Source: a virus
Reading direction: 5' to 3' (one strand)
DNA: 43,986 nt
Virus record (IMG/VR): IMGVR_UViG_3300044492_000037
Span: 1 to 43,986 of that record
In this document: positions 1 through 43,986 of the stretch, one piece after another
Layout of the letters: each line of letters starts with the position of its first letter
Position numbering within the stretch: the first letter of the stretch is position 1
The notes under the pieces: generated by a model
What the model was told of the DNA's origin: nothing
Database searches by the model: none
The model's input: only the letters and a program-made list of their open reading frames with translations
Position numbers and translations under genes: made by a program

Positions 1-127
1 TTGGGGGAGTAGACGCAGAAAATAAAATCTGACGAGTAGACCCAGTAAGATATCAAGTCGCTGCCGCCGCTATGCACCGGCTTGACGCCAGCGTTGGGAA
101 ACTTCCAAGCCGTTCCCCAGTAGGTGA
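1..127. repeat. Terminal direct repeat, copy 1 of 2 (identical to 43860-43986); circular-closure overlap of the contig
   Basis: Compared base by base: ttgggggagtagacgcagaaaataaaatctgacgag...cgttccccagtaggtga occurs at 1-127 and at 43860-43986 with no mismatch. An ORF reads through the junction. Confidence 0.97.
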
Positions 128-1100
128 TAGTGCCGTAGTTGTAGATGCAGCCTTTCTGTCCCTGCTTGGCGTTGATGGGGTTGTAGATGTTGCCGCCGGG
201 GATGACGAAATCGAAGCCCTGCGCGAAATCAATCTGTCCACTCTGGGCAACGCCCACTATCCCTGCCGCCGCCCATACCGCGCCCGGCGTCAGCATCTTG
301 CCGGGCGCTGAGTTGCTCCTGAACTCGGCAGCCGTTGCGGCTACCGGCAGCGCCGTGGTGTCTGCCTTCTTGTCAATGTTGGTCTGTAGCGATGACCGCA
401 GTGCTTCGTCTGCGGCCACCACCCAATCCTTGCGAACGGCGTGATCATTCAGTGGCGGCGGCGTGGCGGGCAGGCTCAGCGGTGCATTGACGGCGAACGT
501 CGGCGCCACCGTGCCGTCGTAGCCAAGCCCGTGACTGCCGTCGCCAAACTTGAGTGTGCCGGTATTGGGTGCCAGCGTCAGTGCGTTGTTGAGTGTCAGC
601 GGCCCGGTCATGGTATCGCCCGGCACGTTGACGTACATGGCGTCGGTGTCGGCCAGGGCGGCAGCCTGCGCCACCCACGGTCCCCACACGCCAGCGGTCT
701 GCGAGCGCCAGTATTTGAGGTGCGAGGTGTAGCCTCGCGCTTCAAGTTGCAGGCTGCTGCCGGGAACGCCAAAGCAGATGCCCATGAAGATCTCGGTCGC
801 ATTGCCGCTTGTCGGCGGCGCATCGGTCGCACCGATATTGGAAAAGAACGTGCCGGGCAGGAATAGATAGTCGGCGTAGTTGGCGACCGGCCCCTGGTTG
901 GCTATCTCGCCGCCCAGATTGATCATTGCGTCACGCTTGTTGGTTGCGCCCGTGCCACCAGCGACAATCGGTCGTGGCGTGTTCAGGTCTTGCTCCAAGT
1001 CGCGCAGGAAGCCGTTGTATGGCGTCGAAAGAACAGGCGTGTCTGGGACGCCGTCTGTGCCGCCGGGAACGCTGTAGTTCTGTGCGCCGTCGCGTGGCAT
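1..1100 (-). CDS. Tail fibre protein spanning the circular junction (369 aa once the circle is closed; its last 10 nt are 43850-43859). Absent from the ORF track.
   Basis: Hand translation from the ATG at 1098-1100 (GGAG 7 nt upstream; TAG of the upstream gene at 1104-1106). The frame stays open to base 1: MPRDGAQNYSVPGG...IVAGGTGATNKRDAMINLGG...VPGDTMTGPLTLNN...VYSPNFG, then TGA at 43850-43852. GGTGAT..A..NLG and GDTMTGPL are classic tail-fibre motifs. Confidence 0.8.
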   Translation of the reverse strand, partial: MPRDGAQNYSVPGGTDGVPDTPVLSTPYNGFLRDLEQDLNTPRPIVAGGTGATNKRDAMINLGGEIANQGPVANYADYLFLPGTFFSNIGATDAPPTSGNATEIFMGICFGVPGSSLQLEARGYTSHLKYWRSQTAGVWGPWVAQAAALADTDAMYVNVPGDTMTGPLTLNNALTLAPNTGTLKFGDGSHGLGYDGTVAPTFAVNAPLSLPATPPPLNDHAVRKDWVVAADEALRSSLQTNIDKKADTTALPVAATAAEFRSNSAPGKMLTPGAVWAAAGIVGVAQSGQIDFAQGFDFVIPGGNIYNPINAKQGQKGCIYNYGTITYWGTAWKFPNAGVKPVHSGGSDLISYWVYSSDFIFCVYSP

Positions 1101-1103
1101 TGG

Positions 1104-2741
1104 CTACTCCCAGTCGCTGGTTGTTTCGTCACGGCGGCGCGGATTGACAGTGATGCGAAGCGGATCTTGCTTCAGCAGCTCAAGCGTTACCGCGTCACGC
1201 ATTGCCTTGGCGGTTGCCGGGCGTGATCCCGGCCCTGGCCCTGTCGGTGCGAGCCTCACACGCTCGTCGTAGAGCGGCGATCGGCGCGCTATGTTTGCGC
1301 TCAATTCATTGATGCTGCGGTCAGCTCGCCGGTTACCGGCAACGCGCAGCCCCCAGCCCAGAATGGGAGCGGTCGCGCCAATGGCGCCGCCAACATACGG
1401 ATCGTCGCTGATGTACTTGCCTAACGCGCCGCCGCCAGAGCCAAAGGCAACCGCCGCAACCGGCCCGGCTGCACCGCCACCGCCGCCAAGCGTGGCGCTG
1501 GCGCCGCGCAGCAAGTTGGTGCCGAAATTGCCACGCGCAAATCGCGTCAGGTCATCGATCTCGGCAGGGTTGAACCCGGCCTTGGAAGCAGGGCTTTCGC
1601 CACCCTTTTGTTTGATGAAAGTGCGAACGCCTTTGCGTGTTTCGTTTTCGAGGTTGAGGCCGGAATGAGTTGCACCGGCACTGTTCCTGGCGTTGTTGAT
1701 AATCTCGTTGACATCCTGGGTGCGCTCGTAGGCGGACCAGTTGTTGCGCGCACGTTGGGCTGCCCGCGCAGCGATGCGCGCCTCTCTCTCGCCGCCAGGG
1801 AGAACAGCACCCGGAGGTGGATTGATGATGAAATCGTCCAGCCCGCGCTTGACGATGCGCGCACTTTCTCGATCCGTCGCTGTAGCCTCCGTCTGCGGTA
1901 TTCTGTTGAGGCCTTTGCGAACGAACTCAATAGACGCTGGATCAATGATGGCGTTCTGGCCGGTATTGATCTGACCTGGGACGCCGCCTCCGCGCATCTC
2001 GTCAAAGGCCCGCCATGTGGCGGGACTGTCACGCCAGTGGAAGCGGTCACGCAGCAGATCTGCTTCAAGGTCGTCGGCGTGTGCGCGGAAGGCACTTGGC
2101 TCGTAGGGCGCTCGGCTCGCCGCCAGTTGCCGATAAGCCGCATCCCCTGACCCATGTAGCTCTGCCTCCGTTGGCGCCACGGCGCGTGTAACATTCGGAC
2201 GCGCTCCAAATGCCGCGCCACCGGCTGCACCTAGTGGGATGCCAAGGATAGCACCCAGCCCGGCGTTCTTGGCGTAGTCGGAGGCCTCGCCGGAATAGGT
2301 ATTGCCTGCGCCTTGCAGCGCACCAGTAACGCCGCCGGTCAGGCCGTAGGCGCCAGCTCGCGCCAGGGCAGTGCTGCCGCCACGCGCAGCCAGCGCGCCT
2401 GCACCCAGGCCGGGGATCGCCACTGAGCCTGCGACATCGCCAACGATGGAAGCGTAGGGGCTGCGCTCACGCGCCTTCTCCGACAGCTTGACCTGTTCGT
2501 TGACGGCCTCGTCGTAGGTCTTAGGGCCGCCCTCGCCAGTGATCATGCTCTGGAATGTCGGCTTGCCGCCGCTATTCATGTAGCCGACAAAGCGGTCCAT
2601 GTTGCCAAACGTGATGGCATTGGTGCCTGCGCGGATGGCATCGCCAATTGTCTCGTCGGCATAGCTCGCGGCACCCTTGGCAGTGTCCCACCAAGTGCGG
2701 TCCTTTGGCGGATCTTCTGGTTGCCAATCCTCGGCGGCCAT
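1104..2741 (-). CDS. Gly/Ala-rich virion protein with glycine-zipper-like hydrophobic segments (candidate ejection or internal virion protein)
   Basis: 545-aa ORF. The ATG at 2741 abuts the TAA of the upstream gene (TAAATG). Segments include GLGAILGIPLGAAGGAAFGA and GGGGGAAGPVAAVAFGSGGGALG. It lies between the M15-domain protein and the fibres. The function is inferred. Confidence 0.75.
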   Translation of the reverse strand: MAAEDWQPEDPPKDRTWWDTAKGAASYADETIGDAIRAGTNAITFGNMDRFVGYMNSGGKPTFQSMITGEGGPKTYDEAVNEQVKLSEKARERSPYASIVGDVAGSVAIPGLGAGALAARGGSTALARAGAYGLTGGVTGALQGAGNTYSGEASDYAKNAGLGAILGIPLGAAGGAAFGARPNVTRAVAPTEAELHGSGDAAYRQLAASRAPYEPSAFRAHADDLEADLLRDRFHWRDSPATWRAFDEMRGGGVPGQINTGQNAIIDPASIEFVRKGLNRIPQTEATATDRESARIVKRGLDDFIINPPPGAVLPGGEREARIAARAAQRARNNWSAYERTQDVNEIINNARNSAGATHSGLNLENETRKGVRTFIKQKGGESPASKAGFNPAEIDDLTRFARGNFGTNLLRGASATLGGGGGAAGPVAAVAFGSGGGALGKYISDDPYVGGAIGATAPILGWGLRVAGNRRADRSINELSANIARRSPLYDERVRLAPTGPGPGSRPATAKAMRDAVTLELLKQDPLRITVNPRRRDETTSDWE

Positions 2742-5528
2742 TTACTCCTCCATCCAGTAGGAGCCGTTCCACACCCGTCTCGCGCCGGTCTTCTTGTTCA
2801 CCCGCACGTCGCCAAACCCGCGTGGCTGTACGTCTCGCATTTCTTGATTGATGCCCTCCTGCTTGTCGGCCCCGGCAATGGTCTTGCGCTTCTCATGCCA
2901 ATCGACCACCTCGCGGGCCGGGCCAAGGCTGCCGTGCAGGCTGTCGAGGAAGGCTTGCCGCTCCTCGGCCTTGAAGGCTGCGGTCTTTGGATCGTCGCCG
3001 TATTTCGGCAGCATGCCTCTGGCGTGATCCTCGGCCTCCTTGGGACCGTAGGCCGCGCCGCTGCTCGATCGCATGAACGCCAGCACGAAGTTGTTGGCGG
3101 CGGTCTTGGCGAGGCGGTAGTCGTCTGCCAGTAGCTTGTTGCCGACAAACGGCACCTTACCCAGCACCTCCTGCTGCGCGCCCTCGGCAAACAGCTTGTC
3201 CTTGCCCTTCAGCAGCTCATGCGCCGGTTTGGCCCAATTGTAGAAGGTCAGCGTCTTGCGCTGGTCTTCCGTCAGCTTGGGCGACGGCGCGACATCTGGG
3301 TTGGCACCGGCAATGACCGGCTTGATCCAGCTCTTGCTCACCGGGTCGTAGACCAGCTTGCCTTCGACATCCTCTGGCTTTGGCCGCTGCGCCTGCTCGA
3401 TCTCCAGGCGTTCCTTCTGTTCCTTGCGGCGGCGCTCGGCCTCGTTCAGCTCCCACTCGCGCTTGGCCTTTTGCAGCTCAAAGTGCTGGTTGCGCTCGAA
3501 TTGCCAGTCGGCGTTGCGGATCTCGTCGCGCTTCAGGCGCCGCTGTTCCAGCTCGGCGGCGGCAGCCAGATCGGCAGCCTTCTGGGCGTCGGACAGGTAC
3601 GGGTTGTTTCTTGAACCCAGCAGCGCCCGCTCGCGTGGCGAGGCGTCTTCTGGCTTGGGTGGCGGCGACAGCGGCTTGATCTCTGGGAACTGCTTGTCAT
3701 TGGGCGCAACAATCTGCTCCTGGCTGGGGAGCTGGCCGGGTGGGGCCTTCTGGATGCCGGTGTCGGGTGGCGGCGCCCCCACCGGCACGGTCTTGACCGG
3801 GCGCGGGCTGAAGATCGTGCCGCTGTCCACGGTCGAGCCGCCGGGCGCCTGCGCCACTTGCACCGCCGGGTCTGTCGGCGCCGGGGCCGGTTGCCCCGAC
3901 AGTGACCCGGCTATGGCGTTGCGCCGGGCATCGACGCTTGCCGCAATACCGGCCCCCACGGGGCTGTCTGGGCCTGCATCGTTCATCACCCCTGCCCTAC
4001 CTAGCGCGGCAGTCGCGCCACGCAGCCCAGGCCTCGCGCCTGCGCCCAGCGTGTCCTGCAAAACGGCATCCTGCTGATCGGCGCCGGGCGGCGCCGCTTG
4101 CGCCACCTGGGGCGGTTGCTCCTGCATCATGGGGCTGGGGCGCACCGCCAGCGTATTGACCGGCGGGCCTGCGGGAGGCGGCGGTGGAGGTGGCGCCGCT
4201 TGGGCCACTGCCTGCGGACGCTCTCCCATGCGGTGTGGCGCCGCCTCGCTGCGGAACCAGTCCGGCGTCTGCCCCAGGCTGGTGTAGGAGCGATTTGGCC
4301 CCCAGGCGACCGGGGTGCCTCTGCGGAAATCGATATGGATGCTGTTGCCGCCATAGTTGCCCAGGCCGCCAGCGCCACGCATCCTGGCGTCGGCAATCAA
4401 CGCCCGGCGCTGCTCGGCGGGGACACCAGACACGTCCATGTCCACAGCCAGCCCACGCATATGCTCGCTGTTGGGGGCGCCACCGACAGAGGCGTTGACC
4501 TGGGGGCTACGGTAGCCGGACGTGAACTTGACGCCGGGGTAGGCCTTGCTGACCTCCGCGACATAAGCCTGCGTCTTGGGGTCGAGGTTCTCGACGCCAC
4601 GCGGCACTGTTGTGGGCTTCAGATAAGCACCAACGCTGCGGCTCTTCATATCGGTGGGCGCATCCGGCCCGCCTACGGTGATCTTCAGCGGCGCACGATC
4701 GCCCTGCGGCACCGCCGGATCTGCCGGTGGCGCAAAGGCGGCAGTCGTCGCCGGGACGGACGGCGCCATAGCGGGGCGATCGGCCTCACGCTGCGGCGAC
4801 ATCATCAGGGCATTGGTGATGCTGTCGCGCACACCGCTCTGCGGCCCTGGCGGGGCCTGCGGCTGCGCCTGCTGCACGGGTGGCGGTGCAGGCGCCGTGA
4901 CGCCCTGCTGCTTGAACGCCTCGATCAGCGCCGCCTTGCCTTCCGGCGGCAGATCCCAGCCTACCGGCGATCGTGCCGGGGCCTCTGACGAGGTGACGCC
5001 CGGCGCCGGTAGATCCGGCGCAGATGCCACTGTCGGCTGGTCGTCGGGTGCTGCCGCCGCTGCCGGGGCAGGCTCTGCCGCGACAGGCGGGGGTGCAGCC
5101 GCGACAGGCGGTGGCGGTGGAGCCGGTCGAGGTGCGGGTGCCGGTGCAGGGCGCGTGGGTGGCGTCAGCACGGGAGGCACCGCAGGCTCGCTGCCGGGCA
5201 GACGTGCCGGTGCGGGCGCCGCCGCTGGCGGCGCTGCCACCACTGGGGCTTCAGGCACTGTCCGCACCAGCGGTGCGCCGCTCTCGGTTGGCAGCCCGCG
5301 TTGGTAGGCTCCAGCCGCAGCAGCGGATGCCGCCTCTTCCCGCGACAGCCGCCAGTCCAGTCCGGCCTCGCCAATGCTCTCGCCCAGGTACGTCAGGCCC
5401 TCGCCCAGGGTCTTGGGGAAGCCGCGCTGGCGTGACGCCAACGCCGTGGCGATCGCCCGGCGGCGCTTCAGCGCCTCGTAGGTGGGGATGTCTGGCGTCC
5501 CAAAGATAAAGCTTTCGGTGTCAGCCAT
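2742..5528 (-). CDS. Large Pro/Ala-rich virion protein with an embedded zinc peptidase M15 (YcbK/VanY-like cell-wall peptidase) domain
   Basis: 928-aa ORF. Residues ~330-405 (nt ~4299-4601) read GVKFTSGYRSPQVNASVGGAPNSEHMRGLAVDMDV...GNSIHIDFRRG, giving H-x6-D plus a distal H, the M15 metal-ligand pattern. Long PAPAP tracts flank it, and the C-terminal third is coiled-coil-like. Confidence 0.85.
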   Translation of the reverse strand: MADTESFIFGTPDIPTYEALKRRRAIATALASRQRGFPKTLGEGLTYLGESIGEAGLDWRLSREEAASAAAAGAYQRGLPTESGAPLVRTVPEAPVVAAPPAAAPAPARLPGSEPAVPPVLTPPTRPAPAPAPRPAPPPPPVAAAPPPVAAEPAPAAAAAPDDQPTVASAPDLPAPGVTSSEAPARSPVGWDLPPEGKAALIEAFKQQGVTAPAPPPVQQAQPQAPPGPQSGVRDSITNALMMSPQREADRPAMAPSVPATTAAFAPPADPAVPQGDRAPLKITVGGPDAPTDMKSRSVGAYLKPTTVPRGVENLDPKTQAYVAEVSKAYPGVKFTSGYRSPQVNASVGGAPNSEHMRGLAVDMDVSGVPAEQRRALIADARMRGAGGLGNYGGNSIHIDFRRGTPVAWGPNRSYTSLGQTPDWFRSEAAPHRMGERPQAVAQAAPPPPPPPAGPPVNTLAVRPSPMMQEQPPQVAQAAPPGADQQDAVLQDTLGAGARPGLRGATAALGRAGVMNDAGPDSPVGAGIAASVDARRNAIAGSLSGQPAPAPTDPAVQVAQAPGGSTVDSGTIFSPRPVKTVPVGAPPPDTGIQKAPPGQLPSQEQIVAPNDKQFPEIKPLSPPPKPEDASPRERALLGSRNNPYLSDAQKAADLAAAAELEQRRLKRDEIRNADWQFERNQHFELQKAKREWELNEAERRRKEQKERLEIEQAQRPKPEDVEGKLVYDPVSKSWIKPVIAGANPDVAPSPKLTEDQRKTLTFYNWAKPAHELLKGKDKLFAEGAQQEVLGKVPFVGNKLLADDYRLAKTAANNFVLAFMRSSSGAAYGPKEAEDHARGMLPKYGDDPKTAAFKAEERQAFLDSLHGSLGPAREVVDWHEKRKTIAGADKQEGINQEMRDVQPRGFGDVRVNKKTGARRVWNGSYWMEE

Positions 5529-5529
5529 G

Positions 5530-6936
5530 TCACGCCGCCTTCAGGATGCTGCCCATCACCATGCCGGTATTGATATGGCGGATGCCGCGCTGGTCTTTCT
5601 TGACGGCGCGTCGATCGATCTTCTCCACGTCCTGCGCCATCGGACCAACGTGTGTTTGTCTCTCTGGATCACCCTTGTACTGGTAGGCGTAGATCGGCAG
5701 CTCGTTGCGCTCGCCATCTTCACCGGCAGCAAACACTGTCGCCAGCTTTGGTCCGACATCCTTCACGCGCTCGTCGGACATTTTCATCATTCCCCCCATC
5801 ATGCCAAAAATTCCGCCCATTAATGCATTTTGATTTGCGCTCTCTTGTTTATAAATATCCATGTCTTGCGAGAAGCGAGTGTTTATCAATCCTGCAACGT
5901 CTGTCGTCGGTATCTGATTGTTTGGAGTGTTTACAAAATTCGGATTGTTAATTTGTGAGCCGCTGAGCAGCGAGCTGATCTCGTTGATGGGTTGGTTGCG
6001 CTGCGCGTACTGCTCGTTCATGTACTGGTTGCGCGCCATGTTCTGCGCGTTGAAACCGGCCTGCCCTTGCGCCACTTGCTGTGCGAGGCCAGCGTTCTGA
6101 AACTCACCTCGAGCAGCGGCTTGCTGGAAGTCGGTGCTTTGCGCTTGGTTGGCGAACGCGCCGCGACCTTGTTGCTGCTGATACTCCTGCTGCTGCGCGG
6201 CGTTCTCGAACCCAGCTCTCTGGGCCGCCATGTCCATCATGCGCTGCTGTTCTTGCCCGGCTGCACCAATCGCACCAAAGCGGGTGTCGGTGGCTTGCCG
6301 GTTGTAGTCGTCCATTGCAGCCGTGTAGGCCTGCGAGCCGTAGCGGATGCCCTGGTCCGCGAGCCGCTGCTCGATGTTGCCGCGCTCCCTGGCGAGCTGC
6401 GGATTGATGCGCCCCATCAAACTGTCTTCGACGCGCTGCCGGTCCTGGCTGAAGTCGCCAGCGCCGTAGCTCTTGGTGATGTCGCCAGCATCGCCAAACG
6501 TGCGCTGCTGCGATCCGACATCGGCAAACGTCGTGGCGGCCTTGTCGATGCCGGTGATCTGGTTTGGATCGCCAGCGGCTGGTGCGCCGCTGACATCGAG
6601 ATCGTTGGCGAGCAGCTTGGACAGGCGCCCGCTCTGCGTATTCGCCATGCCAGCCAAATTCATTTTGGCTGCTTGGTTTTGATCTTCGATGGCTTGCGCT
6701 TGTGGCGAACGCTGCTGTGTTGCCGTGAACGTAGGAATATTCACGTCCAAATTTGTGTATGGGTCGTGCCAGTTATAATTCCCGGTTTGATTGTAGCTGA
6801 GCGAGCCTTCCGGCGTGACCTGATTGGTATTGTTTAGCATTGCATTCGCAATGCTTGTCGCCACGTTCGTCGAGGTCGATGCTCGCGCCGTGTCTTGCGG
6901 ATTAGGTGCTGGAGGTGGAGAGGATTTTCCGCCCAT
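5530..6936 (-). CDS. Q/N-rich virion protein with a C-terminal S74-type intramolecular chaperone (autocleaving) domain
   Basis: 468-aa ORF. The last 82 aa (nt 5533-5778) read SDERVKDVGPKLATV...LPIYAYQYKGDPERQTHVGPMAQDVEKIDRRAV...INTGMVMG. This matches the endosialidase/tail-fibre chaperone pattern that begins at the SDxRxK cleavage site. Its start overlaps the upstream stop (TGATG at 6934-6938). Confidence 0.8.
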   Translation of the reverse strand: MGGKSSPPPAPNPQDTARASTSTNVATSIANAMLNNTNQVTPEGSLSYNQTGNYNWHDPYTNLDVNIPTFTATQQRSPQAQAIEDQNQAAKMNLAGMANTQSGRLSKLLANDLDVSGAPAAGDPNQITGIDKAATTFADVGSQQRTFGDAGDITKSYGAGDFSQDRQRVEDSLMGRINPQLARERGNIEQRLADQGIRYGSQAYTAAMDDYNRQATDTRFGAIGAAGQEQQRMMDMAAQRAGFENAAQQQEYQQQQGRGAFANQAQSTDFQQAAARGEFQNAGLAQQVAQGQAGFNAQNMARNQYMNEQYAQRNQPINEISSLLSGSQINNPNFVNTPNNQIPTTDVAGLINTRFSQDMDIYKQESANQNALMGGIFGMMGGMMKMSDERVKDVGPKLATVFAAGEDGERNELPIYAYQYKGDPERQTHVGPMAQDVEKIDRRAVKKDQRGIRHINTGMVMGSILKAA

Positions 6937-7361
6937 CAGTATCGTCCTAGCTGGCCCGGCCCGCCGGGCATCTGCGTTCCCATCGTCGGATCGATCGGCG
7001 CCTGTCCCACCATGTTAGGCACACGCGGCGGCGGTCCCACCGGAGCGCCTCCCGGCATCGGCGGCGGCGTCTGTCCCGCTGGCATTGGCGGCGGCATGAC
7101 GCCCCCAGGTGGCGGCATGCTTGCAGACATGCCGCCACCCGCCCCAGGCATTGCGGGAGGTGCTGTCACGCCTGGAGGAATGCCGCCCGGTGCAGGCGGC
7201 GCACCCATGCCCGGCATGCCGGGTTGTGCGCCCGGCATCTCGGTGCGGGGCTGTGGTGATTGCACATTCATCAGGGCCTGGGTGATGGCGTCACGAACGC
7301 CGTTGGTGTTTCCGCCACCGCCGCCCATCATGGCCGGGCCACCCGCGCTGTACATCGGCAT
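6936..7361 (-). CDS. Pro/Gly/Met-rich low-complexity virion protein (141 aa)
   Basis: The ORF track gives 6936-7433. I prefer the ATG at 7359-7361, which overlaps the TAA of the upstream gene (TAATG) and has GGAGG 8 nt upstream. Sequence: MPMYSAGGPAMMGGGGGNTNGVRDAITQALMNV... followed by PPGG/MPG repeats. Confidence 0.6.
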   Translation of the reverse strand: MPMYSAGGPAMMGGGGGNTNGVRDAITQALMNVQSPQPRTEMPGAQPGMPGMGAPPAPGGIPPGVTAPPAMPGAGGGMSASMPPPGGVMPPPMPAGQTPPPMPGGAPVGPPPRVPNMVGQAPIDPTMGTQMPGGPGQLGRY

Positions 7362-7843
7362 TAGGCAGCCTCCTCTTGCGGTGCATCGACGAGATGATGC
7401 TTGAGCCGCTGGTTGAACTTGTTGTTGCACCAATCTTCGTATGTGAGTGTGCAGAGAACGCCGTCGCGGTGGCGGCCAAACATGCGAGGCACTTTGATAA
7501 ATGTGTAATCGTATGCAGCAAGCTGTCCCAGCAGCTTCACGCTGTCAGCCGGGGTGCGTTGAAAAATCATCTGACACGCGCAAGTATGAAACGGATATTG
7601 GTACATGCGCCGGATCGTCTCACGGGTTAGCCAGCGAGAGTTGGTGGCGGCACCGCTTATTTCGATCACCTCGGCCTGCGGGTCGTAGTTGTGATAGACC
7701 AGACCGCCGATAAGCAATCCCTCTTCATCGATCACGCCAATGGCCTTGGCTGCGCTGCCAAACCCGTAGTTGCCGACATGCGGGATGAGCTGCGCCACAG
7801 CTTTCGCGACTAGTTCATCCTGCCCATAAACGTAGCGCAGCAT
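7361..7843 (-). CDS. GNAT-like N-acetyltransferase (160 aa) embedded in the virion gene cluster
   Basis: The track start at 7870 is GTG. The ATG at 7841-7843 overlaps the upstream stop (TGATG). The core GGLVYHNYDPQAEVIEISGAATNSRWLTRETIRRMYQYPFH...LGQLAAYDYTFIKVPRMFGRHRDGVLCTLTYEDW resembles the RimJ/RimL-type GNAT fold. Recognised by eye only. Confidence 0.55.
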   Translation of the reverse strand: MLRYVYGQDELVAKAVAQLIPHVGNYGFGSAAKAIGVIDEEGLLIGGLVYHNYDPQAEVIEISGAATNSRWLTRETIRRMYQYPFHTCACQMIFQRTPADSVKLLGQLAAYDYTFIKVPRMFGRHRDGVLCTLTYEDWCNNKFNQRLKHHLVDAPQEEAA

Positions 7844-8334
7844 CAGCTCTGATCTCCCGCGTAGGGCCACTTGTACATTTCCATCGGATCGCGTGGCTTG
7901 GTGGCTTCCACCAGCGCCTCCAGCGCCTTTGGCGCCTTCAGCCGCTCATTCTCGGCAAGGCGAGCGGCGATCGCGGCGCGTCTGCCTTCGATGTCGTAGT
8001 GGCCGCCTTGCGCCGCCACGCGCAGCGCCTCCGGGTCAACCATGCCGCGATTGTCGCCGTAGGTTTGCTGTAGCGGTATCGGGCCGCCGTAGACGCCGTC
8101 GCCTGCTGACATCGGGCTTGCCGCCGGATCGACGTACAGGTTCGGCATGCGTGATGCTTCGACGATGCCGGGCTGGTGATTGTACGCAGTCCACGCCGCC
8201 AGCGCCTTCTCGGATGGCGCGAAGCCCTTGAGGTAGGCGGGCGCAAACATGTCGGACGGGTCACCGGCTTGGTAGCCCTCGAAAATGTTGCCGGGCGCGG
8301 CTGGTGTCGGTGTGGGAGGAGGTGCGTCAGCCAT
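7843..8334 (-). CDS. Hypothetical virion-module protein (163 aa)
   Basis: ATG at 8332-8334 (MADAPPPTPTP...) with AGGGG upstream. The track start at 8367 would overlap the upstream gene. Confidence 0.6.
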   Translation of the reverse strand: MADAPPPTPTPAAPGNIFEGYQAGDPSDMFAPAYLKGFAPSEKALAAWTAYNHQPGIVEASRMPNLYVDPAASPMSAGDGVYGGPIPLQQTYGDNRGMVDPEALRVAAQGGHYDIEGRRAAIAARLAENERLKAPKALEALVEATKPRDPMEMYKWPYAGDQS

Positions 8335-8342
8335 GCTTGCCC

Positions 8343-10010
8343 CTATACGTTCGTGCCAACGGCCCAATACAGGCCGTCGATGGCAATCAGCTCAACATTC
8401 GGCTTGGCCCCCTGGGCCATTGTAACTTGCACCACGGGTGCATGCGAGAAGCCTGTTGAGCCTATCGACACCCAGCCGGTGTTTCGCACCGTTGGCGACG
8501 GAAGCGCCGCTGCGTCCCACAGCATCTGATCCCACAGCCCCTGGTCCCAGACATCGGCCCGGCCACTATCGATGCCAGCGGATGGCGCCGCCGGAAGGTT
8601 GAGCGTGTAGTCGGTGCATGAACTTATCTGCGGAATGAACGGCTCGCCGGGGCGGGCTGCGAATTGCGCCCTGGCCTGCGACCACGTCTTGGTCTGCGCC
8701 TGCTGGCCAAACATGCCCCAGCCGCCAACCATCGTGCAGATGTACGGCTTGCCATCATCATAGCCAGTACGGTCAGCCTGCATGACGATGCCGTCTTGCG
8801 TTCCAAAGAACAGGTCGCCAGCGAGCTGCATGAAGCATGTGGCGTCGTAGCCGACAAAGCGGCACCACGCGCCGGTCGCGGTGTTCACTACGGCGCAACG
8901 GCGATTGCCGACACTGCCGCCCGGCCACGTCACGAACATGCCGCCGTACTCGTCCCAGCGTTTCATCGACCACGGAAAGAAGCGTTTACTCATCGCCTCC
9001 TGCCGCCACATGTTGCGGATGCCGACAGTGATCATGGCGAAGTCGAGCTGGCCCGCGTCCTTGCTGATGGCGCCGCTCATCGGCACGATGCCGTCGAGCG
9101 TGGCGACAAGCAGATCGCCGCCCAGGTTTATGTGTGCGTTCATTCCCATCGGCAGCGGGATCTGGAAGCGCCCTTCCTGGCGCCAGTTGGCCGGGTCTGC
9201 CGGGTTGCTGCCGGTGAACACGATGGCCTCGCCAAGATTTGTCATGAAGACCAGCTTGTCGTCCACGCCGTCTCCCGTGTCCCCGGACCACACCGCTATA
9301 AACAGCAGCTTGCCGCCACGCGCAGCGGCGCCTGCCAGCGGGATGATGTTGAGCTGGCCCTGGTGGCTGTCGATGCCCAGGTACCACGCATTCATCGTCC
9401 CCCCTTCAATGAAGAAGAAGCGGTTGCGGTACTTGCAGACGTAAGAGAGGTTGTGGCCGGTGGCGCAGCTCGGCGGCGGCGTCACGATGGGATTGGTGAC
9501 GAGCTGGCTGGCGTCAAACGTCGTCCACGTCAGGCCATCGAAGTGCAGCAGATAGTCGCCAGCCTCATTCGCCACCAGCATGTGGTCGCCGCTGGCATTA
9601 GCCATCTGCGAGCCAACGTAGTTGCCGCTCGCCTGCCCGCTCTTTACCAGTATCGGCGTGGCGGACGTAACATCGAACAGCTTGTCGGCCTGGGCTGCGA
9701 AGATCCGCCGGGACGCCGCGTCGATGTACTCAAACCCTGAGATGATGGGCTTGCGGAGCGGCGACGGGACCGGCGGCACCGTGGCGTCGAGCGCATGCAG
9801 ATCGCAGTGCCGGATGAAGCCGCCACGCAGCTTGATGCCGCGCAGCGTCGGCACCCAGTTGTCCAGCACCACGGCAGTGGCGGGCTTCATGAAGGCAAGG
9901 TTGTCGCTGTCGGTCAGCCCGGCTGTCGGCGCCGGAATGGTGATGGCCTTGTGCTGCTGCGCGACTTGCGGCGGCACCGGCTGACGGCGGAAGCCCTGAT
10001 GAACGCTCAT
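8343..10010 (-). CDS. Large tail structural protein (555 aa), function unassigned
   Basis: ATG at 10008-10010 overlaps the upstream stop (ATGA). The long coherent ORF MSVHQGFRRQPVPPQVAQQHKAITIPAPTAGLTDSDNLAFMKP... sits between the fibre genes and the ejection-protein genes. Confidence 0.75.
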   Translation of the reverse strand: MSVHQGFRRQPVPPQVAQQHKAITIPAPTAGLTDSDNLAFMKPATAVVLDNWVPTLRGIKLRGGFIRHCDLHALDATVPPVPSPLRKPIISGFEYIDAASRRIFAAQADKLFDVTSATPILVKSGQASGNYVGSQMANASGDHMLVANEAGDYLLHFDGLTWTTFDASQLVTNPIVTPPPSCATGHNLSYVCKYRNRFFFIEGGTMNAWYLGIDSHQGQLNIIPLAGAAARGGKLLFIAVWSGDTGDGVDDKLVFMTNLGEAIVFTGSNPADPANWRQEGRFQIPLPMGMNAHINLGGDLLVATLDGIVPMSGAISKDAGQLDFAMITVGIRNMWRQEAMSKRFFPWSMKRWDEYGGMFVTWPGGSVGNRRCAVVNTATGAWCRFVGYDATCFMQLAGDLFFGTQDGIVMQADRTGYDDGKPYICTMVGGWGMFGQQAQTKTWSQARAQFAARPGEPFIPQISSCTDYTLNLPAAPSAGIDSGRADVWDQGLWDQMLWDAAALPSPTVRNTGWVSIGSTGFSHAPVVQVTMAQGAKPNVELIAIDGLYWAVGTNV

Positions 10011-10879
10011 CCCAGCTCTCCGTTGATGGCGCAACTTCCGCTACACGATCCGGCGCCCATAGCGCAGTACAAGCCAAGCTGGTTAAGCCCGTCGTTGGTC
10101 AGTACGACTGACGCCATTGCCGTCATGTTTTCGTATGCAGCCGTGGTGTGAACGGTCGTAACCGCGCCAGACGTTCCAACGTATCCAACACCCATAAGGT
10201 TAAAAATAATATTGGCGTTGTTCCATGTGTCTGCGGTGCCATACCACGATCCGTTGACGGTCGCGCTCTCGCCCGCAAATGCCACCATCGAGACAACGGT
10301 TTGCAGCGTATACGATGGACTGCCGAAAACGCCGCCGCCACCGACAAGCAAGCCTGCGGCGCGGCGGTTGAACCATGATCGGGTCAGGCGGTCGCTAGTC
10401 TGGTCGTAGAACGGCGTACCGGCGCCGCCGCCGGTATAGACCATGCCAACCAGGGAGCGGCTGTTGTCGCCGTTGTAAATCTCGGTGCCGACATTCCCAG
10501 CCTGCGTCGATGGGACGTGGTCGCTGCCGGTAAGCCTCGGCTTGAAATCGAGCTGCACTCCAAGCGTGGCATGGAGGAACGCATAGACAAAATAGGTGCC
10601 GCCAATGCCAAGCGTTTGACCGGCGACGCCGTTCACGAAGCAGTTGTTGTAGGCCGCCGTGATCCCGGCAGCCGGGATTTTGTAGTTGATGCCGTTGATG
10701 CGAATGAGATCGCCGTTGAGCGGTGCGTAGCGCACTGAGTTGCTTGGCGACGAACCGACAATGCCAAAGTAGCCGCAATCCGGCGACAGCAGCATCGAGG
10801 TTGGCGACCACTTAGTGCCGTCCCAGCTCCACGTCTGAAACTGCTGGCCGATTGTCGGTGAGGTGGGGAATGACAGCAT
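10007..10879 (-). CDS. Tail fibre / receptor-binding protein, paralogue B (290 aa)
   Basis: ATG at 10877-10879 overlaps the stop of paralogue A (TGATG). MLSFPTSPTIGQQFQTWSWDGTKWSPT... aligns along most of its length with the adjacent 287-aa protein (shared GNVGTEI, LVG.V.TGG, SWFNR). Confidence 0.75.
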   Translation of the reverse strand: MLSFPTSPTIGQQFQTWSWDGTKWSPTSMLLSPDCGYFGIVGSSPSNSVRYAPLNGDLIRINGINYKIPAAGITAAYNNCFVNGVAGQTLGIGGTYFVYAFLHATLGVQLDFKPRLTGSDHVPSTQAGNVGTEIYNGDNSRSLVGMVYTGGGAGTPFYDQTSDRLTRSWFNRRAAGLLVGGGGVFGSPSYTLQTVVSMVAFAGESATVNGSWYGTADTWNNANIIFNLMGVGYVGTSGAVTTVHTTAAYENMTAMASVVLTNDGLNQLGLYCAMGAGSCSGSCAINGELG

Positions 10880-11742
10880 CAGTAAGGCCCCGCCACCGTG
10901 GCCATATTCCAATAGTACCCATTAGGATCAGCCCCGTAATCGGTCCTGATCATCATGTTGAGATTGTTGTAGCCGTCTACCGGAGTACCGGCGGTGCGAC
11001 CTATCGAGGTTCTGTATGCGCCGGTCTGGTGTGGCGTAGAGCAGCCAAACGAGCCGCCAGTATCAACGCCGTTTAGTCTGAAACTTGCGAAGATGTTACC
11101 TGATACAGTTGATGTACCCCACCACATGCAGTCGGCAACGTAGCTGTCGTCAAAGAAACTCATCCAGCCAAGACCAAGAACTGCCTGCGGCGCACCGGCA
11201 GGCCCAGGTCCGTTTGTGGCAGCAGACAGCACCATGCGAGGCCGGTTGAACCAAGACCGCAAGTAGCGAAACAAAACGCTGTCATAGAAAATATTTGGCG
11301 CTGAGCCGCCGGTTACAACTACGCCTACAAGCGTCTGGGTGTCGTCGCCGGAACGTATTTCGGTGCCGACATTGCCTGCGGTGGACGATGTCGCGTGGCC
11401 GTTGGCAGAAAAATTAAGCTGCACGGCGTTGTTAACGACGAAGGCGTAGATGAAGTAGGTGTTACCAATAGCCAGCGTCGAACCCGGTACCTTCTCCAGA
11501 TAGAGGTTGTTGTAGGTGGCGACGATGCCGCCCGCCGGTATTCGATAAATCAATCCATTGATTTTGATGTCGTCGCCTTTGTACGGGACGAAGATCAGAG
11601 CGTTCGATGGCGACGAGCCATTCAGCTTCAGCAGGCCGCACTTTGGTGCGCGGTCGTTCTTCGTCGGCGTCCACTTGACGCCGTCCCACGTCCAGCCCTG
11701 AAATCGCTGCCCCAGGCCAGGACTGACGGGGAATGAAAGCAT
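10879..11742 (-). CDS. Tail fibre / receptor-binding protein, paralogue A (287 aa)
   Basis: MLSFPVSPGLGQRFQGWTWDGVKWTPT... Its ATG overlaps the upstream stop (TGATG at 11740-11744). It is a tandem paralogue of 10007-10879. Confidence 0.75.
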   Translation of the reverse strand: MLSFPVSPGLGQRFQGWTWDGVKWTPTKNDRAPKCGLLKLNGSSPSNALIFVPYKGDDIKINGLIYRIPAGGIVATYNNLYLEKVPGSTLAIGNTYFIYAFVVNNAVQLNFSANGHATSSTAGNVGTEIRSGDDTQTLVGVVVTGGSAPNIFYDSVLFRYLRSWFNRPRMVLSAATNGPGPAGAPQAVLGLGWMSFFDDSYVADCMWWGTSTVSGNIFASFRLNGVDTGGSFGCSTPHQTGAYRTSIGRTAGTPVDGYNNLNMMIRTDYGADPNGYYWNMATVAGPY

Positions 11743-12017
11743 CAGGCCTTCTCCTGCAACGAGTGCAGCTCGGCCTTAACGCGAGACGTGAGATCGTCGA
11801 GTTGCACCGCCATCGCGTCGGTGATGGCGGCGATTATCTCAGGCGGCAGCACAACGTCGGCGGTGTTCACCATCACCTCGATGCCGGGCATTTCACCGGC
11901 AGCGGTGGCGCAGTGCATGATGGTGATGCGACCGCCGCCAGACAGCAGATCGATTGCCTGCTGTAGCGATTGCGCTTGGCCCTGCATCATCGCCGCGTAA
12001 CTGAAATCGACAGCCAT
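11742..12017 (-). CDS. Hypothetical small protein in the fibre cluster (91 aa; possible fibre assembly factor)
   Basis: ATG at 12015-12017 is preceded by GGGGAG. The assembly role is inferred from position only. Confidence 0.55.
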   Translation of the reverse strand: MAVDFSYAAMMQGQAQSLQQAIDLLSGGGRITIMHCATAAGEMPGIEVMVNTADVVLPPEIIAAITDAMAVQLDDLTSRVKAELHSLQEKA

Positions 12018-12026
12018 TGTTCTCCC

Positions 12027-12371
12027 CTAGCCGCTGTTGGCGGCAACCCACGCCGTGCCGAAACGAATGTAGAGCTGGCCGCCAACGGTATCGAACCACT
12101 GCGTCTGCGCGGTTGGCGACGATGGCGGCGTGTCGCTTTGGACAAACAGGCCGTCGATGTATTGCTTGGGTGCGGCATGCAGCGCCGCAGACGGATTGCC
12201 GCTCAGCACAAGCAATCCCGTCATGGTGTCGCCGCCCTTGGCGACGAACTGCGATGCAGGATCTATGGCGACCCACGCCGCGCCGTTCCACTTGTACTGC
12301 GGAATACCAGCGACAGCCGGTGTCGGGTAGAGGTCGTTGATGGCTGGCGCGGATGGAAAGTTGATACCCAT
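12027..12371 (-). CDS. Mini-fibre / fibre adaptor protein (114 aa)
   Basis: ATG at 12369-12371 overlaps the upstream stop. It carries the same N-terminal FPSAP...W.G..W motif, a GDTMTG motif, and a second P..SP....WFDT..G.LYI...AWV motif. Confidence 0.6.
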   Translation of the reverse strand: MGINFPSAPAINDLYPTPAVAGIPQYKWNGAAWVAIDPASQFVAKGGDTMTGLLVLSGNPSAALHAAPKQYIDGLFVQSDTPPSSPTAQTQWFDTVGGQLYIRFGTAWVAANSG

Positions 12372-14347
12372 CACAGCCTCGCGTCCAAAGTCACGCCTTT
12401 GGCATTTTGTAGAAACACTGGATAAGTGGCAGTGCCTGCACTTGTGGTCACATTGACGGTGCCGCCTATTGTGGTCAGGTTGTTAGCGAGCAGCCCGGTT
12501 ATGGTGTAATTCCCATATGACGGGTTCGTTAAAACTGCTGCGCCGGAAAAACCGAATGCTGGCGCGGCGCGCATTTCAGAAAATGCAGAAAAAAGTTGCA
12601 CTGATGTATTGGCGTAAAATTGTCCAGCACACGGCGGCATCCATTGCCAGTATCGCTTGCACGTCAGCAGCTCTTGATCATATGGGCGCATTATCAACGG
12701 CGACTGTGCGGCAGTCGGCCCCTGCGTTCCTGGTAAAACAACGATGCCGCGCAAAATCAAATATTGGCTCAGTGCGGCGGCAACATTTACTTGCCCAGGC
12801 GCTGAAACATAGTTCGCGCTGTACCATGTATTGGCCGCTGGCGCGGTGTAGGTTGATCCGCAACTAGCCGTAAAATGAATAGATAATCCTATTCCATTGT
12901 CCTTTAGCCACGTTCCCGTCGTGTCGCCGGGAATAGTAATTGTCTTGTATTCAAACGCATTAGCTACATTCTGCGTGTAAGTTGCTGCGTAGGAGCGTGT
13001 CGATCCACTGCTGTTGATGACTACGCTGTACGTTCCAGCAACAGAATGTTGGCTCCAAAAACATATTGTGATTGGCCGCGCATCTGGCGTTCCCCACGCC
13101 AGCCGGGCCATTCGGTAGCCCTCGATGCGGTGCGACAGTGTCAAATAATCGCCAGCCGCCAGCGATGGCTTGGCTGTTGTAGCTTGGGCATAGATGCGAC
13201 CGGAGAAGCCAAAATTAGGAGTAGCGTAATCCTGGCTACCGAGAGAGACTATTCCTGAAGATAACATAATCCAACCATCACAAAAATATGTTCCGGCTAC
13301 AGACTGTCCACCTCCAGTTGGATATTGCTGATTGACCTCAGCACCGCCGTTGACCTGAATGCCGTTGTAAGCGAATGCATCGAACGGTGTGGCGTAAGCT
13401 ACGATTGCGTTGTCAACGTAGTCCTTACGAACCGCATTGGCGGCGGCAGGCGTAATTGGCAGCGACAAGTGTCCCGCCATAGTGTCGCCAGCCTTCATGA
13501 CGAAAGCAGACGTGTCGATGGCAGGCGCGGCCACGGCCTGAACCCACTGCGACGGGCCGACACCATCGTTGTAGCGGACGTAGAGAAGTGCTGTGTCACT
13601 CTCCCACCACATGGCATTGTCGGGTGCGCCAGCCGGTGCCGTGTCGCTGATGTAGAGCGGCTGCGGTGGCGCTGGGATGGCGGCGATTGCTGCGCTGAGC
13701 TGCTGCAATGGCACGGCCTGCAACGGCAGCGTTGCATTACCCGGAAGCGTCAACGTACCTGGACCCATCGTGTCGCCAGCCTTGGCGACCTTCTCGGTAT
13801 CCAGCTCTTTAATCGCAGCTTCGACATTGCTGCCAGCAATGTTGCCACTCGGCGGGAATGTTATTCCTGCCGCATTACCGGCACCCGTGCCGTTGATGGT
13901 CAGCTTGTTGCCGGGGTCGTCGTAGCTCAACGTGATGTTGGTGCCAGCCACCAGAAGATTGGCGACACGGTCATCGACCGCCTCGGCATCAAAGCCTGAT
14001 GTCGATGAGACTGTCAGCTTGTTGCCTGGGTCGTCGTAGACCAGCGAGATATTCGTTCCAGCCACCAGCATACCGGCGACCGTGTCCATGACCGTCTCAG
14101 GATCACCCGCCGGGCCAGGATCACCCTGGTCACCCTTGTCGCCCTTGTCGCCCTTTACCCCCTGGATGCCCTGTGGCCCTTCCGGTCCAGGCACTACGCT
14201 GTCGGCGCCGGTATCGCCCTTGGGGCCTTCCGGCCCATACGGACCCTGCGGTCCTTGCGGGCCTTGCGGTCCCGGCGGCCCTTGCAGCGCGATGTTGAAG
14301 GCGCCGTTGAACGGCGGGATCTCACCTGGGGTGGAGGAATAGGGCAT
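12371..14347 (-). CDS. Collagen-like tail fibre protein (658 aa)
   Basis: Gly-X-Y run [25 protein letters not shown]...[30 protein letters not shown] (nt ~14092-14284). It also has a tandem 38-aa repeat and a GDTMAGHL motif. The C-terminal half is visibly AT-richer. Confidence 0.85.
13901..14093 (-). repeat. Tandem in-frame duplication (period 114 nt = 38 aa) inside the collagen-like fibre gene
   Basis: cagcttgttgccggggtcgtcgtagctcaacgtgatgttggtgccagccaccag... at 13901 recurs as cagcttgttgcctgggtcgtcgtagaccagcgagatattcgttccagccaccag... at 14015. Protein copies: [20 protein letters not shown] and [20 protein letters not shown]. Confidence 0.85.
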
Positions 14348-15082
14348 CTAGTACCCCCATACGCCAAAGCCGGTTGGACGCAGCGTGGGGCCGACAACAA
14401 GGATCGGCGCCGGGCTGTCGCGTCCCATTACGGATGCGAGGGCGTCAGCAAACGTGGACATGTCCTCCGCGTATGGCGCACCCTTGTTGGCCTTCCACTG
14501 CCAGATCATTCCTAATTTCAACAATCGCTCGTCGAGCGTGAACGTGTCGCTGTCGTTTGAGAACGTGTCGCTGCGCCCGCCGCTGGCGAGGTCGATGCAA
14601 TTCTTGTCGAGGTACATGTAGCGAGCCGTAACACCGGCACTCATCACCGGAAAAATGTGGATCTTGCCGCCAAGCAGCGTCCACTCGCCCCACGATCCGG
14701 TCGAGCTGTTGATGCGGCGCCGCAGCCACTCGTCGGTGTCGGGGATGAAGCGCACCGGCTGGTGCGTCGAGGTGGACAGCCACAGGTTCGATGTCAGCAG
14801 CATGCGCTTGTAGTTGGCAGGCAGATTGAACGCCGTGGTCCCGGTCAGCACCGCAGCCGGATCTGGCTGCGGCGGCACCCATACGGCATCGCCATCGATC
14901 TGCGCGTAGGTCCGCAGCTTCGTCCAATCGCGATGGTCGTAGGCGATGCGTTGCGCCTGCTCGTTGGCGACCGCCAGCATCTCCTGCATCGACCTGTTGC
15001 TGGCGATGTTTGAGAAGACTGAGTTGGGATACGTCACCCCAACATGCGCGCAAACATCTTGAACAACGGTCAGCAGGCTCAT
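14348..15082 (-). CDS. Hypothetical head-tail joining region protein (244 aa)
   Basis: ATG at 15080-15082 overlaps the upstream stop (TGATG); the track start at 15085 is TTG. The role is inferred from position. Confidence 0.65.
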   Translation of the reverse strand: MSLLTVVQDVCAHVGVTYPNSVFSNIASNRSMQEMLAVANEQAQRIAYDHRDWTKLRTYAQIDGDAVWVPPQPDPAAVLTGTTAFNLPANYKRMLLTSNLWLSTSTHQPVRFIPDTDEWLRRRINSSTGSWGEWTLLGGKIHIFPVMSAGVTARYMYLDKNCIDLASGGRSDTFSNDSDTFTLDERLLKLGMIWQWKANKGAPYAEDMSTFADALASVMGRDSPAPILVVGPTLRPTGFGVWGY

Positions 15083-15804
15083 CAAGCCGCCCTTTTTTGT
15101 GCCTCTGCTGCCATCCGCACCAGCACCTTACGTGTCATCGAGCCGTGCGGTGCGTGGCCGGTCGCCGTGGTGATGAACTCTCTCAATTGGTCGAGATCCA
15201 TGTTGTCGAACGCCTTCTCAGCCTCGGTGGCGTTCTCGGCAAGCTGAGCGTAGGCCTTCTTGTCTTCCTCCAGCACGGCATTGCGCGCCTTCAGCGCCTC
15301 CAGCTCGGCCTGGAGCTGCATGCTGGGCGCGTTCTGCGTCCTGGCGTTGGTGATGAACTCCTCGGCCTTGTTCTTTAAGTCGCGGCCATACTGGCCCAGG
15401 TTTTTCAGCTCCTGCCCGTCGATGCTGGCGAGCGCCTCGATCGTGTAGATGTTGAGGGCGCGCAGCTCGGCGCGTTTGCCCTCGGTCAGGAACGGAACGT
15501 ACTGCAACGGCGTCCCAGCCTTGGTCTGGTTCGCCTGCTGCTTGAATTGCTGGTACTGCCGCTGAAAACGCTCGGCGTATGTCACCGGCACCTGTTCGCC
15601 GCTCTCTGTTTCGATCTTCCAGTGCGAGATGGCGAGCGCCGGGAACGTGGACATGTTGCGTGAACCGGCAAAGCGGATGTCGCACACCTCAACGTCGTCA
15701 CAGATCAACCGGCCTTCCTTGTCGGTCTTGCTCTTGTTCGGCAGCGCGTGGTGACGGAATGTTGCGACCACTGCGGCGTCGGCATCACGAACTTGGTACA
15801 TCAT
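15082..15804 (-). CDS. Hypothetical capsid-proximal protein with a coiled coil and a SAP/Rho-N-like C-terminal helix pair (240 aa)
   Basis: ATGATG at 15799-15804 is preceded by AAACAACGGAGCAG. The C-terminus reads LDQLREFITTATGHAPHGSMTRKVLVRMAAE. Confidence 0.65.
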   Translation of the reverse strand: MMYQVRDADAAVVATFRHHALPNKSKTDKEGRLICDDVEVCDIRFAGSRNMSTFPALAISHWKIETESGEQVPVTYAERFQRQYQQFKQQANQTKAGTPLQYVPFLTEGKRAELRALNIYTIEALASIDGQELKNLGQYGRDLKNKAEEFITNARTQNAPSMQLQAELEALKARNAVLEEDKKAYAQLAENATEAEKAFDNMDLDQLREFITTATGHAPHGSMTRKVLVRMAAEAQKRAA

Positions 15805-15826
15805 CTGCTCCGTTGTTTACTAATTC

Positions 15827-15894
15827 AGAACCGCCGCCCCATCCGCAGTCTTGGGGGACTTACCGTGTTAGGGATTAGGCCGGGGCGGCGGTTC
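15827..15894 (-). terminator. 13-bp perfect inverted repeat immediately downstream of the major capsid gene (attenuator or mRNA-stabilising hairpin)
   Basis: gaaccgccgcccc (15828-15840) pairs with ggggcggcggttc (15882-15894), with a 41-nt loop. There is no clear U-tract. Confidence 0.35.
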
Positions 15895-15912
15895 CTCTAC
15901 TCGGCGATCGCG

Positions 15913-16932
15913 TCACGTCGCCGGGTTGCTGTCGTACAGTCGCCAGTTGAACATCGGGTTGGTCATTGTGAGTTCGCCCATCCACCCGATAAATTGCGCG
16001 ATGGCGTCTTTATCAATTGGCATCTGACCATCACCATCGAAAATCTTGTCGAAGTTTCTCGACGGGTGATAACGGATCTTCAAGCTGTCGGTGTCGATGC
16101 CAAACGAAGTGTTAGGTGGCATGTTGCTACCAATGCCGCCATCGAGAACAATCTCGGCGCGCTTGCCGCCACCGATATATTCCAGCGAGCTGAAGCCCAG
16201 CTTGCCCATCGATGTCTCGTTGGTCTGGCGCTGGATGACGATCGACGCAGCGTCGTATGCCGCGTAATGCTCTGGCGACATGATGATCAAGTCGGCGTGG
16301 TCGCGGCCACGCGATTGCTTGTTCATGATGTAGTTCAACATCGGACGAATGGTGTCCTTGTTGACCTGAGTAGACCCGGCAAGGAATGACTGCGCGTCGT
16401 AGGACTTGGTCTGCCAGATCACGGCACTGGCGCGATCGAGGCCGCCGTAGATGCCGCTGTTGGTGATAACCGGCAGAGCTGTCGCCAGCCCCGTCAGCGC
16501 CTTGCCGCCGTTGGCGGTGCCGTCGCCGTACAGGGCGGCGTCCATCGTGTCTTCCAGCGAACGCTCGGCGGCACCAATGTAGCTGTCGTAAACGTCCATT
16601 AATTGGTTTTCGCCCTGATTGTTTAGTATCTCCTGCATCGACAGGATGACCGGGACGACCACCATCTTGGGATCAAAATACGCATCATTGAAAAGATCGA
16701 TTGCTGGGTTCAGCAATTGATCGTAGCCGCTGTACCACTGCGCGACTTGCTTGCCGATTTGCAGCGTCTGGCGAATGCGCGGGCCAGAATAGGTTTGCCA
16801 CGCGCCCTTGCGGCGAAGCACGGCGAGCAGTGCGTTGTTGTTAGAGACGAGATCTTGATAGCTCGATGAACGCTCTTCCAGCGCCATCGACAGGATCTGC
16901 TGATAAGCAGATGCAGTCGTGATATTGGGCAT
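15913..16932 (-). CDS. Major capsid protein (339 aa)
   Basis: The size, the position directly after a scaffold-like gene, and the strong RBS context (TAACAACCGGAGGGGCCA ATG) fit a major capsid protein. The sequence has the flavour of a T7/P22-type HK97-fold coat protein (by eye). Confidence 0.8.
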   Translation of the reverse strand: MPNITTASAYQQILSMALEERSSSYQDLVSNNNALLAVLRRKGAWQTYSGPRIRQTLQIGKQVAQWYSGYDQLLNPAIDLFNDAYFDPKMVVVPVILSMQEILNNQGENQLMDVYDSYIGAAERSLEDTMDAALYGDGTANGGKALTGLATALPVITNSGIYGGLDRASAVIWQTKSYDAQSFLAGSTQVNKDTIRPMLNYIMNKQSRGRDHADLIIMSPEHYAAYDAASIVIQRQTNETSMGKLGFSSLEYIGGGKRAEIVLDGGIGSNMPPNTSFGIDTDSLKIRYHPSRNFDKIFDGDGQMPIDKDAIAQFIGWMGELTMTNPMFNWRLYDSNPAT

Positions 16933-16947
16933 TGGCCCCTCCGGTTG

Positions 16948-18207
16948 TTACAGACCACCATTGACGCGCTTGATCGCGTTGCCGATTGCATCGCGCAAAG
17001 GCACGGGCTTGCCATCTCGCTTGCGCTCACCTGTCCCGTTTGAGGGGCCGCTAGGTGCGCCTGAGATAGACTTGTCCGCTGTCCGGGTCTGAGCCGGTTG
17101 GGTGCGGGTCTGAGCCGCTTGGGACGGGTACAGCTTGTCCGCTCGATCGTAGGCTTCCTCTAGTGAGAAGCCTAAGTTGATCTCGCGGTGGATCGCTGCC
17201 CCTAGTTCATCGAACCTTGGGTGAGTGTCGGCAAAGCTATCGACCTCACTGCGGGTGTAGGTGAACTGCTGCTGAGTATGCATCTGGGTGAGGGCCTGTT
17301 TCAAGCCCTGAACCTCCTGATGCAATGCGCCAATCTGGTGCGAGGCAGCCTGCTGCTGGTTGCCCTGCTGGATCTGCTTGAGCTGCTCTGGCGACTGCGA
17401 CAGGACGTGATACGCCACGTCGCGCAGTGTGATCGGCTGGCCGTCTGAGGTCTTCAGTCCCAGGTTGTTGACGATCACGTCGAGGCCGCCGACAGGATCG
17501 CTGCGAAGCTTGCGCTCCATGCTGGTGTAGTTGCTCAGCGCCCGTTGCAGCGTGGTGCCATGCTCCTGCGCCATCTGATGGAAGGGCCGGATGCTTTCCA
17601 TCGTCTCGTAGTCGGCCTTGTAGTGCCGGTGCATACCCTCCGTTTCCTGCGCCAGCCGGTGGAACTCGCCACGCACCCGTTCTGGCGTCGTCGCCCACTC
17701 GCCCTTAGCGTGTTCCGCCATGCGCGGTGGAGGGTCGCGGTATGGAGCTGTTTCTGGCAGTCGTGCGGCTTCCGCCTGACGAGGTGTTTGTTGGCCTTGT
17801 GGCTGTGTTCCTGGCTGCGATGGCTGTCCTTGTGGCTGCCCTTGAGTTTCGGAAGCCTTGACGAAGCGGCCCTGCTCCCTCGGCTGCTCGCCCTTGGGCG
17901 GTGCCTTCTTCAGGTTCAGCTCCTGCTTCGTCTCTTCCGGCGGCTGGTTGTGGCCGGGGCCGGGCTTCTCCCGCTCGGCGGGCTTCTTGGCCTGCTGCTT
18001 CTCCCTGTCTTCCTTAGCCTTTGCCGGGTTGCTGGCCCGCTCGAATGCCTTCTGGATGGCGTCCCGGCGGCCCTCGGGCTTGTCCGGCGCCTGACTGCCA
18101 ATTGGCAGTGGCGTCGATGTCGGGTTGGTATCGACGACAGCCTCTGGCGCAGGCGAGGGCGCTGCCGGTGCCGGTGTGGCAGCGGGTGCAACGGTCACGT
18201 CAGACAT
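16948..18207 (-). CDS. Scaffolding protein (419 aa)
   Basis: The N-terminal half is Pro/Gln/Glu/Lys-rich and disordered, and the C-terminal half is helical. It lies immediately upstream of the capsid gene, with AGGAG before the ATG at 18207. Confidence 0.7.
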   Translation of the reverse strand: MSDVTVAPAATPAPAAPSPAPEAVVDTNPTSTPLPIGSQAPDKPEGRRDAIQKAFERASNPAKAKEDREKQQAKKPAEREKPGPGHNQPPEETKQELNLKKAPPKGEQPREQGRFVKASETQGQPQGQPSQPGTQPQGQQTPRQAEAARLPETAPYRDPPPRMAEHAKGEWATTPERVRGEFHRLAQETEGMHRHYKADYETMESIRPFHQMAQEHGTTLQRALSNYTSMERKLRSDPVGGLDVIVNNLGLKTSDGQPITLRDVAYHVLSQSPEQLKQIQQGNQQQAASHQIGALHQEVQGLKQALTQMHTQQQFTYTRSEVDSFADTHPRFDELGAAIHREINLGFSLEEAYDRADKLYPSQAAQTRTQPAQTRTADKSISGAPSGPSNGTGERKRDGKPVPLRDAIGNAIKRVNGGL

Positions 18208-18215
18208 AGCGGCTC

Positions 18216-18530
18216 CTATCGTCTACCGCGCTCTCCAGCGCCGTAGCGTTCGATGGCCCTCCGCAGCGCGTGACGGCGCTCTGTTTTCACTTTCGCTTGA
18301 TCGGTAGATCGCTTGACCGGCCTGGGCTTCTCGTTGCCCACCTCGGTGAGGCCGTGGTCACGGCCAACGGCGCGGAAACGCGCCTTGGACGTGTAGAACC
18401 GCCCATCCACTTGCTCGACCGGCGGCATCTCGTCGCTGATGATATGCGGACACGGCAGCTCGCTTCGCGCAGGAGCTGTTCGCTCACGCGCAAAACGAAA
18501 TCGCCCCGGCTCGATCTCAATCAGTCGCAT
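18216..18530 (-). CDS. Hypothetical basic protein (104 aa)
   Basis: ATG at 18528-18530 follows GGGGGA. The TAG stop overlaps the SD of the scaffold gene. Confidence 0.55.
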   Translation of the reverse strand: MRLIEIEPGRFRFARERTAPARSELPCPHIISDEMPPVEQVDGRFYTSKARFRAVGRDHGLTEVGNEKPRPVKRSTDQAKVKTERRHALRRAIERYGAGERGRR

Positions 18531-18544
18531 CTGTCCCCCAAATA

Positions 18545-18592
18545 CAGGACGCGGCGCTGGCGAAACCCGTGCTAGGGCAACACCGCGTCCTG
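18545..18592 (-). terminator. 10-bp hairpin followed by TATTT on the transcribed strand (intra-operon attenuator)
   Basis: caggacgcgg (18545-18554) pairs with ccgcgtcctg (18583-18592). On the minus strand it is followed by TATTTGGGGGACAG ATG. Confidence 0.35.
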
Positions 18593-18600
18593 GCCGTCTA

Positions 18601-19446
18601 CTACCGCTTGGCCTTCTTCTTGGCCTTCTCGCCCTTGCCCTTGCGCTTGTTCGCCTTTGGCGGCGCCTTGCGCGTTGCAGGCTCGGCGTGGAACGTGAAA
18701 TCCATCATGTTGGACATCTTGTCCCCGTTCTTCACCGACACCTGTACCGTGTCGGGACCGTTCCAGACATCCATGTTGATGCCGGTCGAGAGTGTGCCGT
18801 CATCCTCAAGGTCTGTCGGCTCCTCCTGCCCGGCGAACACGATCACGCTGTCCTCGGTGAAGCCGGTGCCGTGAACAAACATGTCGAACGTCTCTTCGCC
18901 AATGGTGGCCTCGTCCGGCTCCAGCTCGGTGATGACCGGCGCGGCGTCGGGTGCGGGTGTGCCTCCGCTGCCGCCCTTAATCGGCTGGCCCTTGTCGTCC
19001 ATGTTGCTGCCGATTGAAGAACCCAGCGGCTCATTGATGCTTCCGGCAACGCCCTGGCCCATGACGAGCTGCGTCTGCGGCTGGGCACCTTCCTTGCCTT
19101 CCGGCACCTTTGGCACTGCCGCCCCTGCACTGCCTTCCATGCCAAGGCTGCGTGGATCGACAATGCCCATGCCGCGATCGCCACCGTGCGGCGAGCTGGG
19201 AATGTTGGGGTTGACGTTGTCGCGGGTGAGCTGCCCGTGCGCCGTCTCAGGCGGCAGGCGGTCTTCCGGCTTGCTGCGCTCGATGTAATCGAACGGCCTC
19301 TCGTCGCCCAGGATGTCCTTAGCGTCACGCTGACCTTTTGCTCGGTCATCCGCCACGATCTTCGCACCCTGCTTGTCGTAGTTCTCCGGGCCGGGCTGCG
19401 TCATTGGCCCGGTCTTATGCTCTTGTTCCTGCTTCTGCGTCGTCAT
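18601..19446 (-). CDS. Virion protein with a C-terminal IPT/TIG-like Ig domain (281 aa)
   Basis: ATG at 19444-19446 overlaps the upstream stop (ATGA); the track start at 19509 lies inside the upstream gene. The C-terminus reads PVITELEPDEATIGEETFDMFVHGTGFTEDSVIVFAGQEEP...VQVSVKNGDKMSNMMDFTF, followed by a Lys-rich tail. Confidence 0.7.
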   Translation of the reverse strand: MTTQKQEQEHKTGPMTQPGPENYDKQGAKIVADDRAKGQRDAKDILGDERPFDYIERSKPEDRLPPETAHGQLTRDNVNPNIPSSPHGGDRGMGIVDPRSLGMEGSAGAAVPKVPEGKEGAQPQTQLVMGQGVAGSINEPLGSSIGSNMDDKGQPIKGGSGGTPAPDAAPVITELEPDEATIGEETFDMFVHGTGFTEDSVIVFAGQEEPTDLEDDGTLSTGINMDVWNGPDTVQVSVKNGDKMSNMMDFTFHAEPATRKAPPKANKRKGKGEKAKKKAKR

Positions 19447-20216
19447 GTGAACGTCCATGTCTGGGGCGCAGTCGTGACCACGCCGCCGGTTACGACCGTA
19501 ACGGGCCACGGCCCTGCGGTTGTCTTCTTCGTCACCGTAGGCGCGGTCAGCGAGGTCGCGGAATTGAACGTCGTCGTCTGAGGGACGCCGTTCACCCAGA
19601 TAACACTCTGCTTGGTGAAATTGGTTCCGGTCGCGCCAAGCGTTGTGGTGCCGACACCAGACACTGAGTTGCCCGGCGTGATGCTGGACAGCGTGGCGGC
19701 GCTGACCGGCGACAGCGACGAGGCGTGGTAGGCGTTGGGGCTGAACGGCGCCCCGCCTACCGTGACCGCAGGCATCGACGGGCCAACGCCAACCGTCACC
19801 GTGGGAAGAGCCGGTGCCGCACCCACATAGGCTGGCGGATAGGTCAGGCTGACCACGCTCTCGGTGCCTGCGCCTTCGTGCGGGACACTGGTCGAGGCCG
19901 GGACCGGACCCAGGAAGTTGATCGGCGGCGGGCTGCCGCTGCCGCTGCCTGGATAGCTGCCCTCGGTGCCGCCAGCCGTCGCGCCAGTGCCGGACGCCAG
20001 AGCTGCGGTATTGGCGGCGAACAACGTGACCGCGCCTGCCGCGCCGTCGTCGAAGTATGGCGGCGGGTATGTCGGCGTCGTAGTTCCCCAGTTCTTGGTG
20101 TCGTTGTAGGTGTTCTTTGTGTAGTTCGGCGGGTTGGGTCCGGTTGCGCCAACGCAGGAATAGTTTGTCGGCGGCGTCGGGTTCTGCGGCGTCACTGTCA
20201 CTGAAGATTGGGCCAT
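19443..20216 (-). CDS. Virion protein with a C-terminal IPT/TIG-like Ig domain (257 aa)
   Basis: The C-terminus reads LSSITPGNSVSGVGTTTLGATGTNFTKQSVIWVNGVPQTTTFNSATSLTAPTVTKKTTAGPWPVTVV. RBS context: AACAACAGGAGCTGACGC ATG. Confidence 0.7.
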   Translation of the reverse strand: MAQSSVTVTPQNPTPPTNYSCVGATGPNPPNYTKNTYNDTKNWGTTTPTYPPPYFDDGAAGAVTLFAANTAALASGTGATAGGTEGSYPGSGSGSPPPINFLGPVPASTSVPHEGAGTESVVSLTYPPAYVGAAPALPTVTVGVGPSMPAVTVGGAPFSPNAYHASSLSPVSAATLSSITPGNSVSGVGTTTLGATGTNFTKQSVIWVNGVPQTTTFNSATSLTAPTVTKKTTAGPWPVTVVTGGVVTTAPQTWTFT

Positions 20217-20232
20217 GCGTCAGCTCCTGTTG

Positions 20233-20322
20233 TTACCAGCGTTTCGGCAACGTGATGGTAATGCCATAGTACAGCACTCCCGGCTGTGGCGGTTGGTTGG
20301 GTGGCTCATTGATCGAGATCAT
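20233..20322 (-). CDS. Possible 29-aa micro-ORF (MISINEPPNQPPQPGVLYYGITITLPKRW)
   Basis: Its ATG overlaps the stop of the 570-aa gene (ATGA at 20319-20322), and it fills an otherwise empty 100-nt gap. There is no other support. Confidence 0.2.
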   Translation of the reverse strand: MISINEPPNQPPQPGVLYYGITITLPKRW

Positions 20323-22031
20323 TGATATGCTCCTTGATCGGCAACGCCGCCCATCTTTGACGCTACACCAGCTCCAGCCACCGGAATGACAAGCAGCGGA
20401 GCTTTCTTCCTGATGAAATCAGATAGCACCTTCTGCGGATCTTCGCCGCGCATCTTCGCCGTGTAAAGAATGCGCTCGTTCATGAGCTGCGGAAAGGTGT
20501 GCGTTGGCACCGTGCCAAGCCCCGTCAATTCGCCGCCGCCAGCCCACGCAGCTCCCTGCGTGTCCGCAGTCGGCAGCTTAAAGTCGCGGCCCACGTCGCT
20601 GTAGAGCTTCTCGGCTGCGCCGTATTCGTTGGCGTTGGGCTTGGCCGTCCAGAAGTATGGGATCTGCAAGGCCTCATCCATCTTCAGCCTGCCGCTCTCC
20701 TGCAATTGCTGCGGACGAAATACAACAGTGTCGCCTTTACGCTCGCCGTATTTGTTGACGATCGTGTCCTTGGTTGGATCGGTCCCCTGCTTGTACTTGG
20801 CCGACACTGACGTTTCGAGGAAGCGTGGGTCGTTGGTCCGCATGCCAATGTTGCGGAAGGCATGCGTATCCATTGTCCCCGGCACCAAGTTGCCCTGGAG
20901 GTTCACTGAGAACGATGCAGGCTTGGTGTTCTTGAAAATATCCCAGCCCTCTGGGCTGGTGACGGTCGCGTAGTTCTGCCGGTGGAGGTTCTGCGCGACA
21001 TGGCCGTAGGGATACGGCAGCGTTTCCGGCAGGCCCCCCTTGCCGCTCATCATGTAGTAGAACGATGCATTGCGGATGTTGGTAGGCACGTCGGAGCGCG
21101 GCGAGGTCGCAGCAATCATGTCCATGAAGCGAGCGTATTCGACTGCCCCTTCAGTCTCACCCAGTTCCTTGATGAAGGCCCGGCGCACCGGCTCATTGTG
21201 ATACCACTTGTCGGCGCCGTACTTGATGCCCGTCTCGACGCTCTCGCGCACACCGCGCTGCACGTCGGGATTGGTCAGAGCGTCTTGCAGGCGCTGCGAG
21301 ATGCCGCGTGGCGGCTGGTATCGCTCCATTGCCTGCTGCGGCACGTCTGACCGCAGATCGCCCGACAGATCCATCGGGCCTGCGCCCTTCTCTCCTGCCG
21401 CTATCTCGTCCAGCACGGCCCGGCTCTGCTTGGTGTAGGCCGCTCCCTTGATCGGTGCGCCGCTGGCGTCGAGGATTGGCTTGGCGGCCTTCGCCGCTTT
21501 GGCGCTCTTCATGATCTCGTCGGCAGCCTCGCGGGCTATCTTCACGGCCTTGCCGCCACGGCCCACCACCGGGATAGCTCCCGCCAAGCCCATGCCCAGG
21601 CGGTTGGGATCTTTCTCCTCCCAGCCCTGCGCCAGATCCGCCACCGTCCCCACCTGGGACAGCTCCAGCAGGGTATTAGCGCCTGCTCGCTGCTGGCCGT
21701 AGACCGGGTCGAGCGGGTGCGCCTTGGGCAATGCCCGCTCAATCCAGCCCTCGCTCTCAGGCTTCTCAGGGATGGCGAATGACGGCGGGATCTCACGCGG
21801 CACCGCCGCAGGAGCTGCGCCGCCCTGGTCGTACAGCGCCCCCGGCGCGAAGCTTCCCGGCAGCGCCTCCTTGGGTGTCGCCACCGTCTGCGGTGTGCGC
21901 CGGTAGGCGTCAGCGATCGCTTCCGGCGTCGGCTCCTGCGGTCGCTGCGGCGTCACCGTGATCCGCAGCGGCGCCTCGCCATAGCCGTCCTGCGCCGCCA
22001 GATCGCCCATCACCCAGTCGTCTTCGTACAT
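20319..22031 (-). CDS. Large portal-proximal protein of unknown function (570 aa)
   Basis: ATG at 22029-22031 overlaps the upstream stop (TGATG); the track start at 22034 is GTG. No catalytic motif was recognised. The central region reads WYHNEPVRRAFIKELGETEGAVEYARFMDMIAATSPRSDVPTNIRNASFYY. Confidence 0.75.
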   Translation of the reverse strand: MYEDDWVMGDLAAQDGYGEAPLRITVTPQRPQEPTPEAIADAYRRTPQTVATPKEALPGSFAPGALYDQGGAAPAAVPREIPPSFAIPEKPESEGWIERALPKAHPLDPVYGQQRAGANTLLELSQVGTVADLAQGWEEKDPNRLGMGLAGAIPVVGRGGKAVKIAREAADEIMKSAKAAKAAKPILDASGAPIKGAAYTKQSRAVLDEIAAGEKGAGPMDLSGDLRSDVPQQAMERYQPPRGISQRLQDALTNPDVQRGVRESVETGIKYGADKWYHNEPVRRAFIKELGETEGAVEYARFMDMIAATSPRSDVPTNIRNASFYYMMSGKGGLPETLPYPYGHVAQNLHRQNYATVTSPEGWDIFKNTKPASFSVNLQGNLVPGTMDTHAFRNIGMRTNDPRFLETSVSAKYKQGTDPTKDTIVNKYGERKGDTVVFRPQQLQESGRLKMDEALQIPYFWTAKPNANEYGAAEKLYSDVGRDFKLPTADTQGAAWAGGGELTGLGTVPTHTFPQLMNERILYTAKMRGEDPQKVLSDFIRKKAPLLVIPVAGAGVASKMGGVADQGAYQ

Positions 22032-22630
22032 CACATGCCTCCCAGATCCGCCAGCGCACCAATCGTCGGGTCGTCCTGGCTGGCAATCATCCCGGCCTCG
22101 TCATAGGGCGCAGGCTGCGCTTCTGGCGGCAGCGGCGCGCTGCCTTCCATCGCCCACTTGTGCGCCAGCTCCCACTGCGCTTGGCTCATCGGGTACTGCC
22201 GTGACGTTTCGCCAACCGACAGCGCCTGCATCATCGGGATCGCAAACTTGGGGTCGCGCATCATCTCCTTGGTGACGACCGTGTCAGCCGGGTAGCCCGC
22301 CACCTCGCGGCGCCCGCCGCCGCTCCATGTGTGCAGTGCATCCTTGATCGACTTGTCGGTGTAGTTGCGCGCATACAGTTCAAGGTTGCTGGCGGCGCCG
22401 TGCGTCGGCGTCGGAAACTTGGCGATCGAGAAGCCTGCGCCGGTCTTCTGCGGCTCGGCGCCGTAGGCCAGCGCCGTCAGCTTGTTGTAGCCCTGCGCAC
22501 CGGGATTGTTGGTCCGCACGGCGGCGAGCTGCGGCCCGGCATAGCCGGGATCGCCTGCCTGCGGTGCGCCGGGCGCCAGTGCCGCATCGCGCTCGGCCAG
22601 CATCTCGGCAATGCGCTCGCGCCAATCCAT
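22031..22630 (-). CDS. Portal-proximal protein of unknown function (199 aa)
   Basis: ATG at 22628-22630 overlaps the portal TAA (TAATG). It contains RTNNPGAQGY...FSIAKFPTPTHGAASNLELYARNY. Confidence 0.7.
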   Translation of the reverse strand: MDWRERIAEMLAERDAALAPGAPQAGDPGYAGPQLAAVRTNNPGAQGYNKLTALAYGAEPQKTGAGFSIAKFPTPTHGAASNLELYARNYTDKSIKDALHTWSGGGRREVAGYPADTVVTKEMMRDPKFAIPMMQALSVGETSRQYPMSQAQWELAHKWAMEGSAPLPPEAQPAPYDEAGMIASQDDPTIGALADLGGM

Positions 22631-24948
22631 TACTGCCGCCCCATCGGCTTGGGCATCGTCATCTTCATCTCATGCTGCTGCTGGCGCTGCGCCGACTGCG
22701 CCTGCATGTCGTGCTGTTTGTTCTGCGCTGCCGTCGCCGCCATCTGCGCCTTCTGCGCGTTGACGGCCATCTTTTGCTCGTTCTCGCGCATGTGCGCTTC
22801 GTGCGCCTCGCGGTTCTCGATCAGCTTCTGGTTCTGGATGACGGCCTTGCCCTCGGTGTCGGACAACTTGATCTGCGACTGCGCCCAGGCGATCTTGCGG
22901 TCGTTCTCCATCTTCTCCTGGTGCTGCCGGTCCTTGTCGGCCAGCTCCTGCTGATTGATCTTGAGCTGCTGCGCGTCGGTCTGCTGCTTCTGCTGGATCT
23001 TCGCCATCTCGATCTTTTCGTTGCTCTTGACGGCCTCCATCTGCGGGTTGGGCGGCGTGTTCTGGCCCTTGTTCTTCATCTGCTCGACCAGCTCGTCGAT
23101 CGTACCGTCGAGGCTGCGCCCGGCGCGGAACGGCGCCGTGGCGAACTTCAGCAGCTCGCCGCAGAACTCGGCTGTCTCGGGCGCCGCGACGATCATCTGC
23201 GAGAGCTGCGGCAGCAGACCACCAAGCATCTGCACGAACTCGGTGCGCTGCTGCTTCTCGGCCTGCTCGTCGGCCATGATCGTGCTGTCGGTTTCGATGT
23301 CGAGGATGAACGACTTGGCCCGCCGGTCCTTGAGGAAGCGCAGCACCTGTTCGATGGTTGGCTTCTCGCGGAGCTGATTGATAGTCTGCACGGCGGCTTC
23401 CTGGCTCTTCTGCGCCTGCTGTGCGACTTGCTGTGCCTGCTCCGGGTTCTGCTGCGCCATCTGCTGAACTTGCGGCATCTGCATGAGCTGCTGCATCTGG
23501 TTCTGCTGAGCATGCATCTGCTGCATCACCTCGGAGATCTTCTGTTGAACCATCGCCTGCGTTGGAAGCTGCGTCTGGCTCATCTCGATGATGGTGACTG
23601 GATTGAACTTGTCAGTGATGATGTCGAGGCTCAGCTCGACAAGGTCGCGAGCGAGCCTGACCAGCTCCTGCTGCTTGTCCTTGATGCGTTTAGAACCATA
23701 CTCAGTTTTCAGCCGCTGCGCCCCCAAAGTCTCCTGCGGATCGGTATCTCCCCGCATGATGTCGCTAAGGCCCATTACTTGGTAGATGTCCTCAATCACT
23801 TGCTTTCGCAGCGCCACTAGGCCGGTGATGGTCTGCGCGATCTGGTCGATGGGCAGCCAGATGATGACCTCTTTCGACGTGCCAAACGCGGCCCAGTTGG
23901 CGATCGGCACCAGCATGCGTCCGCTGGTCTTGGTCTTCACTGCCGTCTCGATCGCGTCGGCCATCTCGGTGCCGCCGCTCGGATAGAACCCCTTCGCCTC
24001 CAGCACCTCGCTCAATGCGTGGATGCGGCCCGTGAGCATGTTCAGCTCGTCGAGCTGGTCCTTGTATTGCAGCACGTCTGGGACCGGGATCAGCGATCCG
24101 CGCTGCACCGTGCCGTAGGCTGGCGCCGGGCAGGGAAAGAAGTTGCACAGCTCAAGGTGCGGGTCGTCCTCGTCGAGGATCTTGTCGCAGCCGTGCGCCA
24201 CCCACAGCACCCTGTTGTCGGCCTTCGACCAGATCTCCCAGAACTTGGCGCGCTCGCGGTTGTCGGCGCCGCCAATCTCCTGGCTGTCTTTGTCCACCTT
24301 GTACTCGGCGTCTTGATAGGCATCGCCGCTGATCTTCCTGAACCGCTTGCGCGCCTGTCCTCGCGTCAGGTAGCTGGCGCCTGCGACCCACGTCACCTCT
24401 TCCCAGTTGCGACTGATACTGTGCAGGAAGTCGCGGCGGTTCTTGAACTCGATGCACACGCGCTCGGTATCGTGGTAGCCCTTGCCCTTGCCCTCGTAAC
24501 GCACCCAGGCGCAGCCGCGACTGATCATCGCCACGTCGTCGCGTATCAGCTTCATGATGGCATCGATGCGGGTGAGGTCGAACGACACCGTCACGCACCG
24601 CTCGGCCACCTCTGATGCTGCTTGGTAGACCGGGCGCCGGTCCTTGAATTTTGGGACGACAACTGGCTGTGGCGGCTTGGCGTAAATCGATGGCTTGATG
24701 ACCTCGCAGTTCGCCCAAAACATCTGGAACTCTTTGTCACGCGACATCGTCGCCAGCCGCGCCATGTTGGCGTACTGCTTGTCGATGTTGTCACAGTGAA
24801 TATTCCAATCGTCGAACGCCTCCTCGCTTTCCAGCAGGAGGTTCAACCACGCCTTGGCGCTCTTAGGCTCGACTGCCGGGTTGTAATCGGCGTCGTCAGC
24901 CGCGATATCGTCTTCGATCGGCTTGGGGTTGTCGTTGTCATCGACCAT
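22630..24948 (-). CDS. Portal protein (772 aa) with an internal Q/M-rich insertion and a long C-terminal helical barrel-like extension
   Basis: The size and the position directly after TerL fit a portal. A Q-rich tract QQKISEVMQQMHAQQNQMQQLMQMPQVQQMAQQNPEQAQQ lies at nt ~23389-23586. The last ~140 aa are K/E/Q/M-rich helix (nt 22633-23052), as in P22-type portals. Confidence 0.85.
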   Translation of the reverse strand: MVDDNDNPKPIEDDIAADDADYNPAVEPKSAKAWLNLLLESEEAFDDWNIHCDNIDKQYANMARLATMSRDKEFQMFWANCEVIKPSIYAKPPQPVVVPKFKDRRPVYQAASEVAERCVTVSFDLTRIDAIMKLIRDDVAMISRGCAWVRYEGKGKGYHDTERVCIEFKNRRDFLHSISRNWEEVTWVAGASYLTRGQARKRFRKISGDAYQDAEYKVDKDSQEIGGADNRERAKFWEIWSKADNRVLWVAHGCDKILDEDDPHLELCNFFPCPAPAYGTVQRGSLIPVPDVLQYKDQLDELNMLTGRIHALSEVLEAKGFYPSGGTEMADAIETAVKTKTSGRMLVPIANWAAFGTSKEVIIWLPIDQIAQTITGLVALRKQVIEDIYQVMGLSDIMRGDTDPQETLGAQRLKTEYGSKRIKDKQQELVRLARDLVELSLDIITDKFNPVTIIEMSQTQLPTQAMVQQKISEVMQQMHAQQNQMQQLMQMPQVQQMAQQNPEQAQQVAQQAQKSQEAAVQTINQLREKPTIEQVLRFLKDRRAKSFILDIETDSTIMADEQAEKQQRTEFVQMLGGLLPQLSQMIVAAPETAEFCGELLKFATAPFRAGRSLDGTIDELVEQMKNKGQNTPPNPQMEAVKSNEKIEMAKIQQKQQTDAQQLKINQQELADKDRQHQEKMENDRKIAWAQSQIKLSDTEGKAVIQNQKLIENREAHEAHMRENEQKMAVNAQKAQMAATAAQNKQHDMQAQSAQRQQQHEMKMTMPKPMGRQ

Positions 24949-25011
24949 TGGGGCTGCTCCGTATCAATCGCCAGCCCCAACTGGCGCCACACATATTGCG
25001 ACAGCGTCACG

Positions 25012-26373
25012 TCATAGTCTAATGCCTTTGCTCGGCTCGGCAGGCGGCGGGATGAAGAACCCGCGTGGCTGCTCCACTGTCACCTCGCGCAGCGGCGCCA
25101 GCTTCCAGCTCAGTGCGAGGTAGCGGAATGCGTCAGCCGGGTGGCTCGTCCAATCGTGCATGTCGGACGCCTTAAAAGCTTTTTTCTCCTCGTCCCATTC
25201 CCTGCGGTACTGCTCCAACGCCGCGATGCCCGTCTCCTCGGTGCGTGGGTGGAAGACGGCGAGCTGCAACGTGCGCCGCACGGCGTTGCGACCGTCCTCG
25301 ACCGTCGCCATCGGCACCAGCATGGGCTTCAATCCCATCAGCGTCATCGTCTCGACGCGGGTGCGACCGCTGCCCCACTCGCGCACCTTCGCATCGTGCG
25401 GGACAAAGTCAGTGCCTCGGCGCCAGCCATGCTCGCGCTCACGCTTCTCGATCTCGGTCAGGTAGTGGTCGAGGCCCACGCCAGAGCTGGCGTAGTGGTC
25501 AAGCACGAAGAGCTGGGCGCCAACGGCGCAGAACCACCAGATCGAGGTGTCGCTGCCGACACCCAGATCCCAGGCGCGATGGACGTACTGATTGTCGAGC
25601 GGCTCGATCGGCAGGATGCGGCCCTCGTCTCTGAGCTGCGCCATCTCAAGTGCGTAGTAGGCGCCTAAGATCGATGCCGCCCAGTCGCAATAATACTCTT
25701 GCAAGAACTGGGCGCGTCCAAAGTCGCTGCCGTACAGCGCCTTGTACTCGCGCTGCGTCTCGTCGAGCTGCGCCTGCGTCAGTGCGCTAGTGTCCTCGAC
25801 GGTGAGCCGCTCGGCAAACCATCCCGGCGTCTGTGCCGCGTAGGCGTACATGGCGTGTGCGTGGTTTCTGCCGCGTGGCGTGGTGATGAACGTGGCCCAG
25901 CCGCCGTTCTCCTCCAGCATTGGTCTGAGGTAGCCCCAGGCCGCCGGGTTGCTCAGCGCGTATTCGCTGAACACCACTCCTGCCGCAGAGCTGCCAACTG
26001 TACGGTCGTATTCATCACTGCCAATGCAACTCCACGTCGAGCCGTTGACCAAGCGTATGTGCATATCGGTATCGCGTGTCGAGGCGCGCAGCTCTGCCGG
26101 AAATGCCTCATCAATACGCCGCAGCCCGGTGTGAGGATTAACAGCATCCCAGATCGCCTTTCGTGCCTGCGCGTATTCCGGCAGCATGTGCCAATAGTTT
26201 CCCTGGCGCTCGATCGCGCTGATAGCTGTGTGGTGCAGGCACACGTCATCTTTTCCTGCGCGTCTATGCCACACGGCCATCGCTCGCTTGCCGCCACCGC
26301 GCAGATAATTCCACAACGGCATCTGATGATGCCTCGGTGTCCAGCCGTTGTGCGGCAGCGTGATGTCAATCAT
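25012..26373 (-). CDS. terL: Terminase large subunit (453 aa from the preferred ATG; the track extends to a TTG at 26460)
   Basis: It has an N-terminal ATPase motif VWHRRAGKDD and a C-terminal nuclease-like region. The ATG at 26371-26373 (MIDITLPHNGWTPRHHQ...) forms an ATGATTGA overlap with a small upstream ORF. Confidence 0.85.
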   Translation of the reverse strand: MIDITLPHNGWTPRHHQMPLWNYLRGGGKRAMAVWHRRAGKDDVCLHHTAISAIERQGNYWHMLPEYAQARKAIWDAVNPHTGLRRIDEAFPAELRASTRDTDMHIRLVNGSTWSCIGSDEYDRTVGSSAAGVVFSEYALSNPAAWGYLRPMLEENGGWATFITTPRGRNHAHAMYAYAAQTPGWFAERLTVEDTSALTQAQLDETQREYKALYGSDFGRAQFLQEYYCDWAASILGAYYALEMAQLRDEGRILPIEPLDNQYVHRAWDLGVGSDTSIWWFCAVGAQLFVLDHYASSGVGLDHYLTEIEKREREHGWRRGTDFVPHDAKVREWGSGRTRVETMTLMGLKPMLVPMATVEDGRNAVRRTLQLAVFHPRTEETGIAALEQYRREWDEEKKAFKASDMHDWTSHPADAFRYLALSWKLAPLREVTVEQPRGFFIPPPAEPSKGIRL

Positions 26374-26533
26374 AGCGCAACCGCACGGTAGCCACCCAAT
26401 AGTCCCGGTTAACATCGGGAAGCTTGAACACAAACCATCGATGCAGATTGTGTTCGACAATTGCCAGCGCCGGTATGTCGCGACCGATTGCAGCTCGCGC
26501 CTTCCACCGCCGCTTGCTGTCGCGCTTCTTCAT
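26366..26533 (-). CDS. Possible small basic protein (55 aa)
   Basis: MKKRDSKRRWKARAAIGRDIPALAIVEHNLHRWFVFKLPDVNRDYWVATVRLRYD. It is coupled at both ends (ATGA at 26530-26533; ATGATTGA with terL). It competes with the TTG-extended terL frame. Confidence 0.35.
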   Translation of the reverse strand: MKKRDSKRRWKARAAIGRDIPALAIVEHNLHRWFVFKLPDVNRDYWVATVRLRYD

Positions 26534-26748
26534 TTCGGCGTTGTCGCCGCCTTCACGGCCCACATGGCTGCGTTCTCGTAGTGCGTCATCGCGAGCGACC
26601 AACAGCGACCACTCTCGCCATCGACACGCTTGTCGCTTTCCTCGGCGCACAGATCGATCAGGTCTGCGGTGTAGCGTTTGATCCTGCTGACCAGATCATC
26701 GCCGCTCGGATTGAATGTCTCGCGTACTCGCGCTGCGCCTATGCTCAT
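26530..26748 (-). CDS. Small helical protein (72 aa), possible Acb2/Tad1-hairpin-like cyclic-nucleotide sponge
   Basis: ATG at 26746-26748 overlaps the upstream stop (ATGA). MSIGAARVRETFNPSGDDLVSRIKRYTADLIDLCAEESDKRVDGESGRCWSLAMTHYENAAMWAVKAATTPK. The FNPSG...IK...LID ... SLA.T..E.A.MWAVKA pattern is recalled from memory and not verified. Confidence 0.35.
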   Translation of the reverse strand: MSIGAARVRETFNPSGDDLVSRIKRYTADLIDLCAEESDKRVDGESGRCWSLAMTHYENAAMWAVKAATTPK

Positions 26749-26981
26749 TTCTTTCCCTCGATGATGTTGCGAATTGTTATTCGGATGTCGCCCTCGCCAT
26801 CGGCGCCGGTCACCGGGCTTGCCGGGCGTCCCCAGCCGCGCTCCCACAGCATGCTAATGGCGCGCAGCTTCGTCTCGTCATCGACGCCCTTCTCGGCCTG
26901 GGCGATGCCTGCAACGATGCGGACAGTGTTAGGCGTGTAGGCCCGGCACAAAGATCTGATATCGGCTGGTGCTTTAGCCAT
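26745..26981 (-). CDS. Terminase small subunit-like protein (78 aa)
   Basis: AISMLWERGWGRPASP resembles the LLDRGWGKP motif of small terminases. The protein is short, and two small ORFs separate it from terL. Confidence 0.45.
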   Translation of the reverse strand: MAKAPADIRSLCRAYTPNTVRIVAGIAQAEKGVDDETKLRAISMLWERGWGRPASPVTGADGEGDIRITIRNIIEGKK

Positions 26982-27230
26982 TTAACCTGGGGGCCTCCCC
27001 TCCCTGTTCTTTTGCTCCAGCCGCTCGACACGCTTCCTCAGATCTGCGGTGTGCAGCACCAGATCCGCAATGGTGGAATGCGTCTCGATGCGTAGGTCGT
27101 TGACGCGATCGCGCAGCTCCTTGAAGCCCACCACATAGTCGGCATGCAGCCTGTCGGAGGCGGCCTCAAGCTTGGCTAGGCCCTCACGATCGCCCTGCGC
27201 GATGACGGGTATGATCTTGCCGCCGCTCAT
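26982..27230 (-). CDS. First gene of the late operon: coiled-coil protein (82 aa)
   Basis: ATG at 27228-27230 (MSGGKIIPVIAQGD...) follows CGGGGGCAAGAC. The track start at 27275 lies inside a terminator hairpin. Confidence 0.6.
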   Translation of the reverse strand: MSGGKIIPVIAQGDREGLAKLEAASDRLHADYVVGFKELRDRVNDLRIETHSTIADLVLHTADLRKRVERLEQKNREGRPPG

Positions 27231-27240
27231 GTCTTGCCCC

Positions 27241-27286
27241 CGAAATGAAAGAGGGCGCGCTGCCCTCGCGGACAATACGCGCCCTC
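27241..27286 (-). terminator. Rho-independent terminator between the early-left operon and the late operon
   Basis: On the minus strand: GAGGGCGCG-(18 nt)-CGCGCCCTC, then TTTCATTTC. The stem arms are at 27251-27259 and 27278-27286. The late-operon ATG is 20 nt downstream. Confidence 0.65.
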
Positions 27287-27307
27287 CTGGCCTGTCGTCC
27301 AGGCAGA

Positions 27308-27412
27308 CTAGAGCAGCGACAGAACCCAGAGAGCAAATGCCGTCGTCCAGACAACGATAACGGTATTGGCGAGAGCATTGGTGATCCTGCTCCCTGGCTC
27401 TGGCTCAATCAT
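27308..27412 (-). CDS. Possible 34-aa membrane micro-protein
   Basis: MIEPEPGSRITNALANTVIVVWTTAFALWVLSLL. Its ATG overlaps the stop of the HTH gene (ATGATTGA at 27405-27412). It is too short for the ORF track. Confidence 0.3.
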   Translation of the reverse strand: MIEPEPGSRITNALANTVIVVWTTAFALWVLSLL

Positions 27413-27650
27413 GTTTCCGGCCCTCCAGCGGACTGATCCACTTGGGGACGACCGGCTTGATGCCGTACTCTATCAGCATCCGCAGCAGGATGGCAGACGG
27501 CCCAGGCACCTTGGCGGTGCCTTTGGCGTAGCGGTTGGCGGTGCGCTCGCTGACATCGAGGTAGCGCCCGGCTGCCGCCTGCGACAGTCCAAGCTGCTTG
27601 ATGGCAGTCTTGAACTGGCGCGGCGACATGGTGCGGTCTTGCGTGGTCAT
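27405..27650 (-). CDS. XRE/Cro-CI-type helix-turn-helix regulator (81 aa)
   Basis: SPRQFKTAIKQLGLSQAAAGRYLDVSERTANRYAKG is a canonical HTH_3 pattern. ATG at 27648-27650 overlaps the upstream stop (ATGA). Confidence 0.8.
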   Translation of the reverse strand: MTTQDRTMSPRQFKTAIKQLGLSQAAAGRYLDVSERTANRYAKGTAKVPGPSAILLRMLIEYGIKPVVPKWISPLEGRKHD

Positions 27651-28063
27651 GCGGCCTCCTTGACGAACTTTTTGCGATCGCGCTTCGCGGCCTGCTCGAC
27701 GCGCCTGACGATGATCCTGCGCGCCTCTTCGACCGTAGCCACGCGCTGGGTATTGAAGCCGGGGCCATACTGCTTGCCGTCGCGGGTGGGCGAACCCCAC
27801 AGCTCGACATAGACCATGTCCTCGACGTTCTGGAACTTGTTAGTCCACTTTTGCTTGCGGGCCACATAAGCAGCCTCGTCTGCGAACGGCACGTTGATCA
27901 CGCTGGCGATGCTCCAGGCGTAGCCAACCTTGCGGCCCTTCAGATCGACAAAACCGTGTTCGACCTGACCGGCATCGACCTCATTGCGGATCTGCTCGAT
28001 GGAGGGGAAGTAGTCGCGCTCGACGCCGTAGCCGTCTGTGTCGCGGTAGGAAAAAGCAGCCAT
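27647..28063 (-). CDS. Early protein of unknown function (138 aa), first gene of the leftward early operon
   Basis: ATG at 28061-28063 is preceded by AACAGGAGTTACCCAA. This leader can fold into a hairpin (28074-28092) that partly covers the SD. Confidence 0.7.
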   Translation of the reverse strand: MAAFSYRDTDGYGVERDYFPSIEQIRNEVDAGQVEHGFVDLKGRKVGYAWSIASVINVPFADEAAYVARKQKWTNKFQNVEDMVYVELWGSPTRDGKQYGPGFNTQRVATVEEARRIIVRRVEQAAKRDRKKFVKEAA

Positions 28064-28095
28064 TTGGGTAACTCCTGTTTGCGATGAACAGGCCC

Positions 28096-28124
28096 CTCAT
28101 ACGACAGCCAGACAGGGCTGTCAA
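28096..28124 (-). promoter_or_regulatory. Leftward early promoter with an embedded 20-bp palindromic operator (28103-28122)
   Basis: The minus strand reads TTGACA GCCCTGTCTGGCTGTCG TATGAG (17-nt spacer). The operator is GACAGCC-AGACAG-GGCTGTC. Confidence 0.65.
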
Positions 28125-28151
28125 CAGGTCAAAATAATCTGAAATACCCAG

Positions 28152-28180
28152 TTGACAGCCCTGACAGGCTGTCGTAAACC
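28152..28180 (+). promoter_or_regulatory. Rightward early promoter with an embedded 20-bp palindromic operator (28154-28173)
   Basis: TTGACA GCCCTGACAGGCTGTCG TAAACC (17-nt spacer). The operator is GACAGCC-CTGACA-GGCTGTC. It is a near mirror image of the leftward promoter, 28 bp away. Confidence 0.65.
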
Positions 28181-28224
28181 ACCATCACTGAACCGGCCAC
28201 CCGGCCATCACATAGGAGCTTCCA

Positions 28225-28470
28225 ATGTCCAGCATTCAGACCCTGATCGACCTCTTCATCGACACGCCCTCCCTGGCAAACGCCCGGAAGCTGGTCGCGA
28301 AGACCACCCACAACCCCATGTCCATGTGCCTGATCTCGGAGGATCACGCAGGCATGGTCCGCAACGCGGAGCGCATGGTGGCTGACGCCAAAAACCCGGC
28401 CAAGCTGAAAGAAACCATGCAGGCTGAACTGCGCGCCCGCTTCAAGGGCATAAATATCGAAGTCATCTGA
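28225..28470 (+). CDS. Early protein, unknown function (81 aa)
   Basis: ATG at 28225 follows CATCACATAGGAGCTTCCA. Confidence 0.65.
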   Translation: MSSIQTLIDLFIDTPSLANARKLVAKTTHNPMSMCLISEDHAGMVRNAERMVADAKNPAKLKETMQAELRARFKGINIEVI

Positions 28471-28509
28471 GCCTACCGTCCATCACCATCACAACTGGAG
28501 ACTACGACT

Positions 28510-28833
28510 ATGACCAAGACCAACCTTACGGCCCTGATCGACAGCTTTGGCGCCCTCAAGGCGCAGCAGGCTGAACTCGCCATCCAAGAGAAGGCGCTCA
28601 AGGCGGCGCTGGCTGACCTCGATGTCGGCGCCTACGAGGGCGAGCAGTTTCGCCTCAACATCACGGCCCCGGAGCGCGAGACGCTCTCGGACGAGCTGAA
28701 GGCCCGCACCAAGGAGGTTGTCGAAACCTTCCACGCCAGCCTGTCGTGCCAGTACCGCACGGCGCACATCACCAAGGTGCCGACACGCACCCTCACTGTC
28801 CGCGCCCGCAGCGGCAAGTCGCTGGAGGCTTGA
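28510..28833 (+). CDS. Early protein, unknown function (107 aa; coiled-coil N-terminus)
   Basis: ATG at 28510 follows CATCACAACTGGAGACTACGACT. Confidence 0.65.
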   Translation: MTKTNLTALIDSFGALKAQQAELAIQEKALKAALADLDVGAYEGEQFRLNITAPERETLSDELKARTKEVVETFHASLSCQYRTAHITKVPTRTLTVRARSGKSLEA

Positions 28834-28838
28834 GCAAC

Positions 28839-29045
28839 ATGAGCCTCAAGCCCTTCACTGATCACATTGCCAGCGTGGCCCGCGAACACGGCTACGTCAT
28901 GGGCCTCGGCGCCGCGCTCGACATCCTACGCGAGCATGGCGTCGATGTCCGGCACCCGGCCCGCAAGGCGATCTACGCGGCGCTGATGGCGCCGGTCCCT
29001 GACGAGGTGAAAACCTCCCCGGCAGTTGCTACCTTGGAGAAATGA
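28839..29045 (+). CDS. Early protein, unknown function (68 aa)
   Basis: ATG at 28839 (MSLKPFTDHIASV...) has GGAGG 10 nt upstream. The track start at 28746 overlaps the previous gene. Confidence 0.55.
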   Translation: MSLKPFTDHIASVAREHGYVMGLGAALDILREHGVDVRHPARKAIYAALMAPVPDEVKTSPAVATLEK

Positions 29046-29455
29046 CAGACCTCCCGGCCAACCTCGCCCAGGCCTGCGAAATCTGGGCGAGGCTTGAGGC
29101 CCACCTGATCGAATACTGCGGCTTAGGGCAGAGCGTCTCCCTGGAGAGGGAACGCCCTGCCCTTATCCGTCTTATGGTAGCGGCGCTAGACGGTTCCCCG
29201 CCTGCCCCGGCACCCGTCATCGCTGCTGCCCCCCACCTTGAGCCTCCAGCTCCCCAGCTCCCGGCCAGGGTGGGTGCGGCGGTCTGGTATCGCGGGATAG
29301 ACCTCCCGCCTCCAGACCTGTCAGCAACCAGAGCAGACGGGCCAGGGTTTGATTGCCGCCAGTGCGGGCGGCGGGTCCGCGGCGCGAGGCATAGTGACCC
29401 CAGGCTTCTCTGCCCAACATGCACACTGTCAGAAGGCCACAGCTCGCAAGCATAA
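29042..29455 (+). CDS. Early protein with a C-terminal CxxC...CxxC zinc ribbon (137 aa)
   Basis: ATGA overlap at 29042. The zinc ribbon reads CRQCGRRVRGARHSDPRLLCPTC. The 3-prime 239 nt are antisense to a convergent ORF. Confidence 0.55.
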   Translation: MTDLPANLAQACEIWARLEAHLIEYCGLGQSVSLERERPALIRLMVAALDGSPPAPAPVIAAAPHLEPPAPQLPARVGAAVWYRGIDLPPPDLSATRADGPGFDCRQCGRRVRGARHSDPRLLCPTCTLSEGHSSQA

Positions 29456-29855
29456 GTAGCAGTATCCCGGTCAGCCTGTCCGGCCATGCGGAAGGCTGCC
29501 TTGCTTGCTCAACTGGGGGTGGGTTGTCGTCCAGGCGCCGGGGAGTAAACTCTGGCGAGTTTACCCCCCGGTCATCGAACACCCAGGTCAGCGGCCCCGT
29601 CTCGGCAACGGCGATCGCTGGAGCCGTGTCACCATTGTCCCTTGCGCGCACGGGAGACGAAAAGCTGCGCCCCGTTTTTGGGGTGCTGCTTTTCGTTGGT
29701 CCCCAGCACCGCTTGCCGCCCTCACCGTGCCATCGCAGCCCGAAACCATAGGCCGCCCTGGCCTGGGCGTGGGTCAGGCATGCGCTATTTGCCTCAGAGG
29801 CCACTGACCCCAGGGCTAGACCGATTAACAGCATCCTGGCGCGTTTCCCGGTCAT
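29217..29855 (-). CDS. Secreted/membrane-anchored protein (212 aa from MTGKRARMLL...)
   Basis: It has a signal-peptide-like MLLIGLALGSVASEANSA, then CLTHAQARAAYGFGLRWHGEGGKRCWGP. By eye this is a motif common in small alphaproteobacterial exported proteins. A Pro-rich linker and a TM segment LTGILLLMLASCGLLTVCML follow. The Arg-rich tail may be read-through with no function. Confidence 0.5.
   Translation of the reverse strand: MTGKRARMLLIGLALGSVASEANSACLTHAQARAAYGFGLRWHGEGGKRCWGPTKSSTPKTGRSFSSPVRARDNGDTAPAIAVAETGPLTWVFDDRGVNSPEFTPRRLDDNPPPVEQARQPSAWPDRLTGILLLMLASCGLLTVCMLGREAWGHYASRRGPAARTGGNQTLARLLWLLTGLEAGGLSRDTRPPHPPWPGAGELEAQGGGQQR
29538..29571. terminator. Strong 15-bp hairpin (one mismatch, 4-nt loop) in the convergence zone of the two early operons
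   Basis: ccggggagtaaactc tggc gagtttaccccccgg. There is no U-tract on either strand, and it lies inside the 29217-29855 ORF. Confidence 0.35.
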
Positions 29856-30207
29856 CCTCGGCCCCTCTGATAAGCGGCCCGGCAGGCACGTCGAAGGCCT
29901 TGAGCTGGGCCATGATGCCGACAAACAGCGCCTCCCACTTGATCCGCTCGGCCACTGTCTGGTCGCGCAGCGCAATGGTATCGGCCATCCGGCTCTCCAT
30001 CTGCGCCGCGTAGCTGGACTGTGCCTCCAGGGCGATCTTGCAGCTCGTCAGCTCGGCCCGCAGTCGCTCGGCCTCCTGCCGGAAGCTGTCGCGCTCCTGC
30101 ACCATCTTCTGCCACTGCGTCAGGCCATGCGACACCGCCGCCTGGGCCACGTCGTCGAGGCTGTTGACCTCATGCGGCCCGCCGTTCAAACCGTTCGTTT
30201 CGTTCAT
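29794..30207 (-). CDS. Coiled-coil protein, unknown function (137 aa)
   Basis: ATG at 30205-30207 abuts the upstream TAA. A heptad-like helical sequence is present. Confidence 0.65.
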   Translation of the reverse strand: MNETNGLNGGPHEVNSLDDVAQAAVSHGLTQWQKMVQERDSFRQEAERLRAELTSCKIALEAQSSYAAQMESRMADTIALRDQTVAERIKWEALFVGIMAQLKAFDVPAGPLIRGAEDDRETRQDAVNRSSPGVSGL

Positions 30208-30690
30208 TTAGCCCTCCTTCGCTTGCTTGGATGCCAGCCACTTTTCATGCTCTTCCTTTTCCTTCGCGTCCTTCTCCCGCTGGCGCGGCACCTCGTCCTT
30301 GAGCCACTCCTCGACGCTGTCCCAGGTGTTTTCCTCCAGCCTCTCCACCCGGCCCGTGGGCTGCTTGATGGCGCTGTCTTCGTCGATCCCATGCACGGTG
30401 ATGGGCGTGACGCCGTAGGCATTGATCCTCCAGGCGATCACGCTGTCGGCAATGACCTCGACGAGGCCATTCTCGCCAAGCCAGATCCGCAGCAGCTCGA
30501 AACCGGGCTGGGCTGGAATGACCGGATCGAGCATGCTGCTGATCCTGTCGGTGTCCTGCCAGAACTCGACGGTCGAGCCATCGCGCAGCTTGGCTATCGT
30601 GGCAGCTTCCACGCCACGTCCCACCGATCGCATGGTGACGATCTGGTCGAGCGCCACCTCGCCACTGCTTTTGCTGTGTAGAAACCTCAT
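30208..30690 (-). CDS. Hypothetical protein (160 aa)
   Basis: ATG at 30688-30690 (MRFLHSKSSGEV...) overlaps the upstream stop (ATGA). The track N-terminal extension is Arg/His-rich junk. Confidence 0.65.
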   Translation of the reverse strand: MRFLHSKSSGEVALDQIVTMRSVGRGVEAATIAKLRDGSTVEFWQDTDRISSMLDPVIPAQPGFELLRIWLGENGLVEVIADSVIAWRINAYGVTPITVHGIDEDSAIKQPTGRVERLEENTWDSVEEWLKDEVPRQREKDAKEKEEHEKWLASKQAKEG

Positions 30691-31337
30691 CGCCTGCCCT
30701 CCTGTTTTCTGCCCAGCGGGGTGCCGCGCAGGATGTCGTCGATGTCCTCCCAGGGGTCGTCCAGATGCCTTGCCCTGGCGGGTATGTCCTTGATGGGGTC
30801 TGTAGGCCCGCGGGTGCGGGTCACCTCGGCGCCGGGCCATTGCAGCTTGGCCTTCATCACGTCCGGCCACAGCAGCATCATGTTGGCGACCTCATCCAGG
30901 GTGTAGATGACCGTCCTGCGACCGCCTGCAACTTGCGGGGCGTGGGCGCTGGTGCGGATAATCGCCAGGACGGTGCCATCGGCCAGGGCGACCTCCCAAA
31001 CGCCGCCGTGCAGCTTCTCTGCGCCGCTGTCGATCGCCGCCTGATTGAGGGTGCGCCACGCCAGGATCATGCGGTGGCCCTCGCGCTCCACCTCGACCAG
31101 CTCGCCGTGCATGATGGCTGAGTTCAACTTGAACCTCTGCCGGTCGAACTTCTCGCGCAGATCCTCTGGGACGAGGAGCCGCAGGCGATCGACACCCCAG
31201 TACGCCTCCATCTCGATCGCCAGGGCGTCTACGCCGTCCAGCACGGCCCGCCCCGACAGGTAGGTCGCGTAGCTCTGCTCCCAGGCCGCCGACACGGGGC
31301 TGGGATTATGCTCTGCCTTCTTCTTTGAACTCGCCAA
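30687..31337 (-). CDS. Hypothetical protein (216 aa), TTG start
   Basis: The TTG at 31335-31337 is preceded by the conserved leader ACCATCACAAAGGAGAGACAGTC. Confidence 0.65.
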   Translation of the reverse strand: MASSKKKAEHNPSPVSAAWEQSYATYLSGRAVLDGVDALAIEMEAYWGVDRLRLLVPEDLREKFDRQRFKLNSAIMHGELVEVEREGHRMILAWRTLNQAAIDSGAEKLHGGVWEVALADGTVLAIIRTSAHAPQVAGGRRTVIYTLDEVANMMLLWPDVMKAKLQWPGAEVTRTRGPTDPIKDIPARARHLDDPWEDIDDILRGTPLGRKQEGRR

Positions 31338-31419
31338 GACTGTCTCTCCTTTGTGATGGTTTTTGCCCCACTCCCGCAGGGGGGTGAGCTGTGTGCGAAC
31401 CCCCCCGTAGGGGTAGAAA

Positions 31420-31551
31420 TACTTCCGGTTATTTTCCCTTACTTTCCTTCAACGAAAACAAGGACTTAACAAACCACGTTCTGTTACTTCCGCATTTTAC
31501 TTTATCCCTGTGTTTTCAATGGCTTACGGAAGTGGAACTTTGCTACTTCCG
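31420..31551. repeat. Iteron-like array in an AT-rich intergenic region: TACTTCCG three times direct and once inverted
   Basis: TACTTCCG occurs at 31420-31427, 31485-31492 and 31544-31551. CGGAAGTG (inverted) is at 31527-31534. Each direct copy is followed within 2-4 nt by a T-rich run (ttatttt / cattttac / ccgctttta). A degenerate ACTTTCC lies at 31441. Confidence 0.7.
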
Positions 31552-31563
31552 CCGCTTTTATTC

Positions 31564-33720
31564 CTAAATATTGATCAGTTTGCGGTAGCCCTTCAGCTTG
31601 TCCTTGGCCGAATAGACCTCCTCCACGATCACCTCGTTTGCCAGCCAGTAGTCGATCAGCTTCTTCACCTTGTCCCGCTTGATCCGGTGCTTGAGCGCCA
31701 GCATCTTCACTGCCGGGCGAGCTGCGTTGGCGGCGTGACTGAACGGGGCGCCGCGCTTCCATGCCGTGTCGATCTCCTCCAGCAGCATCAGGCAAGTGGG
31801 CCGGTCAGGCATGCTGTCGTCAGCCGGTGGGGTTGGGATCGCGTCCAGCACCAGGGACGAGTTGACCGGCATGCCGCCCAGGTCGAGCTTGCTGATCCTG
31901 AAATGCTGCTCCCAGCCATCCTCGGCATCCTTGATCTTCTTGGCGACGATCGATCCCTGCATGGCCCCAGGCTCGCGCTTGACCTCAAGCAGGAAGTCGC
32001 CAGCGCCGGGGATGACGGTCGAGCCGCGAAAGCCGCCCTGGGCATTGGTGTGGTGCAGGCCAATGACCACGGTGCCGAAACGCTCCCGCACCTGGGCGCA
32101 GGCCTCGACGAACAGCGTCATATCCTTCTGGAGGTTCTCCTCGGCGCCGGGCAGCACCTTGGAGACGGTATCGACAAAGATCGCCGCAGTGGGGCAACCG
32201 GCCCTGACGATCGCCGCCTCGACCGTCGCCAGGAGCTTGCCGACATCCTCGGCCTTCATGAAGTTGATGCTTTCCTTCAGCAGGAAGAACGGCGTGTCGC
32301 GGATGTTGACGCCGTGGTGATTGGCCCAGGCCTGGAGCCGGTACTTCATCGAGCTGTGGCCCTCGCTGGAAATGTAGATGACGGCCCCATGCTGGCGCAC
32401 GGCGCGGCCCCACCACGCCGCCTGCTTGGTCACCAGCGCCATTGCCATGCCCAGCGCCAGAAACGTCTTGGCGGCGCCCGGCGGGCCGAAAATGAAGCCC
32501 AGGGCATGCTCGACGATGAGGCCCTCGATCTGCCAGACGGCATCCGGCATATCGAGGATCTGGTTAGTGTCGAGCAGCTCAAACTGCGCCGCCGGGTTAG
32601 CCCTGGCGGCCGCCTCTGCACTGGTGACGGCCTGCTGAAACACCGGCCCAGTAAATGCCGGTGTGGCATTGGGGTTGGGGACGCTGGCCTTCTCGGCCAC
32701 GTCCGCGTCCCACCTCGCCATTAGGCGTTGCCATTTTGTCCACCACTCCGTTGGCCCGCGCCCTTCCGCCTCTAGCGCCTCCCACTTGTTCTGGCCTGGA
32801 TGGTCGCGCTGCGGCGCCACCGTGCGCTCGTAGACCGTGTACTCGTCGGCTGCCCTGTCGTGGCTCTCGGCCTCGCTGGGCCGGTCTGGCCGCTCGCGGC
32901 GCCAGTTGACGATCGCCGCATGCACCATGTCGCGCATGTGCTTTTCGCGACCGTCGATGATGTCCTGGGCGAGGCCGAATGCGTCCGGCTGGCGCACCGG
33001 CCCGGTTGCCTGGGCGATGGCGGCGTTCCACATTTGCGACACGGCCTCGACCGGCGTGGGCGCATTCAATTGCGCCCCCAGCTCCGTTGCCCCGTAGCTG
33101 GCCTTGGCGCCGGGCGGGTACAGCAGATCCGTCAGCTCCTCGATGCGGCCATCCTTCACCGGCCACGCCACGCTGCCCGCCAGCCGCATGACGCGGGAGG
33201 GATTGGACACGGTGGGGTCGCCATCCAGCTCCCTGGCCTTGGCCTTCAGCAGGAGCTGGGCTTGGCCGGGATCTGTGATGGGGCTGTCCAGCTTCCACCA
33301 GAGCTGCGCCCTGGGCGCCGGGACGAGGCCGGTGACCACCACCAGGGTGGGCTTCAGCTCGCCGTACTTGGTCTTGGCGCCTGCCACGGCGCCGGGCTTG
33401 TCGAGATCGACGTAGGCGCACGTCAGCGCCAGGAAATCGGCGTCCTTGGCCCTGGCAAAGGGCGCCGTGCCGGGCTGGCGCAGGGCGGCGCCTATGTAGA
33501 CGTTGCTGCCCTTGGCGTTGGTGACGGCGGCATCCCGCACCAGTATGTCGAGCCGGTTGAGCGGGTAGAGCTGGCCGTGCTTGACGGCGCGATCGCCTGG
33601 GCTGTTCCAGGCCAGCTCGATGAGGCCATACTGGAAGACCCCTAAATCACCCCCGAATAGATGGGTTATGTGCGCCAGCATGTTGACGCTGGACGGGACG
33701 AGTGGCATTGCGCTATCCAT
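31564..33720 (-). CDS. Primase-helicase fusion: N-terminal AEP/PrimPol-like primase plus C-terminal RecA-fold (RepA/DnaB-like, AAA_25-type) ATPase (718 aa)
   Basis: The primase part has the acidic motif AYVDLD and the motif VMRLAGSVAWPVK. The ATPase part has Walker A GPPGAAKT, Walker B AAIFVDT and GLHHTN. Confidence 0.85.
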   Translation of the reverse strand: MDSAMPLVPSSVNMLAHITHLFGGDLGVFQYGLIELAWNSPGDRAVKHGQLYPLNRLDILVRDAAVTNAKGSNVYIGAALRQPGTAPFARAKDADFLALTCAYVDLDKPGAVAGAKTKYGELKPTLVVVTGLVPAPRAQLWWKLDSPITDPGQAQLLLKAKARELDGDPTVSNPSRVMRLAGSVAWPVKDGRIEELTDLLYPPGAKASYGATELGAQLNAPTPVEAVSQMWNAAIAQATGPVRQPDAFGLAQDIIDGREKHMRDMVHAAIVNWRRERPDRPSEAESHDRAADEYTVYERTVAPQRDHPGQNKWEALEAEGRGPTEWWTKWQRLMARWDADVAEKASVPNPNATPAFTGPVFQQAVTSAEAAARANPAAQFELLDTNQILDMPDAVWQIEGLIVEHALGFIFGPPGAAKTFLALGMAMALVTKQAAWWGRAVRQHGAVIYISSEGHSSMKYRLQAWANHHGVNIRDTPFFLLKESINFMKAEDVGKLLATVEAAIVRAGCPTAAIFVDTVSKVLPGAEENLQKDMTLFVEACAQVRERFGTVVIGLHHTNAQGGFRGSTVIPGAGDFLLEVKREPGAMQGSIVAKKIKDAEDGWEQHFRISKLDLGGMPVNSSLVLDAIPTPPADDSMPDRPTCLMLLEEIDTAWKRGAPFSHAANAARPAVKMLALKHRIKRDKVKKLIDYWLANEVIVEEVYSAKDKLKGYRKLINI

Positions 33721-33763
33721 TGGGAAGCCCCTGTTGTTTGATCGATGGCACGGGTCTTAAAAG

Positions 33764-33791
33764 CGCCGGGACATTCCGCAATGTCCCGGCG
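33764..33791. terminator. Bidirectional-looking rho-independent terminator directly upstream of the primase-helicase RBS
   Basis: cgccgggacat tccgca atgtcccggcg forms an 11-bp stem. It is flanked by cttaaaag on the left and tttatcatttc on the right, so a U-tract exists on both strands. On the minus strand the next element is AAACAACAGGGGCTTCCCA ATG. Confidence 0.65.
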
Positions 33792-33805
33792 TTTATCATT
33801 TCAGC

Positions 33806-34612
33806 TCAGCCGAAATCGCTGGCCGATACTGTCCGCTGCTGCTGCGGCGCCTGCTGCTGTGGCTGTGCGTCCCACGGCGGCGTATTGCCGTTCTGCGGCG
33901 GCGCTGCTCTCTGGGCGCCGGTTTGCGGTGCAGCCTGCTGCCCCTGCGGGTAGGCTTGGGCGAACTGCGACTGCTGCGGGGCCGCATGCTGCTGTGGTGC
34001 AGCCTGCGTGGCTTGCGCCCTGGGGATGAACACCAGATCGCCGCGTGGCTGCCAGCCAATGATGCGAAACACCGGCTGGTAGTTGGTCGATGACCGGATG
34101 CCCTGGCCGGTTGTCACCGGCAGCGTGGCCTCCAGCGTGATGACCGGCAGCAGGCCTGGGTGCTTGTCCTTCTCGGCCTTGTAGTCGAGATAGACGAGGC
34201 CAAACCCGTTCCTGAAAGCATCGGCGGTGCCGGTGATCTCGCGGATGGAAGGTTTGCCCTGCGCGCAGTCGTTCGACAGCTTCAACATGAAGCGGACGCC
34301 GGACTTGTGCTGGTCTGAGGGCTGCGGCGGGAGCTGGTGACCGTGCGGCACCAGCACCATCGACGGTGCTTGGCCGGGCGTGAACAGCATGTAGCCATAC
34401 TCGATGTTCTCGAAATCGACGATCGCCGTGAACTTGGGGTTCGTGGTGATGTCGGTTTTCGTCACGCCATAGTTGCCGCTGGCGTCCTGGCCGCGATCGT
34501 CGCGAAACATGCGACCGGCTTTGGCGTCGTATCGGCAGATGATAGCAAACGGCTCTCCGTTGCCGCCGCCTTTCCGCATGGGTAGTCCAAATGCGTCTAG
34601 TACATTCGACAT
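33806..34612 (-). CDS. Probable single-stranded-DNA-binding protein (268 aa): globular N-domain, Q/P-rich linker and an ...SASDFG tip
   Basis: The architecture resembles an SSB: ~200-aa folded part, then AQATQAAPQQHAAPQQSQFAQAYPQGQQAAPQTG...PQQQAPQQQ, ending in Asp-Phe-Gly. It lies inside the replication/recombination module. This is an inference, not a motif match. Confidence 0.45.
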   Translation of the reverse strand: MSNVLDAFGLPMRKGGGNGEPFAIICRYDAKAGRMFRDDRGQDASGNYGVTKTDITTNPKFTAIVDFENIEYGYMLFTPGQAPSMVLVPHGHQLPPQPSDQHKSGVRFMLKLSNDCAQGKPSIREITGTADAFRNGFGLVYLDYKAEKDKHPGLLPVITLEATLPVTTGQGIRSSTNYQPVFRIIGWQPRGDLVFIPRAQATQAAPQQHAAPQQSQFAQAYPQGQQAAPQTGAQRAAPPQNGNTPPWDAQPQQQAPQQQRTVSASDFG

Positions 34613-34674
34613 GATGTCGTCTCCAACGCAGCGAAAGGCTCGCTGCCAGCCACACCGGATATCCCGGTATTGGA

Positions 34675-35037
34675 TTAGATCGCTTGGCTCGGTGCCACGC
34701 GCTCGTACAGGTTTTGCCTCCGGGCATTTGATTTGACGTTGGTGTTAGGCACCCTGGTCACCAGCTCGCGCAGCAATCCTTTTTTCTTAGCGTGGCCCCA
34801 GCACGATCCCCAAGCGTTGTGATGCTTGGGCTGTACGCCTGTCCACACCTTGCTGATGCTTTCGCAATTGCCAATCCAGCCTATCGGCAGCGCCAGGATG
34901 TAGTGAAAGAATTGATAAGAGAACGTCGGGTTGTTGTCAGCGACCAGCTTCATGCCATCGTCGCGGCGCCTGCGGCCAGCAAACAAATCATACTGCCCGC
35001 TGCCGGTCTTCTTTCCGCCTTTGCCCTTCTTTGCCAT
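34675..35037 (-). CDS. Hypothetical basic protein (120 aa)
   Basis: ATG at 35035-35037 (MAKKGKGGKKTGSGQYDLFAG...) overlaps the upstream stop (TGATG). Confidence 0.6.
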   Translation of the reverse strand: MAKKGKGGKKTGSGQYDLFAGRRRRDDGMKLVADNNPTFSYQFFHYILALPIGWIGNCESISKVWTGVQPKHHNAWGSCWGHAKKKGLLRELVTRVPNTNVKSNARRQNLYERVAPSQAI

Positions 35038-35768
35038 CAGATCCCCCACACCTGAAAGGCCAGCGCCCTGGCTGCCGGGTTTGCCCAGTAGAAGCTGTCG
35101 ATGTCCGGTGCAGTAATATCAACGAAAAATTGCGGATCGTCACTAAGGCTTCTGAATTTTTCGATGCGCTTGGCAATCGCTACCAGGGATTGACGATGTT
35201 CACTGATGTTCTCCAACCCATAGACCTCCAGCTTTTTCGGTGTGACGTAGGCGATGCGGGCTTGTGCGTTGCCTGCCGTGTAGTGCGCCACTTGCCGGGC
35301 GTGTCCCACCTTGATCTGCCCAGGCATCTTGTCGCTGGTTTTCAAGTCGAGCAGGATGCCGTGCTGCTGCCATTCATAGTCGTAGAAGCCCAGCATGGGC
35401 AGCGTCAGGCCCTCGTAATGCCGCTCGATGCGGCCCTGCATGCCGGTTGGCTCCCCATACTGCCGCAACTCGGCCAGCGCCGCCCGCACCATGTCTGGGA
35501 TGCTGGCGCGGTACTTGTCACGCCGTGGATCGCCGTTCAGCGCCGTCAGCGTGTCGAACTTGGTCAGCGCCACGTCGATGCAGTCCTTGACCGGCTGGTC
35601 TAGGTTTTTCAGACCGCACGTCAGGCCATCCTCGACGGCCACGCCACGGTGCGCCGGGACGCCCACCGGCTGCTTGAGGCCAAGGATGACCTCGCACACC
35701 CACATAGCTGGCTGGGCTGCAAACAGGTTGCACTTGCTTGGCGAGTGATGATCAAATGGCGGCAGCAT
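35037..35768 (-). CDS. RecB-family PD-(D/E)XK nuclease (243 aa)
   Basis: Motifs read FYDYEW...ILLDLKTS (D...DxK) followed by ARQVAHY (QxxxY). ATG at 35766-35768 is preceded by CACAACAACGGAGAGAAA. Confidence 0.7.
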   Translation of the reverse strand: MLPPFDHHSPSKCNLFAAQPAMWVCEVILGLKQPVGVPAHRGVAVEDGLTCGLKNLDQPVKDCIDVALTKFDTLTALNGDPRRDKYRASIPDMVRAALAELRQYGEPTGMQGRIERHYEGLTLPMLGFYDYEWQQHGILLDLKTSDKMPGQIKVGHARQVAHYTAGNAQARIAYVTPKKLEVYGLENISEHRQSLVAIAKRIEKFRSLSDDPQFFVDITAPDIDSFYWANPAARALAFQVWGI

Positions 35769-36243
35769 TTTCTCTCCGTTGTTGTGCGTGATGGACATAA
35801 TAGATTGCGAGCAAGGCAGCCTCTGCGCGGCCTGCATCTTTCTTGCGAGCGAAGGCGTCGGCGCAAGAGGGAAAGGTGGCAATAGCCAGTGTGCGCGCCT
35901 GATCTTTGGCAGCCTTGCCGCCGGGAAGCTTCATAGCCTTCTTCCACTGGCTGGGTGTGATCAGCACGATGGGGACGTTGCTGAGAGCGCAGACTACTTG
36001 CGCCGTCGTAAACGCCGCTGAGAAACGCCACGCCTGCATGACGCCATCGCGTGGCATTGGACCCACGCGCTCGATCACGGCCACGTCAGGCGCGTGGCGC
36101 TCGATGACGAGGCGCAGCGCGGCAGCGTTGACGGCGCTGCCGACTGTCGGCATGTCGTAGACCGCCACGCGGCCAGGGTTGTCGGTGTAGTAGATTGCGA
36201 TCGCGCCCGTGAGGCCGGGATCGATCGACATGATGCACGTCAT
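35752..36243 (-). CDS. RuvC-like Holliday junction resolvase (163 aa)
   Basis: MSIDPGLTGAIAIY...DVAVIERVGPMPRDG...LITPSQWKK...KDAGRAEAALLAIY matches the RuvC catalytic D/E/D layout. ATGA overlap with the upstream gene at 36240-36243. Confidence 0.8.
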   Translation of the reverse strand: MTCIMSIDPGLTGAIAIYYTDNPGRVAVYDMPTVGSAVNAAALRLVIERHAPDVAVIERVGPMPRDGVMQAWRFSAAFTTAQVVCALSNVPIVLITPSQWKKAMKLPGGKAAKDQARTLAIATFPSCADAFARKKDAGRAEAALLAIYYVHHAQQRRENAAAI

Positions 36244-37829
36244 AAGCCACCCGGCGCGTGTTTGATGGTGTTCGCCATGCGTCGTCCCAGCTCCTTGTTG
36301 TCGATCCAGCCACTAGTGTCTTTGACATCGTCGAGGTCGTGCGATGCGACATTGAAATCGTCGAGGATCATATGATCGCGCCCCGGCACCGTGATCAGTA
36401 TCTGATAGTCGGCCCAGGTGAACTCACGCTGTCCGCGAAAGTGCGTCTTGATCTCGGTGCCGTCTGCGCGGACGTGCGGACGCACCATGTGAAAGATCCG
36501 CTTGCGCTGGCCGTGTGCTGTCGCGGTGATGTCGCGGTCCTGAAAGAAGTAACTCATGCGGTGGACGTTGACCCAGAAGGTGGCAGCCATGTCGCCCTTG
36601 GTTGCCATCACCCGCACCATGTTGAGCTGCGTCAGTGAGATGCTCTTGACGGCATCGAGAAACACTTCGCGCAGGAAGTGTTTGACAGTGTCGCCGTTGT
36701 CTTCAGCCCAGCCGCTGAACATATCGGGGATCTTCCACTGCTTGCGCGGGATCGAGTGATACTCATGGCCGCCGCGCTTGAGCCTGCGTTTGACGTACCA
36801 GTCGTCTTCGACCAGCATCCGCAACGGCTCGATCTCCTTGCCGTCCTTGCTGATCCAGATTGCGTAAGACTGCGGGACGCCGTTTTTGCGCGCATGCTTG
36901 CGAGTGTCGTAGGGCTTGTCCCACCACACTGTCATTGCATAGGTGTCGCCGCCGCTGATGCGCTCGACCTTTGGCGGCGCCTTGGCGTATTTGGTGAAAT
37001 ACATAAACTTTGGCACCAGCAGCGAACGGCCCTCGACCTTGCGTTGCTCGTACTTTTCTGTCTCCGGGTCTGCACCATAAACAAAGCACCCGAATGCCGG
37101 TCGTGTCCGGTTAAACCAGTCCGGCAGTGGTGAGTTGGTTTTCAACTCATCTCCGCTCCACTTCCTCCACTGCCGATCGTGCGACCCGGTGCTGCAATAC
37201 GGCAGGATGGTTGCGCCGTACTGCCGGTACAGGTGATAGGAGGCATTGTCGGTGCCACGCATCCGCCTGAGATAAACGAAGTAGCGTTCAAGCTGTTGCA
37301 GGATGGTGTCGCGGAAGTTGAACTCGCCGTACATTTCGGTTTCGTTGTACAGCACCTCCTGCGCGTCTTCGTGGTGCTTGCCGTGCAGCCAATACGCGGC
37401 GTCCTCCACCACGCTCTCGTCCACCACCTCGACCGGCTTCGCCTTCCTGACCGGCGCAGGCCGTGGCGGGGCAGGCAGGCGTGGCGGCAGCTCGCCCTTG
37501 GGCTTGACGAACTTGTCATGCCGCCTGCGGCGCCGCTCCAGAATGCGCCGGGTGGCGCGGTTGGGGCTTACCTTGACGGTTTCGGGTGGCGGCGCCGGGG
37601 GTGGCGGCGAAGCCGGTGCGCGTGGCTTGAGTGGCGGCAGATGGGTCAGCTTGTCGCTGGGCCGGTCCTGCTGCGGGAACGGCGGCGGCACAGACGGCGC
37701 CTTGGAGCCTGCGTCAATAGGCTCGATGGCCCGGTAATTATCGGTATTTACCGGACCACTTTTCCGGCGGCGTAACCTCATCAAAACATTGGTCAATTTG
37801 TCTCGCAGCCAATCGACCATCCAGAGCAT
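36240..37829 (-). CDS. Orphan early protein (529 aa): basic Pro-rich N-terminal third plus a ~350-aa domain with no recognisable motif
   Basis: ATG at 37827-37829 overlaps the GcrA stop (TGATG). The N-terminus reads PPLKPRAPASPPPPAPPPETVKV...RRRRRHDKFVKPKGELPPRLPAPPRPAPVRKAKP. Confidence 0.75.
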   Translation of the reverse strand: MLWMVDWLRDKLTNVLMRLRRRKSGPVNTDNYRAIEPIDAGSKAPSVPPPFPQQDRPSDKLTHLPPLKPRAPASPPPPAPPPETVKVSPNRATRRILERRRRRHDKFVKPKGELPPRLPAPPRPAPVRKAKPVEVVDESVVEDAAYWLHGKHHEDAQEVLYNETEMYGEFNFRDTILQQLERYFVYLRRMRGTDNASYHLYRQYGATILPYCSTGSHDRQWRKWSGDELKTNSPLPDWFNRTRPAFGCFVYGADPETEKYEQRKVEGRSLLVPKFMYFTKYAKAPPKVERISGGDTYAMTVWWDKPYDTRKHARKNGVPQSYAIWISKDGKEIEPLRMLVEDDWYVKRRLKRGGHEYHSIPRKQWKIPDMFSGWAEDNGDTVKHFLREVFLDAVKSISLTQLNMVRVMATKGDMAATFWVNVHRMSYFFQDRDITATAHGQRKRIFHMVRPHVRADGTEIKTHFRGQREFTWADYQILITVPGRDHMILDDFNVASHDLDDVKDTSGWIDNKELGRRMANTIKHAPGGL

Positions 37830-38239
37830 CAGCGTCCTCCACTGGTGTAGCCCTTGCGGCAATGTTCAGCGCAGTACGGCAGGCCGTCGAGCGGGACGAG
37901 GCCGCAGTACAGGTACGGCGGCAGGCCGTCAGTCACCGGCCACCGGCATGTGTGGTTGTCGAGCTGGTCGATGGTTACCTTGCCGGTCACCACCTTTGGC
38001 CTGGGCTTTTCAGCCACCGGGTGCCGGTAGATTTTCGGCTCGCGTGGTTTGTTCTTGGCGCGCTCCTTCTTTGGGCCGTTGCGCCGCGCCCGCGAGATGC
38101 AGGAGTTCTTGGTGAAGACCCGGTGAAACTTCGACACCATCCTGTCGGCAATGGCGTCGTAGTTCAGCGGCGGCTGGTGCTGCAACAGCTCGTCGAGGTA
38201 GGCCTTGGCCTCGTCTGTCCAGGGCGACGTTTCGCTCAT
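37829..38239 (-). CDS. gcrA: GcrA-family cell-cycle regulator homologue (136 aa)
   Basis: The N-terminus reads SPWTDEAKAYLDELLQHQPPLNYDAIADRMVSKFHRVFTKNSCISRARRNG. The C-terminus reads CRWPVTDGLPPYLYCGLVPLDGLPYCAEHCRKGY. Both halves match the GcrA layout. ATG at 38237-38239 overlaps the upstream stop. Confidence 0.8.
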   Translation of the reverse strand: MSETSPWTDEAKAYLDELLQHQPPLNYDAIADRMVSKFHRVFTKNSCISRARRNGPKKERAKNKPREPKIYRHPVAEKPRPKVVTGKVTIDQLDNHTCRWPVTDGLPPYLYCGLVPLDGLPYCAEHCRKGYTSGGR

Positions 38240-38529
38240 CGCTTGGTCTTTCGCTTGGCGACACGGCGCTTGATGCCAGCGGCGAGTAGCTTGCGGAGGC
38301 GGGGATGCTTGGGTGGATGCTTGGCCTTCCGCATCGCCCACAGCTCGTCCGGCGCCGACAGTCCCATCTCATGCAGCTTGTCTTTGAGGATGGTGTAGCT
38401 GTTGGCCGGAAACTTTCTTGTGGACCGCCAGTGGGAAACTACCTTTCCCGTTGTATGCGTCAGCTCGGCTACGGCTTGATTGCCGCCCAACGCATCGATC
38501 ACTAACGGTACTGATGGCATATTGCTCAT
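38236..38529 (-). CDS. Cro-like / carph-isopro-type HTH regulator (97 aa)
   Basis: ATG at 38527-38529 follows GAGGAACC. LVIDALGGNQAVAELTHTTGKVVSHWRSTRKFPANSYTILKDKLHEMGLSAPDELWAM matches the YdaS/Cro-like pattern common in alphaproteobacterial prophages. Confidence 0.65.
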   Translation of the reverse strand: MSNMPSVPLVIDALGGNQAVAELTHTTGKVVSHWRSTRKFPANSYTILKDKLHEMGLSAPDELWAMRKAKHPPKHPRLRKLLAAGIKRRVAKRKTKR

Positions 38530-38542
38530 GGTTCCTCGTTCT

Positions 38543-38583
38543 GAGTTATTTGGACGCAAATTTGCTCGTCTAGATTATTTGGA
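38543..38583. promoter_or_regulatory. Divergent control region with direct repeats of TTATTTGGA
   Basis: gagTTATTTGGAcg is at 38543-38556 and gtctagaTTATTTGGAtt at 38568-38585. The 15-mer GTCTAGATTATTTGG recurs at 41302-41316. Confidence 0.45.
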
Positions 38584-38614
38584 TTATGTTGCAGGGTCAA
38601 CCAGCGGAGTGCTT

Positions 38615-38869
38615 ATGAAAAAGCTAAGACCTCGGATGACCAAGCTGCCGGGCGTGAAGGACCGGGACGACATCATGCCGGGCATGGCGCATTGGCAAGG
38701 CAGCGGCCCAAAAGGCAAATACTGCGAGGGCTGCGAGCATCGCGAGTACTACCACGATATCGATCACCACAAAGGTTGCTACATGTTCTTCAAGCTGTCG
38801 GGTGTGCATGGGCCACGCATCCAACTGAACTGGAAGGCCTGCAAATATTTCGAGGAAAAACAGAAATGA
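38615..38869 (+). CDS. Cys/His-rich small protein (84 aa), probable zinc binder
   Basis: ATG at 38615 follows GCGGAGTGCTT. The sequence reads KYCEGCEHREYYHDIDHHKGCYMF...KACKYF. Confidence 0.6.
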   Translation: MKKLRPRMTKLPGVKDRDDIMPGMAHWQGSGPKGKYCEGCEHREYYHDIDHHKGCYMFFKLSGVHGPRIQLNWKACKYFEEKQK

Positions 38870-39165
38870 TGACTAAGGAAGAGACGATACTGCGCGCCAA
38901 GCAGGCGATCCGCGAAGGGCGCGTCATCGAAGCTGGCTTCATCGCCGCCATGCTGCCGAATGCTCCCGACACGCTCAGCGAACCGGCGCTGAAAATGGTG
39001 CGGCTGGCGTTCTTTCACGGCGCCATGTGCATGATGCAGACCCTGAACAAGGTCAGCGAGCAGAGCGAGACTGTCATCGATGGGATGATGAGCCAGCTCC
39101 AGTTTGAGCTGACCACCTTCTTCAGGGACGACAAAAACACCAATAAAACCACGGTAAAACACTGA
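38866..39165 (+). CDS. Hypothetical protein (99 aa)
   Basis: ATGA overlap with the upstream stop at 38866-38869 (MMTKEETILRAKQAIREG...). Confidence 0.6.
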   Translation: MMTKEETILRAKQAIREGRVIEAGFIAAMLPNAPDTLSEPALKMVRLAFFHGAMCMMQTLNKVSEQSETVIDGMMSQLQFELTTFFRDDKNTNKTTVKH

Positions 39166-39176
39166 TTTAAGACAGC

Positions 39177-39206
39177 TTGACAGCCCTGCCTGGATGGCAG
39201 TATAAA
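39177..39206 (+). promoter_or_regulatory. Internal promoter of the TTGACAGCC family
   Basis: TTGACA GCCCTGCCTGGATGGCAG TATAAA, followed by the leader CCGTGCATCACAACGGAGACGACCA ATG (39232). Confidence 0.6.
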
Positions 39207-39231
39207 CCGTGCATCACAACGGAGACGACCA

Positions 39232-40170
39232 ATGAACCGCGACCTCAATGACGACCTTTCTGACCTCCTCGGCGGCGAGACTGCGCCGCTCACCAGCATA
39301 AAGCAGCCGCCTGCTTCTTACGCGCCGCTTGAGCAGACCGTGTTTGCTGAAGGCTGCCCCAAGTGCCGTGGCACCGGCAGCTTCATCAGCTACTCTGGCC
39401 GCAACCTCGGCCCGTGCTTCGCCTGCAAAGGTGCAGGCAAGAACGTCTACAAGACCTCGCCGGAAGCCCGCGCCAAGTCTCGCGCCAACGCCGCTGCCCG
39501 CAAGGTCAGCAAGGAGCAGCAGATTGCTGCGGACGCCAAGGCGTTCATCGACGCGCACGAAGCTGAGATCAAGTGGCTGACGATCGCGGGCCAGCGCAAC
39601 ATCGAGCGCAATGGCACCTTCACCTTCCCGCAGGATCTCCTCACCAAGCTGTGGCAGTACGGCTCGCTGACCGACAGCCAGCTCGCTGCCGTGCAGCGTC
39701 TGATGGCGAAGGACGAGGCGCGTTCTGCGGAGCGCACGGCAGCAGCTCCTGCCGCTGACGTGTCGGCACTGGAGAAGGCCTTCGCGGTTGCTCGCGAGCG
39801 CGCCATGCTGCCGGGCGCCAAGGGCGTGTTCACGAAGCCCCTGAAGCTGACGAGCGGCTCGGTGTCGGTTGCCATCTCCTCGCCCAAGCCCGGCAGCAAG
39901 TGGGACGGCATGCTGTTCGTGCGCGATGCCAAGGATGACGAGCGCAAGCTGGGATATTTCAAGGGCGGCAAGTTTTTCCGCCAGGGCGCCGCGACTGATG
40001 CGGAGGCCGCTGCTATCCTGACGGTCGCCGCCAGCCCGTTCGATGCCGTGAAGGCCTACGCTAAGGCGTGGTCTGAGTGCGGCATCTGCGGCAAGACGTT
40101 GTTCAACGCTGAGAGCATCGAGCGTGGTATCGGTCCCATCTGCGCCGCCAAATACGGCTGGGGGTTCTGA
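39232..40170 (+). CDS. Protein with N-terminal DnaJ-type CxxCxGxG zinc fingers and a C-terminal CxxC...GIGPIC motif (312 aa)
   Basis: The N-terminal part has CPKCRGTGSF...CFACKGAGKN. The C-terminal part has ECGICGKTLFNAESIERGIGPICAAKYGW, a DUF6011-like motif by recollection. Confidence 0.7.
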   Translation: MNRDLNDDLSDLLGGETAPLTSIKQPPASYAPLEQTVFAEGCPKCRGTGSFISYSGRNLGPCFACKGAGKNVYKTSPEARAKSRANAAARKVSKEQQIAADAKAFIDAHEAEIKWLTIAGQRNIERNGTFTFPQDLLTKLWQYGSLTDSQLAAVQRLMAKDEARSAERTAAAPAADVSALEKAFAVARERAMLPGAKGVFTKPLKLTSGSVSVAISSPKPGSKWDGMLFVRDAKDDERKLGYFKGGKFFRQGAATDAEAAAILTVAASPFDAVKAYAKAWSECGICGKTLFNAESIERGIGPICAAKYGWGF

Positions 40171-40172
40171 TC

Positions 40173-40508
40173 ATGAAGACCAAAATCGCCTACATCGAGA
40201 TGCTCATTTTCGAGAAGGGGTTCGACCCGGAGGATTTTGGGTTGATCCTCACCATGCTCGATAGCAACGATCGCCGCTCGGCAAAGGAGCAGCTCGACGA
40301 GGGCTACCAGCACGGCGGCGGCTGGCGCCCTCAAGAGGGCTTCAAGTTTGACAAGCATACCGGCGCCATGACCTACCCAGGTGACCCGCCGTTCAAGCCT
40401 CGCGCAGCCATCAAGCTGCGCCATGAACTAGTGGTGCTGTACCCGTTCGATTACGTCGCCATCATGCCGGACGACAAGAGTACTTTTGAGATCTGCCGCA
40501 TGGACTGA
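40173..40508 (+). CDS. Hypothetical protein (111 aa)
   Basis: The ATG lies 2 nt after the upstream TGA. The ORF is coherent and ends ...DDKSTFEICRMD. Confidence 0.65.
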   Translation: MKTKIAYIEMLIFEKGFDPEDFGLILTMLDSNDRRSAKEQLDEGYQHGGGWRPQEGFKFDKHTGAMTYPGDPPFKPRAAIKLRHELVVLYPFDYVAIMPDDKSTFEICRMD

Positions 40509-40521
40509 CAGGCTGTCTGGA

Positions 40522-40550
40522 TTGACAGCCTGACAGTGGTCTGATACAAT
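40522..40550 (+). promoter_or_regulatory. Internal promoter of the TTGACAGCC family
   Basis: TTGACA GCCTGACAGTGGTCTGA TACAAT (17-nt spacer), preceded by the palindrome GACAGGCTGTC (40506-40516). Confidence 0.65.
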
Positions 40551-40574
40551 GCTCCTGTTCATCACAACAGGAGC
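40551..40574 (+). promoter_or_regulatory. Leader hairpin that sequesters the Shine-Dalgarno sequence of the 40583 gene
   Basis: GCTCCTGTT CATCAC AACAGGAGC forms a 9-bp perfect stem. AGGAG (40569-40573) lies in the 3-prime arm, and the ATG is 9 nt downstream. Confidence 0.6.
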
Positions 40575-40582
40575 ATTTTTCT

Positions 40583-40873
40583 ATGTCTGAAAAACCTAGC
40601 CTACGCGATCGCCGCCGCCAGGAGGCGCGTGACGCGCTCTACCGTGCGATGGAGCGGCGCGACCAACTGCTCGACAAGCTGGTCCGCACCACCACGCACA
40701 TCAAGTCGCTGAAGCACACGCTGAAGCGGCTCAACGTCATCGACGGCATCCAAGTGTCGGCGGTGCGCGTCTCGGTGGCTGAAGGCAAATTGCTGGAGCC
40801 GCTGGAGGTCGAGGCAGGCATCACTGACCTCAACGATGACATCCCTGACCTGACGGGTGCGTCATGCAAGTAA
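40583..40873 (+). CDS. Hypothetical helical protein (96 aa)
   Basis: ATG at 40583 follows the SD hairpin (MSEKPSLRDRRRQEARDALYRAMERRDQLLDK...). Confidence 0.65.
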   Translation: MSEKPSLRDRRRQEARDALYRAMERRDQLLDKLVRTTTHIKSLKHTLKRLNVIDGIQVSAVRVSVAEGKLLEPLEVEAGITDLNDDIPDLTGASCK

Positions 40874-41307
40874 TCATCACAGACGGTGGGCGCGCATCCA
40901 GCGCCCGCTGGCGCGGCAAGGCGAAGGGTGACTGCGTCACCCGCGCCATCGCCATCGTCTCTGGCCGGTCGTACTGCGAGGTCTACGATCGGCTGGCGGA
41001 AGGCAACGCCACCCAGCGCCGGTCGAAGCGCACCGGCAAGCGTGGCCGCACGGCTGACCACGGCATCAATACAGACCGCAAGTGGTTCAAGGACTACATG
41101 GCTGAGCTGGGCTTCACCTGGGTGCCAATCATGGGCATCGGCACCGGCTGCAAGGTGCATCTGCGCGACGGCGAGTTGCCGCCGGGCAGGATGGTCGTCT
41201 CGGTCAGCCAGCACTACACCGCCGTGATCGACGGCGTGGTGTTCGACACCCACAACCCGTGCCGGGGCGGAACTCGCTGCGTTTATGGGTATTGGAAGCT
41301 GGTCTAG
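40864..41307 (+). CDS. Conserved-looking Cys/His protein (147 aa), possible papain-like fold; function unknown
   Basis: GDCVTRAIAIVSGRSYCEVYDRL...GCKVHLRDGELPPGRMVVSVSQHYTAVIDGVVFDTHNP...GTRCVYGYW. I recall near-identical patterns in plasmid and phage hypothetical proteins. Confidence 0.6.
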   Translation: MQVIITDGGRASSARWRGKAKGDCVTRAIAIVSGRSYCEVYDRLAEGNATQRRSKRTGKRGRTADHGINTDRKWFKDYMAELGFTWVPIMGIGTGCKVHLRDGELPPGRMVVSVSQHYTAVIDGVVFDTHNPCRGGTRCVYGYWKLV

Positions 41308-41326
41308 ATTATTTGGCTTCCCCTGG

Positions 41327-41366
41327 CCGCGCCGCCTGCTAGTGTCGGCGGCGCGGTATTTTTTAC
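41327..41366 (+). terminator. Rho-independent terminator
   Basis: ccgcgccgcc (41327-41336) pairs with ggcggcgcgg (41347-41356) across a 10-nt loop, followed by TATTTTTTA. Confidence 0.8.
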
Positions 41367-41384
41367 CCCACAACAGGAGCTACC

Positions 41385-42146
41385 ATGAAAACAGTCTTAG
41401 GCGCCGCCGTGGCGGCGCTCCTACTGACGGCGCCAGCACAGGCGGCGTTCATCACACTCGGCGGCCAGCAATGGACGACTACCGGCGTTGACAATCTGGT
41501 GCTGACGCCAACGGTGCCAAGCGGTAATCAACCCCAGAATATCCAATGCGTCATCTGCGGGGACCATCAACCACAGCAGCAGGCCGATTTCGGATATACT
41601 GATTTTCACAATACCGGCCAGCCAAACCAAACCCTGACCTACTTCTCCACCAACGTGGCTGGCGGCGGCAACCCAGGCCTTGACGCTCTCGGCATCCCGT
41701 ATGACGGCTCGTTCCTGCGCGCCTACTTGCTCGCTGGCGGCGACCCGACACTGACGTTCAACATCGGCATCGACACTAACGATACCGGCAACGCGCAGAT
41801 CCTGAACAGCTTCTTCCTGCTGAACGTCACCACGCACACTGTGCTGTCGGCCTTCACCACGCCGACTGCAATCCTGTCGCAGAACAATGGCACGGGCTTC
41901 CCAGACTACACGTTGGGGACGTTCAACATCACGCTGGGGACCGACATCCACGTTGGCGACCAACTGGCGTTCTTCGCTCGCGTGACCAACGCCAACGATG
42001 GCCCCGACAGCTTCTTCATCGTCCCGCAAGTGCAGGCGGTGCCGCTCCCGGCAGTCGGGTCCGGTTTCCCCATGCTGATCGCAGGCATTGGCGGGCTGGT
42101 GGCGTTGCAGCGGCGCCGGAAGGCACGGCGGCTGGCAACGGCATAA
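41385..42146 (+). CDS. Secreted protein with an N-terminal signal peptide and a C-terminal VPLPA-CTERM (PEP-CTERM-type, exosortase-dependent) sorting signal (253 aa)
   Basis: The signal peptide is MKTVLGAAVAALLLTAPAQA|AF. The C-terminus reads AVPLPAVGSGFPMLIAGIGGLVALQRRRKARRLATA: a motif, a TM helix and an Arg cluster. RBS: CACAACAGGAGCTACC ATG. Confidence 0.8.
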   Translation: MKTVLGAAVAALLLTAPAQAAFITLGGQQWTTTGVDNLVLTPTVPSGNQPQNIQCVICGDHQPQQQADFGYTDFHNTGQPNQTLTYFSTNVAGGGNPGLDALGIPYDGSFLRAYLLAGGDPTLTFNIGIDTNDTGNAQILNSFFLLNVTTHTVLSAFTTPTAILSQNNGTGFPDYTLGTFNITLGTDIHVGDQLAFFARVTNANDGPDSFFIVPQVQAVPLPAVGSGFPMLIAGIGGLVALQRRRKARRLATA

Positions 42147-42153
42147 AGACTAA

Positions 42154-42186
42154 CGCCCGGCAGGGAGGGCCTCCTCTGCCGGGCGC
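42154..42186. terminator. Strong hairpin between convergent transcription units (end of the rightward operon and end of the late operon)
   Basis: cgcccggcag (42154-42163) pairs with ctgccgggcg (42177-42186). The loop has extra GGAGG/CCTCC pairing. On the minus strand it is followed by TTAGTCTTTAT. Confidence 0.7.
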
Positions 42187-42236
42187 TTACTCTGGGACAC
42201 AACGCTGACGCACTTCGTCTGCCCTTGCATCGTCCA

Positions 42237-42359
42237 TCACAACGAAGCGCCGCGAACATAGCTGTCCGGCGGCAGCGAGACAAGGTACGAGAACGCCCAG
42301 ATAAATGCGGTAATGACGAGAACGGCGACGATTGAGATCGCTAGATCACGTCTCGTCAT
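42237..42359 (-). CDS. Possible 40-aa single-pass membrane peptide, last ORF of the late operon
   Basis: MTRRDLAISIVAVLVITAFIWAFSYLVSLPPDSYVRGASL. The ATG at 42357-42359 lies inside the 3-prime end of the preceding gene. It is not in the ORF track (<60 aa). Confidence 0.4.
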   Translation of the reverse strand: MTRRDLAISIVAVLVITAFIWAFSYLVSLPPDSYVRGASL

Positions 42360-42513
42360 CTTCGTCGTCCTGCATCAGGACGCCCACGCCGTTGATAGTG
42401 ATCTGCACGTCCACACCATCCGGCACTGTCAGCGCCACCTCGATGCGCGGCACCAGCGGCTTCACCACGCTCTCGTCCGGCATGTGAAAGACATCCTGCG
42501 GCGGCTTTGCCAT
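42346..42513 (-). CDS. Small acidic protein (55 aa)
   Basis: ATG at 42511-42513 (MAKPPQDVFHMPDES...QDDEDDET) is preceded by AGGAGATGAC. The track start at 42594 overlaps the lipoprotein ORF. Confidence 0.5.
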   Translation of the reverse strand: MAKPPQDVFHMPDESVVKPLVPRIEVALTVPDGVDVQITINGVGVLMQDDEDDET

Positions 42514-42514
42514 G

Positions 42515-42691
42515 TCATCTCCTGACGGTGCAGCGTTCCATTTGGATAAGGTTTCGCGCCAGTGCGCGGCAGGCGGTTTCGGCATTGAGGGCATCGATCT
42601 CGTAGCGAGTGTAGTAGGCAGGGCGCTCGGTCACCACGATGCATCCCGACAGCAGGATGGCGAGCAGCGCCAGGGCGATGGCGTTAGGCAT
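42515..42691 (-). CDS. Lipoprotein (58 aa), o-spanin-like candidate; absent from the ORF track
   Basis: Hand translation: MPNAIALALLAILLSGCIVVTERPAYYTRYEIDALNAETACRALARNLIQMERCTVRR. The lipobox is LLSG|C. The ATG at 42689-42691 overlaps the upstream stop (ATGCCTAA). Confidence 0.6.
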   Translation of the reverse strand: MPNAIALALLAILLSGCIVVTERPAYYTRYEIDALNAETACRALARNLIQMERCTVRR

Positions 42692-42857
42692 GGATCACAA
42701 ACCCGAAAGCATGCCAGCCAAGTAGAAACAGCAGCACGAAAAACAGCAAGTTGCTGGCGTGGACAGCCCACGGGAATTGTCCCGGCGAGTAGGTGTTGGT
42801 GACCCAGCTAAAGAACCACAGCACCATCAGAACCCAAAACAATAAACCTATCGACAT
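42684..42857 (-). CDS. Two-TM small membrane protein (57 aa), holin-like candidate
   Basis: ATG at 42855-42857 follows GAGGAGCTAGCC. Sequence: MSIGLLFWVLMVLWFFSWV...NLLFFVLLFLLGWHAFGFVIHA. Confidence 0.6.
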   Translation of the reverse strand: MSIGLLFWVLMVLWFFSWVTNTYSPGQFPWAVHASNLLFFVLLFLLGWHAFGFVIHA

Positions 42858-42859
42858 GG

Positions 42860-43060
42860 CTAGCTCCTCTTGCAAGCCTGGATGAGCTGCGTGATTAGCT
42901 CGCTGTTGGCTTTGTCACGCGCACTGGCGTTCGACGCCACGTCTGACATCAGCATTGTAACAAAAACCAGAAAGGCGATGTTGACCATCAACAACGCAAT
43001 AGCAATCGGATGCCCGGTCATCGAGGCGACGGCAGCCTTCAGGGCTTCGCCAATCGGCAT
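42860..43060 (-). CDS. Single-TM small membrane protein (66 aa), holin/antiholin or i-spanin-like candidate
   Basis: ATG at 43058-43060 overlaps the upstream stop (TGATG). Sequence: MPIGEALKAAVASMTGHPIAIALLMVNIAFLVFVTMLMSDVASNASARDKANSELITQLIQACKRS. The 292-aa track ORF in this frame is Arg-rich junk upstream of this Met. Confidence 0.6.
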   Translation of the reverse strand: MPIGEALKAAVASMTGHPIAIALLMVNIAFLVFVTMLMSDVASNASARDKANSELITQLIQACKRS

Positions 43061-43845
43061 CACGCTAGGCCACCTCTGATGTCGGCGTTGTGCGCGCCCG
43101 TGTACACGAACTCGTTTCTGGTGCCGTCCCAATTGCCAAACGAGCAATTGCCCCAGCCGTACACGGCCCAGCCTGCCGGGCCGCCCGCGAAATCGTAGTA
43201 GTAGCCGGGTGCGTTGCTGTAGGCAGTCGTACCGGCTTGGCCTGGGCCACCGCCGTCGCCAATCTTGCAGTTGGGGTCCAGTGTGGTGCGGAAGCCGGTG
43301 CCGCCGTTCTCGGTCGTGCCGTCCTGGCCCATGATCCACCAGCCGTCCCCAGGCGGTCCTGGCCCACCGGCAGGGCCTGGGGTGTAGCCGCAGCCGCCGC
43401 CGCCGTTGAATTGTGTGCCGCCGTTTATGAGCTGCGAGTTGCCGCCGCCACCGCCGCCGCCAAAGATCTGCGCGCCGTTGGTGACCATGTTCATGCCACG
43501 GTCCATGTAGATGGCGCCGCCGCCACCCAGGCCGCCGTTGCTGTTGGTGCCGCCGCCCTGGCCGCCTGCGCCCTGGATGCGGCCCTGGATCATCAGCGTC
43601 ACCGTTGCGGTCGCTGGTTGATCTCCCCAGCCGCCCGGCTGCAACGCCCAGGCGCCGGTCGATGACGCGCCAATGTAAACGCCTGGATTGATGACAAACA
43701 GGATCGTGTCTTGCGGCGCAATGGTTGGGCCATACCAAGCATTGAAAGTGGCGCGTAGATTTACGTCAAAGGCGTTGCCGGTCCACGTCACAACCTTTGG
43801 CGGCGGCTTCACACCACCTGTTACTTTGAGAAGGCCAGGGATCAT
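43060..43845 (-). CDS. Glycine-rich distal tail fibre / receptor-binding protein (261 aa)
   Basis: I prefer the ATG at 43843-45 (MIPGLLKVTGG...); the track start at 43857 is TTG. Gly-rich runs read GAGGQGGGTNSNGGLGGGG...FGGGGGGGNS...NGGGGCGYTPGPAGGPGPPGDGWW. Confidence 0.7.
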   Translation of the reverse strand: MIPGLLKVTGGVKPPPKVVTWTGNAFDVNLRATFNAWYGPTIAPQDTILFVINPGVYIGASSTGAWALQPGGWGDQPATATVTLMIQGRIQGAGGQGGGTNSNGGLGGGGAIYMDRGMNMVTNGAQIFGGGGGGGNSQLINGGTQFNGGGGCGYTPGPAGGPGPPGDGWWIMGQDGTTENGGTGFRTTLDPNCKIGDGGGPGQAGTTAYSNAPGYYYDFAGGPAGWAVYGWGNCSFGNWDGTRNEFVYTGAHNADIRGGLA

Positions 43846-43849
43846 CGGC

Positions 43850-43986
43850 TCATCCAAAGTTGGGGGAGTAGACGCAGAAAATAAAATCTGACGAGTAGAC
43901 CCAGTAAGATATCAAGTCGCTGCCGCCGCTATGCACCGGCTTGACGCCAGCGTTGGGAAACTTCCAAGCCGTTCCCCAGTAGGTGA
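43850..43986 (-). CDS. 3-prime end of the junction-spanning tail fibre gene (same gene as 1-1100; 43860-43986 duplicates 1-127)
   Basis: The reading frame continues ...CVYSPNFG, with TGA at 43850-43852. Confidence 0.8.
   Translation of the reverse strand, partial: TYWGTAWKFPNAGVKPVHSGGSDLISYWVYSSDFIFCVYSPNFG
43860..43986. repeat. Terminal direct repeat, copy 2 of 2 (identical to 1-127)
   Basis: See copy 1. Confidence 0.97.

What the first reader, a model, noticed from the sequence alone, without database searches (positions are those of the whole stretch)
41327..42186. Terminator-bracketed cassette encoding a secreted VPLPA-CTERM (exosortase-type) surface protein
The 253-aa product has a cleavable signal peptide (…APAQA|AF) and a beta-rich body with no motif I recognise. 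Its C-terminus is AVPLPA + hydrophobic helix + RRRKARR. This is the tripartite PEP-CTERM architecture in its VPLPA variant, described for Alphaproteobacteria. Such signals are processed by host exosortase-family enzymes and are a feature of cellular genomes. A phage-borne substrate, insulated by a classic terminator upstream (41327-41366) and a strong hairpin downstream (42154-42186), looks like a moron. It could remodel the host envelope, for example for superinfection exclusion, receptor masking or biofilm behaviour. I am not aware of this being a described phage function.
Basis: partly seen in the sequence, partly recalled or inferred. Interest (0 to 1): 0.75.

Follow-up and report, generated by a model that had tools for sequence, protein, structure and literature searches.

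The report
Phage-borne secreted protein with exosortase-type tag
A complete soil phage genome encodes a secreted sugar-binding-like protein whose tail is the address label bacteria use for exosortase surface sorting; hundreds of uncultured phages carry relatives with swapped labels, suggesting phages routinely borrow this host pathway.

Summary
ORF 41385-42146 (+) is a real gene with a signal peptide, a confidently modelled beta-jelly-roll body and a C-terminal VPLPA motif, membrane helix and RRRKARR. It follows a strong intrinsic terminator and precedes a strong hairpin.

The VPLPA-CTERM model scores 24.9 bits against a cut-off of 25.35, which is borderline. Comparative evidence is stronger:
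- The body has more than 400 close homologues. 205 are in IMG/VR viral contigs and none in 185,579 species-representative genomes, isolate phages or plasmids.
- Homologous bodies carry interchangeable tags: VPLPA-CTERM, PEPxxWA-CTERM, PEP-CTERM, and a majority VPGPxxGAGLPG tag that no NCBIfam model recognises.
- The window's tag is 30/31 identical to tags on bodies only about 51% identical.
- Unrelated bodies in the same phage tend to share the same tag.
- Distant cellular homologues in MAGs carry canonical PEP-CTERM.

The "moron" reading is only partly supported. No promoter fits in the 20 nt between the terminator U-run and the ATG, base composition is not atypical, and the upstream terminator is absent in relatives. 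The gene appears to be the last gene of an operon driven by a conserved promoter at 40522-40550.

The host, any processing by exosortase, and the function are all unproven. The most likely role is a surface or matrix glycan-binding protein made during infection.

The parts
40522..40550 (+). Sigma-70-like promoter (TTGACA-17-TACAAT with TG), the likely driver of the operon that ends with the finding
   Evidence: 11 of 12 consensus matches. The same site (TTGACA-17-TAGAAT) sits at the same position in the syntenic phage L043. Function is inferred.
40583..41307 (+). Two upstream operon genes: 96 aa (40583-40873) and 147 aa (40864-41307, phrog_3754, unknown function)
   Evidence: Both are conserved in L043 at 80% and 90% amino-acid identity.
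41326..41364 (+). Intrinsic terminator: GC-rich hairpin 41326-41357 followed by T6 at 41359-41364, ending 20 nt before the ATG
   Evidence: -28.2 kcal/mol, z = -4.67; terminator scan. Not conserved in most homologous loci and absent in L043. No Rfam riboswitch match.
41375..41379 (+). Ribosome-binding site AGGAG, 5 nt before the ATG
   Evidence: Read from the sequence. GGAG-type sites precede nearly all homologues.
41385..41444 (+). Signal peptide (aa 1-20, predicted cleavage AQA|AF)
   Evidence: Sequence features and hydropathy. The equivalent A-x-A site is present in 114 of 117 homologues.
41445..42035 (+). Mature body (aa 21-217): beta-jelly-roll sandwich with conserved motifs C(V/I)ICG..QPQQ, IGIDxND, NNGTGFPDYTL and NDGPDSFF
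   Evidence: Body-only AF2 model has pLDDT 83 and pTM 0.85. Invariant columns are listed. Homology to cellular PEP-CTERM proteins: hhalign probability 100%, E = 1e-50. There are no Pfam, PHROG, PADLOC or PDB-sequence matches.
42039..42146 (+). C-terminal sorting tag and stop codon: VPLPA (42039-42053), hydrophobic helix aa 224-242 (42054-42110), basic cluster RRRKARR (42111-42131), then LATA and stop
   Evidence: TIGR03370 matches aa 219-246 at 24.9 bits, E = 1.5e-5, cut-off 25.35. The tag is 30/31 identical to tags on bodies about 51% identical.
42154..42186 (.). Strong hairpin between convergent genes (finding on +, small membrane-protein genes on -); probable bidirectional terminator or RNA-end stabiliser
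   Evidence: -29.9 kcal/mol on + and -31.5 on -. Conserved in L043 with a compensatory pair. Strong hairpins or terminators follow the gene in many homologous loci.

Best explanation
This is an accessory gene of a probably virulent phage that likely infects an alphaproteobacterium. It encodes an exported protein that uses the host's exosortase-type sorting route.

Proposed steps:
1. The gene is transcribed as the last gene of the operon started at the 40522-40550 promoter. In this phage that happens only by read-through of a strong terminator, so expression is low or conditional (inferred).
2. The protein is exported by the Sec pathway and its signal peptide is cut after AQA (inferred from sequence).
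3. It stays held in the inner membrane by its C-terminal helix, with the RRRKARR cluster in the cytoplasm (inferred from architecture).
4. A host exosortase-family enzyme recognises the VPLPA motif at the membrane face, cuts off the anchor and passes the roughly 200-aa body on towards the cell surface or exopolysaccharide layer. This rests on analogy with the PEP-CTERM/EpsH model and on comparative evidence. It has not been shown.
5. The body, a calcium/lectin-like jelly roll, binds a surface glycan or matrix component. That would change how infected cells present receptors or stick together, for example by blocking adsorption of further phage (speculative).

The tag is a swappable module matched to the host's sorting enzyme. 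The body is swappable cargo.
For: Phage identity:
- Portal, major capsid, terminase, tail-fibre and primase-helicase genes are present.
- The 127-bp terminal overlap shows a circular assembly.
- No ORF with several membrane helices exists, so the phage has no exosortase of its own.

Sorting signal:
- TIGR03370 matches aa 219-246 at E = 1.5e-5.
- Close homologues carry tags of several classes on one conserved body. Counts are class A VPGPxxGAG 133, VPLPAxxW 15, the window's VPLPAVGsGFP 8, PEPxxWA 5, PEP 2.
- Some of these pass curated cut-offs.
- Distant homologues in MAG chromosomes, with housekeeping neighbours, carry canonical VPEP tags. The homology is secure.

The tag is read sequence-specifically and is not just a membrane anchor:
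- The window's body is 76% identical to P0009, which has a class A tag. Its tag is 30/31 identical to that of L077, whose body is about 51% identical.
- Nucleotide identity with L077 is 78% in the tag against 56% in the body.
- Unrelated secreted proteins in the same phage share the tag class in 4 of 5 cases. In L054 the two tags are 24/31 identical.
- In one phage group the same genomic slot holds either this body or an unrelated one, both with the window-type tag.
- This mirrors the within-species similarity of PEP-CTERM tags reported by Haft et al. 2006 (PMC1569441).

Selection in phages:
- There are 205 loci in IMG/VR. The 52 dereplicated loci analysed fall into 26 neighbourhood types, and nearly all have a strong RBS.

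Host clade:
- The phage encodes a GcrA homologue, a regulator I know as typical of Alphaproteobacteria.
- The closest portal proteins are from Rhizobium phage (50%) and Brucella phages (35%).

Fold:
- The jelly-roll model is confident.
- The best structural hits are CBM35, the Fbs1 sugar-binding domain, CBM16 and a phage 'galactose binding protein'. All are weak.
Against: - The HMM score is just below the curated cut-off.
- The majority tag of the family matches no curated sorting-signal model even at E<=1.
- The host is unknown, so neither an exosortase nor host proteins with the same tag could be shown.
- A metagenome scan for the window-type tag returned only 23 loci. All those that could be judged were phage-like, and no clear cellular carrier emerged.
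- No structural match is significant: best E = 7.7e-3 and TM <= 0.42.
- The strong terminator directly upstream argues against high expression.
- There is no direct evidence for any envelope phenotype.
Confidence: 0.6

Rival explanations
1. The C-terminal segment is only a membrane anchor. The protein would be a type I inner-membrane protein with a periplasmic beta-sandwich and would never be cut by an exosortase. It would act at the inner membrane or in the periplasm, for example by blocking DNA entry of superinfecting phage or by modulating lysis.
For: - The score is below the curated cut-off.
- The majority tag class is unrecognised by NCBIfam.
- No host exosortase has been demonstrated.
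- The gene lies convergent to a cluster of small membrane or lipoprotein ORFs that look like lysis genes.
Against: - The V-P-x-P motif sits at a fixed distance from the helix in all classes.
- Tags on homologous bodies switch between model-defined exosortase signals.
- The tag is preserved at 30/31 residues across bodies about 51% identical, far more than a generic anchor needs.
- Cellular homologues have canonical PEP-CTERM.
Confidence: 0.17
2. It is a passenger gene, either recently captured host DNA or a binning/assembly artefact, with no role in the phage life cycle.
For: - Distant homologues are chromosomal PEP-CTERM genes in MAGs.
- The upstream terminator would limit its expression.
Against: - The same protein occurs on 15 contigs from many samples.
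- There are 205 IMG/VR loci against 0 in 185,579 representative genomes.
- Composition and GC3 equal those of the phage.
- The RBS is conserved and 48 columns are invariant.
- The assembly is circular.
Confidence: 0.05
3. It is a virion or assembly component, such as a decoration or tail accessory protein.
For: - In some phages the gene sits in the structural block right after the portal gene (L003 second copy and L067).
- Weak fold hits include phage tail proteins and capsid jelly rolls.
Against: - A cleavable signal peptide plus a C-terminal membrane helix is not expected for tailed-phage virion proteins.
- The position varies across 26 neighbourhood types.
- In the window it lies next to early or replication-side genes.
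- There is no PHROG match.
Confidence: 0.03

Closest known systems
PEP-CTERM / exosortase (EpsH) protein-sorting system (Haft et al. 2006, PMC1569441)
   Same: - Signal peptide, no internal membrane segments, and a body with no Pfam match.
- A C-terminal motif, membrane helix and basic cluster at the extreme C-terminus.
- Tags behave as modules and are more alike within one genome than between genomes.
   Different: - The gene is encoded by a phage, not by a cell with many paralogues.
- The motif is VPLPA rather than PEP.
- The cognate enzyme is not encoded by the element and has not been identified.
VPLPA-CTERM sorting domain (NCBIfam TIGR03370)
   Same: The full-length model aligns to aa 219-246 at E = 1.5e-5. 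Other members of the same body family score up to E = 1.6e-7, and P0186 scores 40.2 bits.
   Different: - The score is 24.9 bits against a cut-off of 25.35.
- The helix reads VGSGFPMLIAG. That is intermediate between classical VPLPAxxWLF tags and the family's majority VPGPxxGAGLPG tag, which no model recognises.
Cellular PEP-CTERM surface proteins such as floc-forming PepA and the FxDxF family (NF033554, NF038126; Aquincola/Zoogloea work, PMC9850573)
   Same: - Small secreted beta-rich proteins with exosortase tags.
- Distant relatives of the window protein give sub-threshold body hits to these models: P0200 scores 43 bits to FxDxF and 37 bits to PepA.
- A neighbouring phage gene, L054b, has an FxDxF-like body.
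   Different: The window protein itself gives no hit to these models. A role in aggregation is only an analogy.
Phage morons and phage-encoded envelope proteins that block receptors (T5 Llp, lambdoid Cor; from my own knowledge)
   Same: It is an accessory gene not needed for virion building, its product is targeted to the envelope, and it is present or absent among related phages.
   Different: - It has no promoter of its own and no atypical composition.
- It would use an exosortase-type tag instead of a lipoprotein signal.
- It has no sequence similarity to known exclusion or defence proteins.
- No phenotype is known.
'Choice-of-anchor' domains in NCBIfam (from my own knowledge)
   Same: One conserved extracellular body is found fused to different C-terminal sorting signals.
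   Different: Here the swapping is between variants of exosortase-type tags and takes place in phage genomes.

Membership tests
Exosortase-sorted proteins (PEP-CTERM type, VPLPA-CTERM variant) | N-terminal signal peptide | tested here: met
   Basic n-region, hydrophobic core and AQA|A site. An AxA-like site is present in 114 of 117 homologues. SignalP was not available.
Exosortase-sorted proteins (PEP-CTERM type, VPLPA-CTERM variant) | Signature motif, then a membrane helix, then a basic cluster, at the extreme C-terminus, with no internal membrane segments | tested here: met
   VPLPA 219-223, hydrophobic stretch 224-242, RRRKARR 243-249, end at 253. AF2 models a helix at 227-252. Only two hydrophobic segments exist, one at each end.
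Exosortase-sorted proteins (PEP-CTERM type, VPLPA-CTERM variant) | Score at or above the curated cut-off of TIGR03370 | tested here: inconclusive
   24.9 bits against 25.35, E = 1.5e-5, with the full model aligned. Homologous bodies carry tags above the cut-offs: P0186 VPLPA-CTERM 40.2, P0174 PEPxxWA 41.5 against 35, P0148 PEP-CTERM 25.8 against 16.
Exosortase-sorted proteins (PEP-CTERM type, VPLPA-CTERM variant) | Cognate exosortase and several proteins with the same tag in the same (host) genome | not testable with these tools
   The host is unknown and the phage has no ORF with several membrane helices. As indirect support, co-resident phage genes share the tag class in 4 of 5 cases.
Exosortase-sorted proteins (PEP-CTERM type, VPLPA-CTERM variant) | Proteolytic removal of the C-terminal anchor | not testable with these tools
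   This needs proteomics of infected cells.
Uncharacterised PEP-CTERM body superfamily (motifs PCIIxGT.C / IDVNT / NNGNGxxD / DGxESFF) | Profile-level homology of the body | tested here: met
   hmmsearch found 339 representatives at E<=1e-3. hhalign of A1 against A3 gives probability 100%, E = 1e-50. Shared motifs are visible.
Moron (self-contained promoter-gene-terminator insert in a phage genome) | Own promoter directly upstream | tested here: not met
   No promoter-like site lies between 40550 and the ATG. Only 20 nt separate the terminator U-run from the start codon.
Moron (self-contained promoter-gene-terminator insert in a phage genome) | Terminator directly downstream | tested here: inconclusive
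   There is a strong conserved hairpin, but without a U-tract on the + strand. Classical terminators follow the gene in several other loci.
Moron (self-contained promoter-gene-terminator insert in a phage genome) | Base composition different from the surrounding genome | tested here: not met
   GC is 0.615 against 0.620, and GC3 of 0.78 lies within the range of the phage's genes.
Moron (self-contained promoter-gene-terminator insert in a phage genome) | Present or absent, or differently placed, among related phages | tested here: met
   No homologue is found in isolate phages, including the Rhizobium and Brucella relatives. The 52 dereplicated loci fall into 26 neighbourhood types.
Known superinfection-exclusion or defence proteins | Sequence similarity to a described family | tested here: not met
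   PADLOC gives no hit and PHROGs gives no hit.
Carbohydrate-binding modules (CBM35 / galactose-binding-like) | Significant structural or sequence match | tested here: not met
   The best Foldseek result is E = 7.7e-3 with TM 0.31/0.42. BFVD gives 1.9e-3. Pfam and PDB sequence searches give none. Only the general jelly-roll class is supported.

The most novel reading that the evidence does not exclude
Soil phages may keep a dedicated 'surface-cargo' gene slot. Small lectin-like bodies would be interchangeable, each fused to a tag copied from, and kept matched to, the host's exosortase-type sorting system. Infected cells would then be decorated with phage proteins.

One of these tags, the majority VPGPxxGAGLPG...RRRR class, is a sorting signal with no curated model.

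If this is right, tag class would act as a readable host-range marker for uncultured phages. Exosortase pathways would join lipoprotein sorting as envelope routes exploited by phages.
Probability: 0.35. Interest if true: 0.8.

Novelty: new variant of a known kind. Interest (0 to 1): 0.65.

Why it matters
Exosortase sorting is widespread in environmental bacteria, but its substrates and their fates are poorly understood.

A large phage-restricted family of substrates would give two things:
- A natural experiment on what the tag must look like. The tags swap between classes and stay nearly identical across divergent bodies.
- A new kind of phage-host interaction, in which the phage sends its own protein to the host surface or exopolysaccharide matrix.

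It could also help assign hosts to uncultured soil phages through tag matching. In addition, it points to an uncatalogued tag class.

Tried and rejected
- **Riboswitch or attenuator upstream.** I considered this because cellular PEP-CTERM genes can sit behind c-di-GMP riboswitches. Rfam gave nothing at gathering threshold or at E<=1.
- **Hidden promoter between terminator and ATG.** None was found. By eye, the TTGGCT/TAGTGT pair is 21 nt apart, which is too far.
- **Phage-encoded exosortase.** No ORF with more than two hydrophobic segments exists.
- **Lysogeny of the window phage.** No integrase or repressor family was found in ten ORFs of the non-structural region. The precomputed Pfam hits for relatives show none either.
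- **Homologues in isolate phages or plasmids.** None were found. A tag-only tblastn against plasmids also found nothing.
- **First genome scan with the close family.** It found 0 relatives. A narrower one found 9 MAG loci.
- **Tag-only search of the 5.8-billion-protein set.** It returned only one fragment and was uninformative.
- **Metagenome scan for the window-type tag, meant to find host proteins.** It found only phage-like or undetermined loci.
- **Defence-system, PDB-sequence, Pfam and PHROG matches for the body.** None were found.
- **Cys-Gln thioester idea for the CxxC..QPQQ motif.** I dropped it because the Gln residues are not conserved in the superfamily.

Full report
**The observation**

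The ORF at 41385-42146 (+) encodes 253 aa. It starts with ATG, 5 nt after an AGGAG site. Its GC3 is 0.78, like the other phage genes, and its GC equals that of the window (0.615 against 0.620).

The N-terminus, MKTVLGAAVAALLLTAPAQA|AF, has the three regions of a Sec signal peptide. The C-terminus reads AVPLPA, then 19 mostly hydrophobic residues, then RRRKARR, then LATA. Only these two hydrophobic segments exist.

The upstream hairpin (41326-41357, followed by T6) folds at -28.2 kcal/mol, z = -4.7, and the terminator scan also picks it up. The downstream hairpin (42154-42186) folds at -29.9 kcal/mol on + and -31.5 on -.

**The surroundings**

The window is a complete phage genome.
- Its first and last 127 nt are identical. 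A contig from another sample runs across the junction at 100% identity.
- It encodes a portal, major capsid protein, large terminase, collagen-like tail fibres, a muralytic virion protein and a primase-helicase.
- The nearest isolate phages by portal protein are a Rhizobium phage (50%) and the Brucella Tb-like podoviruses (35%).
- The phage carries a GcrA homologue. From my own knowledge, GcrA is a regulator typical of Alphaproteobacteria. An alphaproteobacterial host is therefore likely, but inferred.
- No integrase or repressor family was found, so there is no sign of lysogeny in this phage.
- No ORF has several membrane helices, so the phage has no exosortase of its own.

**Transcription context**

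The gene is the last one on the + strand before a convergent block of small membrane-protein genes. A near-consensus promoter at 40522-40550 is conserved at the same place in the syntenic relative L043. It most likely drives the 96-aa and 147-aa genes and then the finding.

In the window, the strong terminator sits between the 147-aa gene and the finding. It leaves 20 nt, including the RBS, before the ATG. No promoter fits there and none was detected. In L043 there is no terminator. A 65-aa ORF fills the gap, and its stop overlaps the start of the homologue.

Across the homologous loci examined, an upstream terminator is the exception. A strong downstream hairpin or classical terminator is common, and a GGAG-type RBS is nearly universal. 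The downstream hairpin is conserved in L043 with one compensatory base-pair change. Rfam finds no riboswitch.

The gene is thus not a self-contained moron. In this phage its expression should depend on terminator read-through.

**The sorting signal**

The NCBIfam VPLPA-CTERM model aligns end to end with residues 219-246 at E = 1.5e-5. Its 24.9 bits fall 0.45 bits short of the curated cut-off. Taken alone this is borderline. The comparative data decide the matter.

- The body has 422 homologues at E<=1e-3 in the large protein collection. The best 120 are 60-73% identical and about 250 aa long.
- Their C-termini fall into discrete classes on one conserved body. A majority VPGPxxGAG(L/I)PG class has 133 of 171 sequences. 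Classical VPLPAxxW has 15, the window's VPLPAVGsGFP type 8, PEPxxWA 5 and plain PEP 2.
- Several of these are recognised by curated models.
- The majority class is recognised by none, even at E<=1.

**The tag is a module under sequence-specific selection**

- The window's body is closest (76%) to a protein with the majority tag. Its own tag is 30/31 identical to the tag of L077, whose body is only about 51% identical.
- At the DNA level against L077 the tag is 78% identical and the body 56%. The reverse holds for the closest body relatives.
- One homologue (L069) keeps a remnant VPGPTVGA in front of a PEPxxWA tag.
- Within the window's own phage lineage, three related genomes carry three tag classes.
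- Five phage loci have a second secreted protein with an unrelated body next to the gene. In four of them both proteins carry the same tag class. In L054 the two tags are 24/31 identical, and the second body is FxDxF-family-like.
- A metagenome scan for the window-type tag found 23 loci. Sixteen carry this body and seven carry other bodies.
- In one group of syntenic phage loci (SNF2 helicase, DNA polymerase A, DUF551), the same slot holds either this body or an unrelated 'FRIDVAP' body. Both have the window-type tag.

This is the behaviour Haft et al. described for PEP-CTERM tags in cells: modular, and more alike within a genome than between genomes (PMC1569441). It is what one expects if the tag must fit the host's sorting enzyme.

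**Where the family lives**

- With the close family as query, a scan of 185,579 species-representative genomes found no relative.
- IMG/VR held 205 loci.
- Isolate phages and plasmids held none.
- Contexts I inspected are phage-like and of several architectures. They include the window type, a Mu-like-baseplate phage with ERF and YqaJ, and a type where the gene follows the portal.
- The 52 dereplicated loci fall into 26 neighbourhood groups. Some carriers have integrase or ERF homologues nearby, so some are probably temperate.
- More distant members of the same superfamily occur in phages (L014), in an integrase-bearing island (L013), and in ordinary chromosomal neighbourhoods of beta- and gammaproteobacterial, Rokubacteria, Rhodospirillaceae and Acidobacteria MAGs. 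The chromosomal copies carry canonical VPEP tags.

The simplest history is that a cellular PEP-CTERM protein family was taken up by phages and has radiated there.

**The body**

- AlphaFold models are confident. The full-length model has pLDDT 80. The body-only model has pLDDT 83 and pTM 0.85. They show a beta-jelly-roll with one helix.
- Foldseek finds nothing at E<=1e-3. The best hits are sugar-binding jelly rolls (CBM35, the Fbs1 sugar-binding domain, CBM16, concanavalin A and a phage 'galactose binding protein'). TNF-like and capsid jelly rolls also appear, with TM scores at most 0.42.
- Conserved Asp/Asn-rich loops (IDxND, NNGTGFPD, NDGPDSFF) would suit calcium or sugar binding. That is inference.
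- No Pfam, PHROG, PADLOC or PDB-sequence match exists.

**Mechanism and alternatives**

The best-supported account is Sec export, temporary anchoring by the C-terminal helix, and cleavage at the VPLPA motif by a host exosortase-family enzyme. The lectin-like body would then be delivered to the cell surface or matrix.

The gene, its architecture, the phage restriction and the tag modularity are shown. Export, cleavage and localisation are inferred by analogy. The biological role (receptor masking, superinfection exclusion or aggregation) is speculative.

The main rival is that the tail is only an anchor and the protein works at the inner membrane. The specific conservation and class-switching of the tag argue against it but do not exclude it. 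A passenger gene and a virion component are both unlikely, for the reasons given under the rival explanations.

**Novelty**

Full-text searches found no paper that describes phage-encoded exosortase substrates as a phenomenon. There are two passing mentions. One is a PEP-CTERM domain protein in a Dehalococcoides mobile element or virus lineage. The other is TIGR03118 proteins with a putative exosortase-interaction domain among cell-derived genes in hot-spring viruses.

I therefore rate this as a new variant of a known kind. The sorting architecture is known. The following appear to be new:
- its systematic use by phages;
- the cargo-and-tag modularity;
- the unmodelled majority tag.

All of it is computational, and the host is unknown.

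Noticed in passing
window 1-127 and 43860-43986: The first 127 nt are exactly repeated at the end, which is a circular-assembly overlap. The genome is 43,859 bp, and a contig from another sample (L005) spans the junction at 100% identity.
   Followed up: yes
window 42237-43060 (- strand): A cluster of small membrane-protein ORFs lies convergent to the finding. They are a 40-aa single-helix protein, a 58-aa protein with a lipoprotein box (LLSGC), a 63-aa two-helix protein and a protein of about 66 aa with an N-terminal helix. This looks like a holin/spanin-type lysis cassette. Two of them are 82-98% identical in L043.
   Followed up: partly
window 40522-40577: A near-consensus promoter (TTGACA-17-TACAAT with TG) directly abuts a 12-bp hairpin with a T-run. 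This is a terminator/promoter junction between the 111-aa and 96-aa genes. The promoter is conserved in L043.
   Followed up: partly
window about 37829-38341 (- strand): The phage encodes a GcrA-family protein (PF07750, according to the precomputed hits for identical contigs). From my own knowledge this is a cell-cycle regulator typical of Alphaproteobacteria, so it is a clue to the host.
   Followed up: no
homologues P0003, P0009, P0035, P0093, P0159 and 133 of 171 family members: The majority C-terminal tag, VPGPxxGAG(L/I)PG...RRRR, is not recognised by any NCBIfam sorting-signal model at E<=1. It replaces PEP-CTERM on an FxDxF-like body in L054. It may be an uncatalogued exosortase-type signal.
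   Followed up: partly
L115 and L125 (both on contig Ga0210380_10000037, 94,958 bp); also L120 and L121: One contig carries two syntenic phage-like segments about 46 kb apart. They may be two related genomes joined in assembly. At the same slot one has this family's body and the other an unrelated 'FRIDVAP' body. Both carry the window-type tag.
   Followed up: partly
L003 766-1530 and 7815-8564: Two paralogues of the family lie on one phage contig, and the second sits directly after the portal gene. L067 has the same placement.
   Followed up: no
homologues P0014, P0018, P0041, P0048, P0052, P0072, P0080, P0084: Eight of 117 full-length close homologues have a lipoprotein-box-like signal peptide (L[IAV]SC|G) instead of a plain A-x-A site. 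Some members may therefore be lipidated at the N-terminus as well as tagged at the C-terminus.
   Followed up: no
L069 9654-10430: The tag reads VPGPTVGAVPEPATWAMM. It is a truncated majority-type motif followed by a full PEPxxWA tag, apparently a fossil of tag replacement.
   Followed up: no
L018, L021, L023 (MAG loci): Cellular members of the superfamily sit in tandem with other small PEP-CTERM proteins that have unrelated bodies but near-identical tags. L018 has three in a row.
   Followed up: no
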